Shown here: positions 1 through 64,000 of the stretch, one piece after another
How positions within the stretch are numbered: the first letter of the stretch is position 1
Layout of the letters: every line of letters starts with the position of its first letter
From: Candidatus Thorarchaeota archaeon
GTDB lineage: Archaea > Asgardarchaeota > Thorarchaeia > Thorarchaeales > Thorarchaeaceae
Length of the DNA stretch: 64,000 bases
Assembly: GCA_963726195.1 (NCBI GenBank)
Contig: CAVSBO010000018.1
Coordinates: forward strand, 55,894 to 119,893
Direction of reading: 5' to 3'
The notes under the pieces: generated by a model
Told to the model about the DNA's origin: nothing
The model's input: the letters and a program-made list of their open reading frames with translations, nothing else
The model's database searches: none
Program-made: the position numbers and the translations under genes

Positions 1-412
1 CGTCTGGGGCGCAGCTTCAGACCGCCTTGGGCGCGAGAACACAATGTATGCGATGTTCTCGGTACTTGCATCAGCAATGTTCGTCTTTTCAATCATTTCA
101 AGTCCGTTGATTGAGGTGACTTGGCCCATAGTGTTGGCTGTTGGCTCTGTGGTTGGATTCTGCTTCGGCGGCAATTTCGCATTGTTTCCGGCATCGACTG
201 CCGACCTCTACGGTTCAAAGAACGTGGGCAAGAACTACGGTGTGGTGTTCACAGCCTATGGAATTGCTGGAATTCTAGGTGGACTCGTAGCTGGCTTGTT
301 TGTTCAGTGGACCGGTGGCTACAGGACGGCATTCCTCATAACAGGACTTCTAGCTGTTATGGCATCGCTCCTGACTTTCAAATTGAAGTCGGTAAGGAAG
401 AGAAGACAGTAG
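1..412 (+). CDS. MFS transporter, OFA/oxalate:formate antiporter-like (5'-truncated by window)
   Basis: C-terminal TM helices with GFCFGGNFALFPASTADLYGSKNVGKNYG, typical of OFA-family MFS; directly upstream of acs. Confidence 0.8.
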   Translation, partial: VWGAASDRLGRENTMYAMFSVLASAMFVFSIISSPLIEVTWPIVLAVGSVVGFCFGGNFALFPASTADLYGSKNVGKNYGVVFTAYGIAGILGGLVAGLFVQWTGGYRTAFLITGLLAVMASLLTFKLKSVRKRRQ

Positions 413-562
413 TATATCGTAGCTTGAGGTCAGAGGGAATCAGTGCCTTCTGGCCTCTTCCTCTTTTCGATTTCATTAATTCTTATAGGACGCCAAAGGT
501 ACTCAGGCGAGTGCTAGACAAGCTTTATAATCAGTCAAAAGGGGTCGGCCGTCAAACTATCG

Positions 563-2571
563 ATGGTACCGGTGACCACCTTGTCTGTTGAAAAGAAAAT
601 CACAGTTTACAGCCATGAGGCCAGGCAGTTCCCACCTCCTAAGGGCTTTCCAGAGAAGGCGTACATCAAGTCCGCCGAGGAACGAAAGAAGCTCTGGGAG
701 GAATCAATCAAGAACCCTGACAAGTTCTGGCTTGATATCGCAAAGAAGCTTTGTTACTGGAAGAAAGTCCCGACCAAGGGATTCGACTGGAAAGATCCCA
801 AAGGCGCTCGTTTCACTTGGTTTGAGGACGGCATCACTAACATGGCCTACAACTGCCTCGACAAGCATATCGAGGCTGGCAAGGGCAAGCAAGTTGCTCT
901 GATCTGGCAGGGCGAGCCGGAGAAGGACTCATTGACCTTCACATACGAACAGCTACGGGATGAGGTCAACAAGCTTGCTAATGTCCTCAAATCCTTCGGT
1001 GTCAAGAAGGGCGACAGGGTCTCAATCTATCTGCCCATGATTCCTGAGCTTGCCATTTCCATGCTGGCTTGCACTCGAATTGGCGCTGTTCACAGCGTGG
1101 TATTCGGCGGTTTCAGCTCAGATGCACTGAGAGAGCGGATTGATGACTGCAAGTCCAAGCTCCTCATCACTTCTGACGGCAGCTACCGGAGCGGAAAGGT
1201 AGTGCCACTCAAGGACAATGCTGACATCTCTCTTAAGGACACACCATCCATAGAGAAGGTCATAGTCGTCAAGAGGACTGGCTCAGAGATCAAGATGACC
1301 AAGGGCCGTGATGAGTGGTATCACGAATTGATGAAGAAAGCCTCTCCAAAGTGCGAAACCGAGTGGGTAAATGCCGAGGACCCGCTCTACATTCTCTATA
1401 CATCAGGTTCGACCGGCAAGCCAAAGGGCGTGCTCCACACGCTAGGCGGTTACATGGTCTATTGTGCCAAGAGCTTTTGGACATATTTGATTGGCATCAA
1501 GGTGATATTTACTGGTGCACCGCCGACATCGGCTGGGTCACAGGACATAGCTATATCGTGTACGGTCCACTTTGCGCAGGCGCAACTACTCTCATGTTCG
1601 AAGGAATTCCGACCTATCCTGACAACGATCGTTTCTGGCAGGTTTGCGAGAAGTTCAAGGTGAACGAGTTCTACACTGCACCAACTGCCCTCCGTTCCCT
1701 GATGAAGTTCGGCGACGACCCGGTCAAGAAGCACAAGCTCACGAGCATAAGGCTCTTGGGCACAGTGGGAGAACCGATTAATCCTGAGGCCTGGATCTGG
1801 TATCACAAAGTCGTGGGTGGCGAGAGATGCCCTATAGTTGACACGTACTGGCAGACCGAGACAGGCGGAGTAGTGATTACTCCTCTTCCGGGAGCGACAA
1901 TACTGAAGCCCGGTAGCGCGACTCTGCCCTACTTTGGAGTCGATCCCATAATCGTTGCAGAGGATGGCAAGCCAACAGGTGTCAACGAAGGCGGATACCT
2001 CTGTATCAAGAAGCCGTGGCCCGGTCTCATGAGGACTGTATACGGCAACCATGAACGGTTCATCAACACCTACTGGGTCCAGTACAAGGATCCCAAGACA
2101 GGACTGCCCATGTACATGACGGGCGATGGCTCGCGACAGGACGAGGATGGCTACTTCTGGGTAATGGGTCGAGTTGACGACGTTCTGAAGGTATCCGGTC
2201 ACAGGCTCGGAACTGCCGAGATAGAGTCCGCATTTGTGAGTCATCCTGCAGTGGCAGAGTCTGCAGTTGTCGGATTCCCACATGATATCAAGGGCGAAGC
2301 AATCTATGCTTTCGTTACGCTCAAGTCCGGTGTCGCAAAGAGTGACAAGCTGAAGGAGGAACTCCGACAGCACATCCGCAAGGAGATAGGTCCCATTGCC
2401 ACTCCCGACAAGATTCAATTCGCCGACGCTCTGCCCAAGACTCGTTCAGGCAAGATCATGAGGCGGATTCTGAAGAAGATTGCTGCGGGAGAAATCAAGG
2501 ATATAGGTGACACATCGACTCTTGCAGACCCTTCTGTCGTGGACACGCTCGTTAAGGACCGAGTTCCATAG
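563..2571 (+). CDS. acs: Acetyl-CoA synthetase (AMP-forming); one apparent frameshift at ~1475
   Basis: [47 protein letters not shown]. ORFs 563-1663 and 1315-2571 join by adding one T to AGCTTTT. Confidence 0.95.
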
Positions 2572-2582
2572 GCTTAGTACGT

Positions 2583-2622
2583 GGAGAGAAGCCCGCGAGG
2601 ACTCTCTCCTTTCTGTTTCTTT
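2583..2622 (+). terminator. Stem-loop plus T-rich tract after acs
   Basis: GGAGAGA...TCTCTCC followed by TTTCTGTTTCTTTT. Confidence 0.55.
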
Positions 2623-2944
2623 TGTCGGCACCTTGATCGAATTATCAGCTGGCTCTGTGAGTGGTTAAGGCACGGGGTCTGTCGGACCAAGCTCCATCGA
2701 GCCCATCTCCGCAAGCTTGAAAGCATTTCAAAGCTATGATATCCTCTGAGATTCGGGACCATAGAAGCCAATCGTGCTGCGAATGCTGAGACTGGCTGGT
2801 GGTGCGCTTCATGTTTCTGTCCGGATTGAGGCTCGCGTGGTAATAGGGATGAATGCTCGGCGAATCATTGGTCACCATCTTGTCTCTGTTGTTTGCATCA
2901 CGGCTATTGGCAATGGCACTGATGCAAGGGGTTGATCTTATAGC

Positions 2945-3762
2945 TTGAGCGCAGATGATTACTATGACAGGGTGGTGGCAGCCCTCAAGATTGAAGACGA
3001 AGGTGAGCGTGTAACGAAAGCAAACGAACTGGGCTTCGAAGTGACAAGGGAGAAGATCAAGCTGAATGATGAGCAGGGCAGCGCTCTATGGAAGACTGCG
3101 GTTGAGAGCATCGGTTCGGGTGACCCATTCGTCTTTGGATTCCTCACGCACATTATCAGCATTAGTTGGCAGAACAAACCCACTCTTGAGGTGTCGATGA
3201 CTCAGGACTCTGGCAGTCTAAGCAGGAAATTCAACATTCCCGGTGCTGAGGCAAAGCTACTCCAGGAGGCTGGGATATTTCAACAAGATGAGTCTGTGTC
3301 TTATTGGGACAGGGCACACTTGTACGTCGGTAACAGAGATATCGATCGCGTTGGAAGCCTATTTCTGACCGACGAGAGAGTAGTGGTGGTTGGGGAGCTT
3401 CTCTCGACTGCGGGGCAAGGAGGGACCTGCTACAAACTCTGTTATGACAACTGGAATCAGCAACCATTCCTTGACGCGGTTGACTACGTATACATGAGCC
3501 AGGTTCGATTGATTAGCACCGAAGGAGATTGGCGTTCACACGGTATCGAGCTGACGGTCGTAACGAAGCATTACGAGGACAAGAGAGAGAAGTCTGTCAG
3601 ACCCGAACTTCTTCAGGACGGGCTCTCCCTCCAAGCTCAAAGCCACTGAGGGACCCATCAAGATTGTACTTGAGGCAAGAAAGTCTGTCAGGCGCGGAAG
3701 ATCCGAAGGTTCGTCATGAAGCGCTCTTGCGCAAATTGAAGCAACATACTAGTCTCAAGTAG
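2945..3762 (+). CDS. Hypothetical protein, possible PH-like C-terminal domain; probable frameshift(s) near the 3' end
   Basis: 234-aa ORF with GSLFLTDERVVVV; protein-like sequence continues in other frames to 3762. Confidence 0.5.
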
Positions 3763-3934
3763 ATGTCACTCGTCAATCAGTCATGGGCATTGCTATTGTG
3801 AGCTACCTGCAGACGCGAGTCTATTGAGTACTTGAATCTAGGTGTGCGAAGGAGTCTGCGCTCCTGTGGGTCGAGATGTGCTTGTGACAGTCCCGGTTCT
3901 CCGGCGAGCCCACCATGACTGCACTTGGTCGACT

Positions 3935-4804
3935 TTAGTCGACGAAGCTGAGCTTGATGAGAACCACTAGAGTCACCAGAAGGAAAATGAATGTGATACC
4001 CATGAGGGTGGGGCCTGTAAATGTGAAATCCGGGCCTTGAGTACTTAATGCAGGACCGAGCTTCAAGTCCTCATTGAGGAAATTGACCAGAGTGTGAATC
4101 GTAATCGGGCCGGCCAACGTAGCTCTTGAGCTGAATTTCTCATAATATGTACCGAAGAACAGCCCTAGGATCGCCGTAAAGACGAGCATTGAAACTGCTT
4201 GTGAAAGTGAGCCGTTGCCGGAAAGTGCATCTACGGCCGGCCAGCAAAGATGCCATATCCCAAAGGCCAATGCGGAAATCATGATTGCTCTGTTAGGTGT
4301 GAATCGAGGCCTAAGGCCATTCTGAATCAGACCACGGAATAGAGTCTCTTCGAGGAGGGCATTTGTGAAGAAGAAGATGAACTGGTACCAAAGGATGTCG
4401 GCATAAAGGACAGTGAGGTTGAGAGGGTATGATTGATTGAAGAAGGTCTCAAAAACCAAGGGCGGGACAATCTCAATCAGAACATACATGGAGCAACCAA
4501 TTATGAAGCCAATCAACACTTGGATTCTGAGTTGTCTGCGATTCAATCCAAGTACTGTTCCAACCTCTGCTCTCCGGTACTTCAGAAACAACCCTAAGAT
4601 GATGAGAAAGGGAAAAAGCTTCGAGGGCATTATGTTAATCCAAGTCGCTCCAAGTCCAAGTACGAAGACATCAACTACTCTCCATATGACCGCCATAACA
4701 AGTATAAGTCCTGCTAGCGGCAACAGCCCGATGCGAGACCAGAACGGCTGCTGTCTAACAGCAGGGTGCGAAGATGGTCTCTCGACAGACTGAGTCGTGG
4801 TCAT
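3935..4804 (-). CDS. CPBP/Abi-family (CAAX-like) intramembrane metalloprotease
   Basis: EETLFRG, FGIWH and HTLVN motifs; ATGA overlap with the upstream gene. Confidence 0.9.
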   Translation of the reverse strand: MTTTQSVERPSSHPAVRQQPFWSRIGLLPLAGLILVMAVIWRVVDVFVLGLGATWINIMPSKLFPFLIILGLFLKYRRAEVGTVLGLNRRQLRIQVLIGFIIGCSMYVLIEIVPPLVFETFFNQSYPLNLTVLYADILWYQFIFFFTNALLEETLFRGLIQNGLRPRFTPNRAIMISALAFGIWHLCWPAVDALSGNGSLSQAVSMLVFTAILGLFFGTYYEKFSSRATLAGPITIHTLVNFLNEDLKLGPALSTQGPDFTFTGPTLMGITFIFLLVTLVVLIKLSFVD

Positions 4805-5478
4805 GGCGAAACCCTCGTGCGTGTGGATGGCTCTACGAGCTTCGGGGCTGCAGGGCGTCCTCGTCTGAACCATGGGTTGATGAGAGCCAGAGTCGTTATT
4901 CCACTACTGAGAGCGACAAGGATGTTGTCGACGATCACTGAGCTAGCGACCAGCTGACTTATGAAAGCGAGGACGAAGGCAAGAACCATTAGTCCGCTCC
5001 TGACCTCTCTCAAACGTCCTGTTCGCCAAGTTATTGAGAAAGTTACAATTAAGGCTATCATGAAAACAAGCAGTATCGGAATGCAAAGCAGCATGACCAA
5101 ATTGTCTGACGGTGCAAACAAAGTCACGATAGCCCAGTACAAAGCGAGCACGCCGAGAATCCTCGAGTACCTGCGATGCAACCTAGGCAACCAGACGTTC
5201 AACACAATCACTGCCAAAGGAAGGACAGTTCCGAATATGATAAGCGCTCGAACTCGGAACAGGGCAGATGAGGCTTCGACAATCCCTAGGTTTGGAAGAA
5301 GTTTGATGATACTGTTCACAGCTTGCGCTACGAACATTATTCCAAACATCAGGGGCAAGTCGGTGTAGAGGTGGTTCTTCTGTCTAAGCCACAGTGAAAT
5401 TAGAAACAGTGCTAATACAATGGAGAACACTGAAGAAGACAGAGTCGCGAACGATGCTAGGTCGATGGTGAGCTGCAT
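4801..5478 (-). CDS. Multi-pass (~7 TM) membrane protein
   Basis: Successive hydrophobic helices; start MQLTIDL after AAGGAAGAG. Confidence 0.75.
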   Translation of the reverse strand: MQLTIDLASFATLSSSVFSIVLALFLISLWLRQKNHLYTDLPLMFGIMFVAQAVNSIIKLLPNLGIVEASSALFRVRALIIFGTVLPLAVIVLNVWLPRLHRRYSRILGVLALYWAIVTLFAPSDNLVMLLCIPILLVFMIALIVTFSITWRTGRLREVRSGLMVLAFVLAFISQLVASSVIVDNILVALSSGITTLALINPWFRRGRPAAPKLVEPSTRTRVSP

Positions 5479-5750
5479 GCAATCTCTTCCTTTCTTTGAT
5501 TTGACGCACTGTCCGGTACTATACAATAAAAGCACCAACAATTTCCGTGCACACTCGCAGGCGTCGGCTTGACTTGTTCTTGTTGAGTTCTGGTAGTCAA
5601 GGACGCAGCGCCGCCCGTCGTATGCGGTCTGTACTGCCTTTGCGTAGTTATCCAAGAAATCGGGCTTTCGTCGAAAAATATCGCGCCGTACTCGCGACCC
5701 TTAAATAACCCATCAGGATGCTCTGCTGATTCACAGACAATCAAGAAACG

Positions 5751-6630
5751 GTGATCCCCTTGTGTGACTGGTGCATGAAGCATGGCGCGGGCGGCAAGTG
5801 GTACATGAATGCCCGCAATTACTCCTACGAGCTGGCAGACGAGTACAATATGAAAGAGTACTTGGAAGAGCAATGGAAGAACATGGAGACTCTGTTCATC
5901 CGAAAGATTACGGGCTTCAGTTCCATTGGTCTAGGGTACAAAATGCAGATGCCGCTTATTGGACGTTATCTAAGGTCAAGTGCTGAGAAGATGATACACA
6001 GTGAGAAGCCAGGGCGAAATCCGGTTAGAGCTGATGGTCACTTCGGACAAGTCATTCCGCTTGAGGATGCTCAGCACATTCTTGGCAACTTGGCGGCTGA
6101 GCCTATCATAAAGAACTATTGTGTGTGCAGGTGGATGCAGAGGGGTGTGAAAGATGCCGTATGCATTAACTTCGGGTGCTTGAGCCAAATCATCCCAAAG
6201 CTCACAAGATACATCCCGCTGGATGAGAAATGGCAGCTGAGATTGAGAGGAAGCAATCGCAGCCCTTGAGACACAGAACAAGAAAGGATACGTAGCGTCT
6301 GTCTGGTTCCAGCCAGTCCCTTACATCAATGCGATTTGCTCGTGCGAGAGTCCGGAGTGTGGAGGTCTGCGCCTGAGGAATGATTTTGGTCTGAGGACAG
6401 TCCTGAAAGGAGAGTATCTCATGACAGTCAACCGAGATAACTGCCAAGGCTGCAAGGCGTGTGTAAGGATGTGTCAGTTCGGGGCTCTCAGATATCTCCC
6501 ATCGATCAACAAGGTGATAATCAATCACGACAAATGCTTCGGCTGTGGGGTTTGTCGTCACGCATGCAAGAATGATGCCCTTCAATTGGTACCGAGGGAG
6601 TCCGTGCCAGGACAGGCCAAGAATTTCTAG
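5751..6630 (+). CDS. 4Fe-4S dicluster-domain protein; apparent frameshift at ~6240
   Basis: N-terminal CDWC and CVC...CINFG; C-terminal CQGCKACVRMC and CFGCGVCRHAC ferredoxin motifs. Confidence 0.8.
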
Positions 6631-6644
6631 GAGAGGTGGGTCGA

Positions 6645-6929
6645 ATGGGCAAGACGAAGATTAAGATTGACTACAAGAAGTGCGGACCTAAAGGCACGAT
6701 GGATCCCAGAGAGTGCAGGAAGTGTTTGAACGTCTGTGATCCTGCAGTATTCCTGATGCATCCAACCCTAGAGAAGCATCCTGATCCCTACAATCCGGAG
6801 AAGTGGGTTGTTACTCCTGTCTGGCCAGACGTTTGCACTTCCTGCGGGAAATGCGTCTCATCGTGTCCGGTGGAGGCTATCAAGGTCTCGCCTGGGGACT
6901 CACTATACAAGATGCGCATGCATGGTTGA
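6645..6929 (+). CDS. Ferredoxin (4Fe-4S)
   Basis: CRKCLNVC and CTSCGKCVSSCP; SD GAGGTGG. Confidence 0.85.
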   Translation: MGKTKIKIDYKKCGPKGTMDPRECRKCLNVCDPAVFLMHPTLEKHPDPYNPEKWVVTPVWPDVCTSCGKCVSSCPVEAIKVSPGDSLYKMRMHG

Positions 6930-6979
6930 TAGAGCAGAAGGGCACGCTGGATGTCTCCCTTCTCGCCCTTGTCTCAATG

Positions 6980-7996
6980 TTAGCATTGCTTCATTGTCGT
7001 CACTGGTCTTGCTTGAAGCACAATCAGATGTGAGTCTTTCATACACCACTCTATGTCCTGTGGGCCGCCCAGTATATTCTCCACCTTCGTACCCATCTTG
7101 GCTAGGTTTAGCAGATCGGCATCGTCCAATGTGAAGGCAGTTCGCTTACTTGGAGGCGTATCCTGAAGCACGATTCCATGTTGTTGCTCGGATGCGCTCA
7201 CAGCCGCGAATGTAACCTTTGACCCAAGCACACGCTGCACGACTCTCAAAGGGTCTCTCTGGATAAAGAACGTATCCGGGACTACCTTCCCTGAGACCAA
7301 CGGTTCTCCCAAACCCCATGTGGATTCGATGATGATTTGTGACGGATCATTCGTTACAGTGTTGACGGTGAACATGACACCGGAGACATCCGCACCAACC
7401 ATCTCTTGCACGATTACGCCCATCCTCACCTTGCTTAGGGGAACACCCATTTCGTGCAGATAAAGAGCCGCGCGGAAGGAAACCGCCGACTGCCAAGTTC
7501 TTCTCACAGAATCAATGATATTCTCAATTCCATTGACACACAAGAAGCTCTCTGCCTGACCTGCAAACGAGATTTGGTTACCGTCCTCGACATTTGCTGA
7601 TGACCGAATCGCATATCCTGCACCATGTTCGTGCGCCATCGATCTCAGCCGCGTAAACGCATCCATAATCTGTTTCTTGGTTTCACCGGGCATTCTCCAA
7701 GACGAACCAAGTCTTTCAAGATCTGCGGCGTAGTTCATGGTTTCTTCTATATCCGTAGGCGATTCTAGCCGCTGTAGTATTCTGTCCGACCCCTCCAGAC
7801 CCGCAAGGAATTCAGAGAAACAATCTGATGATATGGAGAAGCCGATTGGGACTTTCAGCCCTGCCCTGTGCAGCCGAGCAAGATTCACTGCCTTACCGCC
7901 GAACCTTTCCAAGTCGTCCTCGCCTATTGCCTCAAAGAAAGAAACGCATGACTGTGTTGGTGCTGATGACTTGGTTGGTGAGTGATGACGAGCCAA
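6980..7996 (-). CDS. Stand-alone PEP synthase/PPDK N-terminal nucleotide-binding (ATP-grasp) protein
   Basis: GGKAVNL, AIRSSANVEDG-SFAGQ, SGVMFT, WGLGEPLVSG, PQDIEW, LQARPVT; ends without a His domain. Confidence 0.9.
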   Translation of the reverse strand: MARHHSPTKSSAPTQSCVSFFEAIGEDDLERFGGKAVNLARLHRAGLKVPIGFSISSDCFSEFLAGLEGSDRILQRLESPTDIEETMNYAADLERLGSSWRMPGETKKQIMDAFTRLRSMAHEHGAGYAIRSSANVEDGNQISFAGQAESFLCVNGIENIIDSVRRTWQSAVSFRAALYLHEMGVPLSKVRMGVIVQEMVGADVSGVMFTVNTVTNDPSQIIIESTWGLGEPLVSGKVVPDTFFIQRDPLRVVQRVLGSKVTFAAVSASEQQHGIVLQDTPPSKRTAFTLDDADLLNLAKMGTKVENILGGPQDIEWCMKDSHLIVLQARPVTTMKQC

Positions 7997-8036
7997 TTCA
8001 TCTTGCTCCGGACGCGATTGTTAGGTGATCTCTCAG

Positions 8037-8411
8037 TCAGTCAGATACCAGAAGGACACCACCAATACCTTCTTCGGGCTTGATTACGACTCTGCGTCTG
8101 TCCAAGCTCTCTGACGTCTCAAGCTTAGTCCCCATGAGTGCGGGAATCTGGAATTCGCGTGTAACAATAGTTAGATGTGAGCCAAGCGCCCCTGATGTAC
8201 AGACCACACCTGCGAGTTTGGACAGTACTGGTGCAAGAGTCGTTGTACCTGCGTCTTCAACAAGAACTATCTTGCCTTCTGGTCCCTCTTTCCAAAGCCG
8301 GACGACGTCTTGGATTGATTTGATGACTCTCATCTCCCCTTCAGCACTGAGCTTCAGGGTAATCAATCCCTGTCCGACTCTCCTCAAAGCAAGCAGTTCC
8401 ACCAAATCCAT
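8037..8411 (-). CDS. Stand-alone PEP-utilizing mobile (phospho-His swivel) domain protein
   Basis: GVVCTSGALGSHLTIVTREFQIPA motif with the catalytic His. Confidence 0.9.
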   Translation of the reverse strand: MDLVELLALRRVGQGLITLKLSAEGEMRVIKSIQDVVRLWKEGPEGKIVLVEDAGTTTLAPVLSKLAGVVCTSGALGSHLTIVTREFQIPALMGTKLETSESLDRRRVVIKPEEGIGGVLLVSD

Positions 8412-8611
8412 TTTTTGCGCAAAACGCCTGAAGGCATCTTAAAAGACTGGTGCATTCTTGGTGCCATATTATCACTCGGATGCCAAGATGCAGTTGATTA
8501 TCGAAACCCGCCGATATACATCCTTTGAAGGTCTGAAACGTTTAATATTGCCTAGGGGATGGGGCGCTGTTTCAGAAAGCGGCTACATTTCTTCACGGAG
8601 TTGTGATTTGA

Positions 8612-9769
8612 TTGCAGGTTCGAGACGCGAACAAACAGATTGCTCATCTTTCTACAGTCTTCTCAAACATCCTACTGGAACGGGGTCTGCTCGAGTCCAA
8701 GCTCTTCCCTGTCAATGCCTACATATGTGTTGCATTCTACCAGACATATGCATGTCTCTACGATGTGATGAAACAGGTCTGGCAGAAGATATCGCCTGAA
8801 GAGCTTGCCAAGAGAAGCAAGACGCTGCTCTCAGAGGTTCAGGCACTATCAATAACCTACCTGTGGCTCTACTATTCGCTTGCAAGAATGGGGGTTATCT
8901 TCAACAAGTCCGAGAGTGACGCATCAAAGGAGCCGAAGGAGAAACGTGAGCAGTGGCTCTTTATGCTGGACAACTGGTACAGGCTCGCCACCAATTACTT
9001 CAATACAGGCAAGCCGACGGTCTCAGCTTCGGGCGGCACGAACTTAGCATTTGACAAGAAGACTATCGGCTGGTTGCTAGACCGGATGCAGCCAGTGAAT
9101 GAAGCACAAGTCAGCAAGGTCAGACGTGCTATAGGCTCTGTAGACCTGTACGCATTCATGGACGAATGTGAAGCACGAGCGAAGATCATCGACCATGGTC
9201 CATATCCATTGGGCAAAGACGAGTCTCTGGTCGTTTCAGAGTACACGAACCTGCACGACGGAAAAGGCGAGTTGTGGATGCCGTGGTCCAATACTGAGGC
9301 CAAGCTCCCTTCATCCACATTAGGTATTGCCATGGTCCTGAAGGGTGCGACTGCGACGTTCAATGATGTCGGCACGATGACGATTGAACCTACTGAGTAC
9401 GCAGGGCTCGTAACGAGGATGATGGCGTACACGAAGCGAGGCGGCAAAATCGTTCCATTGGGTCTCGATGAACTTCCTTCGTATGGCGATGCTGCCGATA
9501 AGGCTCAGGCTGAGCTCTACATGAAGTTCGCAGAGTGGGACAGAAAGCAACTCCTGACTGCTGGAGCCATAGCGTATTGGAGGGGCTTTGCTAGATACAC
9601 GAATCAGGTTGGCATAACTCAGAAGATGGACTGGGGCCTTTCACCCAAGGTACTGGACGAGTATCTACCGACCTTCATGGAAGTCGACGCGGACCCTGCA
9701 TTCTTCAGGATGTTCCGAGAGCAGGAGGAGCAGGACAAGGATCCCACACTCTATTTGCTTCCAGAGTGA
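8612..9769 (+). CDS. Hypothetical protein (385 aa), divergent from the PEP-utilizer genes
   Basis: Long ORF with typical composition; no recognised motif. Confidence 0.75.
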   Translation: MQVRDANKQIAHLSTVFSNILLERGLLESKLFPVNAYICVAFYQTYACLYDVMKQVWQKISPEELAKRSKTLLSEVQALSITYLWLYYSLARMGVIFNKSESDASKEPKEKREQWLFMLDNWYRLATNYFNTGKPTVSASGGTNLAFDKKTIGWLLDRMQPVNEAQVSKVRRAIGSVDLYAFMDECEARAKIIDHGPYPLGKDESLVVSEYTNLHDGKGELWMPWSNTEAKLPSSTLGIAMVLKGATATFNDVGTMTIEPTEYAGLVTRMMAYTKRGGKIVPLGLDELPSYGDAADKAQAELYMKFAEWDRKQLLTAGAIAYWRGFARYTNQVGITQKMDWGLSPKVLDEYLPTFMEVDADPAFFRMFREQEEQDKDPTLYLLPE

Positions 9770-9789
9770 TGCACGGATAATGCACAGCG

Positions 9790-10696
9790 GTGACCGACAT
9801 GAGTTCACCTGACGTCGCTGACGAGTACGCTCACAAGCCCTCTGAGCAAGTGGATTGGCGAGAAAGCTTCTACTTCAACTTCGTGGACCCAGACAGAGGA
9901 GTATCTGGTTTCACCACCATTGGTCTGCTCCCAAATGCTCGCAAGAGAGAATTTGTATTCGCCCTATTCCATGACGACAAGCGCGAAGCATACTTCGTTG
10001 AGCCAGAAGGACCGGTTCCGGAGGGTCTTGCAGAGTCCCTCACAGACGGTCACCTTGCCTATGAGATGATAAAGCCGCTCAGTGAGTGGAGAGCTGACTT
10101 TCCATGGAGAGAAGATAGCAGTTGATCTAAGGTGGAAAGCCCGATTTCCAGCGTACGACTTCGGCACCGGAAGCGGTACGTCATGGAGTGGCCACTTTGA
10201 GCAGTCAGAGAGCGTTACCGGCACAATCCAGTTTTCTGATGGCCCGCGGATCAAGATTAATGGGCTCGGGCAGCGTGACAAGAGTTGGGGTGCTCGCGAC
10301 TGGCACATCGAGGGTTGGTACGCACTTCATGCTCAGTTCGATACATTCTCCATTGGACTAAGGCGCGACACTGTCGCAGGGCAAGTTCACTCTTCTGGAT
10401 CTATCTCGTCGCGACGCGGAAACGTACCGATTTCGAATGTTGAAGTGGAGACTGGCTTCTCTGGTGGGAAGGAACAAATGCCGGTCCGGGCCACCACTCA
10501 TGTGTCCGGTGTCGATGGGTCCGACTACACACTTGAGTCTACGCTGATATCACCGACTGCCTTTGTCAGATTCTCAAGACAGTTCCCAGGTGGCTCAACG
10601 GATCTTTTCGAGAACATGGCGATGCATGAATACGGGAAGCAGAATAAGAAGGGGACGGGTCTGACTGAGTGGCTTTTCACACATAGAGGCTCGTAG
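9790..10696 (+). CDS. AttH/lipocalin-like (DUF7064/7065-type) protein; apparent frameshift at ~10090
   Basis: WRESFYFNF, HFEQ, GQRDKSWG.RDW motifs; the two ORFs join by removing one base. Confidence 0.7.
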
Positions 10697-10770
10697 AACT
10701 CACCGCACTCTGTGGGTGGGGATGGAAGGCAGGTCCCTTGCAGGGCCTGCCACGTAATGTAGTCACCCTT

Positions 10771-12489
10771 CTACAGAGGCAATGTTGCCGCCACAATCCA
10801 TGCAAACAGCATGGCATTGAGCATGGCTCCTAGGTAGTAATGGTCTGTTACCCTGTATCCCCAAGCAGTGATGACTGTGCTCACTGCGAAATAGGGCACG
10901 AATGCATAGAAGAAGAGGAGCGAGAAGCCCAGCAGAGTAGGGAAGAGCGGCCTTCCAGTAGCCAAGCCCACACCGTAGTCAATTGCTACCACGGCAAAAT
11001 AGAGTATGCACTTGATGAACATCGACTTCAGTGTCCACTTGGTCTGCGTGATTTTCCAGCTCTCCTCGGACCTAGTTCTCAGAATGCCCATCAACCACAT
11101 TCCATCAATCAGGAAGTAGATGAAGAACACGACACAGAACAGCGGGAATATCAAAGCGCGTGTTGGTGTGAGCAGGTTCAACCCGGGCATGAAACACCTG
11201 AAGTCGAGTGCCATGCCGAGGTCGACGAGTGCTGTCCAGGCGTAAAGCCATGCAATTACCCCCAAAGCCACCAAGAGGGTCCTGAGAAACCTGCGAATCG
11301 GTTTTTCGGCGCCATCGCCGATGCTAACCAAGCTGTCGATCGTGACACCGTTTTTGGGGCGAGCACGAAGAAGAGCATAGAGAACAAGCAGTGCAATCAA
11401 TGCGCTACCGAGGTTCCATAGACTGACAGCCAGTCCATAGTGCCCTGGAGAGGGAAGCACGTACTCGAGGACCGAACCAATCCCCAACAGAGGAAAGAAC
11501 GTTCCGAGGCCAATTGCTCCATAGATGAGTCCTAACCCCAAGTATGACTTGTTATTTGCCGCATACTCAGAGCTCGGTCTTTGCTTCAAGACTCTGAACA
11601 CTGGTATGTCGATGAGTATCGCGAGGACAGGGAAAATCGAAAGCAGGACCCCAAAAAGACCTACGAAGCCACCGAAGAGCCAGTATGGGTAGATCAGGTC
11701 GGTGCTTGGCAGCCAGTGCGAGTCCTCTACTCCTCCCTTTAGACTTTCTTTCATCCACTCAACACTTTCGCTTATGATTGAGGGGTATATGGTCTCCAAG
11801 AGGTGGTTCGTGGGAGCAATTACAATCTTGCGAGCCGTTCCAGTGCTGAAGCTACCATATGTAATGCCGGCTTGGACGTTTGTAACTCCAAATGCAGTAT
11901 CTAGCAAAGTGAGATTCCCGGGGTAGGAAGATAGAGAATCGAACTGACCAACCTCAACAAGTAAGTTGTGCGGATAGGTTGCGTTCGCAGTGGCGACCCA
12001 ACTACCAACTAACACGAACGCATTCACAGTTATTCCCGAGGTTTGGATTGCTTCCCATGCGATTCCACCGCCCATGCTGTGTCCTATGATGCCGAGGTCG
12101 GACGAGTTGACGTAGTCCAGAGTGGTCAAATACTTGAGTGCAGCGGCGCCCGAACCGCTGCCAGCATCGGAATCGCCATGACCATTAGCGTCGATGGTCA
12201 ACACAACGAATCCGCGTCGGGTCAATTCGATTCCAAAAGCCATCAACCATTCCTTGCTCTGCATTATACCATGAATGACAACGACCCCGGGTAGCGGGTT
12301 TGAAGTCGTAGCGTACAATGGTCTCTGAAGGGTTGCATGAATGTTGGAACCGTCAGCCGCTCTGAAATCAACTTCAGACACGGCGACTCTACCAAATCCT
12401 CCTTGGACTACCGAGGCAGTTCCTGTGCCAGCCAGAATTAGCACAATACTCAGTATGAGAATCAGATACCTTGGGCGGAGAAGCCGCAT
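10771..12489 (-). CDS. Membrane-anchored alpha/beta hydrolase with C-terminal multi-TM domain
   Basis: N-terminal signal/TM, HG oxyanion motif, GHSMGG nucleophile elbow, ~8 TM helices. Confidence 0.85.
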   Translation of the reverse strand: MRLLRPRYLILILSIVLILAGTGTASVVQGGFGRVAVSEVDFRAADGSNIHATLQRPLYATTSNPLPGVVVIHGIMQSKEWLMAFGIELTRRGFVVLTIDANGHGDSDAGSGSGAAALKYLTTLDYVNSSDLGIIGHSMGGGIAWEAIQTSGITVNAFVLVGSWVATANATYPHNLLVEVGQFDSLSSYPGNLTLLDTAFGVTNVQAGITYGSFSTGTARKIVIAPTNHLLETIYPSIISESVEWMKESLKGGVEDSHWLPSTDLIYPYWLFGGFVGLFGVLLSIFPVLAILIDIPVFRVLKQRPSSEYAANNKSYLGLGLIYGAIGLGTFFPLLGIGSVLEYVLPSPGHYGLAVSLWNLGSALIALLVLYALLRARPKNGVTIDSLVSIGDGAEKPIRRFLRTLLVALGVIAWLYAWTALVDLGMALDFRCFMPGLNLLTPTRALIFPLFCVVFFIYFLIDGMWLMGILRTRSEESWKITQTKWTLKSMFIKCILYFAVVAIDYGVGLATGRPLFPTLLGFSLLFFYAFVPYFAVSTVITAWGYRVTDHYYLGAMLNAMLFAWIVAATLPL

Positions 12490-12600
12490 TCGGATTGTTC
12501 CTCCTAAGTGAAATCCTGCTCCTGTGAATAGCTCCCTTTATGTCATACGGAACTCGGAGAGATTACGTCTTATCACGAACTAGCAAGGAGATGCACGGCG

Positions 12601-13239
12601 ATGCCCGACTGGGAATCAATCTTTGCTGAGCAAGGCAAGGTCTTTACAGAGCCTCACAAGGACATGCCTAGAATCTCTCAGACCTTCAGCGATCGAGGGG
12701 TTCAGAAGATTCTCGATGTTGGCTGCGGTACTGGGCGTCATCTCGTGTTTCTTTCCAAGCTTGGATTCAAGATGTACGGGTTCGATGCATCGCCAAGGGC
12801 ACTGGCCATGGCCCGGAAGTGGTTGTCAGAGAGCGGTCTCGAAGCAGACCTCAAGTTACACAAGATGGAGGAACCCTTTCCTTACACTGATGGTTTCTTT
12901 GACGCAGTCATAGCGATACACGTTATACACCACAATCTGGTCCGCGACATTCTGAAGACAATACATGAGATTGAGAGAATCCTCAGGCCTTGGGGTTTGA
13001 TATTCATCAGCGTGCCAACTGATGGTTCTTCCAAGCAAGGTGACTGGGACCTTCAAATGGTTGAGAAAGGTACCTACATACCCCGCAAGGGCCGAGAGTC
13101 CGGTGTGCTGCATCATTATTTCACAGAGCAAGAAATCTACAGCATGTTTGATTCTTTCGACATTCTTGAGATGTACATAGATGACACAGGGCACAGGTGC
13201 TTTCTCGGGACGAAAAAGAAAAGCCGTAGAAGACAATGA
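12601..13239 (+). CDS. Class I SAM-dependent methyltransferase
   Basis: ILDVGCGTGRH motif I; FDAVIA. Confidence 0.9.
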   Translation: MPDWESIFAEQGKVFTEPHKDMPRISQTFSDRGVQKILDVGCGTGRHLVFLSKLGFKMYGFDASPRALAMARKWLSESGLEADLKLHKMEEPFPYTDGFFDAVIAIHVIHHNLVRDILKTIHEIERILRPWGLIFISVPTDGSSKQGDWDLQMVEKGTYIPRKGRESGVLHHYFTEQEIYSMFDSFDILEMYIDDTGHRCFLGTKKKSRRRQ

Positions 13240-13308
13240 CTTGCGAGGAACATCTTCAGAGCCGAGAAACCTCCTGTGACAGTAGGAAGCCACCGAACGT
13301 TAAGGCTG

Positions 13309-14490
13309 TTACAGCCCAAATATGGGAAAGACCAGCTTCTTGACGGTCTCTATGGTCTCTCCTACTGCTCGGTGGACGTTCTGACGATGCTCTGCATCTG
13401 TGCACATCGGTCTGTCAGTCCATCCTGTTCTTGCAACATCAAGACCGTGTCTGTGACACAGTTCAATCCAGCTTGCTGGCAGTGTTGGCGGTAGCGGTAT
13501 CTCTGCGAGGTCAGCTAGTATCATCGTCCAGATCTTGGCGGTAGCAACCGGGTCGTATCCACCGCCTCCTACGACCACCAGCTTTCTGCCGCCAAGATGT
13601 ACTTGTTCTCTGACAGTCTTGGAGAGTCGCTGATAGGTATCAAGCGTGAGCATTAGGTCAGTGAGTGGGTCCTTTTCGTGCGCATCACCCCCGACTTCCC
13701 AGAAAACGAAATCAGGCCTGTAGGCTTTCCAAATCGGGGGGACCAATTCCTCAAAGGCCCTCCAATACTCGACATCGTCTGTCAGGGGCGGCAAGGGGAT
13801 GTTCACAGAGTAGCCCTTTCCTTCTCCCTCGCCGATTTCTTCAGCTTGTCCTGTGCCGGGGAAGAAGCCCATGCTGTATTCGTGGGTTGATATAGTCAGA
13901 ACATTAGGGTCTGAGTAGAATGCCTGCTGAGTTCCGTCACTGTGATGCGCATCAGTGTCCAGATACAGGACTTTCTTGTTTGGGTAGGCTCTCCTGTACT
14001 TCCTTATTGCAATGGCACAGTCATTGTAGTAACAGAAGCCTGCCGCCATGCTTGGCATTGCATGATGGAATCCACCAAAGAACGAAATCGCGTTCCTGAA
14101 CAGTCCTTCAGCCACTCCTGTCACTGCATCGATTGTTGCGCCGACGGGATAGCTTGCATACTTGTCGACGTCCGGGAAAATCGGGCAATCATCCGTGTCC
14201 AAGCCAAAGCGAGAGGAAAAGGCAGAGCCCATGTTTCCGAACAGTTCGAGTGTTTCGATATACGACGAGTCATGATAGAGTCTGAGTTCCTCCCTAGATG
14301 CAAGTCGCATAGGCTGCAACGAAATATGTTGGTTGTTGAGCAGGCCCAACGTAACGGGGAGTCCCCACGTTATGTCCAGTCTGGCCCTGTTCCAAAAGGC
14401 GTTAGGTTCGGTCCTCAGTCTGTCGAGCTGGTCAACTCCTCCAAGTCTCAAGAGCGCCTGAGGGTCAAATAGGGCAGTCAACTCGGACAT
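13309..14490 (-). CDS. acuC: Zn-dependent deacetylase, AcuC/class I HDAC family
   Basis: GGFHHA, GFCYYND, DTDAHHSDG, FFPGTG, GGGGY. Confidence 0.85.
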   Translation of the reverse strand: MSELTALFDPQALLRLGGVDQLDRLRTEPNAFWNRARLDITWGLPVTLGLLNNQHISLQPMRLASREELRLYHDSSYIETLELFGNMGSAFSSRFGLDTDDCPIFPDVDKYASYPVGATIDAVTGVAEGLFRNAISFFGGFHHAMPSMAAGFCYYNDCAIAIRKYRRAYPNKKVLYLDTDAHHSDGTQQAFYSDPNVLTISTHEYSMGFFPGTGQAEEIGEGEGKGYSVNIPLPPLTDDVEYWRAFEELVPPIWKAYRPDFVFWEVGGDAHEKDPLTDLMLTLDTYQRLSKTVREQVHLGGRKLVVVGGGGYDPVATAKIWTMILADLAEIPLPPTLPASWIELCHRHGLDVARTGWTDRPMCTDAEHRQNVHRAVGETIETVKKLVFPIFGL

Positions 14491-14679
14491 CTGGTGTCCT
14501 CCTTTTCTATAGGGACCGGGTTCCACAGATTTCCCGATGCTCTTATTCTTGGCGTCTAGGCCTTTGAGAGGGCCTATACGGTATCCATTGAATAGCCCAT
14601 TCTCTTCGCATTGGCCTCGCGCATCTGCGGTTCGAGATTCGAAAGCCTCATTATTGTCGATGTGGTTTCGATTAGGCAG

Positions 14680-15708
14680 ATGTCACGATTTGAGCTTGTC
14701 AAGCAGACTCTTCTAGGGAACATCGGCGATAGCATACCGATCTCCGTCTGGAAACACCATCCTGAGATTGACCGCACTTCAGAGGGGCTTGCAGAAGCCG
14801 AGATAGCACTGCACAGAATGTTCGACCATGATATAATCAAGATATCCTTCCATGGTTGTTACCCGGCCGTGGACTGGGGCTGCGTACCAGTTTATGATGG
14901 GGCGGTCTCGGGATCTACCAAATGCGCGAGCTGCGTTGTCTGTTCATTGGCTGACTGGGAGACACTTGAACCGTTGGACGTTAATGCTGGCGAGTTTGGC
15001 AGGCAGGTCCGTGCAGTACAACTCGTGCACGAATATGCGCAAAGTCTTGTGCCCACCATGGCCACTGTGTTTGATCCGCCAATGGTAGCAGACATACTCT
15101 GCGACGGAAGGCTCAAGGAGTATATGGACAAGAATCCGGACATTGTGAAAGGTGCGCTCGAACTGATAACGAACGTGATGGTTGATTTTGCTCGGGCTGC
15201 ACTTGACGCGGGCTCAGACGGTATTTTTCTGGCCTCACAGCATGCAACCTATGAATCCGTATCTGACAAACAGTACGAGGAATTCGTCCTTCCATATGAC
15301 CTGAAGGTGTTGTCCAGACTGAGACGCAAAGCCGGGTTCGTTCTCATGCATCTTCATTCCGGAGACGATGACAAGCGAATTCGATTCGAGAAGATTTCGC
15401 GAATAGCTGCTCTGGATGGCTTGAACTGGGCAGATCAGAGCGTGGCTCCAACGTTGAAACAGATGAAGGACCAGACAAGAATGGCTGTCTTCGGTGGAAT
15501 TGACCATAATGGCGTATTGAGGACCGGGACTGCTGATGAAGTGAAGGAAGAGGTCTTGGAAGCAATACGAGCTGCCGGTCTTGAGCGGCTGGTCGTTGCG
15601 CCGGGCTGCGTAATTCCTATTGACGCACCCGAGGAAAACATTCATGCTGTAGTCGATGCAACGAGGTCCATAGTTCCTTGGGACAAAGAGTGGGAGGCCT
15701 ACAGATGA
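14680..15708 (+). CDS. Uroporphyrinogen decarboxylase/MtaA-family protein
   Basis: AGSDGIF, FGGID, APGCVIP; URO-D fold features. Confidence 0.85.
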   Translation: MSRFELVKQTLLGNIGDSIPISVWKHHPEIDRTSEGLAEAEIALHRMFDHDIIKISFHGCYPAVDWGCVPVYDGAVSGSTKCASCVVCSLADWETLEPLDVNAGEFGRQVRAVQLVHEYAQSLVPTMATVFDPPMVADILCDGRLKEYMDKNPDIVKGALELITNVMVDFARAALDAGSDGIFLASQHATYESVSDKQYEEFVLPYDLKVLSRLRRKAGFVLMHLHSGDDDKRIRFEKISRIAALDGLNWADQSVAPTLKQMKDQTRMAVFGGIDHNGVLRTGTADEVKEEVLEAIRAAGLERLVVAPGCVIPIDAPEENIHAVVDATRSIVPWDKEWEAYR

Positions 15709-17419
15709 AGAACAACGAGGTTGTACAGGTACTCAACGAGATGGCAGTCCTTCTTGAAATACAAGGGAAGGACAAGTTCAAGCCGAAGGCATACAGCAGG
15801 GCTGCACGTTCTATATCCTCTCTTGGTGAGGATATCGAGGCCATAGCCGCACGTGGCGAACTAACGGGAATTCCGGGAGTTGGCAAGTCGCTGGCAGACA
15901 AAATCGATGCTTATCTCAAGACGGGCTCGATTGCCCAACTCGAGCAGTTGCGAAAGGAAATCCCTGTGAAAGTGAAGGAACTCGACGCTATTCCCGGTGT
16001 CGGCCCGATGACGATGAAACTGCTTTTTGAGAGCATCGGCATAACAGACCTCGAGTCTCTGGAGAAGGCCGTCAAGGAGGGACAGCTTACGGGCTTGAAA
16101 GGCATTGGACAAAAGACGGTCGACCAGATAGACTCAGGGCATCCAGCTTGCGCGTGCTGGTCTTGGCCGAACCCTCTTAGCGAATGCCTTTCCTATTATT
16201 GAGAGTATTGAGAGTTCGTTGAGACGGGTCCGGGGCGTGCGGCGAAATCACAATTACAGGCTCATTTCGTCGTAGGAAGGAGACCATTGGTGACATTGAC
16301 GTACTGGTCGAGGCAGATGATGCAGAGCAGTTGATGGACTCATTCGTTCGTTTTGAGGGTGTTGCCGATGTTCTTACTCATGGACCAACCAAGTCCTCTG
16401 TGCGTCTCACCAGCGGCATTCAGGTTGACGTTCGTGTGCTTCCGCCAGATAGCTACGGAGCTGGTCTTCAGTACTTCACTGGTAGCATTGACCACAATGT
16501 GCATGTGAGGACGATTGCCCAGAAGCAAGGTCTCAGACTCAGCGAGTACGGTCTCTACAGAGGGGACGAGCAAATCGCGGGCAAGGAGGAGGAAGGCATC
16601 TATAGAGCATTAGGTCTGGACTATATCGAGCCGGAACTCAGGGAAGACAAAGGTGAGATTGAGGCAGCACAGCACCACCAACTTCCTGATTTGGTGTCGT
16701 TAGGGCAAATACGGGGTGACCTGCACACTCATACTGACAAATCAGATGGTGCCAACTCGATTGAAGAGATGCTGGAGGCCGCATCCGCAAAGTCATACGA
16801 ATACTTCTGCATATCAGACCACACAAAGAGCCTGACCATAGCCGGCGGCATGACAGAGGAACAGATACTTGCTTCAATTAACGAGATTGATGAGATCAAC
16901 TCGTCAGGCAAATGGAAGATGAGAGCCCTAAAGGGTGCCGAGGTGGATATACTTCCCAATGGAGACCTCGACATTAGCGACGAAGTGCTTCGACAGCTGG
17001 ACATTGTGACGGCATCCGTTCACTCAAAGATGAAGGATACCAAGGAAGCAATCACTGATCGGGTCTGTGCAGCAATTCAGAATAGGCACGTGGACATCTT
17101 GGGTCATCCTACTGGCCGGCTCCTGTTGAAACGTTCAGAGTACGAGGTGGATCTTGAGAGGATATTCGAAACTGCGCGCACTGGGGGTGTCGTTATGGAG
17201 CTTAACAGTCATCCAGAAAGGCTTGACCTCAATGATGGGAATCTCAGAGCAGCTAAGCGGTATGGATTGAAGATTGCGATAAACACAGATGCTCATCGTA
17301 TAGGAGAGCTTGACAACATGCAGTTCGGTGTGTTCCAAGCGCGGCGGGGGTGGCTTGAAGCCAAGGATGTAATTAACACATACCCACTGAAGGAAATGAT
17401 TAAACTGCTGAGGAAGTAG
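15705..17419 (+). CDS. polX: DNA polymerase X with PHP domain; two apparent frameshifts (~16138, ~16246)
   Basis: HhH GIPGVG, GSFRRRKETIGDID (middle frame), YFTGS, DLHTHT..SDG, NTDAH. Confidence 0.9.
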
Positions 17420-17543
17420 ACGCGCCCATTCGCATTCCTAGATGGCGAGTAAAAAGGCTCTATTTCTGATTTCGTGCCACCTTAGTGCTCGTCTCAGTCA
17501 CGACATGTGACTCTCTCTTGTGACCCTGAGACGTGGCTCCGCA

Positions 17544-17550
17544 TTATATA
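17544..17550 (+). promoter_or_regulatory. TATA box of the microprotein operon
   Basis: TTATATA ~33 nt before ATG 17583; palindrome GTCAC-N5-GTGAC just upstream. Confidence 0.5.
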
Positions 17551-17582
17551 CTGAACCTGAGTGGTGTTGCTTGTGAAATAAC

Positions 17583-17690
17583 ATGGCACACGAAAGCAAT
17601 TCCCGAAACATCTCTGTGACGAAGAACACCAAGTACCAGTCCACCAATGCAGTGGCCTACGGATACCTTACATCAATTCGAATGAGGTGA
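17583..17690 (+). CDS. Microprotein 1 (35 aa, MAHESNSRNISVTKNTKYQSTNAVAYGYLTSIRMR)
   Basis: Follows the TATA box; its stop lies within the SD (GAGGTGA) of the next ORF. Confidence 0.55.
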   Translation: MAHESNSRNISVTKNTKYQSTNAVAYGYLTSIRMR

Positions 17691-17694
17691 AAGA

Positions 17695-17793
17695 ATGGCT
17701 CAGACAAGAATCGCGAACAGAATTCGAAGGCCAGCAGCCCTCAAGGTCCAAATGACAACTGAGGCAATCGCTCAAGCCTACTTCTCTAGGTGA
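17695..17793 (+). CDS. Microprotein 2 (32 aa, MAQTRIANRIRRPAALKVQMTTEAIAQAYFSR)
   Basis: SD GAGGTGA; shares [ST]T.A[VI]A.[GA]Y[LF] with microprotein 1. Confidence 0.6.
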   Translation: MAQTRIANRIRRPAALKVQMTTEAIAQAYFSR

Positions 17794-17799
17794 ACATTG

Positions 17800-17922
17800 A
17801 TGAGCACATCATCGGATGAGCGCTCCCAGACTAATCCCGAGAGTGAACACGTAGTCGACTCGGACTCACCCACTGAGCGTGGGCTTACGCTAGAAGAGGT
17901 GCTCGCGTTGGAGGCGACGTGA
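17800..17922 (+). CDS. Microprotein 3 (40 aa, acidic, ends GLTLEEVLALEAT)
   Basis: SD AGGTGA overlapping the previous stop; followed by a T-rich tract. Confidence 0.55.
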   Translation: MSTSSDERSQTNPESEHVVDSDSPTERGLTLEEVLALEAT

Positions 17923-18012
17923 GCCCCCTCCTGTTTTCATTTTGAATCGCAATCTATACTGAGTGTCTTTGCCTGGGGGACCCAGACATTCATCATCATC
18001 CAAAAGAATGAA

Positions 18013-18128
18013 TGGTGCCGAGGGCGAGACTCGAACTCGCGTACTCCTACGAGAAAGGATTTCTCATCCGAAGCTTGACCAATGATCTTGAGTCCTTCGC
18101 CGTTGGCCTAGCTTGGCTACCTCGGCAC
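18013..18128 (-). tRNA. tRNA-Leu(CAA) with a 26-nt canonical 37/38 intron (18061-18086); CCA encoded
   Basis: Reverse complement folds as GTGCCGA acceptor stem, AAGGA-CT-CAA-G[intron]A-TCCTT, long variable arm, TTCGAGT T-loop; CTCA/TGAG BHB helix. Confidence 0.95.
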
Positions 18129-18279
18129 ACTGGCTGCAATCTCCCCAGTTGGTATATAGCCGTTTTCCCTTGTAGTTCTAGTTCGACACATCTGAGCGAG
18201 AGAATCCCCTTTCTTAGTCAGGCTTATCAGGAAGATCTCAAACCGTCCATCTTGGATTCCGTGCTTGGAGCCGAAGAGT

Positions 18280-19065
18280 ATGCCATATCTCACGATAGAA
18301 GACTTCTCGATGTTCTATGATGTCTGTGGCAAAGGCAGATCTGTGTTACTGATACACGGCTTAGGATCAGATCATCGTGGCTGGGAGTATCAGGAGAACG
18401 ACTTGAAGAGGCATTTTCAGCTAATAATCCCCGACCTTCGCGGGCACGGGCACTCGAGAGGTGGTATCTCTGACTTTGTTCCGGCGCGGCGGTTCGCAGA
18501 GGATCTAGATGCACTGCTGTCGCACCTGCAACTTGACAAGGCACATGTCATAGGTGAGTCTATGGGCGGTATCATAGCTCTTGAGTTTGTCCTAGATTTC
18601 CCTGAGCACGTTGACAGACTGGTGCTCGTGGATACCACACCCAGAGTAACCGAGGAGACAGCTGATGTTGTTTATAGCTGGCGCGAGGCACAATTGGCTG
18701 GTGGAAATGACGCATTCTTCTGGGCCTCGTTACGAAGCGGCTTCTCGCCTCAGTGGATTGAGAAGAACACAGAAACCGTCCAACACCTCAGACAGAAAGC
18801 CCAAAGTGTGAATGCAGAAGGAGTTGTCGCTGCTGGTCTCGGTCTTGCGACAGCCGACGTAACTGAGCGTCTTTCCGAAATCACTGCACCTACGCTCGTT
18901 ATTCACGGTGATTCTGACAGAATAATCAACATTGAGATGGGGCGGCTCATCAACAAGGGCATAGGGAATTCAAGGCTAAAGGTTCTCAAGGGGTGTGGCC
19001 ATTCCCCGACCGTACAAAAAGCCGAGGAACTCAATCGTCTTCTCATTTCGTTCCTCAGGAGTTGA
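18280..19065 (+). CDS. Alpha/beta hydrolase
   Basis: HGLG, DLRGHG, GESMGG, GH catalytic His. Confidence 0.9.
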   Translation: MPYLTIEDFSMFYDVCGKGRSVLLIHGLGSDHRGWEYQENDLKRHFQLIIPDLRGHGHSRGGISDFVPARRFAEDLDALLSHLQLDKAHVIGESMGGIIALEFVLDFPEHVDRLVLVDTTPRVTEETADVVYSWREAQLAGGNDAFFWASLRSGFSPQWIEKNTETVQHLRQKAQSVNAEGVVAAGLGLATADVTERLSEITAPTLVIHGDSDRIINIEMGRLINKGIGNSRLKVLKGCGHSPTVQKAEELNRLLISFLRS

Positions 19066-19105
19066 ATATCTCGGACGGAAATTGGGAATGTCGTTCTGTG
19101 AGAAT

Positions 19106-19435
19106 CTAGGATGTACTCTTAGACTTCTCTTCTAGGAAGGGTCTAATCTCTTTATAGAAGTCGGCAATGATTTTGTTCTTGGTGTCCTCCGTTTCCAAAA
19201 TGAAGAGACGAATCTGCTGACCGACCCTTATCTCCTTAACGAAGCCAATGTCAACGAGAGGCTGCATGACCCTGTGTATTGTCGAGTGAGCTAAGCCAGT
19301 GTCTTTGGCTATTCTGCTCAAGTTGAAGAACTCTTTCGGCCTGTCGAGAAAATGTTGAACCACTCTTGTCTGGGCGCGTGATGCGAAGATTCTCTCAAGC
19401 AGCTTGTGCAACTTCTTTGCCCTCCCTGGATTCAC
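19106..19435 (-). CDS. Winged-helix DNA-binding protein
   Basis: NLSRIAKDTGLAHSTIHRVM HTH; coupled to pyrH. Confidence 0.8.
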   Translation of the reverse strand: MNPGRAKKLHKLLERIFASRAQTRVVQHFLDRPKEFFNLSRIAKDTGLAHSTIHRVMQPLVDIGFVKEIRVGQQIRLFILETEDTKNKIIADFYKEIRPFLEEKSKSTS

Positions 19436-20127
19436 TACTTCGATGTGGGCACTATGGTGCTCCCGACCCTCTTGCCTTTGAAGAGTCGAAGAAGGTTATC
19501 GGGGTCTGTGCCGTCGAATATCACTGTCTCAATTTTAGAGCGTTCTACGACTCCGATTGCTACTGGATCAAACAGTTCGTATTCACCAGCCCGTGTTCCG
19601 CTTCCAGCGAGTATGGCCCGCAGCTGAGCAACACTGAGCGTATCCAGTTTCTTTGCGCCGGGTTGGCCGGGGTCACGGTCATAGACTCCATCAACGTTTG
19701 TAGCGTTCAGGAGTCTGTCAGCATGCACCAACTCTGCTGCAAGAGCTGCAGCAGCGTTTGTAGACTGCCCCGGAAGTAGCCCGCCCATCAGCACAACCCT
19801 GTCAAAACAGTTTGCTGTCTCGAGTTCATCTAGGCTCTCGACAACCTTGGGGTACGCCGTGTCTCCTAGTGCGGCGATGAGTAATTCCGCATTGTGTCGG
19901 GCCATTTTGATTCCAAACCAATCGCATTGGGCTTCACTTGCGCCGAGCTCCCGGGCAGCGCTGATGAAGGCCCTTGCAGGCTTTCCACCGCCGATAACTA
20001 TGATAAGTTGGTGACCGTCCTTTACGAGACTCTTCACTGCTCCGGCATATTTTTTGATTCTTTCAGTCAGTATGTTGCCTTTGTCATCATAAAGGAGTGA
20101 GCCTCCAATCTTCAGGACTGTGCGCAT
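19435..20127 (-). CDS. pyrH: UMP kinase (archaeal)
   Basis: LKIGGS, GGG..AR, PGQSTNA, TNVDGVYDRDP. Confidence 0.95.
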   Translation of the reverse strand: MRTVLKIGGSLLYDDKGNILTERIKKYAGAVKSLVKDGHQLIIVIGGGKPARAFISAARELGASEAQCDWFGIKMARHNAELLIAALGDTAYPKVVESLDELETANCFDRVVLMGGLLPGQSTNAAAALAAELVHADRLLNATNVDGVYDRDPGQPGAKKLDTLSVAQLRAILAGSGTRAGEYELFDPVAIGVVERSKIETVIFDGTDPDNLLRLFKGKRVGSTIVPTSK

Positions 20128-20408
20128 GGTGCGTCCCTACCGGGTAGTGCATTTCTGACTTCTTGGTGTCACCTAAAGAAGATTTCTTGAATGGAACGCT
20201 TGGCCGATATTTCGACCGAACGCTTTTCATCGCTATTCAGGTCAGGCACCGGTTGACTTACCCGAAAATTGACAGAGATCTACTGTGTGACGGGCAAACT
20301 TGCTCGATGGACAAGCGACGTTGCCCACAAGCCTTTTAGCACCACGGCAATCTGCGCCTTGAACGCGGTCCCAGTCAGGTCCCCACGCATGCCGAGAGGC
20401 TTGGTTCA

Positions 20409-22880
20409 ATGTCAAAGTTCACAGCGAGAATCGAATCTAACCGATGGACTCCTGCGGATGAGCAGGCCCTCTTGGAGACGTGGGGCCAAGAGAACATCTA
20501 CGCTTTCGATTCCCACGCAAAGAATCTCTACTCAGTTGACACGCCGCCGCCATATCTCTCAGGGCACGTGCACATTGGTCAGCTTGTACACTATACGCAG
20601 ATTGACATCATCGCAAGATACCGACGCATGCAGGGCCTTGAGGTGAATTTTCCTCTGGGCATTGATCGCAACGGGCTTCCAGTTGAGCTCCGCGTGGAGA
20701 AGGAATTTGGCATGAACATGCGTACTACTCCACGGGAAGAATTCATTCGGAAATGCAAAGAGCAGCTCGACACGTACGAAGAAGAGGTGATCGAGAGCTT
20801 CAGGAGGCTGGGCATCGGTTTCAACACCTACAACGATGATGGAACATACAGAACTGACAGCCCAGAATACAGAGCTGTAACGCAAGCCACCTTCATCGAT
20901 CTTTGGAACCAAGGGCTCGTCTACAGCGACTACAGACCGAACAACTGGTGTCTGGACTGTGGCACGACCATCGCTGACGCAGAGGTGGAATACGAAGAAC
21001 GTCAAACGACTCTGTACTATCTCTATTTTCAAGTGGGTGGAATGGAGCCTATCAAGATTGCAACGACCCGGCCAGAGTTGCTTTGTGCATGCGGCGCAGT
21101 CTTCATACATCCTGAAGACGAGCGATATCGCAAGTACGTAGGCAAGAAGGCAAGAGTGCCAGTCTTCGATATTGATGTTCCAATCATCGAAAGTGCAACT
21201 GCACAGGTTGAATTCGGTACGGGTGCGTTGATGGTCTGCAGCTATGGTGACATGGCTGATGTGATGGCCTTCCGCAACTTCGGATTGAAGCCCATTCCGG
21301 CGATTTCTCCTGAGGGCAAAATGACAGATTCGGCAGGCAAGTACGCAGGACTCAGTACGAGCGAAGCCAAGAAGAGGATAGTCGAAGACCTGCGAACGAA
21401 AGGAATCCTCTACAAAGAGGAGCAGATCAATCAGAGGGTGCCTATTTGCTGGAGAAGCAAGACTCCCATTGAATTCATTGCGATGGACGAGTACTACCTG
21501 CGCCAGATTGAATTCACTGACGCATTGATGAGAATAGCTTTGGATATCAAGTTCTTCCCTGATTTCCATAGGCAGATTCTCATTGACTGGATTAACAGGG
21601 TCACCGCCGACTGGCCGGTGAGTAGGAGAAGGTTCTATGGAACGGAGATGCCAATCTGGTACTGCAATGCATGCGGACAGGCGGTCTTGCCCGAGCCCGG
21701 CGAGCTCAGATACTACCAGCCATGGCGAGAAGATCCACCATTCACCAAGTGTCCGAAATGTGGTGCCGAGAAAGGATTCAAGGGCGAAGAACGAACCTTT
21801 GACACTTGGATGGACTCTTCAATTTCCGGCCTGCAAATAATCGGATTCATGCGGGATGACGGTTTGTTCAGGAAAGGTTTTGGGAATGTAATCAGACCTC
21901 AAGGGAAGGACATAGTTCGAACATGGCTCTACTATTCGTTGCTTCGGACATATCAGCTGACAAAGAAGCCAGCCTTCAAGGAGGTATGGGTTTCAGGTCA
22001 TGTGGTGGACGAGAAGGGCGAAAAGATGAGCAAGTCCAAGGGCAACTCCCCACCACCAAAGCCCATCATTGACAAGTACGGAGCAGATGCAATGCGTTTG
22101 TTTGGAGTACTGGAAGCTGGACTGGGCAGTGATGTCCGCTTTTCGGAGGACAGACTCGCTGGTGTATCCAAGTTCATGACCAAGTTATGGAACATAAGTC
22201 GCTTTGTTTCCATGTTCCCTATCCCAAGCAGGCTACAATTCTCAGACTTGGCTCCCGTGGATCAGTGGATTCTGGCTGAAACGAACAAAATGATTGAGGG
22301 AATTGCTTCGGACTGCGAGCTACTGGATTTTCACAAACCCGCGACTGATGTGAAGTCCTTTGCATGGAGACTTCTTGCAGACCATGTGGTGGAAATGCTG
22401 AAGGCCCGCTGTCTGAACACTGATGGCACCTTCACCACTGAGGAGCAGCAGTCTGGCTGGTATGCTCTACATGAGACTCTAAAGGTTGTGCTCAAGGCTC
22501 TAGCTCCTGTAACGCCATTCGTGACAGACAGGGTCTACCGGGAACTGTACAACAAGAAAGGAATTCATCGTGAACAGTTTCCGACTCCCAAGACAGAATG
22601 GCAGAGCCGGTTGACGAAAGACACGAACCTCGTCATTCAGACCGATGCGGCCCTTTGGAAATTCAAACGCGACAATGACTTGTCGCTACGGCAGGGAATT
22701 CCCGAAGCATGTATTCCTGGAAAGCTGAAGCCTTGGGCCAAGGATTTCAAAGCTATGCATGGAATAGAGACACTTCGGTTCACAAAGCCCAAGGGAGCAG
22801 GCTTCATTCAAGTACCTATCCCGGAGACGGACGAAGTCATCTATGTCAAAGGGCCGCAAGTCTCGGCATCATCCAAGTGA
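20409..22880 (+). CDS. valS: Valine-tRNA ligase (archaeal type)
   Basis: DTPPPYLSGHVHIGQ (HIGH-like), ATTRPE, DTWMDSS, KMSKS. Confidence 0.95.
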   Translation: MSKFTARIESNRWTPADEQALLETWGQENIYAFDSHAKNLYSVDTPPPYLSGHVHIGQLVHYTQIDIIARYRRMQGLEVNFPLGIDRNGLPVELRVEKEFGMNMRTTPREEFIRKCKEQLDTYEEEVIESFRRLGIGFNTYNDDGTYRTDSPEYRAVTQATFIDLWNQGLVYSDYRPNNWCLDCGTTIADAEVEYEERQTTLYYLYFQVGGMEPIKIATTRPELLCACGAVFIHPEDERYRKYVGKKARVPVFDIDVPIIESATAQVEFGTGALMVCSYGDMADVMAFRNFGLKPIPAISPEGKMTDSAGKYAGLSTSEAKKRIVEDLRTKGILYKEEQINQRVPICWRSKTPIEFIAMDEYYLRQIEFTDALMRIALDIKFFPDFHRQILIDWINRVTADWPVSRRRFYGTEMPIWYCNACGQAVLPEPGELRYYQPWREDPPFTKCPKCGAEKGFKGEERTFDTWMDSSISGLQIIGFMRDDGLFRKGFGNVIRPQGKDIVRTWLYYSLLRTYQLTKKPAFKEVWVSGHVVDEKGEKMSKSKGNSPPPKPIIDKYGADAMRLFGVLEAGLGSDVRFSEDRLAGVSKFMTKLWNISRFVSMFPIPSRLQFSDLAPVDQWILAETNKMIEGIASDCELLDFHKPATDVKSFAWRLLADHVVEMLKARCLNTDGTFTTEEQQSGWYALHETLKVVLKALAPVTPFVTDRVYRELYNKKGIHREQFPTPKTEWQSRLTKDTNLVIQTDAALWKFKRDNDLSLRQGIPEACIPGKLKPWAKDFKAMHGIETLRFTKPKGAGFIQVPIPETDEVIYVKGPQVSASSK

Positions 22881-22921
22881 GGATTAGCTCGCCTCACGTT
22901 CCTCTGCCTGTGTCTATTGAC

Positions 22922-23368
22922 CTACTTCACGGTCACAGTGTTTTCATGCACGACTGGGCATTTCATGCTATTCGACACCAAACAGTATTTGCCAGCTAGG
23001 TCGAGTGCGCGCTCCGCCTTCTCTTTGATGTCCTCGGAGCCCACTGTAACCTTGGTCTTCAACACGATCTTTGTGAACTCGTACCCCTTCTCGACTTTCT
23101 CAAGTGTGCCGAATCCCTGACATGAAAACGAGTTGAAATCGAAGCGGATCTTTTTCGAGAAAGTAATGAACGTCGTCATGAAACATGCTGAGGCTGCCGC
23201 AACGAACATATCTTCCGGGGTCAGTATTCCACCGGGGCCCTCAAATTCCGGAGGCGGTGCAATCTGTACCTTCGGCTTTCCCTGAATGACAAGGTCGCCT
23301 AGACGATCGTGTTTCCAGTCTACCCTTACTTGGTACTCGTGCGTGTCTTGACTCAATGCCTTCGCCAT
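22922..23368 (-). CDS. OsmC/Ohr-family protein
   Basis: PEDMF...ASACF and KYCLVSNS two-Cys motifs. Confidence 0.9.
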   Translation of the reverse strand: MAKALSQDTHEYQVRVDWKHDRLGDLVIQGKPKVQIAPPPEFEGPGGILTPEDMFVAAASACFMTTFITFSKKIRFDFNSFSCQGFGTLEKVEKGYEFTKIVLKTKVTVGSEDIKEKAERALDLAGKYCLVSNSMKCPVVHENTVTVK

Positions 23369-23418
23369 TCATGGATTCTGACACCTAACGAAAAAGCGTT
23401 TGGGTGCGTATGAATGAG

Positions 23419-23850
23419 CTAGCCGACTACGACTGTATTCTCGTGTTCAGTTGGACACTTCATGCTATTAGACACGTAGCAGTACTTTGCACCCAGCTCG
23501 AGTGCTCTCTCAATCTTACTCCTAAGCTCTTCCGAATCTATGACAACTGTCGTTTTCATGTGGATTCCTGTAACCTCGTCACTCCTGTCCACTTTCTCTA
23601 GGGTGCCCTTGGCCTCAACTTCGAAAGACTTGAAGGCGACGTGCATCTTCTGTGTGAACACCACGAAAGAGTTCATGAAGCACACGGAGGCTGAGGCCAC
23701 GAAGAGTTCCTCCGGTGAGTGAAACTCAGTTCCTCCGGACTCGGGAGAGTGCCCGGTCCTTATCACCGGCCTATCGGCGACCAGCACATCGCCGGATTTC
23801 TCTCCAGTCCAGACAACCTTCACGTGATACTCATGAGTGTCTTCGCTCAT
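23419..23850 (-). CDS. OsmC/Ohr-family protein (tandem paralog)
   Basis: PEELF...SVCF and KYCYVSNS; clearly similar to 22922-23368. Confidence 0.9.
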   Translation of the reverse strand: MSEDTHEYHVKVVWTGEKSGDVLVADRPVIRTGHSPESGGTEFHSPEELFVASASVCFMNSFVVFTQKMHVAFKSFEVEAKGTLEKVDRSDEVTGIHMKTTVVIDSEELRSKIERALELGAKYCYVSNSMKCPTEHENTVVVG

Positions 23851-23894
23851 TGGATTGACCAGCTTGAGTCTGAGTCTTCTAGCGAATAAGGTTT

Positions 23895-24133
23895 AGGCAG
23901 GAGTTGAGCTTGGACCCTATGGACATAGTGTCTGAGGCCTTGTTGCCTTAGACCAGAAGAAATGGAGTACGCTTCTCTGGTTCGAAGAAGCAATCATCAG
24001 CAACTGAACTGGGCTCCTTAGGTCACTCGATGCGTTCGCTAGGAACGCGCCTAGCTCGGAAAAGGATACTGGCAGACGGAGACTTGAAGGGATGTTGGGC
24101 TGGTCCAGACACAGGGTTCACTCCAAGCCTTTT
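23895..24133 (+). ncRNA. Candidate structured RNA (unassigned)
   Basis: Ends pair (AGGC.GGAGT/ACTCC..GCCT, GGACCCT/AGGGTTC, TGGAC/GTCCA); internal hairpins; ends in TTTT. Confidence 0.3.
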
Positions 24134-24288
24134 CTACGTGACCTCAGCGAGTCAGCCCAGAAAGTAGCGGGCACTAGCACACTGTAGACCGAGCCGGATT
24201 ATGCAGGGAAGAACTGCGCTAGACGTTTGGGCGGCATGACTGGAAGCGCCTTTATTAGGATTGGGCGCTACCTGCCAGTTAATGGTGC

Positions 24289-25002
24289 GTGCACGTGACG
24301 GACAGGGGTAGTAGAAATACACTGCAGCTTCCGTTTGCTGCATTCGTACTCAGCATGATGGTTGTGGTACCAGTATTCGGCATAGTCGACTGCCGAAGCC
24401 TTGAATGGGGTGTTCTAGCAGGGACCCGGATCGATTATACGAGGGCTGGATACTCGGAAACAGGTAGTATTGCGTGGGACTTCTATATGGTCGTTACTTC
24501 GGTCCCAACTGTCCCTGACTACATCCTTGATTGGACAGGACTGGGCACGCCAGAAGTGCACTTCTTCTGGCTCAATGGCACAGAAATGTGGCCCGAGTAC
24601 CTGAGCTATTACAGCGCTCCTGGCCCGGTCCTGCCAGTCGGCAACTGGACGCTTATGGCGGACTTCGTCAACAGTGGATTCACTGTCAACGTGACTGAGT
24701 CGTACAACTACTGGGGATACTCATACACGCACCGATACGGCTCTTACGAGACTCGGGACCATGCTGACTTCTTGAAGAGAGACGGCGTACTCGCTCACCT
24801 TAATCTCGAGATTTGGAACACGAGCTCTAATATGAAACTCACAGAATCATCGACAACAAGAGCGGGTTTGCCCATTGACCTTCCCCTTCCTCCAATCATC
24901 CTTGATAACCTCGTCTACATTGGAGCAAGTGCCGCTGTTCTTCTAGTTGTCATCGTAGCCCTGAGAAGTCGTCGAGGGGTCAGGCTTTCAACTGAATTTT
25001 AA
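24289..25002 (+). CDS. Secreted/surface protein with C-terminal TM anchor
   Basis: Signal-like N-terminus, N-x-S/T sequons, C-terminal TM followed by RSRR; start uncertain. Confidence 0.75.
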   Translation: MHVTDRGSRNTLQLPFAAFVLSMMVVVPVFGIVDCRSLEWGVLAGTRIDYTRAGYSETGSIAWDFYMVVTSVPTVPDYILDWTGLGTPEVHFFWLNGTEMWPEYLSYYSAPGPVLPVGNWTLMADFVNSGFTVNVTESYNYWGYSYTHRYGSYETRDHADFLKRDGVLAHLNLEIWNTSSNMKLTESSTTRAGLPIDLPLPPIILDNLVYIGASAAVLLVVIVALRSRRGVRLSTEF

Positions 25003-25159
25003 TGATATTCCACGCGTGAAAACCTACTCACGGCAGTATCAGGAATTGTCGACTCCCAAGGTTTCTGAGTGGTGTGGATTCGCTGGAAGATAATTCGACT
25101 GCACAAGGGATGGCTACCGGAAGGAGGCAATCACCCTAAGCACAGCAAGAAAACGCGGA

Positions 25160-25234
25160 TGGTGGACCAGGCGAGAATCGGACTCGCGACCTTCTGAATG
25201 CGAATCAGACATTCTACCACTGAACTACTGGCCC
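25160..25234 (-). tRNA. tRNA-Ala(CGC); CCA encoded
   Basis: GGGCCAG/CTGGTCC acceptor with G3:U70; anticodon arm TCTGA-TT-CGC-AT-TCAGA. Confidence 0.95.
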
Positions 25235-25295
25235 ACTTGTTACGGACTGGCCGTTACTCGGTGACCGATGGCTGGCATCTTAAAACCTTGTCTGA

Positions 25296-25589
25296 TTAGA
25301 TTTCTATCCCAAAGGCTTCAGAGAAGTGCTCCACCCTCGCGAACTCTTTCAGGAACTCATGCCCCTTCTCTGTTAGCAGATAAGTCCGGTTGTTCTCGTT
25401 GTCATCAGTCGGTTTGATCAGTTCCTTCTGTACCAGCTCATCCAGATACTGTGTAAGTCTGTCGTGTGACAGGTTAGCAATGTAGAGAATCTTTGTCGGG
25501 CCTGCTCCGTTATCACCTTCGTCCTGTATGGCGCGCATCATGTCAGTGAGGATGCGCATCTTGGAACGATAGGTCTTCTTCGATTTCAT
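25296..25589 (-). CDS. Winged-helix (HTH_45-like) regulator
   Basis: RSKMRIL, TKILYIANLS, YL..L, YLLTEKG.EFL. Confidence 0.9.
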   Translation of the reverse strand: MKSKKTYRSKMRILTDMMRAIQDEGDNGAGPTKILYIANLSHDRLTQYLDELVQKELIKPTDDNENNRTYLLTEKGHEFLKEFARVEHFSEAFGIEI

Positions 25590-26206
25590 GTCTCCCGGCC
25601 CGCCCTAATCAGCATGACCAGGAGCGCAATGAACCCTAGGAACTGAAACACCTGACTCAACACATATCCTCTTTCAGCGTATACGGCTGAAATATGGCTT
25701 AGCAAGAGCAGACAGAAGCCCACCAATACGTAGAGCGCATAGCGGCTTCTTACTGCGAGGTAATTCATTGCTGACTGCAGCACGACCACCACGAGTATTA
25801 TTATAGCAACCACGTCCAGTCTTGGGTCGATGAGTATCGGCAGAGCCATGAAGAGGCCTAAGGTTGACGAATGGCCACCGCCTGTGGGTCGGGTGGAGAT
25901 TGCAAATAGAATGTAGGCCATAATCTTCATTGTGCCGTACGCTATCCTAACTACTGCAAAGAGAGTGTTCCCCTCGAAGGAGCTTACATCCCCTCCCTGC
26001 AGTACGAAGAAGTACCACGTTCCAATGACATGCCCAAACATGGCTGCTGAGAGAACAAGGAATCCGGTGGAAAGGTCTGAAAGCTTCTTCTGGCTAGTCA
26101 GTCTGAATGCCTTGTTCGCATAGTGGCTCACAGCTAGAGCAATGAAGCCAGCGATAGATTCCAGCAGAAGGTCCAATCTTATTGGTGCAAGCGCAAGGTT
26201 CTGCAT
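25586..26206 (-). CDS. Multi-pass membrane protein coupled to the wHTH gene
   Basis: 6-7 TM helices; ATGA overlap. Confidence 0.8.
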   Translation of the reverse strand: MQNLALAPIRLDLLLESIAGFIALAVSHYANKAFRLTSQKKLSDLSTGFLVLSAAMFGHVIGTWYFFVLQGGDVSSFEGNTLFAVVRIAYGTMKIMAYILFAISTRPTGGGHSSTLGLFMALPILIDPRLDVVAIIILVVVVLQSAMNYLAVRSRYALYVLVGFCLLLLSHISAVYAERGYVLSQVFQFLGFIALLVMLIRAGRET

Positions 26207-26395
26207 GGATCATCGCCTCTTCTGGGTTCGTGCTCTCTGGTCTTATCGTCATTGTATGAATCATCTAGTCTTTTTGTCCAAATCGGTGACGGAGCAAGTC
26301 AGCTCAGGATGCATCTAGCACACTGTACGAATCGTCCAGAGGCTTCCTTCATCGACCCTTTATATATGCCAAGCAGTGTAATCATTGTGTTCCAC

Positions 26396-26947
26396 ATGAC
26401 GCACGCCAAGGAAGTAGTCATCGCAGCATCGGTTGCGGTCTTCGTCTTACTCTTAGTTTTGCCATCTTTGGCTGTCCCGGCGGACGCCGCCGCAGTGCTT
26501 GACAGACCTCAGACTGCAGCAGTGCAGGCTGGAACCGTCCTTCAGGTCGATGCACGCGGAGAAGGAAGCGCTAATGCCAGCGGTGGAATTGTGCGTGCAC
26601 TAACTTCCATGAGCTTGGTCTTCGAGCTGAGCGAGAGGGGTCCTCGTGGCGCTTCGTTCAGAGTGATGTCTGGATCTTTTGCACTCAATTCAACAGACTT
26701 TGTTATCACTGGAGGAACGGGAGTTGCTGGTCGCCCTGAGATGGGCAGGTTAAATGGTACTATTGTCTTCCTGTTCCATTTCAATATGACCGGACCAAAT
26801 GATACTATCACCGAGGTCGCTCTTCTCGGTATTGTGTTGAGACCTCAAGGGCGTGCCCCAGTCTTGGCGATGAGAGTGACGATGTCAATTGACGGCCTGA
26901 GCTGGCTTGTGAGACAGAGTGGCCGTATCCATATCGTGAGCAAATGA
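26396..26947 (+). CDS. Secreted beta-rich protein
   Basis: Signal peptide ending ...PADAAA; TTATATA upstream. Confidence 0.75.
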   Translation: MTHAKEVVIAASVAVFVLLLVLPSLAVPADAAAVLDRPQTAAVQAGTVLQVDARGEGSANASGGIVRALTSMSLVFELSERGPRGASFRVMSGSFALNSTDFVITGGTGVAGRPEMGRLNGTIVFLFHFNMTGPNDTITEVALLGIVLRPQGRAPVLAMRVTMSIDGLSWLVRQSGRIHIVSK

Positions 26948-27099
26948 TGGAAGAGACCGAGAACTGCAGGCAGCTGATATTGAGAATAATATCTCTGCCA
27001 GAGTGGCGGGGTCCAACCCGCCCTTCCATCACCTTTTATTGGTCGTTCACGGTGGACAAAGCACGTGGCTCGGCGAGTCCAAGGAGATGATCAGTTAAG

Positions 27100-27546
27100 T
27101 TGGACAAATGCTCAGTTTGTGGGAAACCGATTCCTCCCCTTGCAGCCCAGAGACTGAGACAGGCTCTCGGTGACAAACCACTGATGTGTCGACGGTGCAT
27201 GGCGATGAAGATTCGGTCAGGGCAGGAATCCGTTCTCGTCTGCAAAAGCTGCGGCGCGTCCATCGAACCCAATATCGCCCAAAGGATACTTGCAGCAAGG
27301 CGAAGAGGAATAGCTGCACCGCTGCTTTGTAAGAACTGCTACCTACGTCGCAGACAACGCACGACGATGCCTGAAGTGCCTACTCCAGATGCAGCAGCCG
27401 TCAGTGTCAGTGAATGGGCCTGTATGAAGTGCGGAGCAGCGCTTGAGCCTGAAGAGGTCGACCAGATTAGGCACGGGAAGACGGTTGAGTGCGTTTACTG
27501 TGGAAGTGCCATAACTCTGGATCTCTTTAGGCGAGGGCAGAAGTGA
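27100..27546 (+). CDS. Triple zinc-ribbon protein
   Basis: Six CxxC motifs in three repeats; SD GGAGATGA. Confidence 0.8.
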   Translation: MDKCSVCGKPIPPLAAQRLRQALGDKPLMCRRCMAMKIRSGQESVLVCKSCGASIEPNIAQRILAARRRGIAAPLLCKNCYLRRRQRTTMPEVPTPDAAAVSVSEWACMKCGAALEPEEVDQIRHGKTVECVYCGSAITLDLFRRGQK

Positions 27547-27636
27547 ATCTGCTTTGGCGTTTAGGTCTGCATGACATCATGTACCGTGCAGAAACAATGC
27601 CTTGGCGAAAAGAGCACCAGCAGCCTAGGAGGTCCT

Positions 27637-30249
27637 CTACTTCTGCTCTTCCTTCTCCTTCAGAATTGCCTCTACTCTAGATAGCCTATCCTTCAGCTCC
27701 TTGTTCTCCTTTTCGAGTGATTCGACGGACTTCCTTATTGAGTCAAGCTCTGTGACGTCCTTCTTCTTTCCGAGCGCTCTGATCGCCTCTCTTGCAGAGC
27801 GTACGACGCGTCCCTCGACTTGGCTATCGGAGATGTTCTGCAATGTAGGAATAAGGGCGGCATCACCGTATGCCTTGGCGGCACGAAGTGCACCTATTAC
27901 GACACGGAAGGACTTGTCCAGAAGGAGTCTCTCAAGGTCAGACTTTACTTCGGGCCGCTCTTTCTTGTATCGCTTGCCCAGACGTGCCAGCAACCCGGGG
28001 ATGATCCTTCTGATTTCGTCGGGGTTGCCGGGCTCTAAGAAGGGCTTGATGATATCGATTACTTCCTCTTTCTCAGTCTCAACAAGACCATTCAGATACC
28101 CTTGCTGTACGGTGTACTGCCAGCCCGGTTCAGCTGTTTTCAGGCCATCTCTAAGCAATTCAAAAGCATCATCATGTTGAGTCTTGCCTATGGATGTTGC
28201 CGCGGCTGCTACAACGAAGTAACTCTCCTGATCTTCGAGCATCTCCTTCAGTGCTTGGAATGCCTTATCGCTTCGATAGAACTGGCCCAAGGCGGTTGCC
28301 ACCGCAGTCCGCGCTCTCGTGTTTGTCAGATTGGTAGCCTTTAGGAGCTCGTCAAGTGCTGATTCGGTCTTCAGGGAGCCGAGAACCTTGGCGATTTCGA
28401 ACTGTACACCCCAGAACTTGTCTTCACGGAGTGCCTTTCCGAGTGCTTCTATGCTCTTGGGCGATGCCTTCTTTCCAAGAGCCTGTGCAGCCCTAATCCT
28501 CTGCATTACGCTAGTCCCGTTCAGAAGCTGCTCAATCAACATGGACTCCGGTGCATCGATAGTCGCATCCATCAGGACGGAATAGTCGGGATCAACCACT
28601 ATCTGCTTAGGTTTCTTCTTCACCGGATAGTAGAAGGAGTGAATCCGTTCAGTTACTTGCATGGTGTATCTCACACGGTTATTGTCATCGTCTACGAATT
28701 CTACGACAAACGGAAACATGAAGACATCCGGCGTCATGCCATCTCCTTTCTGGGTTTGTTCGATTTTGACCAAAGCATGACCACTCTTCTCATCATGCGA
28801 ACAGGTGATCTTGCATTCAGGATAACCTGCCTTGTACAGCCACTGCTCGAAGAACCATCCAAAGTCCTCTCCGGTCATCTCCGAGAAGAGTTCCTCGAGG
28901 TTGTGAGTGTAGACGGAGTGAAAGGAATAGCGGCCCAGCCATTCCCCAAGAATCTTCCACCATCTCTCTTCTCCGACAAGATGCTTCAGCATGTAGTATC
29001 TCCAAGCCCCTCCCGGGTAAAGGTGTCTGTCAAAGACATCTCCTCCTCGTTCCCATTCGTTCTGTACTATTGGTCGTCTGTAACTCTCCTTGTCTTCTTC
29101 GAAGTAGGATAGCTGCTTACCGTACTGCTCGTACAGATACTCGTCGTCTCCCTTGTCATGGCGCTTCCATTCGTTCTGCATCTGAGTAGCCCAACCTTCG
29201 TTGAGCCAACCGTGAGACCACGTACGGCAGGTAACAAGATCGCCGCCCCACGTGTGCGCGAGCTCATGTGAAACCAGACCATCCGAATCAATATCCAAGT
29301 GAGCTTTCTCATCATGTAGTGTCGCGTCCGTGAGAGTCGTGGCGCTCACGTTCTCCATACCGCCGTAGATGAAATTCGCCACGACGACCTGAGCATACTT
29401 ATCCCATGGGAATTTGACACCGAGTTTCTCGCTAAAGAACCGAATCATCTCGGGTGTCTTTTCAAACGAGCGGTATACGGTCTCCCTGTCCCACTTGGAA
29501 TGTGCATAGTAACTTACTTCAAGCCCATCGAGGTCCTCCTTGTACTCCACAAACTGGGAGACCGCGATTGTAATCAGATAGGCAGGCATCCTTTTCTCGT
29601 TCAGCCAGTGAAATGTTTCCGTTCCATCACCATTGTTCTTTCTGTCCATGAGGACCCCGTTTGACATTACATAGAAGCCCTCAGGCACTGTCACGAAGGT
29701 CTCGACGGAGTGCTTGTGGCTGGGGTTATCATAAATGGGTACAACATAGCGGGCGTAATCATCCTGTAGCTGGGTCCACGCGCTGGTCTCAACACTGGGA
29801 AACTCGGGGCATGGCTTGGTGAAGAACAGACCGGCCCTTGGATGGTCTATGGTGTAGGTGAATATCAGTTCCTCCTTCTCTCCCTCTGAAAGGTGGTTGG
29901 TCAATAGCACCACTAGGTGCTCGTCTTCCGCTCGAAGCTCCCACTCCAACTCGTTATCCTGTGAGTCCCTCACTCCACTGACATTGAGTTCTGCTGCGTG
30001 TAGAACTACTTGGCCCAAATCGGGCACAATTGATTTGATTCTCAGCTTGGATATAGCATCTACATGCTCTCTCTCTAGGTCCATTTTCCAATCTATGACA
30101 AGATGCTCCACGTCGTAATGGCGTGGTGGAGCCCATTGGGGATGGGCCGTGGGAAAGGCAAAGGGCTCGCGATCTGCGAGCAATTCCATTTCTGCTTCAC
30201 GGATATCACCACGGATTAAAGATTCAAGATAACGATGGAAGTCGGTCAT
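27637..30249 (-). CDS. M1 aminopeptidase with HEAT repeats and a C-terminal coiled coil
   Basis: GGMEN, HELAH...WLNEG zinc motif; HEAT repeats (AAQALGK, AATSIGK). Confidence 0.92.
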   Translation of the reverse strand: MTDFHRYLESLIRGDIREAEMELLADREPFAFPTAHPQWAPPRHYDVEHLVIDWKMDLEREHVDAISKLRIKSIVPDLGQVVLHAAELNVSGVRDSQDNELEWELRAEDEHLVVLLTNHLSEGEKEELIFTYTIDHPRAGLFFTKPCPEFPSVETSAWTQLQDDYARYVVPIYDNPSHKHSVETFVTVPEGFYVMSNGVLMDRKNNGDGTETFHWLNEKRMPAYLITIAVSQFVEYKEDLDGLEVSYYAHSKWDRETVYRSFEKTPEMIRFFSEKLGVKFPWDKYAQVVVANFIYGGMENVSATTLTDATLHDEKAHLDIDSDGLVSHELAHTWGGDLVTCRTWSHGWLNEGWATQMQNEWKRHDKGDDEYLYEQYGKQLSYFEEDKESYRRPIVQNEWERGGDVFDRHLYPGGAWRYYMLKHLVGEERWWKILGEWLGRYSFHSVYTHNLEELFSEMTGEDFGWFFEQWLYKAGYPECKITCSHDEKSGHALVKIEQTQKGDGMTPDVFMFPFVVEFVDDDNNRVRYTMQVTERIHSFYYPVKKKPKQIVVDPDYSVLMDATIDAPESMLIEQLLNGTSVMQRIRAAQALGKKASPKSIEALGKALREDKFWGVQFEIAKVLGSLKTESALDELLKATNLTNTRARTAVATALGQFYRSDKAFQALKEMLEDQESYFVVAAAATSIGKTQHDDAFELLRDGLKTAEPGWQYTVQQGYLNGLVETEKEEVIDIIKPFLEPGNPDEIRRIIPGLLARLGKRYKKERPEVKSDLERLLLDKSFRVVIGALRAAKAYGDAALIPTLQNISDSQVEGRVVRSAREAIRALGKKKDVTELDSIRKSVESLEKENKELKDRLSRVEAILKEKEEQK

Positions 30250-30695
30250 AGTACTACACCTATTCATGCATTTAATTCATCGAGCTGCTAGGAAGGAATA
30301 CCGCTCTGGATGTTAATCTAGCCTGTCTCGGGCCTGAAATAAACTCTATCATCTCTGTTTGAGGCTCGCGTGCCTGAATTGCGGCTCTTGTGAGGAATGA
30401 GAAGGCCTCTAAGGCTCCCTTCAAGGAGCATTTCTTAGGCGAATGCCCTCTCCGACAATCCTGAGCACAGATGGACCAGCCACCACGGAAAGGCATGCTC
30501 CGGACTTCAAGCCACTTGGAAAGCTTTTTATTGTATCGGGGGATTGTATGGTTGCTTCGCGTCATACGGTGTCAGGTCTGATGCAGAAGGCGAATGCCGA
30601 GCGATGATGACCGGTGCCTCCAAGCGCGATCAAATGATGCGGACCGGAGATAGACCGGCGCACGGTTGTGCCGGAATGCCCTCGGGTCTAAGACA

Positions 30696-30754
30696 TGCTC
30701 AACAGTGTGCAGGCTAGATGGGTAGGCTCTCCTAGCTATCCACTACGCCTGTAC
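30696..30754 (+). other. 5' arm of the pre-16S processing stem
   Basis: TGCTCAACAGTG (30696-30707) pairs with CACTGTTGAGCA (32507-32518); GCTATCCAC (30735-30743) pairs with GTGGATAGC (32473-32481). Confidence 0.8.
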
Positions 30755-31718
30755 TTCATCAAGCTCACTCAAAGTGTGCATAAACGTGCATGACGGTCGA
30801 ACCTAGTTCGATTTACCTTGCCGGTCATGTGCGATATCGGGATGACTCTAGTCGATCCTGCTAGAGGGCACTGCTATCGACTTGGGGCTAAGACATGCAA
30901 GTGGAACGAACTCGCATCCGAGTTCGTCGCGAACGGCTCAGTAGTGTCGTTAACTTACCCTGTGGAGGTGGATAACGCCGGGAAACTGGCGGTAATACAC
31001 CGTAGGAGCGTCGTTCTGGAAATGATGTTGCTCTGAAATGGCGGTCCTAGGCATGTGGGATCGTCCGCCGCAGGACGGGACGGCACCGGATCATACTTGT
31101 AAGTGGGGTAATGGCCCACTTAGGTTTTGACCCGAACGGGCGATGTAAGTCGTGGCCCGGAGAGGGGCACTGAGACAAGGGCCCCAGCCCCACGGGGTGC
31201 AGCAGTTACGAAACCTCAACAATGCGCGAAAGCGCGATTGGGCCAAGTCGAGTGATGGGGGATAACTCCATCTGTAGTGGATCCTTAGTACGGACCACCA
31301 GAAAGGAGAGGGCAAGGCTGGTGCCAGCCGCCGCGGTAAAACCAGCTCTTCGAGCGGTGCCCACAATTATTGAGCTTAAAGCGTCCGTAGCCTGTTTGGT
31401 AGGTCCCTGCTCAAATCCGGCCGCTCAACGGTCGGACTGGTAGGGATACCGCCTTGCTGGGGGACGGGAAACGGCGACGGTATTCCACAGGTAAGGGTGA
31501 AATCTTATGATCTGTGGAGGACCACCAGTGGCGAAGGCGGTCGCCGAGAACGTGCCCGACGGTGAGGGACGAAACCCAGGGGAGCAAAGCGGATTAGATA
31601 CCCGCGTAGTCCTGGGCGTAAACGATGCCCGTTAAGTGTTGCATTGGCCACGAGCCACTGCGGTGCTGAAGCGAAAGCGATAAACGGGCCGCTTGGGAAG
31701 TACGGTCGCAAGGCTGAA

Positions 31719-31788
<70 letters not shown>

Positions 31789-32350
31789 GCTTGCGGTTTA
31801 ATTGGACTCAACGCCGGAAAACTTACCCGGCCAGACAGCCGAATGAGAGCCAGACTGACGATCTTGCTCGACGAGCTGAGAGCTGGTGCATGGCCATCGC
31901 AAATTCGTGCCGTGAGGTATCAGCTTAAGTGCTGCAACGAATGAGATCCCTGCCACGTAGTTGCCAGCCGGGGGTACAAACCCCGTCGGGGCACACTACG
32001 GGGACCGCCAGCGATAAGCTGGAGGAAGGTGGGGGCCACGGTAGGTCAGTATGCCGCGATATGGCCGGGGCCACACGCGTGCTACAATGGCAGCGACAAT
32101 GCGTCACAACACCGAGAGGTGAAGTCAATCGCCAAACGCTGCCGTAGTTGGAATTGTGGGTTGGAACTCATCCACATGAACCTGGAATCCCTAGTATCCG
32201 CGTCTCACTACGGCGCGGAGAATATGTCCCCGCTTCTTGCACACACCGCCCGTCGCTCCATGCGAGCGGCCTTGGGGTGAGGCGGCGTCCATAGGATGCT
32301 AACGAATCTTGAGGTCGCAAGTAGGGAGAAGTCGTAACAAGGTATCCGTA

Positions 32351-32546
32351 GCGGAAGCTGCGGATGGAAGAAGATGAGATTTCCTCACCTTCCATCAATC
32401 ACCTCCTATGCTTTCTACCATAGAGGTAGAAGCGGCTTGTTTCTGCTCTTCGGAGCAGAGGGGTACTGGCGGGTGGATAGCGTACAAGGGGACTTGCCCT
32501 AACTGGCACTGTTGAGCACCCTATTTCTTTCGCACAGGTTTGTCAT
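32351..32546 (+). repeat. Repeat copy 1: 16S 3' end plus trailer
   Basis: 196 bp, ~10 mismatches to 34885-35080. Confidence 0.95.
32369..32398 (+). other. 30-nt BHB-like hairpin intron in 16S (after E. coli A1531)
   Basis: GATG-GA^A-GAAGATGAG-ATTTC-CTCACCTTC-CATC-AA^T; removal restores GCGGATGGATCACCTCCT. Confidence 0.85.
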
Positions 32547-32601
32547 GTCCAGTGCAGGAGCTGCTTGATTCTTCGGGGTGCTGTTAGCATAAAGCCGCTG
32601 G

Positions 32602-33066
32602 TTATCCTTCTGTTGCGATTCGCCTGCTCAATGCTCGGGCTCTTGCCAGTTCTTCCGTTGGTGAGTCGTCGTTACAACTGTCCATGTAGTGTTGGTAGGC
32701 ATCGATGCTTTCCTTGATGTAGTCCCCTGCCTCGGCGAGGTCTTTCTTGCGCTTGGTAATCCTTGCGAGTTCGTACGGGGTCCTAGCCAGGTCGAGTTCC
32801 AAGATTGGGTCTTGCTTGATTAAGTCCCTAATCAATGTCAGCTTCTTTTCGAGGTCAGTACGAGTTGTCCCGAGCTTCATTATGTCTTCAAGCTGAATTT
32901 CATGCAGAATTCGTGCCAGACTTGCAAGAAGCTGGGGGTAGTTCTCGACCCTTTTCTTGGTTGCATGCTCTTCGAAATAGTCTTTGGCGAAGTTGGAAAT
33001 AGCGATCTTTGCTTCTCTCGTGGCGCTCCTCATTGTCCAAGAGTGTGTGGGGTCGACTTGATTCAA
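32602..33066 (-). CDS. Hypothetical helical (TPR-like) protein, cassette A; possibly a fragment
   Basis: 154-aa ORF with an amphipathic helical pattern. Confidence 0.55.
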   Translation of the reverse strand: MNQVDPTHSWTMRSATREAKIAISNFAKDYFEEHATKKRVENYPQLLASLARILHEIQLEDIMKLGTTRTDLEKKLTLIRDLIKQDPILELDLARTPYELARITKRKKDLAEAGDYIKESIDAYQHYMDSCNDDSPTEELARARALSRRIATEG

Positions 33067-33086
33067 AACCGCGTATCGCAGACGTT

Positions 33087-33728
33087 TCAGAGTCTTCTTC
33101 TGAGGTACGCGACCGATAATACTAGGACAACAGCCCCGGCTAGCACTCCACCTGCCAAGAGGTTCACTGGCATACCTTCTGAAGTTGAGGTGGGAGTCGA
33201 GGATTGTGTACGATACAGTGCACAGTAGGAGTAATTGACAGTATCAGATATGCTCCATCTGCCAAGGCTGTCCTGTGCATAATACTCCACGTTCCACACT
33301 TTCAGCCTGTGATCTGGGTCTAAGACAAACGTGGTAGCATTCGCATAATACGAGTATACTTCGGTATACTTGGAATTGTTGACGGCCCAGGTGCCCATGT
33401 AGGTCATGGTAACGTTCGTCCAAGTGGGGTCAGCATTGTCCTTGTAGCTGCCTATGGTCAAGTTCATCCCATTTGAATCCCCTATCCACACGGAAAGTTC
33501 GAGGACGAAACTCCAGGGAAGGGGTCTCGTATCTGCAGTCGTATCAACTATCAATCCAGAAAGGTCGACGAAGATAGGGCCCTCAGAGTTTGAACAGGCA
33601 AATGCTTTCGCATTTGTTGCAATAGGGGGCGCAACGAATAGGAGGGAGACGAGGACTGGTAGAACAAACATCGCGCACCTGATTCCACTAGCATAGATTC
33701 GCATGTTTACCACCGTTGCACTACCCAC
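33087..33728 (-). CDS. Secreted protein with C-terminal TM anchor, cassette A
   Basis: Signal peptide, YYAQDSLG.W, S/T-rich linker, TM followed by RRR. Confidence 0.8.
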   Translation of the reverse strand: MGSATVVNMRIYASGIRCAMFVLPVLVSLLFVAPPIATNAKAFACSNSEGPIFVDLSGLIVDTTADTRPLPWSFVLELSVWIGDSNGMNLTIGSYKDNADPTWTNVTMTYMGTWAVNNSKYTEVYSYYANATTFVLDPDHRLKVWNVEYYAQDSLGRWSISDTVNYSYCALYRTQSSTPTSTSEGMPVNLLAGGVLAGAVVLVLSVAYLRRRL

Positions 33729-33909
33729 GCAAGATGAGTAGTCCAGCTGCTTGCCGCATAGTGCGGCGTAGCCCAGTCTCTCTGATCAATTGTAAAGTAC
33801 ATATCAGTCTTGTAGCCACTATGTATGTTCGTGCGCTTTGATATACATTTGTCGATTTGCGAAGGCTTGGCGCGTCTCTTGTATGAAGCATGTGCAGTTA
33901 AGATTGGTA

Positions 33910-33966
33910 GTACTGGCGGGTGGATAGCGTACAATGGGACTTGCCTAACTGGCACTGTTGAGCACC
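33910..33966 (+). repeat. Repeat copy 2 of the 16S trailer (57 bp)
   Basis: GTACTGGCGGGTGGATAGCGTACAA...AACTGGCACTGTTGAGCACC, nearly identical to 32463-32520. Confidence 0.95.
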
Positions 33967-34060
33967 TGTTCGTTTTCCTAGGAACCAAACTTGCTCCTGT
34001 GCATGTTGGGAGCGCTTCTTTCGCATGGTTAGTGCCTGAGTCTCTCTATGCTATGCACGC

Positions 34061-34478
34061 TTACATCGCAGTCGGGTCGAGCCGAGTCAACCCCTTTATT
34101 CTGTCATAGACCTGATCCGTGGAGGCAATGGTATGGTCTGGATTGTCTTCGCTGAGTGAAACTGCTGCGTAGATTGCATCAAAGATGGATGGCAATTGGT
34201 AGTTCTCCAGAAGAAACAATGCGGCTGAGCTGATGGTCAATCGTTGTCGGAACAACTGATAGATTGGGGAACGCCACGATGTGACTCATGACGTCTCGAA
34301 CTGAGGCCACGCCAGTGATGTTCCTCAAGACGTAGTACAGCTCAATCGAGAAGGCACTAGGGATTACGACATTGCCTAACTCTCCATTTCTTATCTTTGA
34401 GAACAAGCGAATTGCATGGGGCTTGAGGTAGTCTTCTTTCTTGTAGAAAGCCAGAATCATATCATTCTCAATCAACAC
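34061..34478 (-). CDS. vapC: VapC/PIN toxin; apparent frameshift at ~34227
   Basis: LIENDMILA, SIE, SIFDAIYAA, STD..YD acidic PIN residues across two frames. Confidence 0.85.
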
Positions 34479-34710
34479 TCCGACTCTTCCTCCGCCATCT
34501 CTTGGACACATCCTTGGTAGCCTCAGTTTCTCCCTGTTGGAGAAGCTCAGCAATGGAACCCTGAACATCCAATTCAGGCTTCTCAGAGGGCACCGGAAAG
34601 AGAATATGGTAGGCTCCGAGACTGAGGAGAAGGAATGTATCTCCCTCTAGTGCAGCTTTCTTTGGGATTCTGATGCGTCTCTGACCATCCATTCGAACTC
34701 TTGCTATCAT
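34468..34710 (-). CDS. vapB: AbrB/MazE-type antitoxin
   Basis: RMDGQRRIRIPK swapped-hairpin motif; overlaps the PIN start; TGATATAA direct repeat upstream. Confidence 0.8.
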   Translation of the reverse strand: MIARVRMDGQRRIRIPKKAALEGDTFLLLSLGAYHILFPVPSEKPELDVQGSIAELLQQGETEATKDVSKRWRRKSRSVD

Positions 34711-34884
34711 AAAGAACATCTCGAATAGTGATATAACTGACATGATATAAGGATGTGGATGAAATACGCAGTTTGTGGACGAAATGCCGCTTTTTCACCA
34801 ATCTATCGTCGTGCCAGAAATCAACGCTGCCAGAACATGAAATGTGGTACGGTCTAGGCCGCGCGAAGGGCCACTCCTTTTGCT

Positions 34885-35080
34885 GCGGAAGCTGCGGATG
34901 GAAGAAGATTAGATTTCCTCGTCCTCCATCAATCACCTCCTGTGTTTTCTACCATAGAGGTAGAAGCGGCTTGTTTCTGCTCTTCGGAGCAGAGGGGTAC
35001 TGGCGGGTGGATAGCGTACAAGGGGACTTGCCCTAACTGGCACTGTTGAGCACCCTCTTTCTTATTCACAGGTTTGTCAT
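34885..35080 (+). repeat. Repeat copy 3: orphan 16S 3' end (degenerate intron, anti-SD) plus trailer
   Basis: ~95% identical to 32351-32546; central ~110 bp identical. Confidence 0.95.
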
Positions 35081-35123
35081 TCTTAGTGTGCAAGCTGTTT
35101 GATGTCTGTAGGCGATGTTGACG

Positions 35124-35408
35124 TTAGGGTACCGGTTGGCTTACTCTCTCGATTGCCTGAAGTACTTCGTCCACCTTCTTCTGAGAGAGAATCGTTCTGA
35201 CCGCATCAAGTTCGAGCCGATTTCTTATTATGACACCTATCTTATTGATTGGATTTCCGCTCTTGTCAATCGGATTGACCTCAATAGCTAGATAGGCTGG
35301 TTCATCCTTTGATTGAGGTATCTTTCTGATGAATATCCCGGGCTCGGTAGTCCTCATGCGTTCGAATCTTCTTCCGTGCTTGAGCATATCTCTCAGTGAT
35401 TCTTCCAT
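35124..35408 (-). CDS. Small conserved-looking archaeal hypothetical protein, cassette C
   Basis: 94-aa ORF (FERMRT.EPGIFIRKIP, LAIEVNP); SD GGTGA. Confidence 0.75.
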   Translation of the reverse strand: MEESLRDMLKHGRRFERMRTTEPGIFIRKIPQSKDEPAYLAIEVNPIDKSGNPINKIGVIIRNRLELDAVRTILSQKKVDEVLQAIERVSQPVP

Positions 35409-35494
35409 TCAAATCACCCGGTCATCCTAGTTGTAAGGTGTGCGCAGAGCTCCGACTCTCTTGTACCATTTGGTATATCGACTCAGGTCTTAGT

Positions 35495-35515
35495 CTTACT
35501 GTCACTGTTGAGCAC
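35495..35515 (+). repeat. Repeat copy 4 of the 16S trailer (21-bp remnant)
   Basis: CTTACTGTCACTGTTGAGCAC versus CTAACTGGCACTGTTGAGCAC (19/21). Confidence 0.75.
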
Positions 35516-35602
35516 TGTCTATGTTCTTGTGCATTGAATCAACATTAGTCCATGTCAGAAGGTCTGCGTAATGCAGCCATGCCTTGAGCTCTGGCGGACT
35601 CT

Positions 35603-37045
35603 CTAGCTCAGCTTCTTGGCTCTCTGCTTGATTATGTCCCTCATCTTGGCCTCAACATCTTTGTCCAGCGGTGGTATCTTATGGGTCTCAAGAATCCTCT
35701 TGACTTTCTCCTTGGCTCGCTGGACTATGTCTTTCGATCCTTTTGCTTCCCAGTCTGGTCTCGAAGTCCTATCAGTAATCCAAGGTTGCCAGTATTCCTC
35801 TCCGACATACTTCCTAGAGAACTCAAGAGCATCATCGTTTGTGAAATGATTGCTATCGTGTCCGACTTTGTCTATGATATCGACCGCTAGAGTCTCTTTC
35901 GTTACTTTGATGCCCTCTGCAATTCGTTTGATTGCCCCACAGATTTCATTGCTGATTGCGAACTGCTCATAGGAAGCAGTTATTCCCGTCTCGACGATTC
36001 CATAGACTGCGTCATGCACGACATCGGCACCGGCCAGAGTGGCAACGAGCACATTCAGAGCATTCTCGTATGCGGCTTGGGAATCCGGAACCTTCGAGTC
36101 GCTAATGCCACAGGCCCCGTAGTATGGAATGCCATAGTAATGGGCCATTTGACACATTGCAGCATGAATCAGACCATTCTCTGGTGCCCCATACGCGGCA
36201 GTGCCATGTCTCTGGTCTAGGATTGTGCCGCCTGAGCCCCACATGATAGGGGTTCCAGAACCGACGAGTTCTGTAATCACGACGACCGTATGATTCTCTG
36301 CTATGCCCTGTACGATTGATCCTGCAAGCGTAGCCGGAGCACTTGCGCCAGACAGCAAACCTGTGCTGATGTCAAATGGAATTCTGTATTTCGCGCATTC
36401 AAGGATTATGTCGATAATGTTTGCGGTATACTTGAGTGGGGGAACACTATTGAGACCCGTGTCAATCCAAATCGGATTCCTGACGAATTCCTCTTCTCCG
36501 CCGACGAATATCTTCGCCATTTCAATGATGTCTCTGAATGCCTGTAAGCTTGTTGCAAAGAAGCTGCTGTGCTTCTCAGTGTTCTTGAGCATCGAGAGAG
36601 CCATCGTTTGTTCCTTTATGCCATCGGGTACGTCCTGCGGGATTATGTTCGCCTTTACATAATCGACAGTAGGGAAGTAGTCTGAGAGAAGCGTAAACTC
36701 CTCCAAGTCTTTCAATGTCGAAGGCCTGCGTTCACCGGTCTCCAAGTCATATGTGTACTGTGCTCCGAAGGCGTTCGTGTAATAAGAGCCGCCGTCACCT
36801 ACCACGAAGTTGTGTTTCGGGTTTCGCGCCTTCATGAGATGACGACTCGGGGTCTTCTTGAGGGCTTCGCGAACGAGGAATTCCGGGATTTTGGCCACTT
36901 TCTTCCTTTCATCAATGATTGCTCCGGCTTCCCCAAGAATCCGAAGAGCTTCTTCGTGTTGAATCAGTATGCCAGTTCTTTCAAGAACCTCCATCGCAGC
37001 CAAGTGTATTGCATGAATGTCGTCACGACTCATCAGTTCAAACAT
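35603..37045 (-). CDS. mttB: MttB-superfamily methyltransferase (non-pyrrolysine)
   Basis: APATLAG, YGAPE, GISDSKVPDSQAAYE, TLAVDII.KVG; no in-frame TAG. Confidence 0.9.
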   Translation of the reverse strand: MFELMSRDDIHAIHLAAMEVLERTGILIQHEEALRILGEAGAIIDERKKVAKIPEFLVREALKKTPSRHLMKARNPKHNFVVGDGGSYYTNAFGAQYTYDLETGERRPSTLKDLEEFTLLSDYFPTVDYVKANIIPQDVPDGIKEQTMALSMLKNTEKHSSFFATSLQAFRDIIEMAKIFVGGEEEFVRNPIWIDTGLNSVPPLKYTANIIDIILECAKYRIPFDISTGLLSGASAPATLAGSIVQGIAENHTVVVITELVGSGTPIMWGSGGTILDQRHGTAAYGAPENGLIHAAMCQMAHYYGIPYYGACGISDSKVPDSQAAYENALNVLVATLAGADVVHDAVYGIVETGITASYEQFAISNEICGAIKRIAEGIKVTKETLAVDIIDKVGHDSNHFTNDDALEFSRKYVGEEYWQPWITDRTSRPDWEAKGSKDIVQRAKEKVKRILETHKIPPLDKDVEAKMRDIIKQRAKKLS

Positions 37046-37110
37046 AGATTCTCCTCCTGTTCTTTCGTCACCCTTCTCTTGCGCCCGCAGTTTGGCAAAA
37101 CAGACCGGAA

Positions 37111-37761
37111 TCACTTCTTCTCCACAAGTCGCTTGGCAAGACTTGCCGCTGTTACGGCGTCACCCGCCCATCCATCAGCTCCGATGTCTCTCGCCCACTT
37201 TTCAGTAGTAGGAGCTCCTCCGATTATCACTTTGACCTTGTCCCGGAGTCCAGCTACTCTGAGTTCATCAATAATCTTCTTCTGCACTGGCATGGATGAT
37301 GTTATCAGCGATGACATCCCAACGATGTCGGGTTTCTGTTCCTTCACGTTCTTCACGAACACCTCAACTGGGACGTCTTCGCCTAAGTTTATGACCTCGA
37401 AGCCATTGGCTTCAAGCATTGTTGCTACAATGTCCTTGCCTATGCTATGGATGTCTCCTTGGACTGTGCCTATGATGACTTTCCCAACAGTCTTCATTTT
37501 CCCCTTTGTCGCTTTGAGTTCCCCCAGAAGCACGGCCATACCAGCTTTCATGGCCTTGCCCGACGCCATTAGTTCCACGAGGAATACCTCCCCTTCCCCG
37601 AACTTGTCACCGACTTCTCTGACACCCTTTGCCAGTCCGTTTGTGATTGCTTCAAGAGGTGGAATCTTTGCTTCCAGCGCCTTCCTTGCGGCTTTTTCTG
37701 CCTCATCCTTCTTTCCTCGGATGACTGCCTGTCTTAGTTCTTCAAGAATCGCGGATGACAT
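37111..37761 (-). CDS. Cognate corrinoid protein
   Basis: GTVQGDIHSIGK B12 motif, IGGAP, IGADG. Confidence 0.95.
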   Translation of the reverse strand: MSSAILEELRQAVIRGKKDEAEKAARKALEAKIPPLEAITNGLAKGVREVGDKFGEGEVFLVELMASGKAMKAGMAVLLGELKATKGKMKTVGKVIIGTVQGDIHSIGKDIVATMLEANGFEVINLGEDVPVEVFVKNVKEQKPDIVGMSSLITSSMPVQKKIIDELRVAGLRDKVKVIIGGAPTTEKWARDIGADGWAGDAVTAASLAKRLVEKK

Positions 37762-37809
37762 TCTGCTTTCTGCCTCAATCTTTGAATGGTTTTCAGGTTT
37801 CAATGTTGG

Positions 37810-38352
37810 CTACGTTTTTGACTCGATTGCTGAGACGATATCTCCATAGAGTAGATGAATGAAACCCTTGTCGAATTCGTACTCTTCATTCAGCATAGCA
37901 TCTAGTTCTGCTTTGGTGAAATACTTCATGACGGGCTTAAAGAAGCCCTTGTCTTCTTTCGCTATGTGTTTGGGATAGAACCCCACGAGATCAGTCATCA
38001 ATGCCATGATATCCTTCATTGCTTGATTTTCACCCGAGAGGTATCTGGTCTTGGCTTCAACGAGGCTCCTTGTTGTCTTTCTCCCCCGGATGTGCTCCTC
38101 AATCAGCTCTTCCATGATGCGCCTGTGATCTTCTTCAAGCCGCTTCTTCTTCAGTTCGCGAAAAAGTATCTGTTCTTCCTTACCGTGATGACAGCGGTCG
38201 GCATAGCTTCTGAAGAAGTCAACTGCCACATCAATGAATCCAGGATCTACTTTGCCCGTCTCTTGCATTCTCTTGACTTCTCTGTCCATGACTGCAATCA
38301 TTCTTTCTATGAGCCTGTGCTCCACCATTAGAGGACCAATAGGAAGTACCAT
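37810..38352 (-). CDS. Hemerythrin-domain protein
   Basis: EHRLI, HHGKEE..LF, EEH, HIAKED. Confidence 0.9.
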   Translation of the reverse strand: MVLPIGPLMVEHRLIERMIAVMDREVKRMQETGKVDPGFIDVAVDFFRSYADRCHHGKEEQILFRELKKKRLEEDHRRIMEELIEEHIRGRKTTRSLVEAKTRYLSGENQAMKDIMALMTDLVGFYPKHIAKEDKGFFKPVMKYFTKAELDAMLNEEYEFDKGFIHLLYGDIVSAIESKT

Positions 38353-38536
38353 CTCATCATCTCTCCCTGTCTGTCTAGTCTGGTCAAGTTATTTTCAACT
38401 TTACGTCTGTCTGCTCTTAAAACGTGTCGAATTCAGATAGCTTCATCAGAAGCAACTCTTTCTCGTGGCTGCGTCCAAATCAGTACTTGGATTCGCTGCA
38501 GGCCCGTTCAGTACGGGCTTCTGGAGATGCCAAGCA

Positions 38537-39472
38537 ATGGATCAGGTCGATGTGAAAGAGAAGGCAACGCTTGTGGAGGTGAAGGGCGCCTCAGCTCGGC
38601 GGACCCGCGTGCTACGTGTTGAGAGCGATTGCTTGTTGTCCAACACCTACATTATTGAATCTCCCAGTGCCCTTCAGATTCTTCTACAACCTTGGATTGT
38701 CGGAGCGAGGCTCGCTGGCCTTGCGCGAATCAGCAGTATTGACTTCCTTCGTATTGCCTATCATCTATGCCCCGAATTGCATGATTCTCTGCTTGGAAAC
38801 ATAACTGAAGTTGTTCCACTTGCAGGGTCCCTATACTACGGTATTGCAGAAGCGTTCGAAGCAGTCTTTGGTGAAGCTGTCAGTCGTTCGTTTATTGGTG
38901 CGAAACGCCAATTGTCCCCGAGCGGCTGGATAACGGAGCTTGCGTACGAGAACTTCGAGGCCTTGGCACCCAATCCCGTTATTATCATCGGAGATACAAT
39001 AGCAACCGGAGGTACAATCGAGCGCATCGTGGAGACTACACTCACTCAGGCTTCGCGTGTAAGAGCAATTATCATATACGCGATAGCCGGGGGCTTGACC
39101 GGAGCAATCCGCATAAAGCAGCTTGCCAATCGAATTGGCATTCCAATCTGGCTCTTCTGCTCCAATGCGATATTTGGAGTCGAGGATAATGGAACCGACA
39201 TGCCTTGGTTACATCCGGGAACGATTGCATCTCCGAGAAACAGAAAGCAAGCAGTTATTGCTTACGGCCCTGACCTCGGACGCCGCTGGTGTTCCGTCTG
39301 GGATTGGGGCGAAAGAGCTAAGAATCCATCAAAGCATCTCGAGAGGCTTTTGGAAAGGTGTGATGTGGAGCTCTCGTCAAACGTCACCGGTCAAACCAGG
39401 ACCATAGTCGGTCGCATGCAAACAGAGACAAAAAGCGTCCTTGACAAATGGAATAAACCCCTGACCATGTGA
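38537..39472 (+). CDS. Type I phosphoribosyltransferase-like (UPRT-like) protein
   Basis: PRPP loop IIIGDTIATGGT; DWGER. Confidence 0.7.
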   Translation: MDQVDVKEKATLVEVKGASARRTRVLRVESDCLLSNTYIIESPSALQILLQPWIVGARLAGLARISSIDFLRIAYHLCPELHDSLLGNITEVVPLAGSLYYGIAEAFEAVFGEAVSRSFIGAKRQLSPSGWITELAYENFEALAPNPVIIIGDTIATGGTIERIVETTLTQASRVRAIIIYAIAGGLTGAIRIKQLANRIGIPIWLFCSNAIFGVEDNGTDMPWLHPGTIASPRNRKQAVIAYGPDLGRRWCSVWDWGERAKNPSKHLERLLERCDVELSSNVTGQTRTIVGRMQTETKSVLDKWNKPLTM

Positions 39473-39559
39473 CCACCACGCCTGTGATTTGAGGCGCATT
39501 TCTGATATGCCTAGCGGGCTCCTTAAGAGTCTCCGCTTCCCCCGCATACTGGATGCCTG

Positions 39560-40588
39560 ATGACACTCACAAACGAGCAGAAGGAAAGATACTCGCGTAC
39601 GCTGGCCCTGAAAGATTTCGGGGAGCAGGAGATGGAGAAGGTCGTGCGTGCCACAGTCTCCGTCGTTGGTGCCGGCGGACTCGGTAGCCCTGCTCTGCGG
39701 CTTCTGACCGCGTTGGGGGTCGGTAAGATAAGAATCATTGATCGCGATATTGTGGAGTTGTCCAACCTTCAGAGGCAGACGGCCTACAACACGAGCGACA
39801 TCGGGAAACCCAAGGCGGAGGCCGCCGCGGCCAATCTGGGGTCCTTGAATCCTGACGTGAAATTCGAACCCATGTCCATATCCATTGAAATGAACAATGC
39901 GGCTGACCTACTGAAGGGGTCAGACGTTATAGTTGATGGACTCGATACCATTCATTCCAGACAAGCAATCAATTCAGCCAGTGTGGCCCTGAAGATACCC
40001 TACGTGTTTGCAGGTGCGATCGAGTACTATGCCAACCTGACAACGTTCCTACCCGGTCAGACCGGATGCTTACACTGCATGATGGGTGATGCCCAGGACA
40101 ATCCACAGAATACTTGTGCAATAGCAGGTGTCTCACCCACACTCTTGTCTGTGGCCGCCGCGATTGAGGTTCAAGAGGCTTTGCTGGTCGTGATAGGTCG
40201 GCAACCCCAGTTGTCCGGGCGCTTGATGAGCATAGACATGAGCAACCTCAGCTTTGACTTCTTCCAGATAGAAAGAGTCCAAGACTGCCCTGTGTGTTCA
40301 AGTCCGAAAAGGGCTGTCAAGACAAAGACGGATACACCGGTTGTGAACATGCTATGCTCATCAACCTTCAATGTATACCCCCTGACCACTGTTGCTTTCG
40401 ACATCGTCACAGTAGCAGACCGTGCGAAGCGTAAACACAACGTTGTGCAAGAACCCACTTTTATTCGAGTGGACCTTGACAATGATGTACAAATCACACT
40501 CATGAAGAACGGAAACGGTATCGTGAAGGGGGTTAGTACACCAGAGGAAGCGCTCAGAGTCTATGAGGAAATCACAGGAAGAAAATAG
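39560..40588 (+). CDS. ThiF/MoeB/HesA E1-like adenylyltransferase with C-terminal extension
   Basis: RYSR, GAGGLG, SNLQRQ, CLHC/CPVC. Confidence 0.92.
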   Translation: MTLTNEQKERYSRTLALKDFGEQEMEKVVRATVSVVGAGGLGSPALRLLTALGVGKIRIIDRDIVELSNLQRQTAYNTSDIGKPKAEAAAANLGSLNPDVKFEPMSISIEMNNAADLLKGSDVIVDGLDTIHSRQAINSASVALKIPYVFAGAIEYYANLTTFLPGQTGCLHCMMGDAQDNPQNTCAIAGVSPTLLSVAAAIEVQEALLVVIGRQPQLSGRLMSIDMSNLSFDFFQIERVQDCPVCSSPKRAVKTKTDTPVVNMLCSSTFNVYPLTTVAFDIVTVADRAKRKHNVVQEPTFIRVDLDNDVQITLMKNGNGIVKGVSTPEEALRVYEEITGRK

Positions 40589-40589
40589 G

Positions 40590-41636
40590 TCATCCTTTCT
40601 TCTTGGCAACCTCTCTGGCCTGAATCACCTGTACCAACGAGACGCTGATTGCCAGTATCGCCAACCCCACCCAATCCAAGAGACTGGGCATTTCCCCTAG
40701 GAACCAGATAGACAGAATGACGATTTGTGGCATCATTGTGCTGTTGAGAATTGACATGTCGACCGCACGGAGCGTCTGCATTGATCTGTTCCAGAGCGTG
40801 AATGCAAAGGCTGTATTCACTATGCTCAGCCATACAATATACACCACGGACTGAGGAGTAACTGCGACAATTCCTTCTATGACGAAGCCGCCCGCTAGGA
40901 GCAAGATAGCACCAAATGCCATACTGATACCGGTGACGACTAGGGGTGATACAACCCCGTCCTTGTTGATTGATCTGCCCATGACAGATGAGACTGCATT
41001 TGCGATTACTGCCAATATTACGACTGCCACACCCAAGGTCTCGGAGGCAGGTACGCCCACAGGATAGAAGTAGATCAGTGCTCCCACCATAGCAAGCACT
41101 ATGAGACAAACCTGTGCGACTGACGGTACTTCCTTGAGAAAGACCACACCTAGTACAAGCACAACCAAAGGTGTTAGGTTTAGCAATAGTGACACCGTGA
41201 TTGCCTGCAGCAATGCGAGTGCTACGAACTGTGCGCCCTGAGTAATGGCGACGAATACAATACCGTACGAGGCAATTAGCCTCCACCAGCGCCGGCTCTG
41301 CTTTCTAATGGCTTTTCGATACTCGGCCTTATACAAGATGATACCTAACAGTATCAGTGAGGCGAGAGCGTATCTCAGTCCGGAGAAGGTCAGAGGAGGT
41401 ATGTCTTTGAGGCCGAATTTTATGATGACCCACGACGATGACCAGAGAACCGTGACTAGAAGTGCCTCAGTCACTGCAAGAGCGTATTTCTTAGATTCTG
41501 AGTCCTTGCGAGCAGCTGGCGCACTCAGCCCTTCACCGGGAACAATGTCTTCGGTCAATCTACTTCGCCAAGGGACGCAATTTCCTTCGAGCAGGATTGA
41601 TGATATATGAATCGAAGGGCGGCCGCTTATTATCAT
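40590..41636 (-). CDS. EamA/DMT transporter (true start probably ~41545)
   Basis: LWSSSWVIIK, two EamA repeats, FLKE/FLGE. Confidence 0.9.
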   Translation of the reverse strand: MIISGRPSIHISSILLEGNCVPWRSRLTEDIVPGEGLSAPAARKDSESKKYALAVTEALLVTVLWSSSWVIIKFGLKDIPPLTFSGLRYALASLILLGIILYKAEYRKAIRKQSRRWWRLIASYGIVFVAITQGAQFVALALLQAITVSLLLNLTPLVVLVLGVVFLKEVPSVAQVCLIVLAMVGALIYFYPVGVPASETLGVAVVILAVIANAVSSVMGRSINKDGVVSPLVVTGISMAFGAILLLAGGFVIEGIVAVTPQSVVYIVWLSIVNTAFAFTLWNRSMQTLRAVDMSILNSTMMPQIVILSIWFLGEMPSLLDWVGLAILAISVSLVQVIQAREVAKKKG

Positions 41637-41858
41637 GGCGGTGCTCTAGGCCTCAGTTGAAGGGCCAAGCTGCTCGAGTCTTCAATAGTCTCAGAACTCG
41701 TCAAGGTTTCTGCTCACCATGCGCCTAGGAAGTAGTGTTTGCTGGCGGGCGTCGAGAGAATAAGAAAAACAGCAGGGCGGTCCAGAAGCGTTGGTCCACT
41801 AGAGGGCCAACACTTATTCTATGTAAGACAACGCCCTTGTTGAGTTATCAGGGAATAA

Positions 41859-42281
41859 TCACAACGTCTTCTGCAGCAGTGTGCTGAACGTGTTGTGATG
41901 ATCTTCTTCGTCCTCGAGAATCTCCTCGAAGAGTTCCCAAGTGACATAATCCTTCTCAGCCATCGCTTTCTCGATGACCTGCCTGTAGAGAGTAATGGCC
42001 TCTTCTTCTGCCTTCTTGTCCAGTGTGACCATTTCTTCGGCTGTTTTGCCAACTGTTATCGCGGTTGGCACGGTCGTGGGCTCGCCTCCAAGGTAGTCGA
42101 CTCGATCCGCGATGCTTTCTGCATGCTTCATTTCTTCGATTGCTATCTTCTTGAGCTCATCAGCAATTGGGAGATGGTTGATACCGAATATCCGAACATG
42201 CTGCCACATGTACTGGATGGCCACCTGTATCTCTCGTGCTATTCCCTTGTTCATCAAATCAAGCAATTCTTTGGATGCCAT
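41859..42281 (-). CDS. Ferritin-like/bacterioferritin protein
   Basis: EIQVAIQY, EEMKHA, EEEA, DEEDH diiron ligands. Confidence 0.9.
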   Translation of the reverse strand: MASKELLDLMNKGIAREIQVAIQYMWQHVRIFGINHLPIADELKKIAIEEMKHAESIADRVDYLGGEPTTVPTAITVGKTAEEMVTLDKKAEEEAITLYRQVIEKAMAEKDYVTWELFEEILEDEEDHHNTFSTLLQKTL

Positions 42282-42448
42282 TGTAGTATTCCCCAAGTGG
42301 AATTGAATCCAATACAGGCCGTTGCAGATGTTGCTTATTAAAGTGCAGGCATGGCACACTTTTTCTTCCAGAATCACCGAGGCCCTACTCGTCCCAAATG
42401 AGCATCGAGGGCATTCTGTTTGGCGCAGGCTTCGCTCTCGAAGCCGAC

Positions 42449-44461
42449 TTAGCTCTGTTCAAGTAGCTGCTTGGCGCGGTCGATGACGTTTTCTGCAGTG
42501 AAGCCATACTTCTCAAACAGAACCTTGTTAGGAGCTGATGCTCCAAACCCCTGAATGGAAATCGTGGTCCCATAGTCGCCGACCCATCGTTCCCACCCTT
42601 GAGCGACACCTGCCTCAACTGCCAGACGGGCTTTTGTCTCGGGCGGCAACACGGAGTTTCGGTAGGCTTGATCCTGCATCGCGAAAAGCTCCCAGCTTGG
42701 AAATGAGACTACGCGGACGCAAATCCCCTCGGAGGCAAGTCTTTGTCCTGCTTCCGCAATAATGCTCACTTCCGATCCTGAGGCCATGAATATGACCTGG
42801 GGAGTTCCTTTTCCAATATCTGCTAGCACGTACGCTCCCCGAATCAATCCGTCCGCGCTATTGTATATCTTACGATCAAGGATAGGCACATTCTGGCGAG
42901 TCAATGCCAGCAACGTGGGTCCGTCTCGACGAGCGACTGCAATCATCCAAGCCACAGGCACCTCGTTCGCGTCCGCAGGACGAATCACGACAAGATTGGG
43001 TATCGCACGCAGTGCTGCAAGTTGTTCGACGGGTTGGTGCGTGGGTCCATCCTCGCCGAGGCCTATGCTATCGTGTGTGTAAAGCCAGATACTTGGATAT
43101 CCTGAGAGAGCAGATAGTCGAATGGCTGGCCGCATGTAGTCGGAGAAAATAAGGAACGTCCCACAATAGGGAATGAAACCACCGTGCACTGCCAGCCCAT
43201 TAACTATCGTTCCCATTGCGTGTTCTCGGACTCCGAAGTAGAGGTTTCTGCCGGCTTGTGCATCCTTCTGAAACCCTGTGCTGCCATCAATCCACGTCTT
43301 GTTGGAACCTGTTAGGTCTGCTGACCCGCCTATCAGTTCTGGCAGTCTTCCTGCCAGCACGTTGATTACCTTCCCTGAAGCAGCACGTGTAGCGAGCCCC
43401 TTAGAGTCCACCGGGAAGTTGGGAAGGTCATTGTCCCAGCCCTGCGGCAGGCGGCCCGCGAGTCTTCGTTCAAGCTCTGCGGCTAGGTCCGGGTAGGCTT
43501 TTCGATAGCGCTGCCAGCGACTCTCCCATTCGGACTGCAAACGCTTGCCTCGGTCTATCGCCAAGCGGAAATGTTTCAAGACATCATCGGGTATGTAGAA
43601 CTTGGGTCCCAGAGGCCAGCCAAGTTTCTGCTTCGCAGCTTTGAGTTCTTCTTCGCCAAGCGGCTCGCCGTGGCATTCAGCTGTGTCCTGCTTCTTTGGT
43701 GACCCATATCCAATATGCGTGCGGCAAAGGATAATGGATGGTCTTGAGTCTTCCTTCGCTTTCTTGATGGCGTCGTCGATCGAATTCATGTCATTGCCAT
43801 CAGCCACCCTTTGCGTGTGCCAGCCTTGTGCCTCGAAGCGCGCTGCCCGATCTTCCGTAAACGTTAGGTCTGTGCTGCCATCAATTGAGATTCGATTGTC
43901 GTCGTAGAGAACGATAAGCTTTCCAAGTCTCAGGTGGCCTGCAAGAGAAGCGTTCTCGTACGAAACGCCCTCCATCAAGTCCCCGTCAGTTGCGATAACG
44001 TAGGTGTAATGATCCACCATCTTGTGGCCGGGCCGATTGAACACTGCTGCTAGTTGTGCTTCCGCTATTGCCATACCTACAGCATTCCCGAATCCCTGTC
44101 CGAGCGGACCTGTCGTGACTTCGACGCCTGGTGTGGAACCATACTCAGGGTGCCCCGGCGTGCGGCTCTTCCACTGACGGAAGCCTTTCAATTCATCCAG
44201 CGAGAGGTTGTAGCCTGTCAAGTGAAGAAGTCCGTAGAGTAACATGGAGCCGTGACCACCTGAGAGCACAAACCTGTCGCGGTCCGGCCAAGAAGGATCT
44301 CCGGGGTTGAAACGCAGATGCTTGGTCCAGAGGGTGTATGCCATCGGCGCGGCGCCCATGGGCATGCCGGGATGGCCGGAGTTGGCAGTTTGGACTGCAT
44401 CGGCGGCAAGGAAACGCAAAGTGTTGATTGCCCTTTCCTGAAGGGTCGATGAGGACGACAT
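42449..44461 (-). CDS. tkt: Transketolase, single-chain bacterial type
   Basis: [40 protein letters not shown]. Confidence 0.97.
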
Positions 44462-44628
44462 GAGGCAAGTTCTCCAAACGAGATTCAGTGGGCCAGCGTA
44501 ACACTGCCATCTCGGCGGCAGACAAACCGCCCTTTTGGTTGTTGCGCTTGCATGGTTCTTCGTCATACTTAGTGGAAGAATCACGAACCCAAGCCAACGG
44601 TCCTTGTCTTACATGAAGAATCGTCGGG

Positions 44629-45099
44629 TCAAGCGCCAAGATTCTTCTTCTCTAAGTACTCGATATTATCGAATCCGCTCTTTGCCTTCCTCTTCTGTCG
44701 TGCGAACCATTTGCTGTATCCTCTTTGCGCGATTTGGGCATAGTGGTCGCCTATCCCATACGTCTGTTTCTGGTAATGGTTCTTCTCGCAGGACGTAAAA
44801 TGAGGACAGGCATAGCAGTTCTGAAGGTTCTTCTCTGAACAACAATCCCTAATCGGGCATTTTGGCATACCCCCTCCTCTTGAGCATCCCACGCAATTGG
44901 AAGAGGCGAATCACTCTAGTCCGACTGCGAAGTTCCCGAAATCGAAGCTGCTACTTACATTATCTATCCATTCTGCATATCTGTAGGCATCTATGAATCT
45001 CTTCATTTCGATGGCCATTCTCGGAATCCGTTCCCGCATTCCGCAGTGCTCGCAGCAGACACCGCAATAGGCAACCTCGACTGATTCGCCTTTCTTCAA
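44629..45099 (-). CDS. DUF3795-like Cys-rich protein interrupted by an in-frame TGA (44911-44913)
   Basis: AYCGVCCEHC ... C.GC ... CPIRDCC ... CYAC; both ORFs are in the same frame. Confidence 0.75.
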
Positions 45100-45262
45100 G
45101 ATGCTCTCGCCTCACTGAAATGGCTCAGGTAGACAGAGGTAGCGGGCCAGTTGGGTCCGGTCTCGACTGAGCTACGATGCCGCATTTGACCGAAAGAAGA
45201 CGAAGCGAGACTATGAGATGAAACTTGTGGAGGCGCGACATCGGTTTCCGTTCAGAGTCAGT

Positions 45263-45841
45263 TCACCCAGTTGGCGGCTCGCCAACTCGGGAACCAGGCG
45301 GATACAGTTCCAGAAACTCGTCTCTCAATACATCCATTGCGATTGTATCATGGAATTTGCCTTCCACGAACATCATCTGGCGATACACGCCCGCTTTCTT
45401 GAAGCCAGCCTTCTGATACGCACGCTGGGCCCGCACGTTGTGAGCTAGGGTGTACAGGTAGATGCTGTTTAGGCCGAGTACGTGAAAACCCACCCACAGC
45501 ATAACTCGTGTCGCGTCTGTGCCATATCCTTTACCGAAGTTCTTTGGATCGTGTATTGCTATGCCGAATTCTGCGCGCCCATTTTGCTTGGAGATTGAAT
45601 GTAGGCCGGTCGTACCGAGGAATGCTCTGGTCTTCTTATCCTCAATAACGAGAACCAAGCTACCATCTTTCCAAGGGTCAGATTTTGTAGCACGTTCCAA
45701 CCATTCTCTCTCTGCATTTTCAGAGTTTGGGAATGCTGTCGCAAGAAATCGCCGCATTTCGAAGTTGTTCCATCCTTTCATTATGTTGGACAAATCAGTC
45801 ATCTCGAGCGCGCGCAGTCGAACTAGCTCACCAAAGTACAT
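45263..45841 (-). CDS. GNAT (RimJ/RimL) acetyltransferase
   Basis: GKGYGT, N.RAQRAYQKAGF. Confidence 0.92.
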   Translation of the reverse strand: MYFGELVRLRALEMTDLSNIMKGWNNFEMRRFLATAFPNSENAEREWLERATKSDPWKDGSLVLVIEDKKTRAFLGTTGLHSISKQNGRAEFGIAIHDPKNFGKGYGTDATRVMLWVGFHVLGLNSIYLYTLAHNVRAQRAYQKAGFKKAGVYRQMMFVEGKFHDTIAMDVLRDEFLELYPPGSRVGEPPTG

Positions 45842-46026
45842 AGATGCGTGATGAGTGCTTTGCCAGATAAGTCTGTTCAGCGCGCTACTAGTTGAATTCG
45901 CAACGGAGAATCATTGGTAGTCAGTTATCCGCCAATACCAGAGCTGATAGAACTGCTTGGTTTGTTCGAAAGGCTAATCTGCTGAGCAGTACAAGGCAGG
46001 TCTGAGGACCGCAGAGAGGTCTGCAT

Positions 46027-46668
46027 GTGAGTCCAGAAAGGATAGAGTTCGATCATCCCATTGTTCGAATTGCCACTGACAAGATTAGGTTTCCCAGGAA
46101 ATGCCCCGTGTGCGGGGCGGCAGCCACAGAAGTCACTCGGGTTACTGTGGTACCTGGAAGGAAACAGTATCTCCGGTCTACATGGGATCCAGCATACAAC
46201 CCTGCTCTGAGAAAACAAATGGGTATGTCTCTCCCGGAAACAAGAATGCTCTTGATTCCGGTGTGCGAGGACCACCTCTATTCAGACGAAGACTATTACC
46301 GCTACAAGATGCTTTGTGTGATAGTAGACGGGCTTTCTATGGTGATGCTCACCTTTGCTCTTCTAACTCTTGGTGGCAACCTATGGCGAGGGGTATCCAG
46401 CGATGCGTGGATATACGGCGCGATAGCCTTTGGTGTTGCATCCTTCGCCATATCGATCACGGCCTTCCGACCAAAACCCATAGAGTCAGCTGTGAAGATT
46501 GTGGGTTTCGACGGAGGACTCCAAAACATCTGGCTGGACTTCAAGAACAGAGAGTATCGCGATGAATTCATGAAAGAGAACCCCATGACGGCGGAGCTGG
46601 TCAGTTGGGTTGTCCGCAGTCGAAGGAAAGTTGGACGGACTGGAGCATTGAGATATAGGAGCATATAA
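46027..46668 (+). CDS. Membrane protein with a zinc-finger-like N-terminus
   Basis: FP.KCPVCG...PVCEDH, two TM helices. Confidence 0.75.
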   Translation: MSPERIEFDHPIVRIATDKIRFPRKCPVCGAAATEVTRVTVVPGRKQYLRSTWDPAYNPALRKQMGMSLPETRMLLIPVCEDHLYSDEDYYRYKMLCVIVDGLSMVMLTFALLTLGGNLWRGVSSDAWIYGAIAFGVASFAISITAFRPKPIESAVKIVGFDGGLQNIWLDFKNREYRDEFMKENPMTAELVSWVVRSRRKVGRTGALRYRSI

Positions 46669-46995
46669 GCCCTGTCAGAGATTCAGTCTCAGAGGCCGAA
46701 ATGACACGGACTTGGCCTCAAGGAGTTAGAGCCCAGTGCCGTTTCTGGGCGGACAAGGACTCCGGTGTCCAATCTTGTCCATCTGAAAATGAACGGTAGT
46801 AAAAGCCTAGTGAGCCCTGTTTAGGGCTCTGGGCTCTCTACCAGTGCCATGATGCTCTCGCAAGCTTGCGTGCTGTTCACTCTGCATTGTGTGGCGAGAT
46901 ACAACAAACCCATATCTCTCGTCAACGCATGGAATCAGCGTAAGGTCGAACCGAAGCTTGTGCACCACTATGGGCAGGTGAATGGATTGAGCAGC

Positions 46996-47304
46996 ATGAA
47001 GGATGTGTCAGTCACGGGTTTGATATCCAGAATCATGAACCACTACGTGATAACTGCCGATGATGGGACACAGTACGAGCTTTCGGCGATTTTCCCTTGG
47101 GAGGCTGTTTCTGCGGATTATGGTTCGGGCATTTTTGCTGAGAACCTTGGCAAGCGGATGACAGCAGCAGGGCTCACGGACGGTCATACTATTTGGAAAG
47201 CCAGTCTTCAGAGCGAGGAACCTGCGGCCGCTCTTAGCAAGAAGCCCACATCAGGCCCAGCAAAGCGTTCTGCTCGAACGAAGTCCTCGAGTGGAAAACG
47301 GTGA
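46996..47304 (+). CDS. Small OB-fold-like hypothetical protein
   Basis: VTGLI...YVITADDGTQYEL; basic tail. Confidence 0.6.
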   Translation: MKDVSVTGLISRIMNHYVITADDGTQYELSAIFPWEAVSADYGSGIFAENLGKRMTAAGLTDGHTIWKASLQSEEPAAALSKKPTSGPAKRSARTKSSSGKR

Positions 47305-47403
47305 TTTCATTCACGGCGGCTTCCGTTGAATGACGGAATCAAGTGAGCAAATCATGGCCAAGGCCTGCCGCAGAGGCAGGCCCTATCCAATCAACAATCT
47401 ATA

Positions 47404-47793
47404 CTACTTTATCTTAATCTCTTTCTCGCTCTTCCAGAGACCGTGAACGTTGCAGTAGGAGGTCGCCATCAGAGTCCCTGCTTTTGTTATCTTGAACGTG
47501 AACATAGCCTGTGGCTCTGAGTACAGCGGACCTGTATTCGGACCTTGGGTAGACTCACCGTGAGTGTCGAAGGTCATGTATCCGACTTCCATCGGTGCTT
47601 TGTCCCCTTCGGGCCAGAAGAACAAATCGACCCAAGAGATGTGGTGCTCAGTGACGTTGGGATGTGGCACTTGCTTACCCACAGTAACTGAGACTTTCAC
47701 AAGGTCCCCTTTCTTCACGACATCTGGGGCTTCTATGACTGGCACGTGTTTCTCGGTCTTCCAGTCTGCCGTCTGCATCCATGTCTTGGACAT
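47404..47793 (-). CDS. sor: Superoxide reductase (neelaredoxin, class II SOR)
   Basis: EKHVP, HP...HHI.W, CNVHGLW. Confidence 0.95.
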   Translation of the reverse strand: MSKTWMQTADWKTEKHVPVIEAPDVVKKGDLVKVSVTVGKQVPHPNVTEHHISWVDLFFWPEGDKAPMEVGYMTFDTHGESTQGPNTGPLYSEPQAMFTFKITKAGTLMATSYCNVHGLWKSEKEIKIK

Positions 47794-48050
47794 TACATCT
47801 ACCTCTCATGTTTGAACCGGGCGTACATTCAGACTACCCAGAGAGTATGTAGATGAATGCCTGCTAAAATACTTCACCTACTGGCACAAATGGTTCGGGC
47901 CACAAGGCAGTCGGGCACCGGTGCCGAGACCGCTGCTCTTTGGCTCAGCAGAACAGGCTCAGGCTTATATGCGAACTGACCGGGCCGTCCTTCGGCGAAC
48001 ACTCTACGAGCTTTTTTCAATGAGTTGCTCTGAAGTGAGGGATTCTAGGG

Positions 48051-48587
48051 ATGGAAGAATACTCGGCTTCCGAAAAGAGGAATCAGGTGTTCCACATCGC
48101 TCTAATTGCTGTACTCACTGCACTAACCACAGCAGTCACAGCAGCCCTAGTGGTCCCGTTTCCTACAACGAGTGGCTACCTAAACATCGGTGACACGATT
48201 GTAATGACCAGCGGGCTCTTGCTGGGCCCGGCAGGAGCGTTCTTTGTCGGTGGGGTCGGTTCAGCAATGGTCGATGCTGTTTATGCTCCACAGTACGTCC
48301 CAATCACTCTCATGGTGAAGGGTTGCGAAGGGCTGGTTGTTTCACTGATCAGCCACGGCAACGAACCCGGCAAGAAACTACGGCCCCAAGATGTTCTCGC
48401 TTTGGTCTGTGGTGCAATCGTCATGCTCCTAGGATATTTCGGTGGCGAAACGTGGGTATTGATGGTCGGAATCGGTCCTGCGCTGCTAGAACTCGTGGGC
48501 GTCAACTCTATACAAGTTGCGGTTGGGGTTCTGGTCGCCGCTGCCATTGGGCCTGCCCTCAGAGACTATCTTGGGCAGCTCGAATAG
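48051..48587 (+). CDS. ECF transporter S component
   Basis: GYLNIGD, GGVGSAM.D, KG.EG. Confidence 0.9.
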   Translation: MEEYSASEKRNQVFHIALIAVLTALTTAVTAALVVPFPTTSGYLNIGDTIVMTSGLLLGPAGAFFVGGVGSAMVDAVYAPQYVPITLMVKGCEGLVVSLISHGNEPGKKLRPQDVLALVCGAIVMLLGYFGGETWVLMVGIGPALLELVGVNSIQVAVGVLVAAAIGPALRDYLGQLE

Positions 48588-48708
48588 TGTCTTTGTTACG
48601 ACAGACGCGTCTCGGTCCGCTTGTCAGAATCGTTTATTTGGGACGCATTGCTTTGCGTTTCGCACTCGGAATCTGTCAAAGAATGTGCTAACTATGGGGG
48701 TTTCTCGA

Positions 48709-49990
48709 ATGATCGACAGGAAGAAACTGAGAATCGATTCCAAGAGGTTGAGTGCGGTCAACGATCTCCTGACGGATATGCATAACCCTCTTGTCAACAG
48801 CTTGCTTGAGCTCATAGACAAGTACGGTGGGCCCGCCGAAATAAACAGACGAGCGAAGGAAACACGTAGACTGGATGTGCTAATCTCAAAGTTGGATTCG
48901 AAGAAATCCCCGTACGTCAAGGACCTTCGGTGGTTGGAAAGACAGCGGGACGAAGGTGCTTTCATCACAATTCCTGAATACCGAAGGAAAGTACTTGGCG
49001 ACAAGGCAGGTTCCATGGTTTTTGATGATAGCTTCGCCGTAACCCTTGAAGTGAGTGCATGTCAGTACTTCTCGTGGGTCATCGAAGAGGCACGTGAAGC
49101 GATTGTGAACCAGGAGCTGATGCCAGGGCGATTCATACGTGTTCGCAACATGAAAGAGCAGACTGCTGATGACGATGTCATCGCCTTTGCAGCTGCAATG
49201 CAAATCGTGGGTACATCATATGTAGAGACTCTAGATACCAAGGGGACTTTGCCGGGACCCGATGGGGCTCCCGCGAACGTGCATCTAGGAGGCCCCGAGA
49301 CAATTACTGGCTATTTCGGCGGTGTGGGTATGCCCAATGAATACCCCCTGAAATGGGCTGACGAGTACCTTCACTACTACACCACTTATGGCGTGAAACA
49401 GGTTCTGAATGTAAACAACGGCAGCATCTTGGCTGCATACATGATGCACAAGCTGGGTATCGACATGGAATTCAAGATTTCAGTCTTCACGGGCAACGAC
49501 AATCCTTTCTCATGTCTATGGACACTGATGACAGCCAAGCTATTCAGTAGGGACGACGGCACAAGTCCTCTGATAGGATTCAATCTCTCCAATAGCGTGA
49601 ACAACGAGACAATAGAGCTCAGCCGCGTATATTCGCAAGGAGTTCGGATTCGAGGATGTTGTACGCATTGAGCATCACATAACGGAGACATACAAGAGTA
49701 TCGTCCGGCAGCCATACGACCGGCTCCCTCAGCTACTGGAGCTGGCCGATCACGTGAAAAACATCAGTGCAAAACACGAGGGCGGGGTTCCTGAAATCGA
49801 ATCTACTCGAGCTCACCCGAGTGACATATTAGACTATTTCAGGGCAAAGAGCGAAATCGAGCAGAAGGGCGAAATGCCACTTCTGACCCAGAATTACATG
49901 GACAAGCACAGAGCAGTGAACAGGACCGCAGAAGAACTGACGAAGCGTGGCTTGACCTTCATAGCCGCACCCAGTCTCCACAAAGCCTAG
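48709..49990 (+). CDS. Conserved hypothetical protein (~425 aa); apparent frameshift at ~49622
   Basis: Frame continues ...VRIEHHITETY...NISAKHEGG after removing one base. Confidence 0.8.
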
Positions 49991-50103
49991 CAATAACACA
50001 GGTTGGCCATTACGGAGAACAGCAGCTCCCGGCATGAGAACCGAGCTGTGTCAGCACTTCAGATCCCATGTTCCTCGCATCATCGACTTCTGAGCTGAGC
50101 CTC

Positions 50104-50574
50104 TCACATCCACTGCTGAATCTTTTCGTCGTAGAGATTCTGGAGCCGCTCTTTGTGCTTCTGTTCTTCGCTCGCAAGCGTTTCGAATACTCGTCTGTTT
50201 GACGCATCTGTGGTCAATTCTGAAAGCGCCTTATAGAAGTCGTGAGCGGCCTCCTCTTTCTTGATGGCGACTACTAGTATGTCCTGAGGTGATGAAGAAG
50301 GCGTCAGCGGCATCGCTGCAAGATACCTATCTAGGTCCATCTTGTTGAACTGTGCGACGTTCTTGCATGCAAACGTTTTGCACACGCCCTGCTTCAGTGA
50401 AGCCTCCAGTTTCTTTCGATGCCCCAGTTCTTGCTCAGAGAGTTCTTTCAATAGCTTCGCAGATGATAAGAATTCGGCCCGCTTCGCGGCCTGCGTATAG
50501 AACTCGTACGATTCCGTCTCCCTTTCAATCGCGAGAGAAACGAGTCTTTCAAAGGATTGCTGGACGGTTGTCAT
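50104..50574 (-). CDS. Rubrerythrin/ferritin-family protein
   Basis: Two AI..E..SY/FY...E..H halves. Confidence 0.88.
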   Translation of the reverse strand: MTTVQQSFERLVSLAIERETESYEFYTQAAKRAEFLSSAKLLKELSEQELGHRKKLEASLKQGVCKTFACKNVAQFNKMDLDRYLAAMPLTPSSSPQDILVVAIKKEEAAHDFYKALSELTTDASNRRVFETLASEEQKHKERLQNLYDEKIQQWM

Positions 50575-50696
50575 GACCGGTTCGACGGCTCAGAGGTCTA
50601 CGTGGCTTTAAACATAATGTTCGCGCCGCCACTAACAACAAAACAGAAGTACAAGTAGAACTGACAAGTGTTATCGTCGAGCTGAGGTGAGAACAC

Positions 50697-51128
50697 TTGA
50701 AAATATGGTCCAATGATTTTGCTCAGGGCGCACCGATTCCAGACAAATGTGCCTATAGGAAGACGAATGTCAGCCCGCATCTGGCGTGGGATCAGATTCC
50801 TACCGCAGCAAAGAGTCTCGCACTGATCTGCAACGACCCTGATGCCCCAGTTGGGAACTGGATACACTGGCTGGTCCACAGCATACCTGCAACGACGAAA
50901 TCGATACCCGCAGGCGGTCCTGTTCCCGGTCAGCAAGAACCCAATGATTTTGGCGAGAAGAAGTGGGGTGGTCCTGCACCACCTTCAGGCACGCACAGAT
51001 ACATCTTCACACTTTATGCACTCGATATCCCTGCTCTCAAGGGAGCCACAAAGAAGAACTTCCGAGATATGTGTGAACAGCACAAGATTGAGTCCACTCA
51101 GACGATGGGCACATACACCAAGAAGTAG
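50697..51128 (+). CDS. YbhB/YbcL (PEBP) family protein
   Basis: DPDAP, HW, GPAPPSGTHRY. Confidence 0.95.
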   Translation: MKIWSNDFAQGAPIPDKCAYRKTNVSPHLAWDQIPTAAKSLALICNDPDAPVGNWIHWLVHSIPATTKSIPAGGPVPGQQEPNDFGEKKWGGPAPPSGTHRYIFTLYALDIPALKGATKKNFRDMCEQHKIESTQTMGTYTKK

Positions 51129-51177
51129 CTTCAGACTCTCATGCGGAGAGTATGTGGGACTGACCTGTACGGAGTGA

Positions 51178-52509
51178 TCAACTGGTTGGTTCATCTGATG
51201 TGCTCGACACATCTACCTTGGTCCTAGGCACAATCTCTCTCAGTCCTGAAGGCAGGTATCTATGCAGTGCATTTGGAATCGCTATACTGCCATCCTCTCT
51301 CTGGTGGTTCTCCATGATAGCAACGATGGCCCTTGGATTTGCCATCATGGTGCTGTTCATAGTGTGAACGTATCCTTTCTCGAGACCGCCTTTCTTGAGT
51401 CTGTACTTCACGCTGAGCCTAGTGGCTTGGTATGCAGTACAATTACTGCAGGATACTGCCTCTCGGTAGACGCCTTGCCCCGGCATCCATACTTCCAGAT
51501 CGTACTTCTTCGCAGCCACAGTTCCTATGTCACCTGTGCACACGTTGACAACCCTGTACGGAATCTTGAGCGTCTGGAAGAACTCCTCGGCGTTGGCAAT
51601 CAACTCTTCGTGAGTCTTCCAGGATTCATCCGGATGGCTGAACACGAACTGCTCAACCTTGTTGAACTGGTGCACTCTGAAGATTCCCTTTGTGTCTTTG
51701 CCGTGGCTTCCTGCTTCTTTCCTGAAGCACGCACTGACTCCGGCATACTTCATGGGAAGGCTTGTCGGCTCGAATATCTCACCCATGAACATGGCTGCAA
51801 TCGGGTGCTCTGCGGTCGCAATGAGATAGAGGTCTTCACCCTCCACTTTGTACATGACTTCCTCGAAATCCGCAAGATCCGTCACACCCTCATAGGGTTC
51901 CCGATGAATCATGAACGGGGGATATATCGGTGTGAACCCCTTCTTCGCGAGCATGTCGAGCGCCATGTGTTGCATCGCGAGGTCAAGAATAACCAACTCG
52001 TTCTTCAGGAAGTAGAATCTTGCGCCTGAGATCTTGGCAGCTCTTGGAATATCACCAACATCCAAGATATCAAGAAGATCGACATGACTCTTTGTTTCAA
52101 AATCGAAAGTGGGCTTTCCTCCCCATTCGCGCACAACTTGATTGTCCTCGTCACTGGCGCCATAAGGAACACTCTCATGCAGGAGGTTGGGGATTGTCAT
52201 CTGAATTCTTTTGAGCTGCTCCTCCAGTCTTCCAGTTTCATCCTCAGTCTTGCCTATTGAGTCGTTTACAGCATTGGCTTTGGCAACTAGGTCAGATTCG
52301 TTATTGCCAGCTTTCTTACGCTTGCCTACCTCCCTTGAGAGCCGGTTGCGGTCAGTCCTTAGATCTTGTATCTTCTTGTTCAGGGTCCTGATCTTCTCAT
52401 CCAATTCCAAGAGACGGTCAAGCTGTCTGAGTTTCTCCTCATCCTTTCTTCGTCTAAGGTTCTCTCGAACGACTTCTGCGTTTTCACGTATGAATTTCAG
52501 TTCCAGCAT
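51178..52509 (-). CDS. serS: Serine-tRNA ligase
   Basis: N-terminal coiled coil, TAE, FRKEAG, FRVHQF.KVE, SCSNC. Confidence 0.97.
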   Translation of the reverse strand: MLELKFIRENAEVVRENLRRRKDEEKLRQLDRLLELDEKIRTLNKKIQDLRTDRNRLSREVGKRKKAGNNESDLVAKANAVNDSIGKTEDETGRLEEQLKRIQMTIPNLLHESVPYGASDEDNQVVREWGGKPTFDFETKSHVDLLDILDVGDIPRAAKISGARFYFLKNELVILDLAMQHMALDMLAKKGFTPIYPPFMIHREPYEGVTDLADFEEVMYKVEGEDLYLIATAEHPIAAMFMGEIFEPTSLPMKYAGVSACFRKEAGSHGKDTKGIFRVHQFNKVEQFVFSHPDESWKTHEELIANAEEFFQTLKIPYRVVNVCTGDIGTVAAKKYDLEVWMPGQGVYREAVSCSNCTAYQATRLSVKYRLKKGGLEKGYVHTMNSTMMANPRAIVAIMENHQREDGSIAIPNALHRYLPSGLREIVPRTKVDVSSTSDEPTS

Positions 52510-52655
52510 CTGGCGCTTTCCTTCTCTAAGCTTGGCCTGATAGGCCCGCTTCCTATGGCATCCATGGCCGTTGGGGGCGCTCGAAGCGAAGCTCATTGGA
52601 AGGCCTTAAAGGTGCTGCAAACGCGAAACAACGCTTGAGTAAGGAGCGGATTCGC

Positions 52656-53774
52656 TTGAAGATTGGCATGGTCAGCAAGTTCGATTCACTAGACGGGCTT
52701 TCCACACGTGCCAACGCTGTGTTAGGTAGTCTCTTGGAGCGAGGACACGAAGTTCACGCTTTCACTCGATCGAAGAACGTCGCGTTTCTGCCTCCTGAGA
52801 GAATCCATAGGTTTGGTGGGGTTGGAGTCAACGTCCATTTCTCAATCGATGCCATAGATGTGCCGAAGACAATCGCGAAAGAGTGTAATCGCCATGGAAT
52901 TGAGATCTTGGACGTCCAAATGAACTCGGGTACGACGGATTTTCTCCTGCCTCTCTTCAAGGCAAGTCTGCCGCCGATGGTGGTCACATATCACCTTGCC
53001 TACTCTGATGACGAATCTTGGATGAAGACATTGTTCAACATCATTGGCAAGGTGTCGGTGTTTTCTAGTCGGAGATATGATGCAATAATACTCGTCCATC
53101 CTTTCCAGAAGAGGATATTCCTACCTAATGGTGTTCCCGAAGAGAAACTGAATGTCATAGTGAATGGGGTGGACACGAATCTCTTCAAGCCACGTCAGCA
53201 TGAGAAAGACGATGGAATCATTGATTTCATCTACGTGGGTCGGCTCAGCTATGATAAGGGCGTACATATTCTCATCCAAGCTTTCAGAGAGTATCACAAG
53301 GAGAACCCACAGTCTAGGTTGACACTCATCGGAGATGGAATGCTCAGTTCAATGCTTACCAGTCAAGACTCTGAATCCATTCGATGGCTGGGCAATGTCG
53401 ACCATCGTCTCGTGCATAGGTATCTTCAGAATGCTGACATCTTTGTGGTCCCAATGAGTATCGGACCATTGACGGCATCGATTAGCGTGTTAGAAGCGAT
53501 GAGCTGTGGTCTTCCGTTAATAACCACGAATGTCGCCGATGCAGACCGCATCCTGAGTCCTGAGGAAGGGATTCTTGTGAAGCCCGAGTCCGTGCCGGCC
53601 GTTGTTGATGCGATGCGGGTCATGACCAAGGATGAAAAGAAGAGAGCTTCCATGGGACGGCAGTGTCGCGAGAGGATATTGCGCGAATACTCATGGAACA
53701 GACAGATAGGCCTGATTGAGGGCGTCTACAAGCAAGTCACTAGCCAACGAGGTCTCAGGAGAAGCATTCCCTGA
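52656..53774 (+). CDS. GT4 glycosyltransferase
   Basis: NGVD, VGRL...KG, EAMSCGLP. Confidence 0.92.
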   Translation: MKIGMVSKFDSLDGLSTRANAVLGSLLERGHEVHAFTRSKNVAFLPPERIHRFGGVGVNVHFSIDAIDVPKTIAKECNRHGIEILDVQMNSGTTDFLLPLFKASLPPMVVTYHLAYSDDESWMKTLFNIIGKVSVFSSRRYDAIILVHPFQKRIFLPNGVPEEKLNVIVNGVDTNLFKPRQHEKDDGIIDFIYVGRLSYDKGVHILIQAFREYHKENPQSRLTLIGDGMLSSMLTSQDSESIRWLGNVDHRLVHRYLQNADIFVVPMSIGPLTASISVLEAMSCGLPLITTNVADADRILSPEEGILVKPESVPAVVDAMRVMTKDEKKRASMGRQCRERILREYSWNRQIGLIEGVYKQVTSQRGLRRSIP

Positions 53775-53798
53775 GAATCGTGCCAAGTTTATCTGGCC

Positions 53799-54800
53799 CT
53801 ACTGGCGAGATGTGGCTGACCTATGCCAGTCGAGGTACATGCGTAGGCCGTTTCTGAGAGTGACCTTGGGAGAATAGCCCATTTTACGAGCCGCAAGATC
53901 AATTGACGGGTCGAACTCCATAATGTCACCGGGCCGCGCCGGACCGAACTGTATCGGGACTTTTGTCCCGGACACCTCCATCATCAGCTTGGCCAATGAC
54001 AGAATGTCTATCCGTTCGTTGGTTGCTATGTTATAGAAGTCACACCAACATTTCTTGCTGGTGGAAGACAACAGGTTTGCTCTGGCAACATCAGTGACAT
54101 ATGTGAAGCATCTCTGCTGCTTGCCAGTTCCATCAACTGTCAAGGGTTGACCAGCTAGTAGCCGATTTGCGAACACCGGAATTACCCCGCCGCCCGTGCT
54201 CTCATTCGCCGATTGCCGAGGTCCGTACACGTTGTAGTACCTGAGTGCAACATACTGTGTCGAATAGAGTTTACTCCAGACCCGCAGGTAATCCTCCGCG
54301 GCCATCTTCGAAACTCCATAGGGCGAACTGGGAATGCGAGCGTGTTTCTCCGTCTGAGGCGATTCGATTGGCTCGCCATACACGGAGCCCGTCGAAGAAT
54401 GAACAAATACCTCCGTTCGATCGGTCTCTCTAATCGCTTCAAGCAAGTTCAGCAGTCCCATGACTGTAACTTGGGCATCGTCTCTCGGGTTCTTGATAGA
54501 AAGGACAAGGTTTCTTGCAGCCAGATGAAACACGATTTCGGGTTCGTGCTGTTTCACCATGCTCCGAACGAATTCGCCGTCAGTGATGCTACCCACAGAG
54601 AGAGAAACACTATCCCTGACGACACTAAGGTTGTCTCGGGTGCCATTACTCATGTCATCTATTACGAGAACCTTGGCTCTGGCCTTGACAAGGCTCTCGA
54701 CCAGATGAGAGCCAATGAAACCGGCGCCTCCTGTAACGAGGACTCTGGTATCGTTGAATCTCGCAAGGTCTGGTTCGCTGCTCTTGTTTGGACTCATCAA
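53799..54800 (-). CDS. NAD-dependent epimerase/dehydratase
   Basis: TGGAGFIG, YGVSK, RYYNVYGP. Confidence 0.95.
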   Translation of the reverse strand: MMSPNKSSEPDLARFNDTRVLVTGGAGFIGSHLVESLVKARAKVLVIDDMSNGTRDNLSVVRDSVSLSVGSITDGEFVRSMVKQHEPEIVFHLAARNLVLSIKNPRDDAQVTVMGLLNLLEAIRETDRTEVFVHSSTGSVYGEPIESPQTEKHARIPSSPYGVSKMAAEDYLRVWSKLYSTQYVALRYYNVYGPRQSANESTGGGVIPVFANRLLAGQPLTVDGTGKQQRCFTYVTDVARANLLSSTSKKCWCDFYNIATNERIDILSLAKLMMEVSGTKVPIQFGPARPGDIMEFDPSIDLAARKMGYSPKVTLRNGLRMYLDWHRSATSRQ

Positions 54801-54950
54801 GACACCTTCATATGTACGAACTGAGAGTCCGCCGGAGTGGTCAATAATAAGTATATTGCAAAAGCCCAGAAACGCACTGGTCTGGACATGAATCTCAGAC
54901 CTGAAGCTCGGTCTGTGGTTTGATGTTCCTAGATCAGTCGAAGTGCATTC

Positions 54951-55592
54951 TCACAAGTACAGTCGAGCTGATGGGCACAAATCCTTGACCACACATGAAC
55001 CACATGCCGGCTTCTTGGCCTTGCACGTTCGTCTTCCGTGTGCACCCGCCAAGCGTGCATAGTCGTGCCATTTGTCTTGGGGCAACACGCGCATCAAGTC
55101 AAGTTCAATCTTGGCGGCCGCTTTCTGACTGCTAATTCCGAGGCGCTGAGTTACACGCATTATATGAGTGTCGACTACAATTCCTTCGTTTATTCCGAAA
55201 CATACTGATAAGACAACATTCGCAGTCTTCCTTGAGATTCCCGAGAGAGTCATCAGGTCCTCCATCTTGCGCGGGACTTGTCCCGCGAACCGTTCGGTGA
55301 GTGCCTTCGAAGCATCTCTAAGAAAAGCAGCCTTCCTGTTGTAGGTCCCGCACGGTCGGATGACATCTGCTATGTTCTTCAGTGGCGCTTTCATCATGGA
55401 CTCCGGACTGGGGTATTTGCTGAAGAGTTCCGGTGTAATCATATTGACAGCCTTATCTGCAGTGTGCGCTGACAGAATAGTCGCAATCATCATTTCAAAG
55501 GGGTTACGATGATCCAGATAGGTGGGAGGAGCATCGGGATAAGCTTTGTCAAGTAGCTTCAGAAGCGTTTGTGCTTTCTGTCCTTCAGACAC
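54951..55592 (-). CDS. nth: Endonuclease III
   Basis: HhH LSGISRKTANVV, VDTH, C-x6-C-x2-C-x5-C. Confidence 0.95.
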   Translation of the reverse strand: MSEGQKAQTLLKLLDKAYPDAPPTYLDHRNPFEMMIATILSAHTADKAVNMITPELFSKYPSPESMMKAPLKNIADVIRPCGTYNRKAAFLRDASKALTERFAGQVPRKMEDLMTLSGISRKTANVVLSVCFGINEGIVVDTHIMRVTQRLGISSQKAAAKIELDLMRVLPQDKWHDYARLAGAHGRRTCKAKKPACGSCVVKDLCPSARLYL

Positions 55593-55646
55593 CGCGCAAT
55601 TAACCCTCCTCGAATACGGACGCAGCCTACCAATAAGGGCAGTGGC

Positions 55647-57056
55647 TCACTGTCTTGTGGGTTCGACAATCTGCTTGGGCGCCGGCGGCTCATTATTCCT
55701 TCCTACCAAACCAATGCGAGCAATTGACGCTAGGATGATAATATTGAGAATGAGAACGACAGTGAAGAGCTGTGAGGGATCTGCGTATGTAAACAGAAGA
55801 CCGCCAATGAAAGGTCCAAAAGACATGAAAAGATAAACGACAAACCAAAAGACGGCCAGCGTCTTTGCGGTATCTTGTCGCGGGAGTCTCTTTTGAATCA
55901 GTGTTAACAGTACTAGACTCCATAGTGTGTCATTGATGCCCTTGATGACAAGTGCCAGAAACGGTGTTGTAAACACGATACTGAGTCCTGGCATTCTAGA
56001 GTCGGCGATTTGGACCAGCTGTAGTGGAACCCAGTATGGGACGACCGGGGCCAGTATAATCAGGATTGCACACAGAGGCATCACACTGTATACGGCAAAG
56101 GCCGCCTTTCTGACCCCTCTTCGATCTGAGAACCTCCCGATTTTCAGGAGCAGGGGAACTGACGCGACGAGAGCGACCAATACAATGACCGTGATGCCTG
56201 ATATCGAGACGCCGAGGTACTCATTAGTATAGAGAAGCGCTCCGAAACTGAAGAGAGCATCACTGAACGAATCCAGAATGACGACAACGAGAACTCCTGG
56301 CATCACTTTCAGAAGCAAGTTCACTGCGTGGCGGTTCTCGCGAAGGAAATCCTTCCAAAGTGGAGTGCCAACAGCTCTCTTTCTTTGCACACTCGACGTG
56401 AGAAAGCGTGCCCGCGCTGCTGTACATGCGAAGAATAGCAGACCAGCCGAAACGAAACAGAATCGTATGGCGAGTGCAAAACCCACAAGCGGAACAAGAA
56501 TGCCAAACGGAATCAAGACCAGTACTCCGAAAGAGTTCCCTGCCGTAAATAGGGAGAGTGCAAAGCCACTCTCCTTCTGTGGGATATTGTCCATGATGTA
56601 TGCCGAGGACCCTCCTTTTGCTATGTCCATGGTTGCATAGACCATTAGACCGGCAAAGATGGCCGTGAAATCAGTGAAGAGTCCTAGCATTACATGGCTG
56701 ACAGCTGCCATAAACATTGCAATGACCGCGAGTTTCTTGCGGTCAACAGCATCGCCGACGTATCCACCAAGGATTCTTGCAATCGCCGACGTGGTACTAA
56801 CAATTGCCATTACGAATCCTATTTGCAGATAGTCCCAACCACTGGCTCGCAAATAGAGATTCAACAAACTCCAAACTACTAGGAACGCACTGAATATCCA
56901 AGAAGTGACTAGATAAACAGCATAATTGTGCCAAGCGAAAATCGACTTGAGTGAGGTTCGGACACCAGAACGAGACAACTGGGTTTCATCGTTGCTGGAC
57001 TGGTAATCTTGTGGCGCACCAATTCCGACGGGTTGCTCATCCGACGATTCACTCAC
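55647..57056 (-). CDS. MFS transporter
   Basis: 12 TM helices; motif-A-like GYVGDAVDRK and GRFSDRRGVR. Confidence 0.9.
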   Translation of the reverse strand: MSESSDEQPVGIGAPQDYQSSNDETQLSRSGVRTSLKSIFAWHNYAVYLVTSWIFSAFLVVWSLLNLYLRASGWDYLQIGFVMAIVSTTSAIARILGGYVGDAVDRKKLAVIAMFMAAVSHVMLGLFTDFTAIFAGLMVYATMDIAKGGSSAYIMDNIPQKESGFALSLFTAGNSFGVLVLIPFGILVPLVGFALAIRFCFVSAGLLFFACTAARARFLTSSVQRKRAVGTPLWKDFLRENRHAVNLLLKVMPGVLVVVILDSFSDALFSFGALLYTNEYLGVSISGITVIVLVALVASVPLLLKIGRFSDRRGVRKAAFAVYSVMPLCAILIILAPVVPYWVPLQLVQIADSRMPGLSIVFTTPFLALVIKGINDTLWSLVLLTLIQKRLPRQDTAKTLAVFWFVVYLFMSFGPFIGGLLFTYADPSQLFTVVLILNIIILASIARIGLVGRNNEPPAPKQIVEPTRQ

Positions 57057-57248
57057 ATGATCATCATCTCGTCCTCTTGCCGGGCGCTTTGCAACCTCTT
57101 CCGTGTCTTTCTCCTTCTGCAGGCTTGGGAGCGGTCCTCAATGATGGGACCAACATGGCACTACAATCCACTGCATGACAGAATGCATCAGCCATGGATT
57201 TCAACTCCTGTAATCCCTTATCCTTGCGCCCGTCACGAATCGTTGCAA

Positions 57249-57281
57249 GCAAAACCCGTACGTTGTGCGCCCGGGCTTTGC
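57249..57281 (-). terminator. Stem-loop after the 85-aa gene
   Basis: GCAAAACCCG...CGGGCTTTGC inverted repeat. Confidence 0.45.
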
Positions 57282-57539
57282 TCACGATTCGAAAACGAGC
57301 ACTTTCACATCGCCATCGGCCGTTGGCACAGCCATTAGCCTGTGTGTGCATATGTCTGCTGTCAGGACGAGGCACTCAGGAGGCGCCTTGGATGACATAA
57401 GGTTCTTGACTGCCAGTTCGAGGTTCAGAGCGACAAGCCTGATGATTTCCGGATCATTAAGCACATCAACCTCTCTGCCCGTCTCAGACATAGCAGAATA
57501 CTCTATTGCTGTTGTTCCGATTCTTTCTGTTTCTATCAT
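57282..57539 (-). CDS. Small hypothetical protein (85 aa) downstream of the peptide genes
   Basis: SD GGGAG; globular composition. Confidence 0.75.
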   Translation of the reverse strand: MIETERIGTTAIEYSAMSETGREVDVLNDPEIIRLVALNLELAVKNLMSSKAPPECLVLTADICTHRLMAVPTADGDVKVLVFES

Positions 57540-57578
57540 TATTCTTCGTCTCCCTTTTCATGAGGTATGTATCTTTGT

Positions 57579-57623
57579 TTACCATGGTGTTGGATCTGGT
57601 GATATTGGATTTGGATTAGACAT
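57579..57623 (-). CDS. Micropeptide MSNPNPISPDPTPW (14 aa)
   Basis: SD GGAGGAG 7 nt upstream; near-identical copy at 57760-57804. Confidence 0.7.
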   Translation of the reverse strand: MSNPNPISPDPTPW

Positions 57624-57759
57624 GTGTTCTCTCCTCCGTTGAATGAATGCTCCGATGTTGACCTGAGCAACACTGTGCTACGGGTTCCGTTGTGTTGCCT
57701 TTGTTCAGGGTATTCCATTTTGTTTCTCTCTCCCTCTGGTTCGAACGTGGTTCTCACGT

Positions 57760-57804
57760 TTACCATGGGCATGGGTCTGGTGATATTGGATTTGGATTAG
57801 ACAT
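57760..57804 (-). CDS. Micropeptide MSNPNPISPDPCPW (14 aa)
   Basis: SD AAGGAGGA; differs from the other copy by a synonymous Asp change and T->C. Confidence 0.7.
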   Translation of the reverse strand: MSNPNPISPDPCPW

Positions 57805-57927
57805 GTGTTCTTTCCTCCTTTCTCCGACGGGTGAAGCTCGAGTACCTAATGTCCAATGCAATTGCGCGACAAGGTGGTCGCTGGACAGCATGGACCCATT
57901 GGAGACTCCGTGCGTTCTGTGTTCTGC

Positions 57928-58050
57928 CTAGAACGGACTGGGGTCTTCACAGGGCGGCTGTACAACGGTCGAAATGCCACGCACTATTCCGACTGACAAC
58001 AATCTGAGAGCGATTCGGTTGTCGGTCATGCTCTCGTAGATCGTGCGCAT
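57928..58050 (-). CDS. Peptide of 40 aa (45 aa if it starts at ATT 58065) ending VVQPPCEDPSPF
   Basis: SD AAGGAGGTGA at 58071-58080; C-terminal DPxP[F/W] shared with the 14-mers. Confidence 0.6.
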   Translation of the reverse strand: MRTIYESMTDNRIALRLLSVGIVRGISTVVQPPCEDPSPF

Positions 58051-58420
58051 GCGATCTGTGCTAATGCTTGTCACCTCCTTTGCTAAGCTTGCTTGGATAT
58101 CGATACTCTGGAATGCCTTCTACACACGGTCCCACCTTTGCTATTATGGCCCGTTGGGTGCCAGCTAGGCTCGGTCCAGCCCGATGGCACCGGCTGCAGA
58201 GGCCATTCCGGCAGTTTCAGGCACTGAAACTGTAGAGAATATATCCGCATTCCAGATTAAGAATTAGTAGGGTTGCCATGGGGCGCAATTAGGGCCGACA
58301 AAGCCAAAGATAAGGAGCCGTGGCCCGGAGTCCCCATTTTCATATATCGGACTATGACTAGGTGTGCAAAAGAAGATAAGAAAATAGGCCCCAAAACTTT
58401 ACAATCGGCCAACGACTTTT

Positions 58421-59509
58421 GTGCCCAAGGAGTCGATTTTGAACATGCTTTATGCTGCGGACATGAGGTTGCTAAGAAGGTTGGCAATGAATCCGGGCAT
58501 GCGCCAAAGCGATCTGGCGAAGGATCTTCACGTAAGCAGACCAATGGTCAACCAGACATGGCAGAAACTAGCTCACGATAATGGTCTTCAAGTAAAATCC
58601 AACATTGACTATGGACAGGTGGGCATGAGTCTCGTGTTTGGCTGGGCGCAGGCCTCAGAAACCTCGGATCGTCTCAGGGATTTCTGTACGTGGCTAGAGT
58701 CCAATGTCCACGCAGCAGAAGTGACAGAATCTGTCATGTCATCAAGAAGCAATGCTGCTGTCTACTTCGAAGTCATCATACCCCCAAGTGATACCCCGCC
58801 ATTTCCCTCTCGTTTCATGGAATGGTCGAGCGATACCTCAAGTGACTTCGCTATCAAATACGATCTCGCAAGGGAGGTCTCGAACCATCTAAACATGGGA
58901 CTCTTCAATGGCGGCCAGTGGACTCTCGACGAAGGATTTCGGTTCGAAGCCAGCACTGGGGCCGTAAAGGATTACGCGGATGTGCTCCCGACCATGAGTT
59001 CGCTCAAGCTCAGCAAACCCGTCACAGCTACAATAGAGAATATGGCAATTCTGTCCGTTCTCGAGGACAACTACCATGCCTCAGTCGGAGAGGTCACCAA
59101 GTACATGAGCCACTTGGGCCTGCAGAGTGTTCCCGAGAGAACTCTCAGAAGACGCATCGATATCATTCGAAGAAGGATGACCTTACCTTATGTCACTCTC
59201 AGCAACATCGGCCTCACAGACCGATTTTTCCTGTGCATCGATTCAGGCACTCAGGAATCAACCCTATCCAGGGCGCTCCACATTCAGGCGAGCACTTTGC
59301 CAAAGGCGAGAGTCTTGTCGGGTCGCAGTCTCTCAGTCCTAAGTATAGAGTTACCATCCCTCAGGAACTGGCTAGCGCTTACATCATCGCTGATGCAGAT
59401 CACGAAAAGCCCCGCGGAAACACTCACATTCATAGCACAAGAATCCGCTACCAAAAACACATTAGAGCAGGCTATCCAAGGAGTGACGAGAAAGCACGGT
59501 CACGCGTAA
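58421..59509 (+). CDS. Large regulator with duplicated wHTH/Lrp-AsnC-like modules
   Basis: QSDLAKDLHVSRPMVNQTWQKL HTH, IDYGQVGM linker; second HTH SVPERTLRRRI and LSNIGL. Confidence 0.8.
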   Translation: MPKESILNMLYAADMRLLRRLAMNPGMRQSDLAKDLHVSRPMVNQTWQKLAHDNGLQVKSNIDYGQVGMSLVFGWAQASETSDRLRDFCTWLESNVHAAEVTESVMSSRSNAAVYFEVIIPPSDTPPFPSRFMEWSSDTSSDFAIKYDLAREVSNHLNMGLFNGGQWTLDEGFRFEASTGAVKDYADVLPTMSSLKLSKPVTATIENMAILSVLEDNYHASVGEVTKYMSHLGLQSVPERTLRRRIDIIRRRMTLPYVTLSNIGLTDRFFLCIDSGTQESTLSRALHIQASTLPKARVLSGRSLSVLSIELPSLRNWLALTSSLMQITKSPAETLTFIAQESATKNTLEQAIQGVTRKHGHA

Positions 59510-59575
59510 GCCTATTCGAATTGAGATGACCAGACCCATATGCTCGTTGCTGTAAGCAGAGAGGTGCCTTGAGAG

Positions 59576-60997
59576 TTGGTGCCGGGCCAGAGCGCCTTGC
59601 CAGAGATATCCACGCCGTATGATGACTTGATTCCATCGGTGGAGGATTCTTCCTCCCGTTTCTACCTTGAGGCAATTCGCCTATACCTTGCTCTGTGTGC
59701 TGGAACAGTATCTTTTGAAGATGCTAAACGTGTCGTTGAGCATCTGAAAGAGAACCCCGAGTTCGCAAAGTCTCCGACCGACCCGACTGTGGTTCCTGTC
59801 AACGAGCGTTTCATGAAGAAGATTATTGACAATCTTAAGACGCTCAAGAAGTACAACCTTCATACATCTGACTCGATCAAGTCCGCCTACAGCTTCGCAT
59901 TCCTGAATGAAGATGCTTCAATCAACGACAAGGATTTTCAAATCCTTTCCTGCCTTGCAGATTCACCGCTTGCGACCGCAAATGCCATCGCGAGAACCTT
60001 AGGGTTTGCTCCTAAGACAGTCTCAACATCTCTTCTTCGTCTGAGGGAACGACATGCGGTAAGATTCAGCTGTCTGTTCGACAACACGGCCTTTGGTATT
60101 CAGTCTGTCGTCCTTTTCTTCAAGCTGGCTGAAGGAATTGACTGGGCTAACGTTGAAACAGGACTGGCAGAGTTCCCATTCACTAGAAGCATTCTCAAGA
60201 CAGCCATCAGTGACTTGGGCTACGCTTCATTCATGTTTCCCGGTGGTGAGGAGGAACTCACGATTCTTCGTTCTAGTGCGAGCCGGCTTGCAGGCAAGGT
60301 TCTCGACTACGTAAGCATGCATGTGCAGTCATCGACGGGTGTCGGGTCAAACCTCTCTCTGTACGAGAACGGCGCGTGGTCTCTCTCGGAAGCCGTTCGC
60401 CACCCTTTTGAAGTGGCACCTGTTGAAGGAAATAAGATTCCGCTTTATGGTCTGTCATGCGAAGGGCGAAAGAAGGAATTTCAACGCGTTGATTTTGCCA
60501 TTGCTTCTGAGCTGAGAACTGATTGTCGTGCCGCTCCGGAGACCATCAGCCAAAATCTTCGGATAAAAGGGTGGGATGTTGACCCGCGGCAAATCACAAG
60601 CTCCACCCATAGATTGATTGAGCGTCGTGTGATACTGCCATACATGGTTCTCGCAGGAATCGGCCTCACAGCCAATTTCTGTTTTGAGATAGTATGCAAG
60701 CCTGACTGGACGGAACGGATTATGTCACTGATGCCCCTAGTTCCGGCGGCTGTCTATCTTGTGTCTTCCCGGGGAGTGGTATTTTGGATACAGGTCCCGA
60801 GCCAACATCAGGTCGAGTACTACCAGTACTTCCGTTCACTGGAGCGTATGCCCGGAGTGGAGTCGGTACTACCGATCATGACTCTTGTTCAGAAGGGCTC
60901 GCGTTCCATGCTGGACCTAGTTCGTCACTGGAAAGCAGAGAAGGACTTCTGGTATGTGGAGCCAGAAGACTTGGACTTAGCCAGCTATCTGACTTAG
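59576..60997 (+). CDS. Second large duplicated wHTH/Lrp-AsnC-like regulator with an N-terminal extension
   Basis: DKDFQIL..L.DSP...IARTLGFAPKTVSTSL.RL, FDNTAFGI; second module DFAIASELRTDCR and LAGIGL. Confidence 0.8.
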   Translation: MVPGQSALPEISTPYDDLIPSVEDSSSRFYLEAIRLYLALCAGTVSFEDAKRVVEHLKENPEFAKSPTDPTVVPVNERFMKKIIDNLKTLKKYNLHTSDSIKSAYSFAFLNEDASINDKDFQILSCLADSPLATANAIARTLGFAPKTVSTSLLRLRERHAVRFSCLFDNTAFGIQSVVLFFKLAEGIDWANVETGLAEFPFTRSILKTAISDLGYASFMFPGGEEELTILRSSASRLAGKVLDYVSMHVQSSTGVGSNLSLYENGAWSLSEAVRHPFEVAPVEGNKIPLYGLSCEGRKKEFQRVDFAIASELRTDCRAAPETISQNLRIKGWDVDPRQITSSTHRLIERRVILPYMVLAGIGLTANFCFEIVCKPDWTERIMSLMPLVPAAVYLVSSRGVVFWIQVPSQHQVEYYQYFRSLERMPGVESVLPIMTLVQKGSRSMLDLVRHWKAEKDFWYVEPEDLDLASYLT

Positions 60998-61053
60998 AAA
61001 GCCAACAGGAAGGACAAGTCTGAATCCTATCTCACAAGTACCTTGTGGAGCGT

Positions 61054-62053
61054 TCAAGTCGCAAGTCTCTTTCTTAGAGCGATCTCGTGGAGAATCTCAG
61101 TGACAGCAGCCCTCCAGTCGCCCGAAAATGGAGGTCCAATAACGATTTCAGTGGCACCTGTCTTGACCATGGCCTCGAATTGATCGGCCATGTGCACACT
61201 GTTGCCCGTCACCGAGAATATGTCCATGATTTCTTCTGTCACATGCGCCGCACCCTGAGAAGGTCCACCATTCCTGACGGATTTGCGAATCAGCTCGACC
61301 TGCTGCATATCTACATCTGTGAGATTGATTATTTGGTCCGGAGTGTCAGCCACAACAAGTGCAATCACTCTCTTTGCAGTCGCAACGTCTAGTCCCTTGA
61401 ATGTCGGGATGGTCGGAACCCAAACGACCTTCTCAATCGAGTTGGAATCTCTCCCACTCTTCTCTGCCTCATTATTGATGATATCAATCGCATACCTGAG
61501 GTAGCCAATGGGTCCTGAAAGAATGACACCATCAGCTATCTGCCCTGCCAATCTTAACATCTGCGGACCGCGGACTCCCATGAAGACTGGCAGAGAATAA
61601 GGCCGCTTCAGTGCAAGGCTGTAGCCGCTCAGCTTGAATCAGCTCGCACTCTGCAGTCACTGTCTCTCCTGCCCATAGTTTCCTGAGAGTCTCGATGGCC
61701 TCATGCAGGGCCGTTACAGGCTTGTCAAGTTTGATTCCAAGGTTGCGCACATCTTGCATGCCACCGAAGCCTATGCCGAGAACAAACTGGCCTTCGCCAA
61801 GCTCGCTAAGCGTTCTTCCGGCTCTTGCGAGAACAGTGATGTCATGGATTGTGACTGGAATGATGGCGGTGCCAACTCTGACTCCTCTCGCGCGAAGCAT
61901 CATCGCTGTTATCAATGCGAATATGTCGTGTCCACGTCCAATGTCTTCCCCTACCCAAATGCCATCGACGCCGAGTGATTTCGCGTTTTCAGCAATCCAT
62001 GTGCATGCTGAGAGGCTCATGTTCGTTGTGATACCCAGACTTGTTCGATACAT
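61054..62053 (-). CDS. LLM-class flavin/F420-dependent oxidoreductase (Mer-like); apparent frameshift at ~61638
   Basis: GIWVGED, GVRVGTAI, FVLGIG.G, GVRGPQMLRLAGQIADG. Confidence 0.88.
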
Positions 62054-62238
62054 TCTGCTGTCACCGGTAGGGAGACGCGAAGCAACTGTGCTTGTGATTA
62101 AGAAAGCAACATAATGAACTCTGCCATAACGCCTCTGTCAATGTCCTGTTCTGAAAAGCGCTCATGAGATGCGCGATGACCAACCGGTGCACAACTAGGT
62201 ATTTGGGTGGGTGTGCAGCATGTTTTTGGGAGACAGAA

Positions 62239-62790
62239 TTGGTCAGAATAGCTTGGGGAATCACGGGTTCTGGTGACAAGATACGTGAGGCTCTTGAAGC
62301 CATGATAGGGCTTCAGAAAGATTTCGGAACAAGAGTAGACGTATTTGTTTCAAAAGCCGGGAGAGAAGTGCTTCATTGGTACAAGCTTTGGGACTTGCTG
62401 AATGAGTCATTTCCAAAGGTCAAGGTGGAAGTCGATGCTAACACGCCGTTCATTGCGGGACCGCTTCAGGTGGGAAAATACGATGTGCTCGTTGTGGCGC
62501 CGCTTACTGCTAATTCGGCTGCCAAGATTGCTTGTGGGGTCGCGGACACACTGATTACTAACGCTGTCGCTCAGACCCTCAAGGGAAACACACCCGTCAT
62601 TCTGTTCCCGGTTGACCAGAGCCCCGGTGAAACCGAGACCATATCACCAGAAGGAATGACTGTCAAGATAAGAACTCGCAGAGTCGATTTTGAGAATGCA
62701 GAACGTCTGCGCAGCATGGAAGGCGTTACGGTCGTAGAATCGGCAGCCGAGCTGGTGAATCAAGTCAAGGCCAAAGTGATAGCTTCTTGA
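62239..62790 (+). CDS. Archaeal flavoprotein (AfpA/HFCD family)
   Basis: IAWGITGSG, SKAG.EVL.WY, APLTANSAAKIA.GVADTL.TNAV. Confidence 0.88.
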   Translation: MVRIAWGITGSGDKIREALEAMIGLQKDFGTRVDVFVSKAGREVLHWYKLWDLLNESFPKVKVEVDANTPFIAGPLQVGKYDVLVVAPLTANSAAKIACGVADTLITNAVAQTLKGNTPVILFPVDQSPGETETISPEGMTVKIRTRRVDFENAERLRSMEGVTVVESAAELVNQVKAKVIAS

Positions 62791-62870
62791 AGTCCTCTCT
62801 CGCACGGATATACCATTATGATTTGGTGCCCCTAATAAGGCGCAGACTTGAGGACATCGATAGGATGTGA

Positions 62871-63071
62871 TTGCATACGCAGATGGCGAGTGGTACTCAC
62901 GAGATTCTCTCTCTGCTGTTTGTCTTCCTTTCAGAGAGCTATGAGAACCAATACCACTCATGCGACATATGCGGCTCGTCGTCACCCAAACTGAGAAAGT
63001 CTTTCTTGATTCACGGAAGATGGGTCTGCATCGATTGTGTGATTGGTCGTATGGAAGGCTGCCGGCCTTAA
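62871..63071 (+). CDS. Possible small zinc-finger protein
   Basis: CDIC...CIDC; start uncertain. Confidence 0.4.
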   Translation: MHTQMASGTHEILSLLFVFLSESYENQYHSCDICGSSSPKLRKSFLIHGRWVCIDCVIGRMEGCRP

Positions 63072-63194
63072 GGCGATCTTTGCCGGCAGACTGGCCGTTG
63101 AATTGATATAGTTCTTCGCTGTCTACTTGGCGAGTCGCTCATGCTGTCGTGACACTGAGCAACAGGAGAATGTACAGCTAAACGAGTGGTTCTC

Positions 63195-63968
63195 ATGAAG
63201 TTCAGAATACAGCCTCATCTTCGAGTCGGCGAAGGTGACGTAGAGAAAGTAGTAATCATAACCGGTAATCCTGACCGTGTTCCTCTGATTGCATCACAGA
63301 TGAAGAAGGGAGAGGAAGTTGCGCGGAATCGTGGTCTCGTGACCTATCGTGCCTACACTCCGGGTGGTGTCGCGGTCACAATATCTGGCACTGGCATGGG
63401 CACGCCTTCGACACACATATGCTTGGAAGAGCTTGCGAAGCTAGGTGCGCAGAGTATCATAAGGATAGGGACATGTGGTGGAATCGACCTGTCCGTAAAG
63501 ACCGGGGACGTAGTTGTTCCTATTGGCTCGATTCGTGATGAGAGGACTAGCATGAACTATGCACCGATTCAGTACCCCGCGGTGGCATCAGCCGATCTTC
63601 ACAGGGCACTGCTTGACGAGATGTCGGCTCTGTTTCCGCCTGATAGAGTTCACTCCGGTGTCTGCTGGACAACTGATGTATACTATGCGACTCCTGAGAA
63701 CAACCAGCTCGATTTGTGGACACGATGCAATGTGAAATGCGTTGAGATGGAGAGCTCTCTGTTGTTTGTTTTTGCTCAGACACGCGGGCTCCGAGCTGCT
63801 TCGATTCTCGCTGTAGATGGTAATCTACATGGGGACCAAAAGCAGGAGCAACGCGACAATACGCAAAAAACCGGCGAGCAGAGTCCTCTCCTCATAGATG
63901 CTATCGAGAAGGAAACACGGGCGACAATTCGGGCCATAGACCGTATATTCAAGGGACGAACAACGTAG
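63195..63968 (+). CDS. Nucleoside (uridine/purine) phosphorylase
   Basis: GNPDR, GMGTPS, RIGTCG, VEMES. Confidence 0.92.
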   Translation: MKFRIQPHLRVGEGDVEKVVIITGNPDRVPLIASQMKKGEEVARNRGLVTYRAYTPGGVAVTISGTGMGTPSTHICLEELAKLGAQSIIRIGTCGGIDLSVKTGDVVVPIGSIRDERTSMNYAPIQYPAVASADLHRALLDEMSALFPPDRVHSGVCWTTDVYYATPENNQLDLWTRCNVKCVEMESSLLFVFAQTRGLRAASILAVDGNLHGDQKQEQRDNTQKTGEQSPLLIDAIEKETRATIRAIDRIFKGRTT

Positions 63969-64000
63969 CATCTGTCTAGACTCAAGCATATTGCCAACTT

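Follow-up and report, generated by a model that had tools for sequence, protein, structure and literature searches.

The single-copy 16S rRNA gene of this Candidatus Thorarchaeota archaeon carries an insert of 30 nt that separates helix 45 from the anti-Shine-Dalgarno (anti-SD) tail UCACCUCCU, at a site equivalent to E. coli 1531/1532 (A1531, U1532). Judged from its sequence and its covariation among relatives, the insert is probably a relaxed bulge-helix-bulge (BHB; hBH-type) mini-intron, removed from pre-16S rRNA by the splicing endonuclease EndA and the ligase RtcB. The rRNA and tRNA genes of this Thorarchaeota family contain many mini-introns of this sort. The element thus belongs to a known kind and involves no new mechanism; what is new is its site and the lineage.

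Architecture of the 16S 3′ end

The window, that is, the whole stretch of DNA analyzed here, is 64,000 nt long. An archaeal 16S rRNA match to Rfam RF01959 lies at 30845-32377 (1320 bits, model positions 1-1478). With the tail UCACCUCCU included, the gene spans 30845-32407 on the plus strand, with the mature 3′ end at ~32407, and it is the sole 16S rRNA gene in the 2.9-Mb, 89%-complete assembly. The Rfam alignment is regular up to helix 45 (32343-32366, plus strand; UAUCCGUAGC-GGAA-GCUGCGGAUG, as assigned from the alignment, folding and energy evaluation) and the adjoining G-A (32367-32368). Past this G-A the alignment breaks and the tail is left unaligned, 30 nt further on, which agrees with the original prediction of an interruption directly before the anti-SD. 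The tail itself, identified by sequence at 32399-32407 (plus strand), is the 3′ exon, and it is invariant across the insert alignment.

Downstream, the 16S 3′ trailer (32408-32520, plus strand) folds into two hairpins followed by the 3′ strand of the processing stem (32455-32518). Cofolding with the trailer locates the 5′ leader strand at 30696-30764 (plus strand) and gives 54 intermolecular pairs at -78 kcal/mol, corresponding to a 54-bp pre-16S processing stem. The 23S rRNA gene is on another contig (G000 C15:7193-10274) and is ~95 nt longer than the Rfam model; given this location, the 16S and 23S genes appear to be unlinked. A separate feature of the trailer is complementarity between the anti-SD with its next 3-4 nt (CCUCCUAUG or CCUCCUAAG) and a downstream CAUAGAGG or CUUAGAGG, located in the window within 32399-32440. 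By eye, the two sides of this pairing change together in the trailers of L002, L005, L041 and L049; the helix is absent from the minimum free energy (MFE) folds of the trailer. In the precursor, this downstream complement may hide the anti-SD.

The probable mini-intron occupies 32369-32398 (plus strand) and reads as: a single nucleotide; the first strand of a 9-bp stem; an AUUUC loop; the second strand of the stem; a CAUC guide; and AA. Limits of 32368-32397 fit the sequence equally well, as both versions begin and finish on A. The insert joins helix 45 to a single strand and extends no helix. Here, the four final nucleotides of helix 45 (GAUG, G32363-G32366) also form the exon side of the central helix of the BHB, a 4-bp duplex with CAUC (C32393-C32396). 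The two bulges are 3 nt each, at 32367-32369 (GA|A) and 32397-32399 (AA|U), and each lies 3′ of its own central-helix strand, which is the handedness and strand order of a true BHB. Within the insert, the inner stem pairs 32370-32378 with 32384-32392 over 9 bp, with one A.C mismatch, and is closed by the AUUUC loop at 32379-32383. The geometry reproduces the GAUG/CAUC helix with GAA and AAU bulges that had been proposed together with the EndA cutting rule: cuts past the second nucleotide of both bulges give GGAUGGA|UCACCUCCU, the same junction as in insert-less relatives, and restore the universal GGAUCACCUCCU.

The outer helix had been anticipated to be weak. It is a single base pair (G32362-C32400), short of the strict hBHBh′ motif. 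With an inner helix of 9 bp and an outer helix of 1 bp, the insert has the relaxed hBH form. The anticipated competition between the BHB and helix 45 is also reflected in the calculated energies, which are -23.8 kcal/mol for the helix 45 fold and -20.0 kcal/mol for the BHB fold; the isolated helix 45 plus hairpin is steadier by 3.8 kcal/mol. The local MFE structure for the window sequence is a slipped continuous helix, GAUGGAAG/CUUCCAUC. This slip is impossible in L004, L039 and L061, which marks the bulged form as the conserved one.

The energies bear on a different interpretation, in which the insert is a micro-expansion segment whose hairpin is kept in mature 16S rRNA, forming a stem on the surface that stands between helix 45 and the anti-SD. 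In keeping with such retention, the most stable local fold leaves helix 45 intact with the insert as a free hairpin, and the site lies near the 3′ end on the platform/subunit surface, where a retained hairpin may be sterically tolerable. However, a retained hairpin has no need for a conserved CAUC(AA) that pairs and covaries with the helix 45 strand, and retention leaves unexplained both the exact 3-nt bulges and the fixed length of 30-33 nt across sequences. Retention is unlikely on these grounds, and two further observations described below, an identical 16S sequence without the insert and the same module at sites where it could not be tolerated, also argue against it.

Distribution, covariation and sister inserts

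In a genome of the same genus (G003), the last ~260 nt of the 16S gene are 100% identical to those in the window and are without exactly these 30 nt. Across the 86 genomes of the family, the insert form is found in 17 and the insert-less form in 27. When sequences are matched to loci, the insert is inside a bona fide 16S gene in 13 of the 86 genomes, representing seven genera. The same insert type is found at the same site in 41 stretches of a species-genome collection (one genome per species, 185,579 species) and at 53 places on metagenome contigs. This recurrence, in 17 family genomes and in both of the larger collections, indicates that the insert is not an assembly artefact. In the scan of 185,579 species, true inserts at 1531/1532 are confined to three groups: the Thorarchaeota family; L039, a MAG labelled Heimdallarchaeota; and L061, a divergent MAG labelled Thorarchaeota. 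Among bacteria, the pattern matched either spacers that contain a second TCACCTCC motif or, by chance, coding DNA; these matches are not inserts and were set aside.

The original prediction suggested a search for covariation at the 3′ ends of Asgard 16S genes. In 28 distinct sequences, 94.8% of cells are paired, as compared to 86% after shuffling and 33-57% when the partner is slid. Two-sided changes occur in 10 of the 13 pairs, including all nine inner-stem pairs. The central helix between exon and intron is paired in 28/28 sequences, and all four of its pairs form in 53/53 metagenome instances. This helix also covaries, with A-U replaced by C-G in the other Asgard lineages L039 and L061: helix 45 there contains GCUG instead of GAUG, and the intron contains CAGU or CAGC. 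Both helices covary, including the exchange of GAUG/CAUC for GCUG/CAGC in two lineages. Together with the presence and absence of the insert among close relatives, this fits the predicted intron. The quality of pairing also depends on context, with one mispair across 14 sequences in real 16S genes versus ten across 14 in the displaced tails described below. The cleaner structure in working genes points to selection on the RNA. The ends of metagenome contigs are uninformative on retention versus splicing: of the 53 contigs that carry the insert, none stops at the mature 3′ end, and the shortest tail is 24 nt.

The 1531/1532 insert is accompanied by others of similar build. A second mini-intron of 31 nt, near E. 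coli 908, lies in the same gene at 31719-31749 (plus strand). This is a full BHB that includes the outer helix, with a GCUG/CAGC central helix and AAA and GAA bulges; excision restores GGCUGAA|ACUUAAAGG. G003 and other relatives have inserts of 30-31 nt at this site, and the range among relatives is 30-55 nt. An alignment of sixteen 16S genes from relatives identified 30-nt inserts at many sites: ~908; ~1345; ~1390; 1499/1500; the GGAA loop of helix 45; and 1531/1532. The inserts at 1499/1500 (GUCGUA^ACAAGG), found in L005, L011, L012, L015 and L017, adjoin the decoding site. Their central helix forms 3-4 of its four pairs, the inner stem is mostly 9-10 bp, the outer helix is absent, and the loop is often AYUUC. 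In G022 (L014), three tandem 30-nt hairpin units are located within the GGAA loop of helix 45, the site of the dimethyl-adenosines.

A tRNA gene of the genome under study shows this relaxed build too. The tRNA-Arg(GCG) is called by ARAGORN only once a 30-nt T-loop insert is excised; here, the central helix borrows bases of the T-stem and the outer helix is 1 bp. The genome-wide scan with a generic BHB mini-intron pattern was unspecific (324 matches versus 272 in the reversed-sequence control), and the filtered matches alone were used. Two of the three T-loop candidates gave no ARAGORN tRNA call after insert removal and were rejected. As function requires the removal of inserts that adjoin the decoding site or interrupt the dimethyl-adenosine loop or a T-loop, the host machinery evidently handles this architecture. 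For the same reason, the presence of this module at 1499/1500, in the helix 45 loop and in the tRNA T-loop, where retention would destroy function, weighs against a hairpin kept at 1531/1532, as does the lack of an insert in the 100% identical sister 16S of G003.

Displaced 16S tails and the DNA between them

A second copy of the insert, at 34903-34932, had been noted in the original prediction as support for the first. The copy exists, but it does not provide independent support, being part of a displaced tail in which the intron hairpin is decaying. This partial 16S tail, from the helix 45 loop through the trailer, is located at 34885-35154 (plus strand) and forms a direct repeat (D1) with 84% identity to 32351-32620. 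Its intron copy has four changes in 30 positions, of which two break stem pairs. Between the two tails lies ~2.5 kb of DNA (32522-35056, unstranded) that is extra in comparison with G003, as judged by blastn of G003 against the window. It contains small minus-strand ORFs, which match no Pfam, NCBIfam or PHROG family, and a trailer remnant at 33910-33978. Within it, a two-gene module at 34061-34743 (minus strand) consists of a 91-aa ORF followed by an apparently split ORF of 129 aa plus 64 aa. The module has no Pfam match and is kept at 64-87% amino-acid identity beside displaced tails in L059 and L067. A by-eye assignment of this module as a VapBC-like pair was not confirmed on family search.

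Further downstream, a degraded trailer remnant of repeat family D2 (35486-35528, plus strand) precedes mttB-like and corrinoid protein genes, which are extra relative to G003 at this place. The MttB-family ORF at 35603-37114 (minus strand), with the corrinoid protein gene next to it, is 503 aa long and uninterrupted, with no in-frame TAG. It contains a marginal Rfam match to PYLIS_3, a pyrrolysine insertion element, at 36007-36106 (40.7 bits versus a threshold of 38).

In many Thorarchaeota (L053, L078, L079, L080 and L081 among them), displaced tails form arrays with a spacing of 1-3 kb. Each tail is made up of a partial helix 45, the insert where the lineage has one, the anti-SD, both hairpins, the processing-stem strand and a T-rich end. 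The array cargo includes GNAT acetyltransferases, ABC-2 transporters, methyltransferases, an AlkZ-like glycosylase, an HNH endonuclease and small uncharacterised ORFs. In G012, the array tails are insert-less. In G067, the order is a 16S gene with an insert-less tail, a 439-aa ORF, the HNH endonuclease gene, and a displaced insert-bearing tail. With respect to duplication of an att-type site, direct repeats of the 16S tail flank the 2.5-kb insertion relative to G003, and no integrase was found beside the tails in the window and 12 other loci, the sole find being the HNH endonuclease of G067.

As read from these sequences, the arrangement looks like the product of cassettes that recombine repeatedly at helix 45, with each event swapping the working tail and shifting the old one downstream. 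Recombination of this kind would explain both gain and loss of an ORF-less intron by co-conversion. Co-conversion has been documented for a Pyrobaculum hairpin intron (PMC4496867), and in Heimdallarchaeum, mobile elements are documented to have inserted immediately downstream of the single 16S gene (PMC8813620).

If the insert matters only at the DNA level, as a passenger within an att-like 16S-tail module that serves recombination, its RNA structure would be incidental. The repetition of tails from helix 45 to trailer beside cargo genes in many Thorarchaeota is compatible with this, as is the common trailer hairpin of insert-bearing tails across genera. So is G067, in which the intron-bearing tail is 2.8 kb downstream of the intron-less 16S tail, past the HNH endonuclease gene. 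Against it, compensatory changes preserve the RNA helices, and the structure is cleaner in working genes than in displaced tails. Moreover, the G012 arrays are built from insert-less tails, which shows that arrays do not need the insert, and the window and sampled arrays yielded no integrase. Taken together, these observations make a purely DNA-level role very unlikely.

Proposed splicing and its relation to known systems

The genome encodes two EndA paralogs (PF01974; 188 and 210 aa), with coordinates C11:18295-18549 and C16:239978-240238, and an RtcB ligase. Asgard EndA is reported to be of the (αβ)2 type, with an L1 loop that confers broad specificity (PMC5829648), and circular pre-16S transcripts have been reported in Asgard archaea (PMC12918454). 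With removal of the insert as a mini-intron as the favored interpretation, we infer the following course of cleavage and ligation and its order relative to the other processing steps. In the precursor, GAUG of helix 45 would quit its helix 45 partner and pair with CAUC near the 3′ end of the intron. This pairing would display the two 3-nt bulges 4 bp apart, beside the 9-bp hairpin of the intron. The (αβ)2 EndA would then cleave past the second base of both bulges, and RtcB would ligate ...GGAUGGA to UCACCUCCU, freeing the 30-nt intron, probably as a circle. As the mature 3′ exon is only ~9 nt, EndA and RtcB would have to act ahead of Nob1-type 3′-end trimming. During splicing, the trailer would be tethered by the 54-bp processing stem or by a circular pre-16S intermediate, and the tether would keep the short 3′ exon in position for ligation. 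The intron itself appears to be gained or lost along with the whole 16S tail, through DNA cassettes recombining at helix 45.

Short (<50 nt) hairpin BHB introns are known from 16S rRNA genes of Thermoproteales, Desulfurococcales and Aigarchaeota (Jay & Inskeep 2015, PMC4496867). Like the insert described here, these lack an ORF and combine a hairpin with a BHB; they are located in conserved 16S regions, are sporadic among relatives, and can spread by co-conversion with adjacent DNA. The loci listed for archaeal 16S introns are 374, 548, 722, 781, 803, 901, 907/908, 919, 978, 1093, 1205, 1213 and 1391 (PMC4496867). Position 1531/1532 is absent from these 13 loci, in line with the original prediction, and it lies outside their range of 374 to 1391; 1499/1500 and the helix 45 loop are likewise missing. 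The Thorarchaeota insert differs further in its Asgard host, as compared to thermophilic TACK hosts, and in having no outer helix, a mature 3′ exon of ~9 nt and a stereotyped length of 30-33 nt. Full-text literature searches returned no account of rRNA introns from Thorarchaeota, nor of any at helix 45.

Three other systems share parts of this arrangement. The non-canonical tRNA introns of Asgard archaea and Thermoproteales (PMC11291895, PMC5829648) use the same enzyme system and the same relaxed motif, whereas here the motif lies in 16S rRNA and competes with helix 45 of the mature RNA. BHB motifs in pre-16S/23S processing stems (PMC7714728, PMC12918454) engage EndA and ligase on the same precursor, and their circular pre-16S product would tether a short 3′ exon. 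Those motifs are, however, assembled from distant leader and trailer and excise the flanks, whereas the motif of the insert forms locally, within the mature sequence. Finally, the mobile elements HeimM2/HeimV2 of Heimdallarchaeum, which sit precisely between tRNA-Arg and the one 16S gene (Wu et al. 2022, PMC8813620), are also insertions on the 3′ side of an Asgard 16S gene with endonuclease cargo. In contrast to these, the cassettes described here are 1-3 kb, a duplicated 16S tail beginning within helix 45 borders each insertion, and no integrase was seen.

The joined exon is the anti-SD, which means that a failure to complete ligation, or cleavage within subunits already assembled, would leave part of the 30S population lacking an anti-SD. 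Among ~1,740 long ORFs, a minority have SD-like motifs that peak 10-14 nt ahead of the start codon, and this genome-wide peak indicates that the anti-SD tail is in use. The narrower claim that many genes in the window use GGAGGTGA did not hold: there are four matches versus 2.5 expected, and two of the four are reverse complements of the anti-SD copies. It is highly doubtful, although conceivable, that splicing at 1531/1532 is a checkpoint or regulated step and that the intron-bearing tail is a swappable module supplied by cassettes recombining at helix 45. If such a checkpoint exists, translation would shift between SD-led and leaderless mRNAs.

The switch put forward in the original prediction, in which EndA cleavage without ligation or with regulated ligation leaves some ribosomes without an anti-SD, is very unlikely and found no supporting evidence. 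The very short 3′ exon and the genome-wide use of SD-like motifs, by which loss of the tail would matter, are in its favor, and MazF/RtcB editing of the E. coli 16S tail, as outlined in PMC5416887, offers a conceptual precedent. However, the sequence gives no sign of regulation, sister introns that share its build and sit at essential sites need efficient ligation, the intron is optional among near-identical relatives, and the 54-bp processing stem tethers the trailer, favoring ligation.

These findings add Asgard intron sites in the final 45 nt of 16S rRNA (1499/1500, the helix 45 loop and 1531/1532) to the archaeal list. As these sites are at or past the 1492R primer binding site, amplicon work misses the introns they contain. 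The 3′ exon of only ~9 nt also makes this intron a simple, naturally occurring case in which to test the order of the steps in rRNA maturation. The recurrence of relaxed BHB motifs that borrow bases from mature helices suggests that these are routine substrates in this Thorarchaeota lineage. In addition, the arrays of displaced tails suggest that the 3′ end of the single rRNA gene is a recombination hotspot for accessory cassettes, and this may explain how ORF-less introns come and go.

Follow-up and report, generated by a model that had tools for sequence, protein, structure and literature searches.

How did several copies of the end of one ribosomal RNA gene, with protein-coding genes between them, come to lie in a row directly behind the gene itself? 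The locus that raises this question sits in a 64-kb stretch of DNA (the window, analysed as a whole) from a Candidatus Thorarchaeota assembly. A sequence-only reading had proposed that genes were captured here serially, using the 16S rRNA 3' end as the recombination anchor.

Copies of the 16S end and the genes between them

The window encodes a single 16S rRNA gene and no 23S gene. An anti-Shine-Dalgarno (anti-SD) motif at 32398-32407 lies past the boundary of the Rfam match to archaeal 16S, which places the true end of the gene near 32408. The 13-mer CACTGTTGAGCAC from the trailer occurs four times in the window, at 32507, 33953, 35041 and 35503, always on the plus strand, while shuffling predicts 0.15 matches. 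A fifth match, inverted and with one mismatch (30695-30707), forms part of the leader arm of the processing stem; none of 100 shuffles gave five. Repeat finding and alignment reproduce the four same-orientation trailer copies described earlier, which are genuine and well above chance. In the assembly as a whole, these copies, or tails (T1-T4; see table), are confined to the 16S locus.

Features of the 16S locus and its downstream array (window coordinates)
Feature	Position	Strand	Basis or remarks
5' (leader) arm of pre-16S processing stem	30696..30754	+	inverted 13-mer with one mismatch; duplex energy
Single 16S rRNA gene	30845..32408	+	Rfam RF01959, 1320 bits, 30845-32377; end extended by anti-SD
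T1, native tail	32351..32546	+	repeat finding, alignment, folding
30-nt hairpin insert between helix 45 and anti-SD	32368..32397	+	
Block 1 gene 1, helical orphan protein	32602..33066	-	154-aa ORF; called product 143 aa
Block 1 gene 2	33087..33728	-	213 aa; hydrophobic N- and C-terminal segments
T2, partial tail (processing-stem 3' arm alone)	33910..33966	+	57 nt
vapC (PIN) pseudogene	34061..34568	-	frameshift giving two overlapping ORFs
vapB-like small ORF	34468..34743	-	91 aa; upstream of and overlapping vapC
T3, displaced former tail, decayed insert	34885..35080	+	begins in helix-45 loop
Conserved 94-aa gene	35124..35408	-	102 homologues, 59-96% identity
T4, old tail remnant between 94-aa gene and mttB	about 35486..35515	+	
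mttB-family methyltransferase, right-hand frame	35603..37114	-	503 aa, without in-frame stop

The native tail contains the loop and 3' strand of helix 45 together with the insert, the anti-SD, a pair of trailer hairpins, the processing-stem 3' arm and a T-rich end; in every unit, the conserved 13-mer is followed by a closing T-rich stretch. T2 corresponds to 32463-32520 of T1 apart from a single substitution and a 1-nt gap, and its extent is exactly that of the processing-stem 3' arm. T3, spaced 2534 nt from T1, differs from it at 10 of 196 positions, four of them within the 30-nt insert; the resulting 94.9% identity agrees with the figure of about 95% estimated earlier. The same alignment contains a 111-nt identical run (T1 coordinates 32412-32522), and beyond the copies the likeness fades to 55%, running to 32620 and 35154, respectively. 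T4 retains an exact 13-mer and 74% identity across 43 nt. The sequence-only reading had also called the insert in T3 a decayed intron, and its folding is indeed weaker: the 77-nt stretch containing the hairpin has a folding energy of -14.0 kcal/mol in T3 and -24.9 kcal/mol in T1, a difference not wholly due to the insert since T3 lacks the helix-45 5' strand.

All open reading frames between the tails lie on the minus strand. The first gene of block 1 has weak TPR-like features, no match in Pfam, NCBIfam or PADLOC, and a single homologue among 5.8 billion proteins. Family searches likewise gave no match for the second, whose product is probably secreted or surface-anchored. Behind T2 lies what had been read as a vapBC toxin-antitoxin module. 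PIN-type vapC sequence is present, but in two frameshifted pieces (34179-34568 and 34061-34255) that align to residues 41-155 (65% identity) and 155-208 (80%) of a protein in the related genome G005, which itself matches the Pfam PIN family (PF01850); the vapB-like ORF has no family match, in Pfam or otherwise. The frameshift leaves the module no present stabilising role, so the suggestion that toxin-antitoxin genes hold the array in place is ruled out for this genome today.

Gene turnover among close relatives

In the close relatives compared here, the last 900 nt of 16S before the tail are 98.0-98.7% identical. They share a common frame, with a peptidase M1 gene and the 16S gene on one side and mttB (PF06253, E = 6.9e-104; syntenic in L034 and L102) on the other, and differ in what lies between the tails. 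The simplest flanks, in G003 and L103, run from 16S through a tail directly to the 94-aa gene, with nothing intervening. L102, whose contig starts in helix 45 with the 16S side off the contig, has the order tail, 94-aa gene, T4, mttB and is colinear across T4 with window positions 34932-35950. In L034 and L035, 16S and T1 are followed by a different 0.5-kb block and then by T2 together with the 81 nt that precede it here (33829-33909; 86% identity). The genes after T2 differ in these relatives: T2 is joined straight to the 94-aa gene, with T4, vapBC and mttB beyond. T4 is kept at the same place in both, and the L034 version is longer and better preserved. Finally, L109, from another sample, begins at a T1-type tail end, is colinear with block 1 gene 1, continues into a 207-aa homologue of gene 2, and then carries a different next gene. 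Comparing the 16S downstream flanks of relatives, the check that had been proposed, thus turned up variable blocks bounded by the same repeats.

This comparison also separates old sequence from new. Because the relatives keep the frame and differ between the tails, T3, the 94-aa gene, T4 and mttB can be assigned to the old flank. The right part of T3 and its flank match the spacer between tail and 94-aa gene in L102 and L103, and T1's own right flank is a variant form of the spacer found in relatives ahead of the 94-aa gene. What has been added between 16S and T3 is about 2.5 kb: the T1 right flank, block 1, T2 and the vapBC block. The 94-aa gene had been counted as a third cargo block. Its 102 homologues occur in Thorarchaeota and related Asgard bins, and it adjoins the 16S tail in the simplest relatives; judged by this conservation, it is a piece of old flank displaced downstream and no recent capture. 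The earlier description of three minus-strand cargo blocks therefore holds for the strand of the genes but not for the third block.

Nor is the history purely additive. The vapBC module (34063-34875, 813 nt) is 92% identical to one located elsewhere in L034, where, as in L035, it lies beyond the 94-aa gene; this arrangement requires recombination between internal tail copies. Serial capture at the repeats is accordingly upheld in its variable blocks and not in its strictly additive form. Recombination between T2 and T3 that looped out the intervening DNA in the present genome would yield exactly the join of T2 to the 94-aa gene seen in L034. Within this genome, the 111-nt identical run beside flanks just 55% identical is a sign of recombination. 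Between this genome and L034, identity is 90-92% for the vapBC and 94-aa modules but only 77-79% for the flanking peptidase and mttB genes. On this evidence, we hold with good confidence that the array is real and recombines at its tails.

Relic start sites and guide-like segments in the family

Across 86 genomes of the family, the tail-end motif was found in 58, with at least three copies in 23, and the copies are clustered on a single strand. G005, G012 and G017 carry arrays of 5-9 units, whose cargo includes a P-type ATPase, an ABC transporter, LplA, an HNH nuclease, PIN toxins and merA/merB. We found no published description of such 16S-tail arrays in the literature. The 38 relic tails compared, from about 25 genomes, all begin 1-18 nt before the helix-45 loop (equivalent to 32335-32352), and none is longer. 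Junction classes recur in several genomes, so the 38 relics represent fewer independent events, and fixed element ends, such as attP sites, would yield the same picture of relic starts. A block-by-block comparison of six tails was compatible with a simple tree and did not show the mismatch between 5' and 3' gene parts that is the hallmark of replacement of the type described for yeast WHO elements (below).

Profile searches detected no integrase or transposase in the array or the 64-kb window, bearing out the earlier description of the array as integrase-free; neither a tyrosine recombinase nor TnpB was found in the window. The only PF00589 match of the assembly is on another contig (C17), and the contig to which the window belongs has a single TnpB-like match (C18:13462-13620), which falls outside the window. 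Five array-bearing genomes have 0-2 PF00589 matches each, never on the array contig; G012, 97% complete and with at least seven tails, has none.

Relatives offer a different kind of candidate. A 17-mer joining GTCGG to the insert-free 16S end is present exactly in 6 of the 86 genomes and lies directly downstream of a TnpB-like ORF (PF07282) at all three loci checked (G007, G005 and G068). G005 and G093 carry, alongside it, a second segment antisense to 32330-32343. Both matched 16S sites adjoin CGGAT, which makes up the two arms of the helix-45 palindrome; the matches of the guide-like segments in the 16S end fall to either side of this palindrome. Five of seven loci with such segments share a contig with the 16S gene, 0.3-13 kb downstream of it. 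The 30-nt insert, which is found in L034, L103, G005 and G007, has a stem with compensatory changes and is missing from L102 and from the otherwise 98.7% identical 16S of G003, splits one of the stretches that these segments match. In G007, G005, G093 and G068, all sites that the genome's guide-like segments (g2/g3) match are interrupted in its own 16S. A segment in G015 matches that genome's own uninterrupted 16S end at 17 of 18 bases, which, barring mis-binning of the contig or an inactive enzyme, speaks against simple self-immunity. In G005 and G014, no recognisable nuclease occupies the first slots behind 16S. The present genome lacks guide-like segments directed at 16S, and its array encodes no nuclease; such an engine is therefore absent here or has been lost.

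How the array may have grown

We infer a route in which a relative's DNA would enter linked to its own tail. The incoming tail would become the working 16S end, and the resident one, trimmed to the helix-45 stem-loop, would move downstream with everything behind it; later homologous recombination between any two tails would delete, move or swap the blocks between them. We put the probability of this combination of tail replacement and homologous recombination at roughly 55%. A new relic tail would probably arise when a double-strand break at the helix-45 palindrome or beside it is repaired from a donor with an uncut 16S end, as for the WHO elements of yeasts. The best candidate for the cutter would be the array-encoded TnpB RNA-guided nuclease of relatives; that a nuclease triggers replacement is a tentative proposal, with the odds somewhat against it.

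A close parallel is provided by the WHO elements of Torulaspora and Lachancea yeasts at FBA1, where 3'-end replacement leads relic fragments to accumulate (Coughlan et al. 2020, PMC7282813). There, too, an essential gene repeatedly receives a new 3' end, the old ends stack downstream, starting at about one site and with genes between them, the newest unit adjoins the intact gene, and there is no integrase. However, each WHO unit encodes its own protein endonuclease, with cleavage shown experimentally, whereas the units here carry ordinary cargo, this array has no nuclease, and the sole candidate cutter is the relatives' RNA-guided TnpB. The target here is an rRNA gene, and internal reshuffling between relics is evident. 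According to the accessible text of a preprint, TnpB of the IS200/IS605 family acts with its guide RNA as a homing nuclease for transposon retention (bioRxiv 10.1101/2023.11.20.567912). The relatives' loci resemble that arrangement as described there, with a TnpB-like ORF followed by a short genome-matching segment beside a fixed 5-nt motif, but they differ from it in having two or three tandem guide-like segments directed at both strands of one rRNA gene, and in matching the uninterrupted form of the gene while the host carries the interrupted form. The present window has no such guide-like arrangement.

An alternative that we consider unlikely is site-specific recombination at the helix-45 palindrome, by a Xer-like host recombinase or an unrecognised integrase acting in trans. 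The core site would be the 9-bp inverted arms around a GGAA loop, and blocks would travel as small one-tail circles, like elements that exploit Xer/dif or like integron cassettes. A stem-loop palindrome is what a tyrosine recombinase would also use, and tRNA-targeting integrases likewise cross over in stem-loops. Relic tails begin inside or just left of the palindrome, mobility genes are missing from the blocks, junction classes recur in the manner expected of fixed attP ends, and the way in which this genome differs from L034 is consistent with a circle of one tail and vapBC having been excised or inserted. Against this reading stand the scarcity of PF00589 matches described above, the spread of relic starts across 18 nt with no single crossover point, the T2- and T4-type copies that still bound blocks without the palindrome, and the 111-nt identical run, which resembles homologous exchange.

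Genomic islands accreted in tandem at tRNA and tmRNA 3' ends have the 3' part of a conserved RNA gene as a direct repeat at each boundary, grow additively and contain decaying old units, but they encode their own tyrosine integrases and usually span many kb, unlike the 0.4-1.4-kb units here, which have an rRNA anchor and no linked integrase. Integrons and attC clusters without an integrase (CALINs), those reported from Archaea included, share promoter-poor modules of one to a few genes, rich in toxin-antitoxin systems, with a recurring site between them and an order that varies between relatives. Their site is an attC-type imperfect palindrome rather than a 57-196-nt direct copy of the host's 16S end; here, IntI is lacking and module orientation is not fixed across genomes. 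Among Asgard archaea, HeimM2 and HeimV2 of Ca. Heimdallarchaeum are reported as mobile elements inserted exactly behind the single 16S gene, one of them with a homologue of rRNA-intron homing endonucleases proposed to be co-opted for site-specific integration (Wu et al. 2022, PMC8813620). They occur singly, measure 8 kb and 44 kb and belong to another Asgard class, and the accessible text of that report describes no repeated 16S tails or multi-block arrays for them.

Homologous recombination might also suffice by itself, with 16S as the best-conserved anchor for exchange between diverged relatives, the first relic tails arising from rare illegitimate joins, and later traffic being ordinary recombination between tails and conserved neighbours, with no dedicated nuclease or recombinase. 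The identical run in T1 and T3, block-swap end points that fall in tails or conserved flanks, modules more alike between lineages than the flanking genes, and an array without an enzyme gene all suit this account. Random illegitimate joins would not, however, put 38 of 38 relic starts in an 18-nt window with none longer, nor do they account for array TnpB genes with 16S-matching segments, and we regard recombination alone as quite unlikely.

It is highly unlikely that the array is an assembly artefact, in which a simple flank (16S, tail, 94-aa gene) was stitched to a separate 2.5-kb circle or to a second strain. The source is a bin from a short-read metagenome (88.9% complete, 3.9% contamination), the identical run could permit an assembler to switch paths, relatives' assemblies often break at tails, and the join of vapBC to T3 is known from this one assembly, with no second copy in two exact-match scans of metagenome contigs. 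Yet T1 and T3 can be told apart by 10 positions lying to either side of the run, with each version tied to its own flank, and since no assembler can make up a join at a repeat boundary, some molecule must link vapBC to the helix-45 loop. An independent sample (L109) again has block 1 attached to a T1-type flank, T2 and T4 recur with their flanks in L034 and L035, and even a circle would imply a tail-bearing mobile block.

The remotest reading is that spare tails are kept for an RNA function, as alternative 3' arms, terminators or decoy anti-SDs, with the blocks incidental: the T-rich stretch closing every unit fits it, and the predicted duplex of leader 30685-30760 with the 3' arm of T2 (-71 kcal/mol) or T3 (-77) would be about as stable as that with T1 (-76.0; shuffle mean -37), so that the alternative pairing suggested earlier is energetically possible for these two, but T4 (-44, within the range of shuffles) has lost it, T2 and T3 would need 1.4-2.5 kb of read-through across convergent genes, T3 has a decayed insert hairpin and no helix-45 5' strand, close relatives differ freely in copy number and content, some having no spare copy, and the helix-45 start of every copy is left unexplained.

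Tail replacement followed by homologous recombination remains our preferred account of how the array grew. Whatever the route, the blocks of close relatives differ at the same repeats, and the 16S flank therefore gathers and reshuffles genes; the array described here is a small instance of an arrangement that is common across this Thorarchaeota family.

Tail copies and gene blocks behind the 16S gene

The window carries an archaeal 16S rRNA gene and, by Rfam search, no 23S gene. The Rfam match ends early because 30 extra bases lie between helix 45 and the anti-SD motif, and it is from this motif that we place the true end of the gene. Four same-orientation copies of the 16S 3' end and trailer (tails; T1 is native, T2–T4 lie downstream) had been proposed in the sequence-only reading, and all four are recovered by repeat finding and alignment. 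The 13-mer singled out in that reading matches four times on the plus strand, where 0.15 matches are expected, and occurs once more, inverted and with one mismatch, in the 16S leader. T1 and T3 are mismatched at 10 of 196 positions: four in the 30-nt insert, two just after the anti-SD motif and four after an identical run of 111 nt (32412-32522). Past 32546 the identity of their flanks drops to 55%. Across the whole 2.9-Mb assembly, a metagenome bin of 19 contigs and 88.9% completeness, tail copies are confined to this locus. Like tRNA-type islands, the units are bounded at both ends by direct repeats of the 3' part of the target gene.

Coordinates of array features in the window and of related features in other genomes of the family
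Feature	Location	Strand	Basis or remark
Archaeal 16S rRNA gene	30845-32377 (Rfam); true end ~32408	+	Rfam and anti-SD motif
Anti-SD motif	32398-32407	+	
30-nt hairpin insert	32368-32397; copy at 34902-34931 (T3)	+	between helix 45 and anti-SD
T1 (native tail)	32351-32546	+	repeat finding and alignment
T2	33910-33966	+	exactly the 3' arm of the processing stem
T3	34885-35080	+	repeat finding and alignment
T4	30-nt remnant around 35503-35515	+	repeat finding
Block 1 (T1 to T2), gene 1		-	154-aa helical orphan; one homologue in 5.8 billion proteins, weak TPR-like features
Block 1, gene 2		-	213-aa protein with hydrophobic ends, called surface protein; ORF translation
94-aa gene	35124-35408	-	
PYLIS_3 match	36007-36106	-	Rfam, 40.7 bits (threshold 38)
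Tail arrays of genome G005	L023 7240-9654 (G005:C2); L016 15029-17281 (G005:C14)		mercury and heavy-metal genes
Second 16S insert	L023 5760-5790 (G005); L025 ~1418-1447 (G014); L104 (G068)		also in about ten more 16S genes
Guide-like units	L037 7484-7613 (G005:C2); L040 5829-5937 (G093); L041 5934-5989 (G068); L036 1609-1624 (G007)		16S matches
16S end of genome G015	L105 (G015:C75)		
16S-matching segment of genome G015	L038 1836-1851 (G015:C81)		

A weak similarity of 55% between 32547-32620 and 35081-35154 carries on beyond the tails and reaches the 3' ends of two minus-strand ORFs of 154 and 94 aa, which are mutually unrelated. Because of this similarity, part of a former junction where a tail met a 94-aa gene may survive to the right of T1.

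All ORFs between the tail copies are encoded on the minus strand, as had been proposed. The 154-, 213-, 91- and 94-aa ORFs yield nothing credible in Pfam, NCBIfam, PADLOC or PHROGs; in a protein atlas, the 154-aa protein shows the weak TPR-like features and the 94-aa protein falls into unnamed archaeal clusters, so that neither resembles a nuclease. The vapBC cassette envisaged between T2 and T3 (block 2) is present as a vapBC-like pair, but a frameshift divides its PIN gene into parts that match residues 41-155 and 155-208 of one protein of the related genome G005. The PIN assignment comes solely through the G005 homologue, which matches PF01850, and the 91-aa ORF upstream of vapC has no match in the four family collections. 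An intact PIN toxin gene preceded by a small antitoxin gene was not found in the array.

Thorarchaeota and related bins hold 102 homologues of the 94-aa gene at 59-96% identity. Homologues listed at NCBI carry the name Candidatus Thorarchaeota, and features of the gene product resemble unnamed small proteins that are widespread in Archaea. It had been counted as a third captured cargo. We reject recent capture, since the gene is conserved in Thorarchaeota and sits directly behind the 16S tail in genome G003 and contig L103; it belongs to the old 16S flank. The complete genome CP070761 carries it away from the 16S gene. Its conservation across Thorarchaeota comes with no family assignment. Farther downstream, a PYLIS_3 match falls inside an mttB-family ORF. 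This ORF runs for 503 codons with no in-frame stop and so looks like a non-pyrrolysine member of its family, and the PYLIS_3 match probably reflects coding-sequence similarity.

The proposed lack of integrases and transposases stands. PF00589 has a single match in the source assembly, on contig C17, and none in the window; four array-rich relatives (G005, G007, G012, G017) have 0–2 matches each (zero in G012), none on array contigs. No recombinase was detected among plausible ORFs of at least 45 aa between 32540 and 35600 (Pfam, NCBIfam, PADLOC, PHROGs), and a TnpB query finds no match inside the window. The array thus differs from tRNA-type integrative islands, which carry an integrase inside or at the edge of the unit. 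It also differs from integrons. The PF00589 search of the source assembly and the four relatives places no IntI beside an array, and no attC-type boundaries were found: attC sites are imperfect palindromes that fold as single strands, whereas the boundaries in the window directly repeat 16S end and trailer sequence, follow the order of the rRNA gene and do not form self-complementary units.

The spare tails had also been suggested to pair with the leader arm of the processing stem. Predicted duplex energies would allow this for T2 (-71.1 kcal/mol) and T3 (-77.3), which come near that of T1 (-76.0), but not for T4 (-43.8); shuffled sequences average -37. T3 lacks the 5' strand of helix 45, and the 77-nt stretch containing the insert hairpin folds at -14.0 kcal/mol in T3 versus -24.9 in T1. 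Alternative pairing of the leader with T2 or T3 is possible on paper and would require read-through across convergent genes.

Turnover of the 16S flank among relatives

Several genomes and contigs share the frame of the locus: a peptidase M1 gene, the 16S gene and, further on, mttB. Comparing their 16S downstream flanks, as the sequence-only reading had recommended, reveals variable blocks bounded by the same repeats. The last 900 nt of 16S before the tail are 98.0-98.7% identical to those of the window, yet the tails of three relatives are just 69-86% identical, with whole blocks different. In G003 (same genus) and the JGI contig L103, the order is 16S, tail and 94-aa gene with no intervening block. 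Contig L102, which starts in helix 45, reads tail, 94-aa gene, T4 and mttB and is colinear with window 34932-35950. Another arrangement is found in L034 (a 97.7-kb ENA contig) and L035. Here 16S-T1 is followed by a 0.5-kb block unlike that of the window, then by the window's 81 nt preceding T2 and T2 itself, with the 94-aa gene immediately adjoining; beyond it come T4, vapBC, a further two small genes and mttB. The Logan contig L109 starts at a T1-type tail end, follows block 1 colinearly as far as about 33770 and then enters a gene unrelated to it.

From these flank comparisons, we conclude that T3, the 94-aa gene, T4 and mttB represent the old flank, that some 2.5 kb was added between the 16S gene and T3, and that the first slot behind 16S differs in every lineage. 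The vapBC pair lies on opposite sides of the 94-aa gene in the window and in L034/L035, and recombination between T2 and T3, looping out the window's intervening DNA, would give the exact L034 join. Between the window genome and L034, identity reaches 90-92% for the vapBC and 94-aa modules but just 77-79% for the flanking peptidase and mttB genes, suggesting that vapBC was exchanged more recently than the split of the two lineages. The window holds a small, partly decayed array; its value is that close relatives show the turnover directly.

Arrays extend well beyond this frame. A tail-end motif is present in 58 of 86 family genomes and in at least three copies in 23 of them, with copies clustered on one strand of one contig and few control matches. 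G005, G012 and G017 have arrays of 5-9 units. The cargo of these arrays has no set orientation relative to the tails; among it are genes for a heavy-metal P-type ATPase, an ABC transporter, a lipoate ligase, an HNH nuclease and several PIN toxins, as well as merA/merB. The G005 arrays encode resistance to mercury (MerB and a MerA that has a metal-binding domain) as well as the heavy-metal P-type ATPase; the arrays therefore hold adaptive cargo besides toxin-antitoxin pairs.

Common starts of the relic tails, TnpB loci and 16S inserts

For about 100 helix-45 matches across the family, the upstream bases were compared with 16S sequence. Intact 16S genes match over at least 48 nt. In all 38 relic tails (tail copies outside an intact 16S gene), the similarity ends 1-18 nt before the helix-45 loop, corresponding to window 32335-32352, and none extends farther; because several relic junctions are common to different genomes, independent events number fewer than 38. 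These relic tails are stacked behind the 16S gene and share their start, and the stretch in which they begin coincides with a palindrome, the helix-45 strands ATCCG.AGC and GCT.CGGAT around a GGAA loop.

A candidate cutter at this site emerged from a search of the 86 genomes with a 17-mer combining GTCGG and the insert-free 16S end. It occurs exactly in six genomes and with one mismatch in a seventh, and in all three loci checked (G007, G005, G068) it lies just downstream of a TnpB-like ORF (425-474 aa, PF07282). This is the arrangement of IS200/IS605 TnpB, an ORF followed by a guide that matches a target beside a fixed motif; it is found in relatives and is absent from the window genome, in which neither the insert-free junction nor the antisense segment recurs outside the 16S gene and no 16S-directed TnpB guide was found. 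G005 and G093 have three guide-like segments in tandem, one of them antisense to window 32330-32343. Both guide-matched 16S sites abut CGGAT on their own strand, that is, the two arms of the helix-45 palindrome. Five of the seven guide-like loci are on the 16S contig, 0.3-13 kb downstream of 16S, in the array region.

The guide-like units consist of GGTCGG and 12-20 nt that match 16S, two or three in tandem, with two antisense and one sense; TnpB loci do not usually have such a multi-guide layout. G007 has a second, divergent TnpB copy beside the first. In this genome, a TnpB gene lies ~0.2 kb behind the 16S tail (~0.3 kb behind the gene end), and no relic tail was found beyond it on that contig. 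The rule that a nuclease always occupies the first slot was tried and rejected, as the first blocks of G005, G014 and the window genome show none; that of G005 is one gene of no recognized kind, followed by merA and merB.

In G007, G005, G093 and G068, each 16S site to which the genome's own guide-like segments (g2 and g3) correspond is occupied by a short insert, and about 20 of 31 intact 16S ends examined have an insert at one or both guide-matched sites. The exception is G015, whose guide-like segment agrees at 17 of 18 bases with the genome's own, uninterrupted 16S end; this is either apparent self-targeting or the result of a mis-binned small contig. The 30-nt insert of the window is missing from G003 (16S 98.7% identical upstream of the tail) and L102 and present in L034, L103, G005 and G007, where the inner stem differs in sequence yet stays paired through covariation. 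Many 16S genes of the family have a second insert, of ~30 nt, between AGTCGTAA and CAAGG, where the antisense guide-like segment of the TnpB loci finds its match. The window genome carries the insert at the anti-SD site and is uninterrupted at this second one.

Archaeal bulge-helix-bulge introns have a 4-bp helix between two 3-nt bulges, and their excision restores the universal rRNA sequence. Every insert-bearing copy allows a 4-bp helix (AUGG/CCAU) to be drawn between AAG and CAA, and on sequence grounds this helix resembles the splice motif. Symmetric cuts at the helix would leave two extra A residues relative to insert-free relatives.

Tail replacement, its alternatives and implications

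We favor a model in which a break near helix 45 would be followed by replacement of the 16S tail and, afterwards, by homologous recombination between tails. The recombination step is supported by the 111-nt identical run, by the loop-out relation to L034 and by swapped blocks whose ends lie in tails. The replacement step is favored by analogy with two systems. In yeast, FBA1 receives a new 3' end at each invasion by a WHO element and the old end is displaced downstream, so that relics starting at the cut site accumulate behind the intact gene (PMC7282813); arrays of the window type have the same layout. A study of Asgard elements reports insertion exactly behind the single 16S gene and proposes a homing-endonuclease homologue for integration (PMC8813620). 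WHO elements would also predict an endonuclease between the intact gene and the first relic; none is encoded there in the window, where block 1 holds the weakly TPR-like orphan and the probable surface protein. TnpB, from relatives only, is a candidate for the break enzyme. Compared one by one, the tail blocks of six tails fit a simple tree, and we dropped the idea that the window tail is a mosaic of L034-type and G003-type tails.

In its most novel form, this model would have the 16S-tail arrays of Thorarchaeota built by RNA-guided homing. Array TnpBs would carry several guides against the uninterrupted 16S end, and short 16S inserts such as 32368-32397 would confer immunity. A cut in a naive genome would be repaired from an immune donor, importing a new tail and the genes behind it; the window genome would still carry the immunity after losing the nuclease. 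We regard this chain as tentative, with a probability slightly above one in five.

A Xer-like or other recombinase acting on the helix-45 palindrome is a possible alternative: relic tails begin at that palindrome, and the family searches found no recombinase in the window's array. Also possible is plain homologous recombination combined with rare illegitimate recombination. A small circle together with an empty site, instead of a contiguous array, would also fit the assembly, given two 95%-identical repeats spaced 2534 nt apart and a vapBC-T3 join unique to the source bin; exact 31-mer and 26-mer searches of metagenome contigs, from which records near the source genome were possibly excluded, found no second copy of this join. 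Even then, a tail-bearing mobile block would exist. Misassembly of the array as a whole is argued against by independent assemblies, in which T2 and T4 recur with their flanks (L034, L035, L102), as does the T1-block 1 join (L109).

Full-text searches of the literature turned up no account of arrays built on 16S tails. Islands that grow additively behind conserved genes, at their 3' ends, are a known kind, and we rate arrays at 16S tails as a new variety of them. For 16S-based typing, it matters that the history of the last 60 nt and of the trailer may be separate from that of the rest of the gene. If tails serve as recombination anchors, the flank of the single rRNA gene would be a general site of gene exchange in a major Asgard lineage, with toxin-antitoxin pairs as cargo in the window and, in relatives, transporters and genes for resistance to metals and mercury. 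Exchange there would proceed without the integrases that define integrons and tRNA islands, and would account for the frequent breaks of Thorarchaeota assemblies at the 16S gene. Were RNA-guided homing to prove true, the locus would be an integron-like collector of genes powered by a transposon nuclease rather than an integrase. The arrays provide a concrete test case for whether an RNA-guided transposon nuclease can home into an essential RNA gene that short inserts would defend.

Follow-up and report, generated by a model that had tools for sequence, protein, structure and literature searches.

Organization of the locus

Within the window, the whole 64,000-nt stretch of Thorarchaeota DNA analysed here, two regulator genes, regA (58421..59509) and regB (59579..60997), lie on the plus strand. 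Divergent from them on the minus strand are three tiny unannotated genes, a gene for an 85-aa protein (57282..57539) and an MFS_1 transporter gene (PF07690; 55647..57056). The three small frames, the 85-aa frame, the transporter and the two divergent wHTH proteins had all been predicted from the DNA alone and are all present. Comparison with related genomes confirmed the tiny genes as real and conserved far beyond chance.

Two of them encode 14-aa peptides, copy a (57760..57820 with its SD, ORF 57804-57760, tail DPCPW) and copy b (57579..57638 with its SD, ORF 57623-57579, tail DPTPW). Both start at ATG, 6–7 nt past AGGAGG/GGAGGAG, and they form, as claimed beforehand, a duplication (64 nt, 91% identity) whose coding differences are GAC/GAT and TGC/ACA. 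The third gene (57928..58078 with its SD) encodes an amphipathic helix followed by a PPCEDPxPF tail. Its predicted frame, ending at 57928, was correct, but the proposed ATG at 58050 has no SD at a working distance; the SD GGAGGTG (58072-58078) is instead followed after 6 nt by an ATT at 58065, giving 45 codons (ORF 58065-57928). Among 45 distinct copies of this 45-mer the start is ATT in 25, ATC in 11, ATA in nine and ATG in none, and 43 metagenome copies have the same pattern. From these alignments, the likeliest initiation codon of the 45-mer is one for isoleucine (ATT/ATC/ATA, never ATG), with a perfect SD in front of it.

A TATA-like element on the minus strand (58255..58267), about 190 nt before the 45-mer, is likely to be the promoter of the peptide transcript; in 31 loci a T/A-rich box precedes the 45-mer by 157–279 nt. 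The transcript's 3' end or a processing point is likely to be marked by a strong minus-strand hairpin (57245..57285; −25.8 kcal/mol, z −5.2) that directly follows the 85-aa gene, ahead of the MFS gene, and is conserved (median z −2.4 over 60 loci). A 6-bp hairpin follows copy a on the same strand (57744..57760; z −1.9), and most relatives have a small stem after the short-peptide stop and upstream of the next SD (40 of 60 sites at −4 kcal/mol or below, 51 of 60 below the shuffled mean). On the plus strand, a conserved 15-bp box stands just before regA (58397..58411; strict pattern in 41/44 loci), and its geometry is that of a TATA-type promoter for a regA-regB transcript with a short leader or none. 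We rejected this box as a dedicated operator because similar boxes precede unrelated genes, and no dedicated operator was found at the locus. An Rfam search gave nothing above noise (a sub-threshold SAM-SAH match scored 17.8 bits against 40).

Selection on the peptides

The presence of peptides at orthologous loci had been named beforehand as a test. Considering the 46 Thorarchaeota loci with at least 600 nt of upstream DNA, we found a short peptide (11–16 aa, ending Pro-[Trp/Phe/Tyr]-stop) at the same spot in all 46 and the 45-mer in 45; peptides were likewise found at 41 of 42 metagenome loci. By chance, SD-led ORFs of 6–25 aa ending P[WFY]-stop occur at 0.006 per 900 nt on one strand of the source genome. 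As the original prediction held, conservation is at the codon rather than the DNA level: paralogous short-peptide copies differ by 26 synonymous and three non-synonymous codon changes, and the L158/L159 pair has nine silent changes and an unchanged peptide. For the 45-mer pS is 0.67 and pN 0.15, and the other frames are broken. These codon comparisons show the peptides to be selected as peptides, with the last residues (x-P-x-P-aromatic-COOH) as their conserved part. The predicted DPxP[WF] motif holds as to the Pro-aromatic C-terminus and not as to the Asp, which is the fifth-from-last residue in just 15 of the 56 distinct short-peptide tails; P-x-P-E-P-W is the family consensus. All three stop codons are used by the peptide genes, and the variable part has no type of residue held constant that could serve as a site of modification.

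The tail of the 45-mer is almost invariant across the class and the short peptides vary. Since the 45-mer tail is so constant, and a comparison by eye found no clear pairing between RegB pocket residues and peptide tail type, kin-specific signalling is not evident from the alignments. A second Pro-rich micro-ORF ending in PW lies far from any regulator in the Thorarchaeota source genome and its closest relative.

RegB as the predicted receptor

RegB (472 aa) consists of an N-terminal helical domain (about residues 15–110) and two wHTH-RAM (Lrp/AsnC) units, a fold supported by both sequence profile and structure match, and its HTH recognition helices are conserved. The model (pLDDT 92) best matches NirDL (Z 13.9, rmsd 5.3, 282 aligned, 12% identity), with Lrp/AsnC proteins next. 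Pfam found no TPR domain in RegB, and its model matches Lrp/NirDL. HxYxR, the motif of siroheme decarboxylases, is present in just one of 74 RegB sequences. Sequence searches reached no relatives of RegB outside Asgard archaea; its shape matches in the Atlas were Bathyarchaeia clusters. RegA (362 aa) is a double-Lrp paralogue of RegB (hhalign 99.7%, E 4.6e-26) without the N-terminal domain, present in 25 of 26 family genomes and in 0 of 124 other Asgard genomes (E≤1e-20). It may possibly be a partner of RegB.

The co-folding with the regulators and the 85-aa protein that the original prediction had called for was run with four chains (RegB, RegA, the 85-aa protein and the 45-mer), a set-up unlike that of the calibration, in which the mark was reached by 58/80 solved complexes and 2/110 mismatched pairs. 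The last 11 residues of the 45-mer were placed in the central cavity of RegB with an ipSAE of 0.71, compared with 0.00 for the best of three controls, which were unrelated proteins rather than scrambled Pro-rich tails, so that generic docking into the cavity is compatible with the result. The score was lost once RegB was replaced, and the only confident contacts were those of 45-mer residues 35–45 with RegB, none being made to RegA or the 85-aa protein. At least 41% of contacts agreed between runs, with a partner pLDDT of at least 41, the partner's own fold being uncertain. Contact residues of RegB are somewhat more conserved than the rest (0.65 versus 0.57, p 0.04, the kin not being independent): R162 is kept in 46/47 Thorarchaeota and 19/27 other sequences, W403 and G440 in 47/47 Thorarchaeota sequences. 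The model thus predicts that the tail docks between the two RAM domains of RegB, with the N-terminal domain and second HTH closing the cavity. For the 14-mers we infer binding to RegB because they have this tail in common with the 45-mer. We accordingly regard RegB as the conserved core of the cassette and as its predicted receptor for the peptides. Two other roles for the 45-mer, completing the fold of the 85-aa protein and replacing the RegB N-terminal domain on RegA, were set aside: the 45-mer has no profile similarity to RegB, and the co-fold gave it no confident contacts with RegA or the 85-aa protein, a result in itself not counted against either role.

The 85-aa protein, found in 35 of 36 family genomes, is modelled (pLDDT 82) as one long helix and a three-stranded meander. 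It is weakly Roadblock/longin/PAS-like, with a best Z of 5.7, values common to PAS and pilin folds, and weak top Foldseek matches to Ragulator/MglB (E≥0.08); the Roadblock/longin criterion applied was a five-stranded sheet with flanking helices. Its profile recovered only eight clusters, all close, among 1.8 billion proteins, and ESM Atlas feature searches with this protein and with the 110-aa N-terminal domain of RegB returned nothing usable. Cysteines are conserved in the 45-mer, the 85-aa protein and RegB.

Distribution across Asgard archaea

The core unit comprises RegB, a peptide gene divergent from it and, in most cases, a small protein made of a helix and a beta-meander; it is found in eight Asgard families besides Thorarchaeota. 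About 25 RegB-like genes in these families face a Pro-rich small ORF, mostly 180–380 nt off; comparison of these loci shows the head-to-head arrangement of peptide gene and regB to be Asgard-wide. In one family, no peptide was found next to the genes of a second RegB-like clade. An 85-aa-like gene accompanies the peptide in most lineages; in Asgard lineages other than Thorarchaeota, the gene after the peptide probably encodes a homologue of the 85-aa protein (hhalign against the non-Thorarchaeota counterparts, E 3.7e-4, probability 36%). Two cassettes outside Thorarchaeota, L064 and L106, keep the regulator and peptide and have a different downstream gene.

Outside Thorarchaeota, three peptides from two genomes begin with a stretch that resembles a signal peptide (15-residue hydropathy 2.8–3.1, compared with 1.6 for the Thorarchaeota 45-mer) followed by a 9–14-residue acidic Pro-rich tail, and these relatives point to a diffusible ligand. 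The Thorarchaeota peptides are acidic and Pro-rich and have no signal peptide. In some lineages the tail runs past the aromatic residue. By their distribution, RegA and the 45-mer are Thorarchaeota additions, found there only, as probably is the link to the MFS gene. That gene is adjacent in 50 of 51 loci, the endonuclease III gene after it likewise in 50 of 51, and no MFS gene was present in the non-Thorarchaeota cassettes examined; we regard it as a syntenic neighbour of uncertain membership.

Proposed mechanism and alternatives

We propose, with a probability of roughly 0.6, that regulator and peptides form a cassette here, with Pro-rich micropeptides made by the ribosome as the ligands of RegB, an Lrp-fold protein analogous to RopB/SIP and not of the RRNPP type. 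Peptide binding would switch the action of RegB, by itself or together with RegA, at the promoter region they share and at further targets, in what is probably a feedback loop. The 14-mers, with strong SD and AUG and duplicated here, would be the abundant signal. In the 45-mer this tail is borne by an amphipathic helix, and since its AUH start seems deliberately weak it would be a second ligand, made at a low level, which competes or sets a threshold. The 85-aa protein may act as a modulator. For the Thorarchaeota peptides we give roughly even odds to a leaderless exported signal, as SIP is, and a purely intracellular switch. Of the Lrp-like signalling system originally predicted, selection on the C-terminus, an Lrp-like rather than RRNPP regulator and a 45-mer tail that co-folds into RegB are borne out. 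The twin regulators as core give way to RegB only, and the transporter is linked no more tightly than endonuclease III.

The peptides could instead be real and act on some other protein, such as an adaptor, a protease or the 85-aa protein, with RegB regulating the operon through another cue. Acidic x-P-aromatic C-termini are generic docking tails, the SSB C-terminus for example, and both the frequent 85-aa-like neighbour and the micro-ORF remote from the regulators would suit such a target. We consider it unlikely, as the co-fold score depended on RegB, and in L064 and L106 the regulator and peptide stay together with another gene downstream. Somewhat more improbable is a RiPP-like system in which RegB would be an Lrp-fold enzyme that recognises and binds its substrate by the conserved tail and modifies the variable N-terminal portion. 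A conserved tail behind a variable front resembles follower-peptide logic, the co-fold suits a substrate as well as a ligand, and the conserved cysteines would fit. The best structure match of RegB is moreover a siroheme decarboxylase, NirDL, and AhbA/B, though annotated as Lrp/AsnC regulators, are enzymes (PMC3942049). Against this, HxYxR is nearly absent from RegB, no tailoring enzyme, RRE or protease was recognised in the cassette in any lineage examined, the variable part offers no constant modification site, and the head-to-head layout and conserved recognition helices suit a regulator.

Ribosome arrest, in which termination would stall at the Pro-rich tails and thereby regulate the 85-aa gene in cis, agrees with a conserved Pro-rich motif right before the stop upstream of a gene, with an AUH start that shows tuning at the level of translation, and with the existence of termination-arrest peptides of about 14 codons, such as PepNL (PMC11890864). 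It is nevertheless very improbable: all three stop codons are used, the gap from stop to next start is 30–60 nt with a hairpin between that leaves the SD of the 85-aa gene uncovered, and the peptides are linked to the divergent regulator. The tail is also predicted to fit RegB; it is found on peptides of 9–16 residues, on the 45-mer and after signal peptides, and in some lineages further residues follow the aromatic one. Both stalling and a RiPP had been offered as alternatives originally; the former has become weak, the latter possible but lacking an enzyme. That the repeat is a non-coding DNA or RNA element, as the 91% identity of copies a and b could suggest, or that the overlapping 77-aa frame (57539-57772) is the gene, is refuted by the codon-level data: the copies show a synonymous excess, Rfam gave no match above noise, and the 77-aa frame, as predicted not the translated one, differs in the nearest relative by 27 non-synonymous and four synonymous codon changes and is truncated there.

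Relation to known systems

The peptide-receptor cassette preferred here most resembles RopB/SIP and other leaderless communication peptide (LCP) systems of Firmicutes (PMC10518010), in which an ultra-small SD-led ORF missed by annotation lies by a cytoplasmic regulator, without a secretion signal and with variable peptide codes. Their receptor is an HTH-TPR protein, whereas here the predicted receptor is double Lrp/AsnC, the setting is archaeal, and a 45-mer with an AUH start and an 85-aa protein are added. The Thorarchaeota peptides are acidic and Pro-rich, unlike the hydrophobic SHP/SIP. With the RRNPP systems (Rgg/SHP, ComR/ComS, PlcR/PapR, Rap/Phr, AimR/AimP) the cassette shares an SD-led peptide gene head-to-head with the adjoining gene of the predicted receptor, a presumed active part at the C-terminus and, in some Asgard relatives, a signal peptide with a short tail. 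It differs in having no homology to them, no C-terminal TPR peptide-binding domain, no Opp importer or processing protease and, in Thorarchaeota, no signal peptide. Lrp/AsnC regulators (FL11/PH1519, LrpC, E. coli Lrp) have the same wHTH-RAM units by profile and fold, but RegB has two in one chain plus the 110-aa helical domain, and the ligand predicted for it is a peptide with a gene of its own, not a free amino acid. NirDL/AhbAB also have two Lrp-like units round a central cavity; RegB differs in its lack of HxYxR, its extra domain and its pairing with peptide genes, and no heme genes were present in the RegB neighbourhoods inspected. PepNL and TnaC are alike in their size of about 14 codons and conserved residues before the stop, and unlike in that here the stop codon varies freely, no coupling structure covers the downstream SD and orthologues carry signal peptides. 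The cassette works like a known kind of system, peptide and receptor, yet belongs to no known family. Our literature search, with most subscription papers outside its reach, found no description of it.

More tentatively, the cassette may be an Asgard peptide-pheromone system independent of bacterial RRNPP, in which a tandem-Lrp receptor would read Pro-aromatic tails, Sec-exported in some lineages and leaderless in Thorarchaeota, where a non-AUG second ligand would couple the response to the fidelity of translation initiation. Archaeal quorum sensing has been described as largely unexplored, and its best-studied signal as chemically undefined (PMC13464002). The cassette is a concrete candidate for peptide-controlled gene regulation in archaea, and, coming from the prokaryotes most closely related to eukaryotes, a peptide encoded by a gene and paired with a foldable receptor would make archaeal peptide signalling testable in vitro, with purified protein and synthetic 10–14-mers and without culturing. 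We know of no Lrp/AsnC protein with a peptide ligand, and RegB would be the first. The class-wide AUU/AUC/AUA start would also be a clear instance from nature of archaeal non-AUG initiation maintained by selection.

Short proline-rich peptides

Homologue names place the genome in Thorarchaeota. The three minus-strand ORFs of the original prediction are present at the locus: two 14-residue peptides (57760-57804 and 57579-57623) and a long one of 45 residues (58065-57928). The 64-nt duplication is confirmed too, as are the two coding differences between its copies. Across 5.8 million strand-bases the genome has 41 ORFs of 6–25 aa that are led by an SD and end in Pro-aromatic-stop, or 0.006 per 900 nt; since every relative carries such an ORF at the same spot, chance is ruled out. 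At least 600 nt of upstream sequence was available for 46 of 60 named Thorarchaeota loci, and in these, which are mutually related and in part redundant, a script detected a short peptide in 44 and inspection by eye one in each of the remaining two. In an independent set from metagenomes the count was 41 of 42 loci. The Thorarchaeota short peptides are mostly 11–16 aa long (29% Pro, 21% Asp/Glu); the front is hypervariable and the tail has the consensus P-x-P-E-P-W. Our search pattern set the last two residues only, and the Pro at −4 (38/56 tails) and Glu at −3 (39/56) emerged outside it.

Two copies are present in two genera. Across five paralogous pairs we counted 26 synonymous and 3 non-synonymous codon differences, two of the latter being TTG/ATG starts, which leaves virtually no room for a reading of the short ORFs as non-coding. 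The overlapping 77-aa frame (57539-57772) is not conserved in the codon comparison, and the short-peptide reading stands. The peptides are selected as peptides, and their gene is paired with the regulator gene.

A second SD-led, Pro-rich micro-ORF of 17 aa, ending PPGGPW, lies on contig C7 of the same genome (L238:1626-1679; 42925, +), remote from any double-Lrp gene. The closest relative (L243) has a diverged version at the corresponding position, likewise ending in PW; none was found in 23 other orthologous loci. Its product is a possible ligand in trans. The same locus holds a conserved wHTH-containing gene of 184 aa (L238:795-1346; C7, 42094-42648), the open frame of which is about 380–420 aa in relatives.

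A probable isoleucine-codon start for the long peptide

The long ORF occurs in 45 of the 46 loci with at least 600 nt upstream and is missing only in L175. Every copy (45 distinct from genomes, 43 from metagenomes) has GGAGGTG, 6–7 nt and then ATT, ATC or ATA, and none has ATG at this position. Upstream, the frame is lost through a shift or a stop codon, and the Met five codons after the isoleucine start is often substituted. The ORF has a pS of 0.67 and a pN of 0.15, and all other frames are broken. From these comparisons we infer that translation initiates at an AUH codon (AUU, AUC or AUA). The SD lies at the same distance from the start as in aEF1A of Pyrococcus, a model mRNA; aIF1 reportedly makes non-AUG complexes less stable (PMC6237735). 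The 45-mer consists of an amphipathic helix and, after it, a PPCEDPxPF terminus that hardly varies; its hydropathy peaks at 1.6 and it is not a signal peptide.

The cassette across Asgard archaea

The core of the cassette is the peptide gene and RegB, a 472-aa regulator (59579..60997, +). Beyond Thorarchaeota, RegB has full-length homologues in a number of Asgard families, Baldrarchaeia and Ca. Asgardarchaeum among them. Reading the DNA upstream of these genes, we found about 25 loci from eight families with a divergent Pro-rich ORF of 9–14 aa, in most cases led by an SD. The most distant were picked up with a permissive filter and are candidates. In most of the ORFs the last residue is aromatic or aliphatic and follows a Pro. 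At L062 (once) and L077 (twice) the ORF is 40–51 aa long, with a signal-peptide-like front and a short acidic Pro-rich tail. The gene after the peptide usually encodes a 65–95-aa protein that aligns weakly with the 85-aa protein of the window (57282..57539, −). The 85-aa gene is present in 35 of 36 family genomes, and as a query its product had no match in 24 other Asgard genomes searched. Its model has a helix and a three-stranded meander, with weak Roadblock/longin/PAS resemblance.

RegA, the 362-aa paralogue (58421..59509, +), was found in Thorarchaeota only. One genome carries two full regA-regB copies (L081; G005 contig C99), the second facing a different short peptide that ends SPVPW. 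No peptide gene was found for a second RegB-like clade in one Asgard family, nor upstream of a tandem pair of RegB-like genes, paralogues of about 465 and 476 aa, that lies 5–6 kb from the peptide-linked copy at L074, L078, L079 and L080, also within one family. In the ESM Atlas, Bathyarchaeia clusters match RegB in shape; one, of 717 aa, does so with a TM of 0.77 over 448 residues.

The MFS gene (55647..57056, −) follows in 50 of 51 loci, and had been proposed as part of the peptide system. Endonuclease III is equally linked and a strong hairpin separates MFS from the 85-aa gene, so an exporter role is unsupported.

Predicted docking and the role of RegB

The RegB model is confident (pLDDT 92) and comprises a helical domain and two wHTH-RAM units. 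Co-folding RegB, RegA, the 85-mer and the 45-mer together, and scoring the 45-mer, gave an ipSAE of 0.71 (0.70–0.73) against 0.00 for the best of a control set of unrelated proteins rather than Pro-rich decoys; the score was lost when RegB was replaced. Of 80 solved complexes, 58 attain this ipSAE mark, as do 2 of 110 mismatched pairs; these figures are only approximately valid for a four-chain job. Runs share at least 41% of contacts, with a partner pLDDT of 41–45. Confident contacts are limited to residues 35–45 of the 45-mer, the tail that it has in common with the 14-mers, and on RegB involve both RAM sheets, the second HTH, the 436–446 loop and the N-terminal domain. Contact residues F106, R162, K203, Q250, W403 and G440-S441-R442 are nearly invariant in Thorarchaeota, and R162 is also common in homologues elsewhere. 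The modelling supports binding of the 45-mer tail by RegB, and is compatible with the tail as ligand or as substrate.

We put at roughly 60% the probability that the peptides are ligands of a transcription regulator. That they target another protein is unlikely; in the co-fold, the tail is predicted to dock in RegB. A role for RegB as a NirDL-like peptide-modifying enzyme seems slightly less likely again: NirDL is its best fold match (Z 13.9, rmsd 5.3, 282 residues, 12% identity), with Lrp/AsnC regulators next, but the decarboxylase HxYxR motif is absent. Ribosome arrest by the peptides we consider improbable.

As a ligand, the peptide would act through the regulator on transcription, possibly after export, and RegA and the 85-mer may also have roles. 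The closest working model is RopB/SIP, in which a leaderless peptide of 8 aa leaves the cell, is taken up again and binds a cytoplasmic regulator (PMC10518010). RRNPP receptors have a TPR domain, which RegB lacks, and the cassette is therefore an analogue of RRNPP systems rather than a member. The proposal of peptide signalling through an Lrp-like, not RRNPP, receptor holds for peptide selection, gene pairing and Lrp-type fold; docking is a prediction, and regulation, the roles of RegA and the 85-mer, and export are inferred. The literature search found no paper describing the system, which is real, undescribed and probably of peptide-receptor type.

Other observations

A box CT[TA]AACA-NN-[TC]GGNCA (58397-58411) precedes regA in almost all Thorarchaeota. 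It stands before unrelated genes too, both in this genome and in those of other Asgard archaea, and looks like a general promoter signature. Convergent with regB is a luciferase-like (PF00296) gene (61054-62053, −) in two overlapping ORFs of 173 and 175 aa; in relatives it is a single piece of about 325–330 aa, and the split probably reflects a frameshift or sequence error. A distant double-Lrp-like gene on contig C15 (L239:1044-2421; 121543-122920) is spread over two frames that overlap, of 254 and 208 aa, and may be a split gene, a frameshift or an assembly error.
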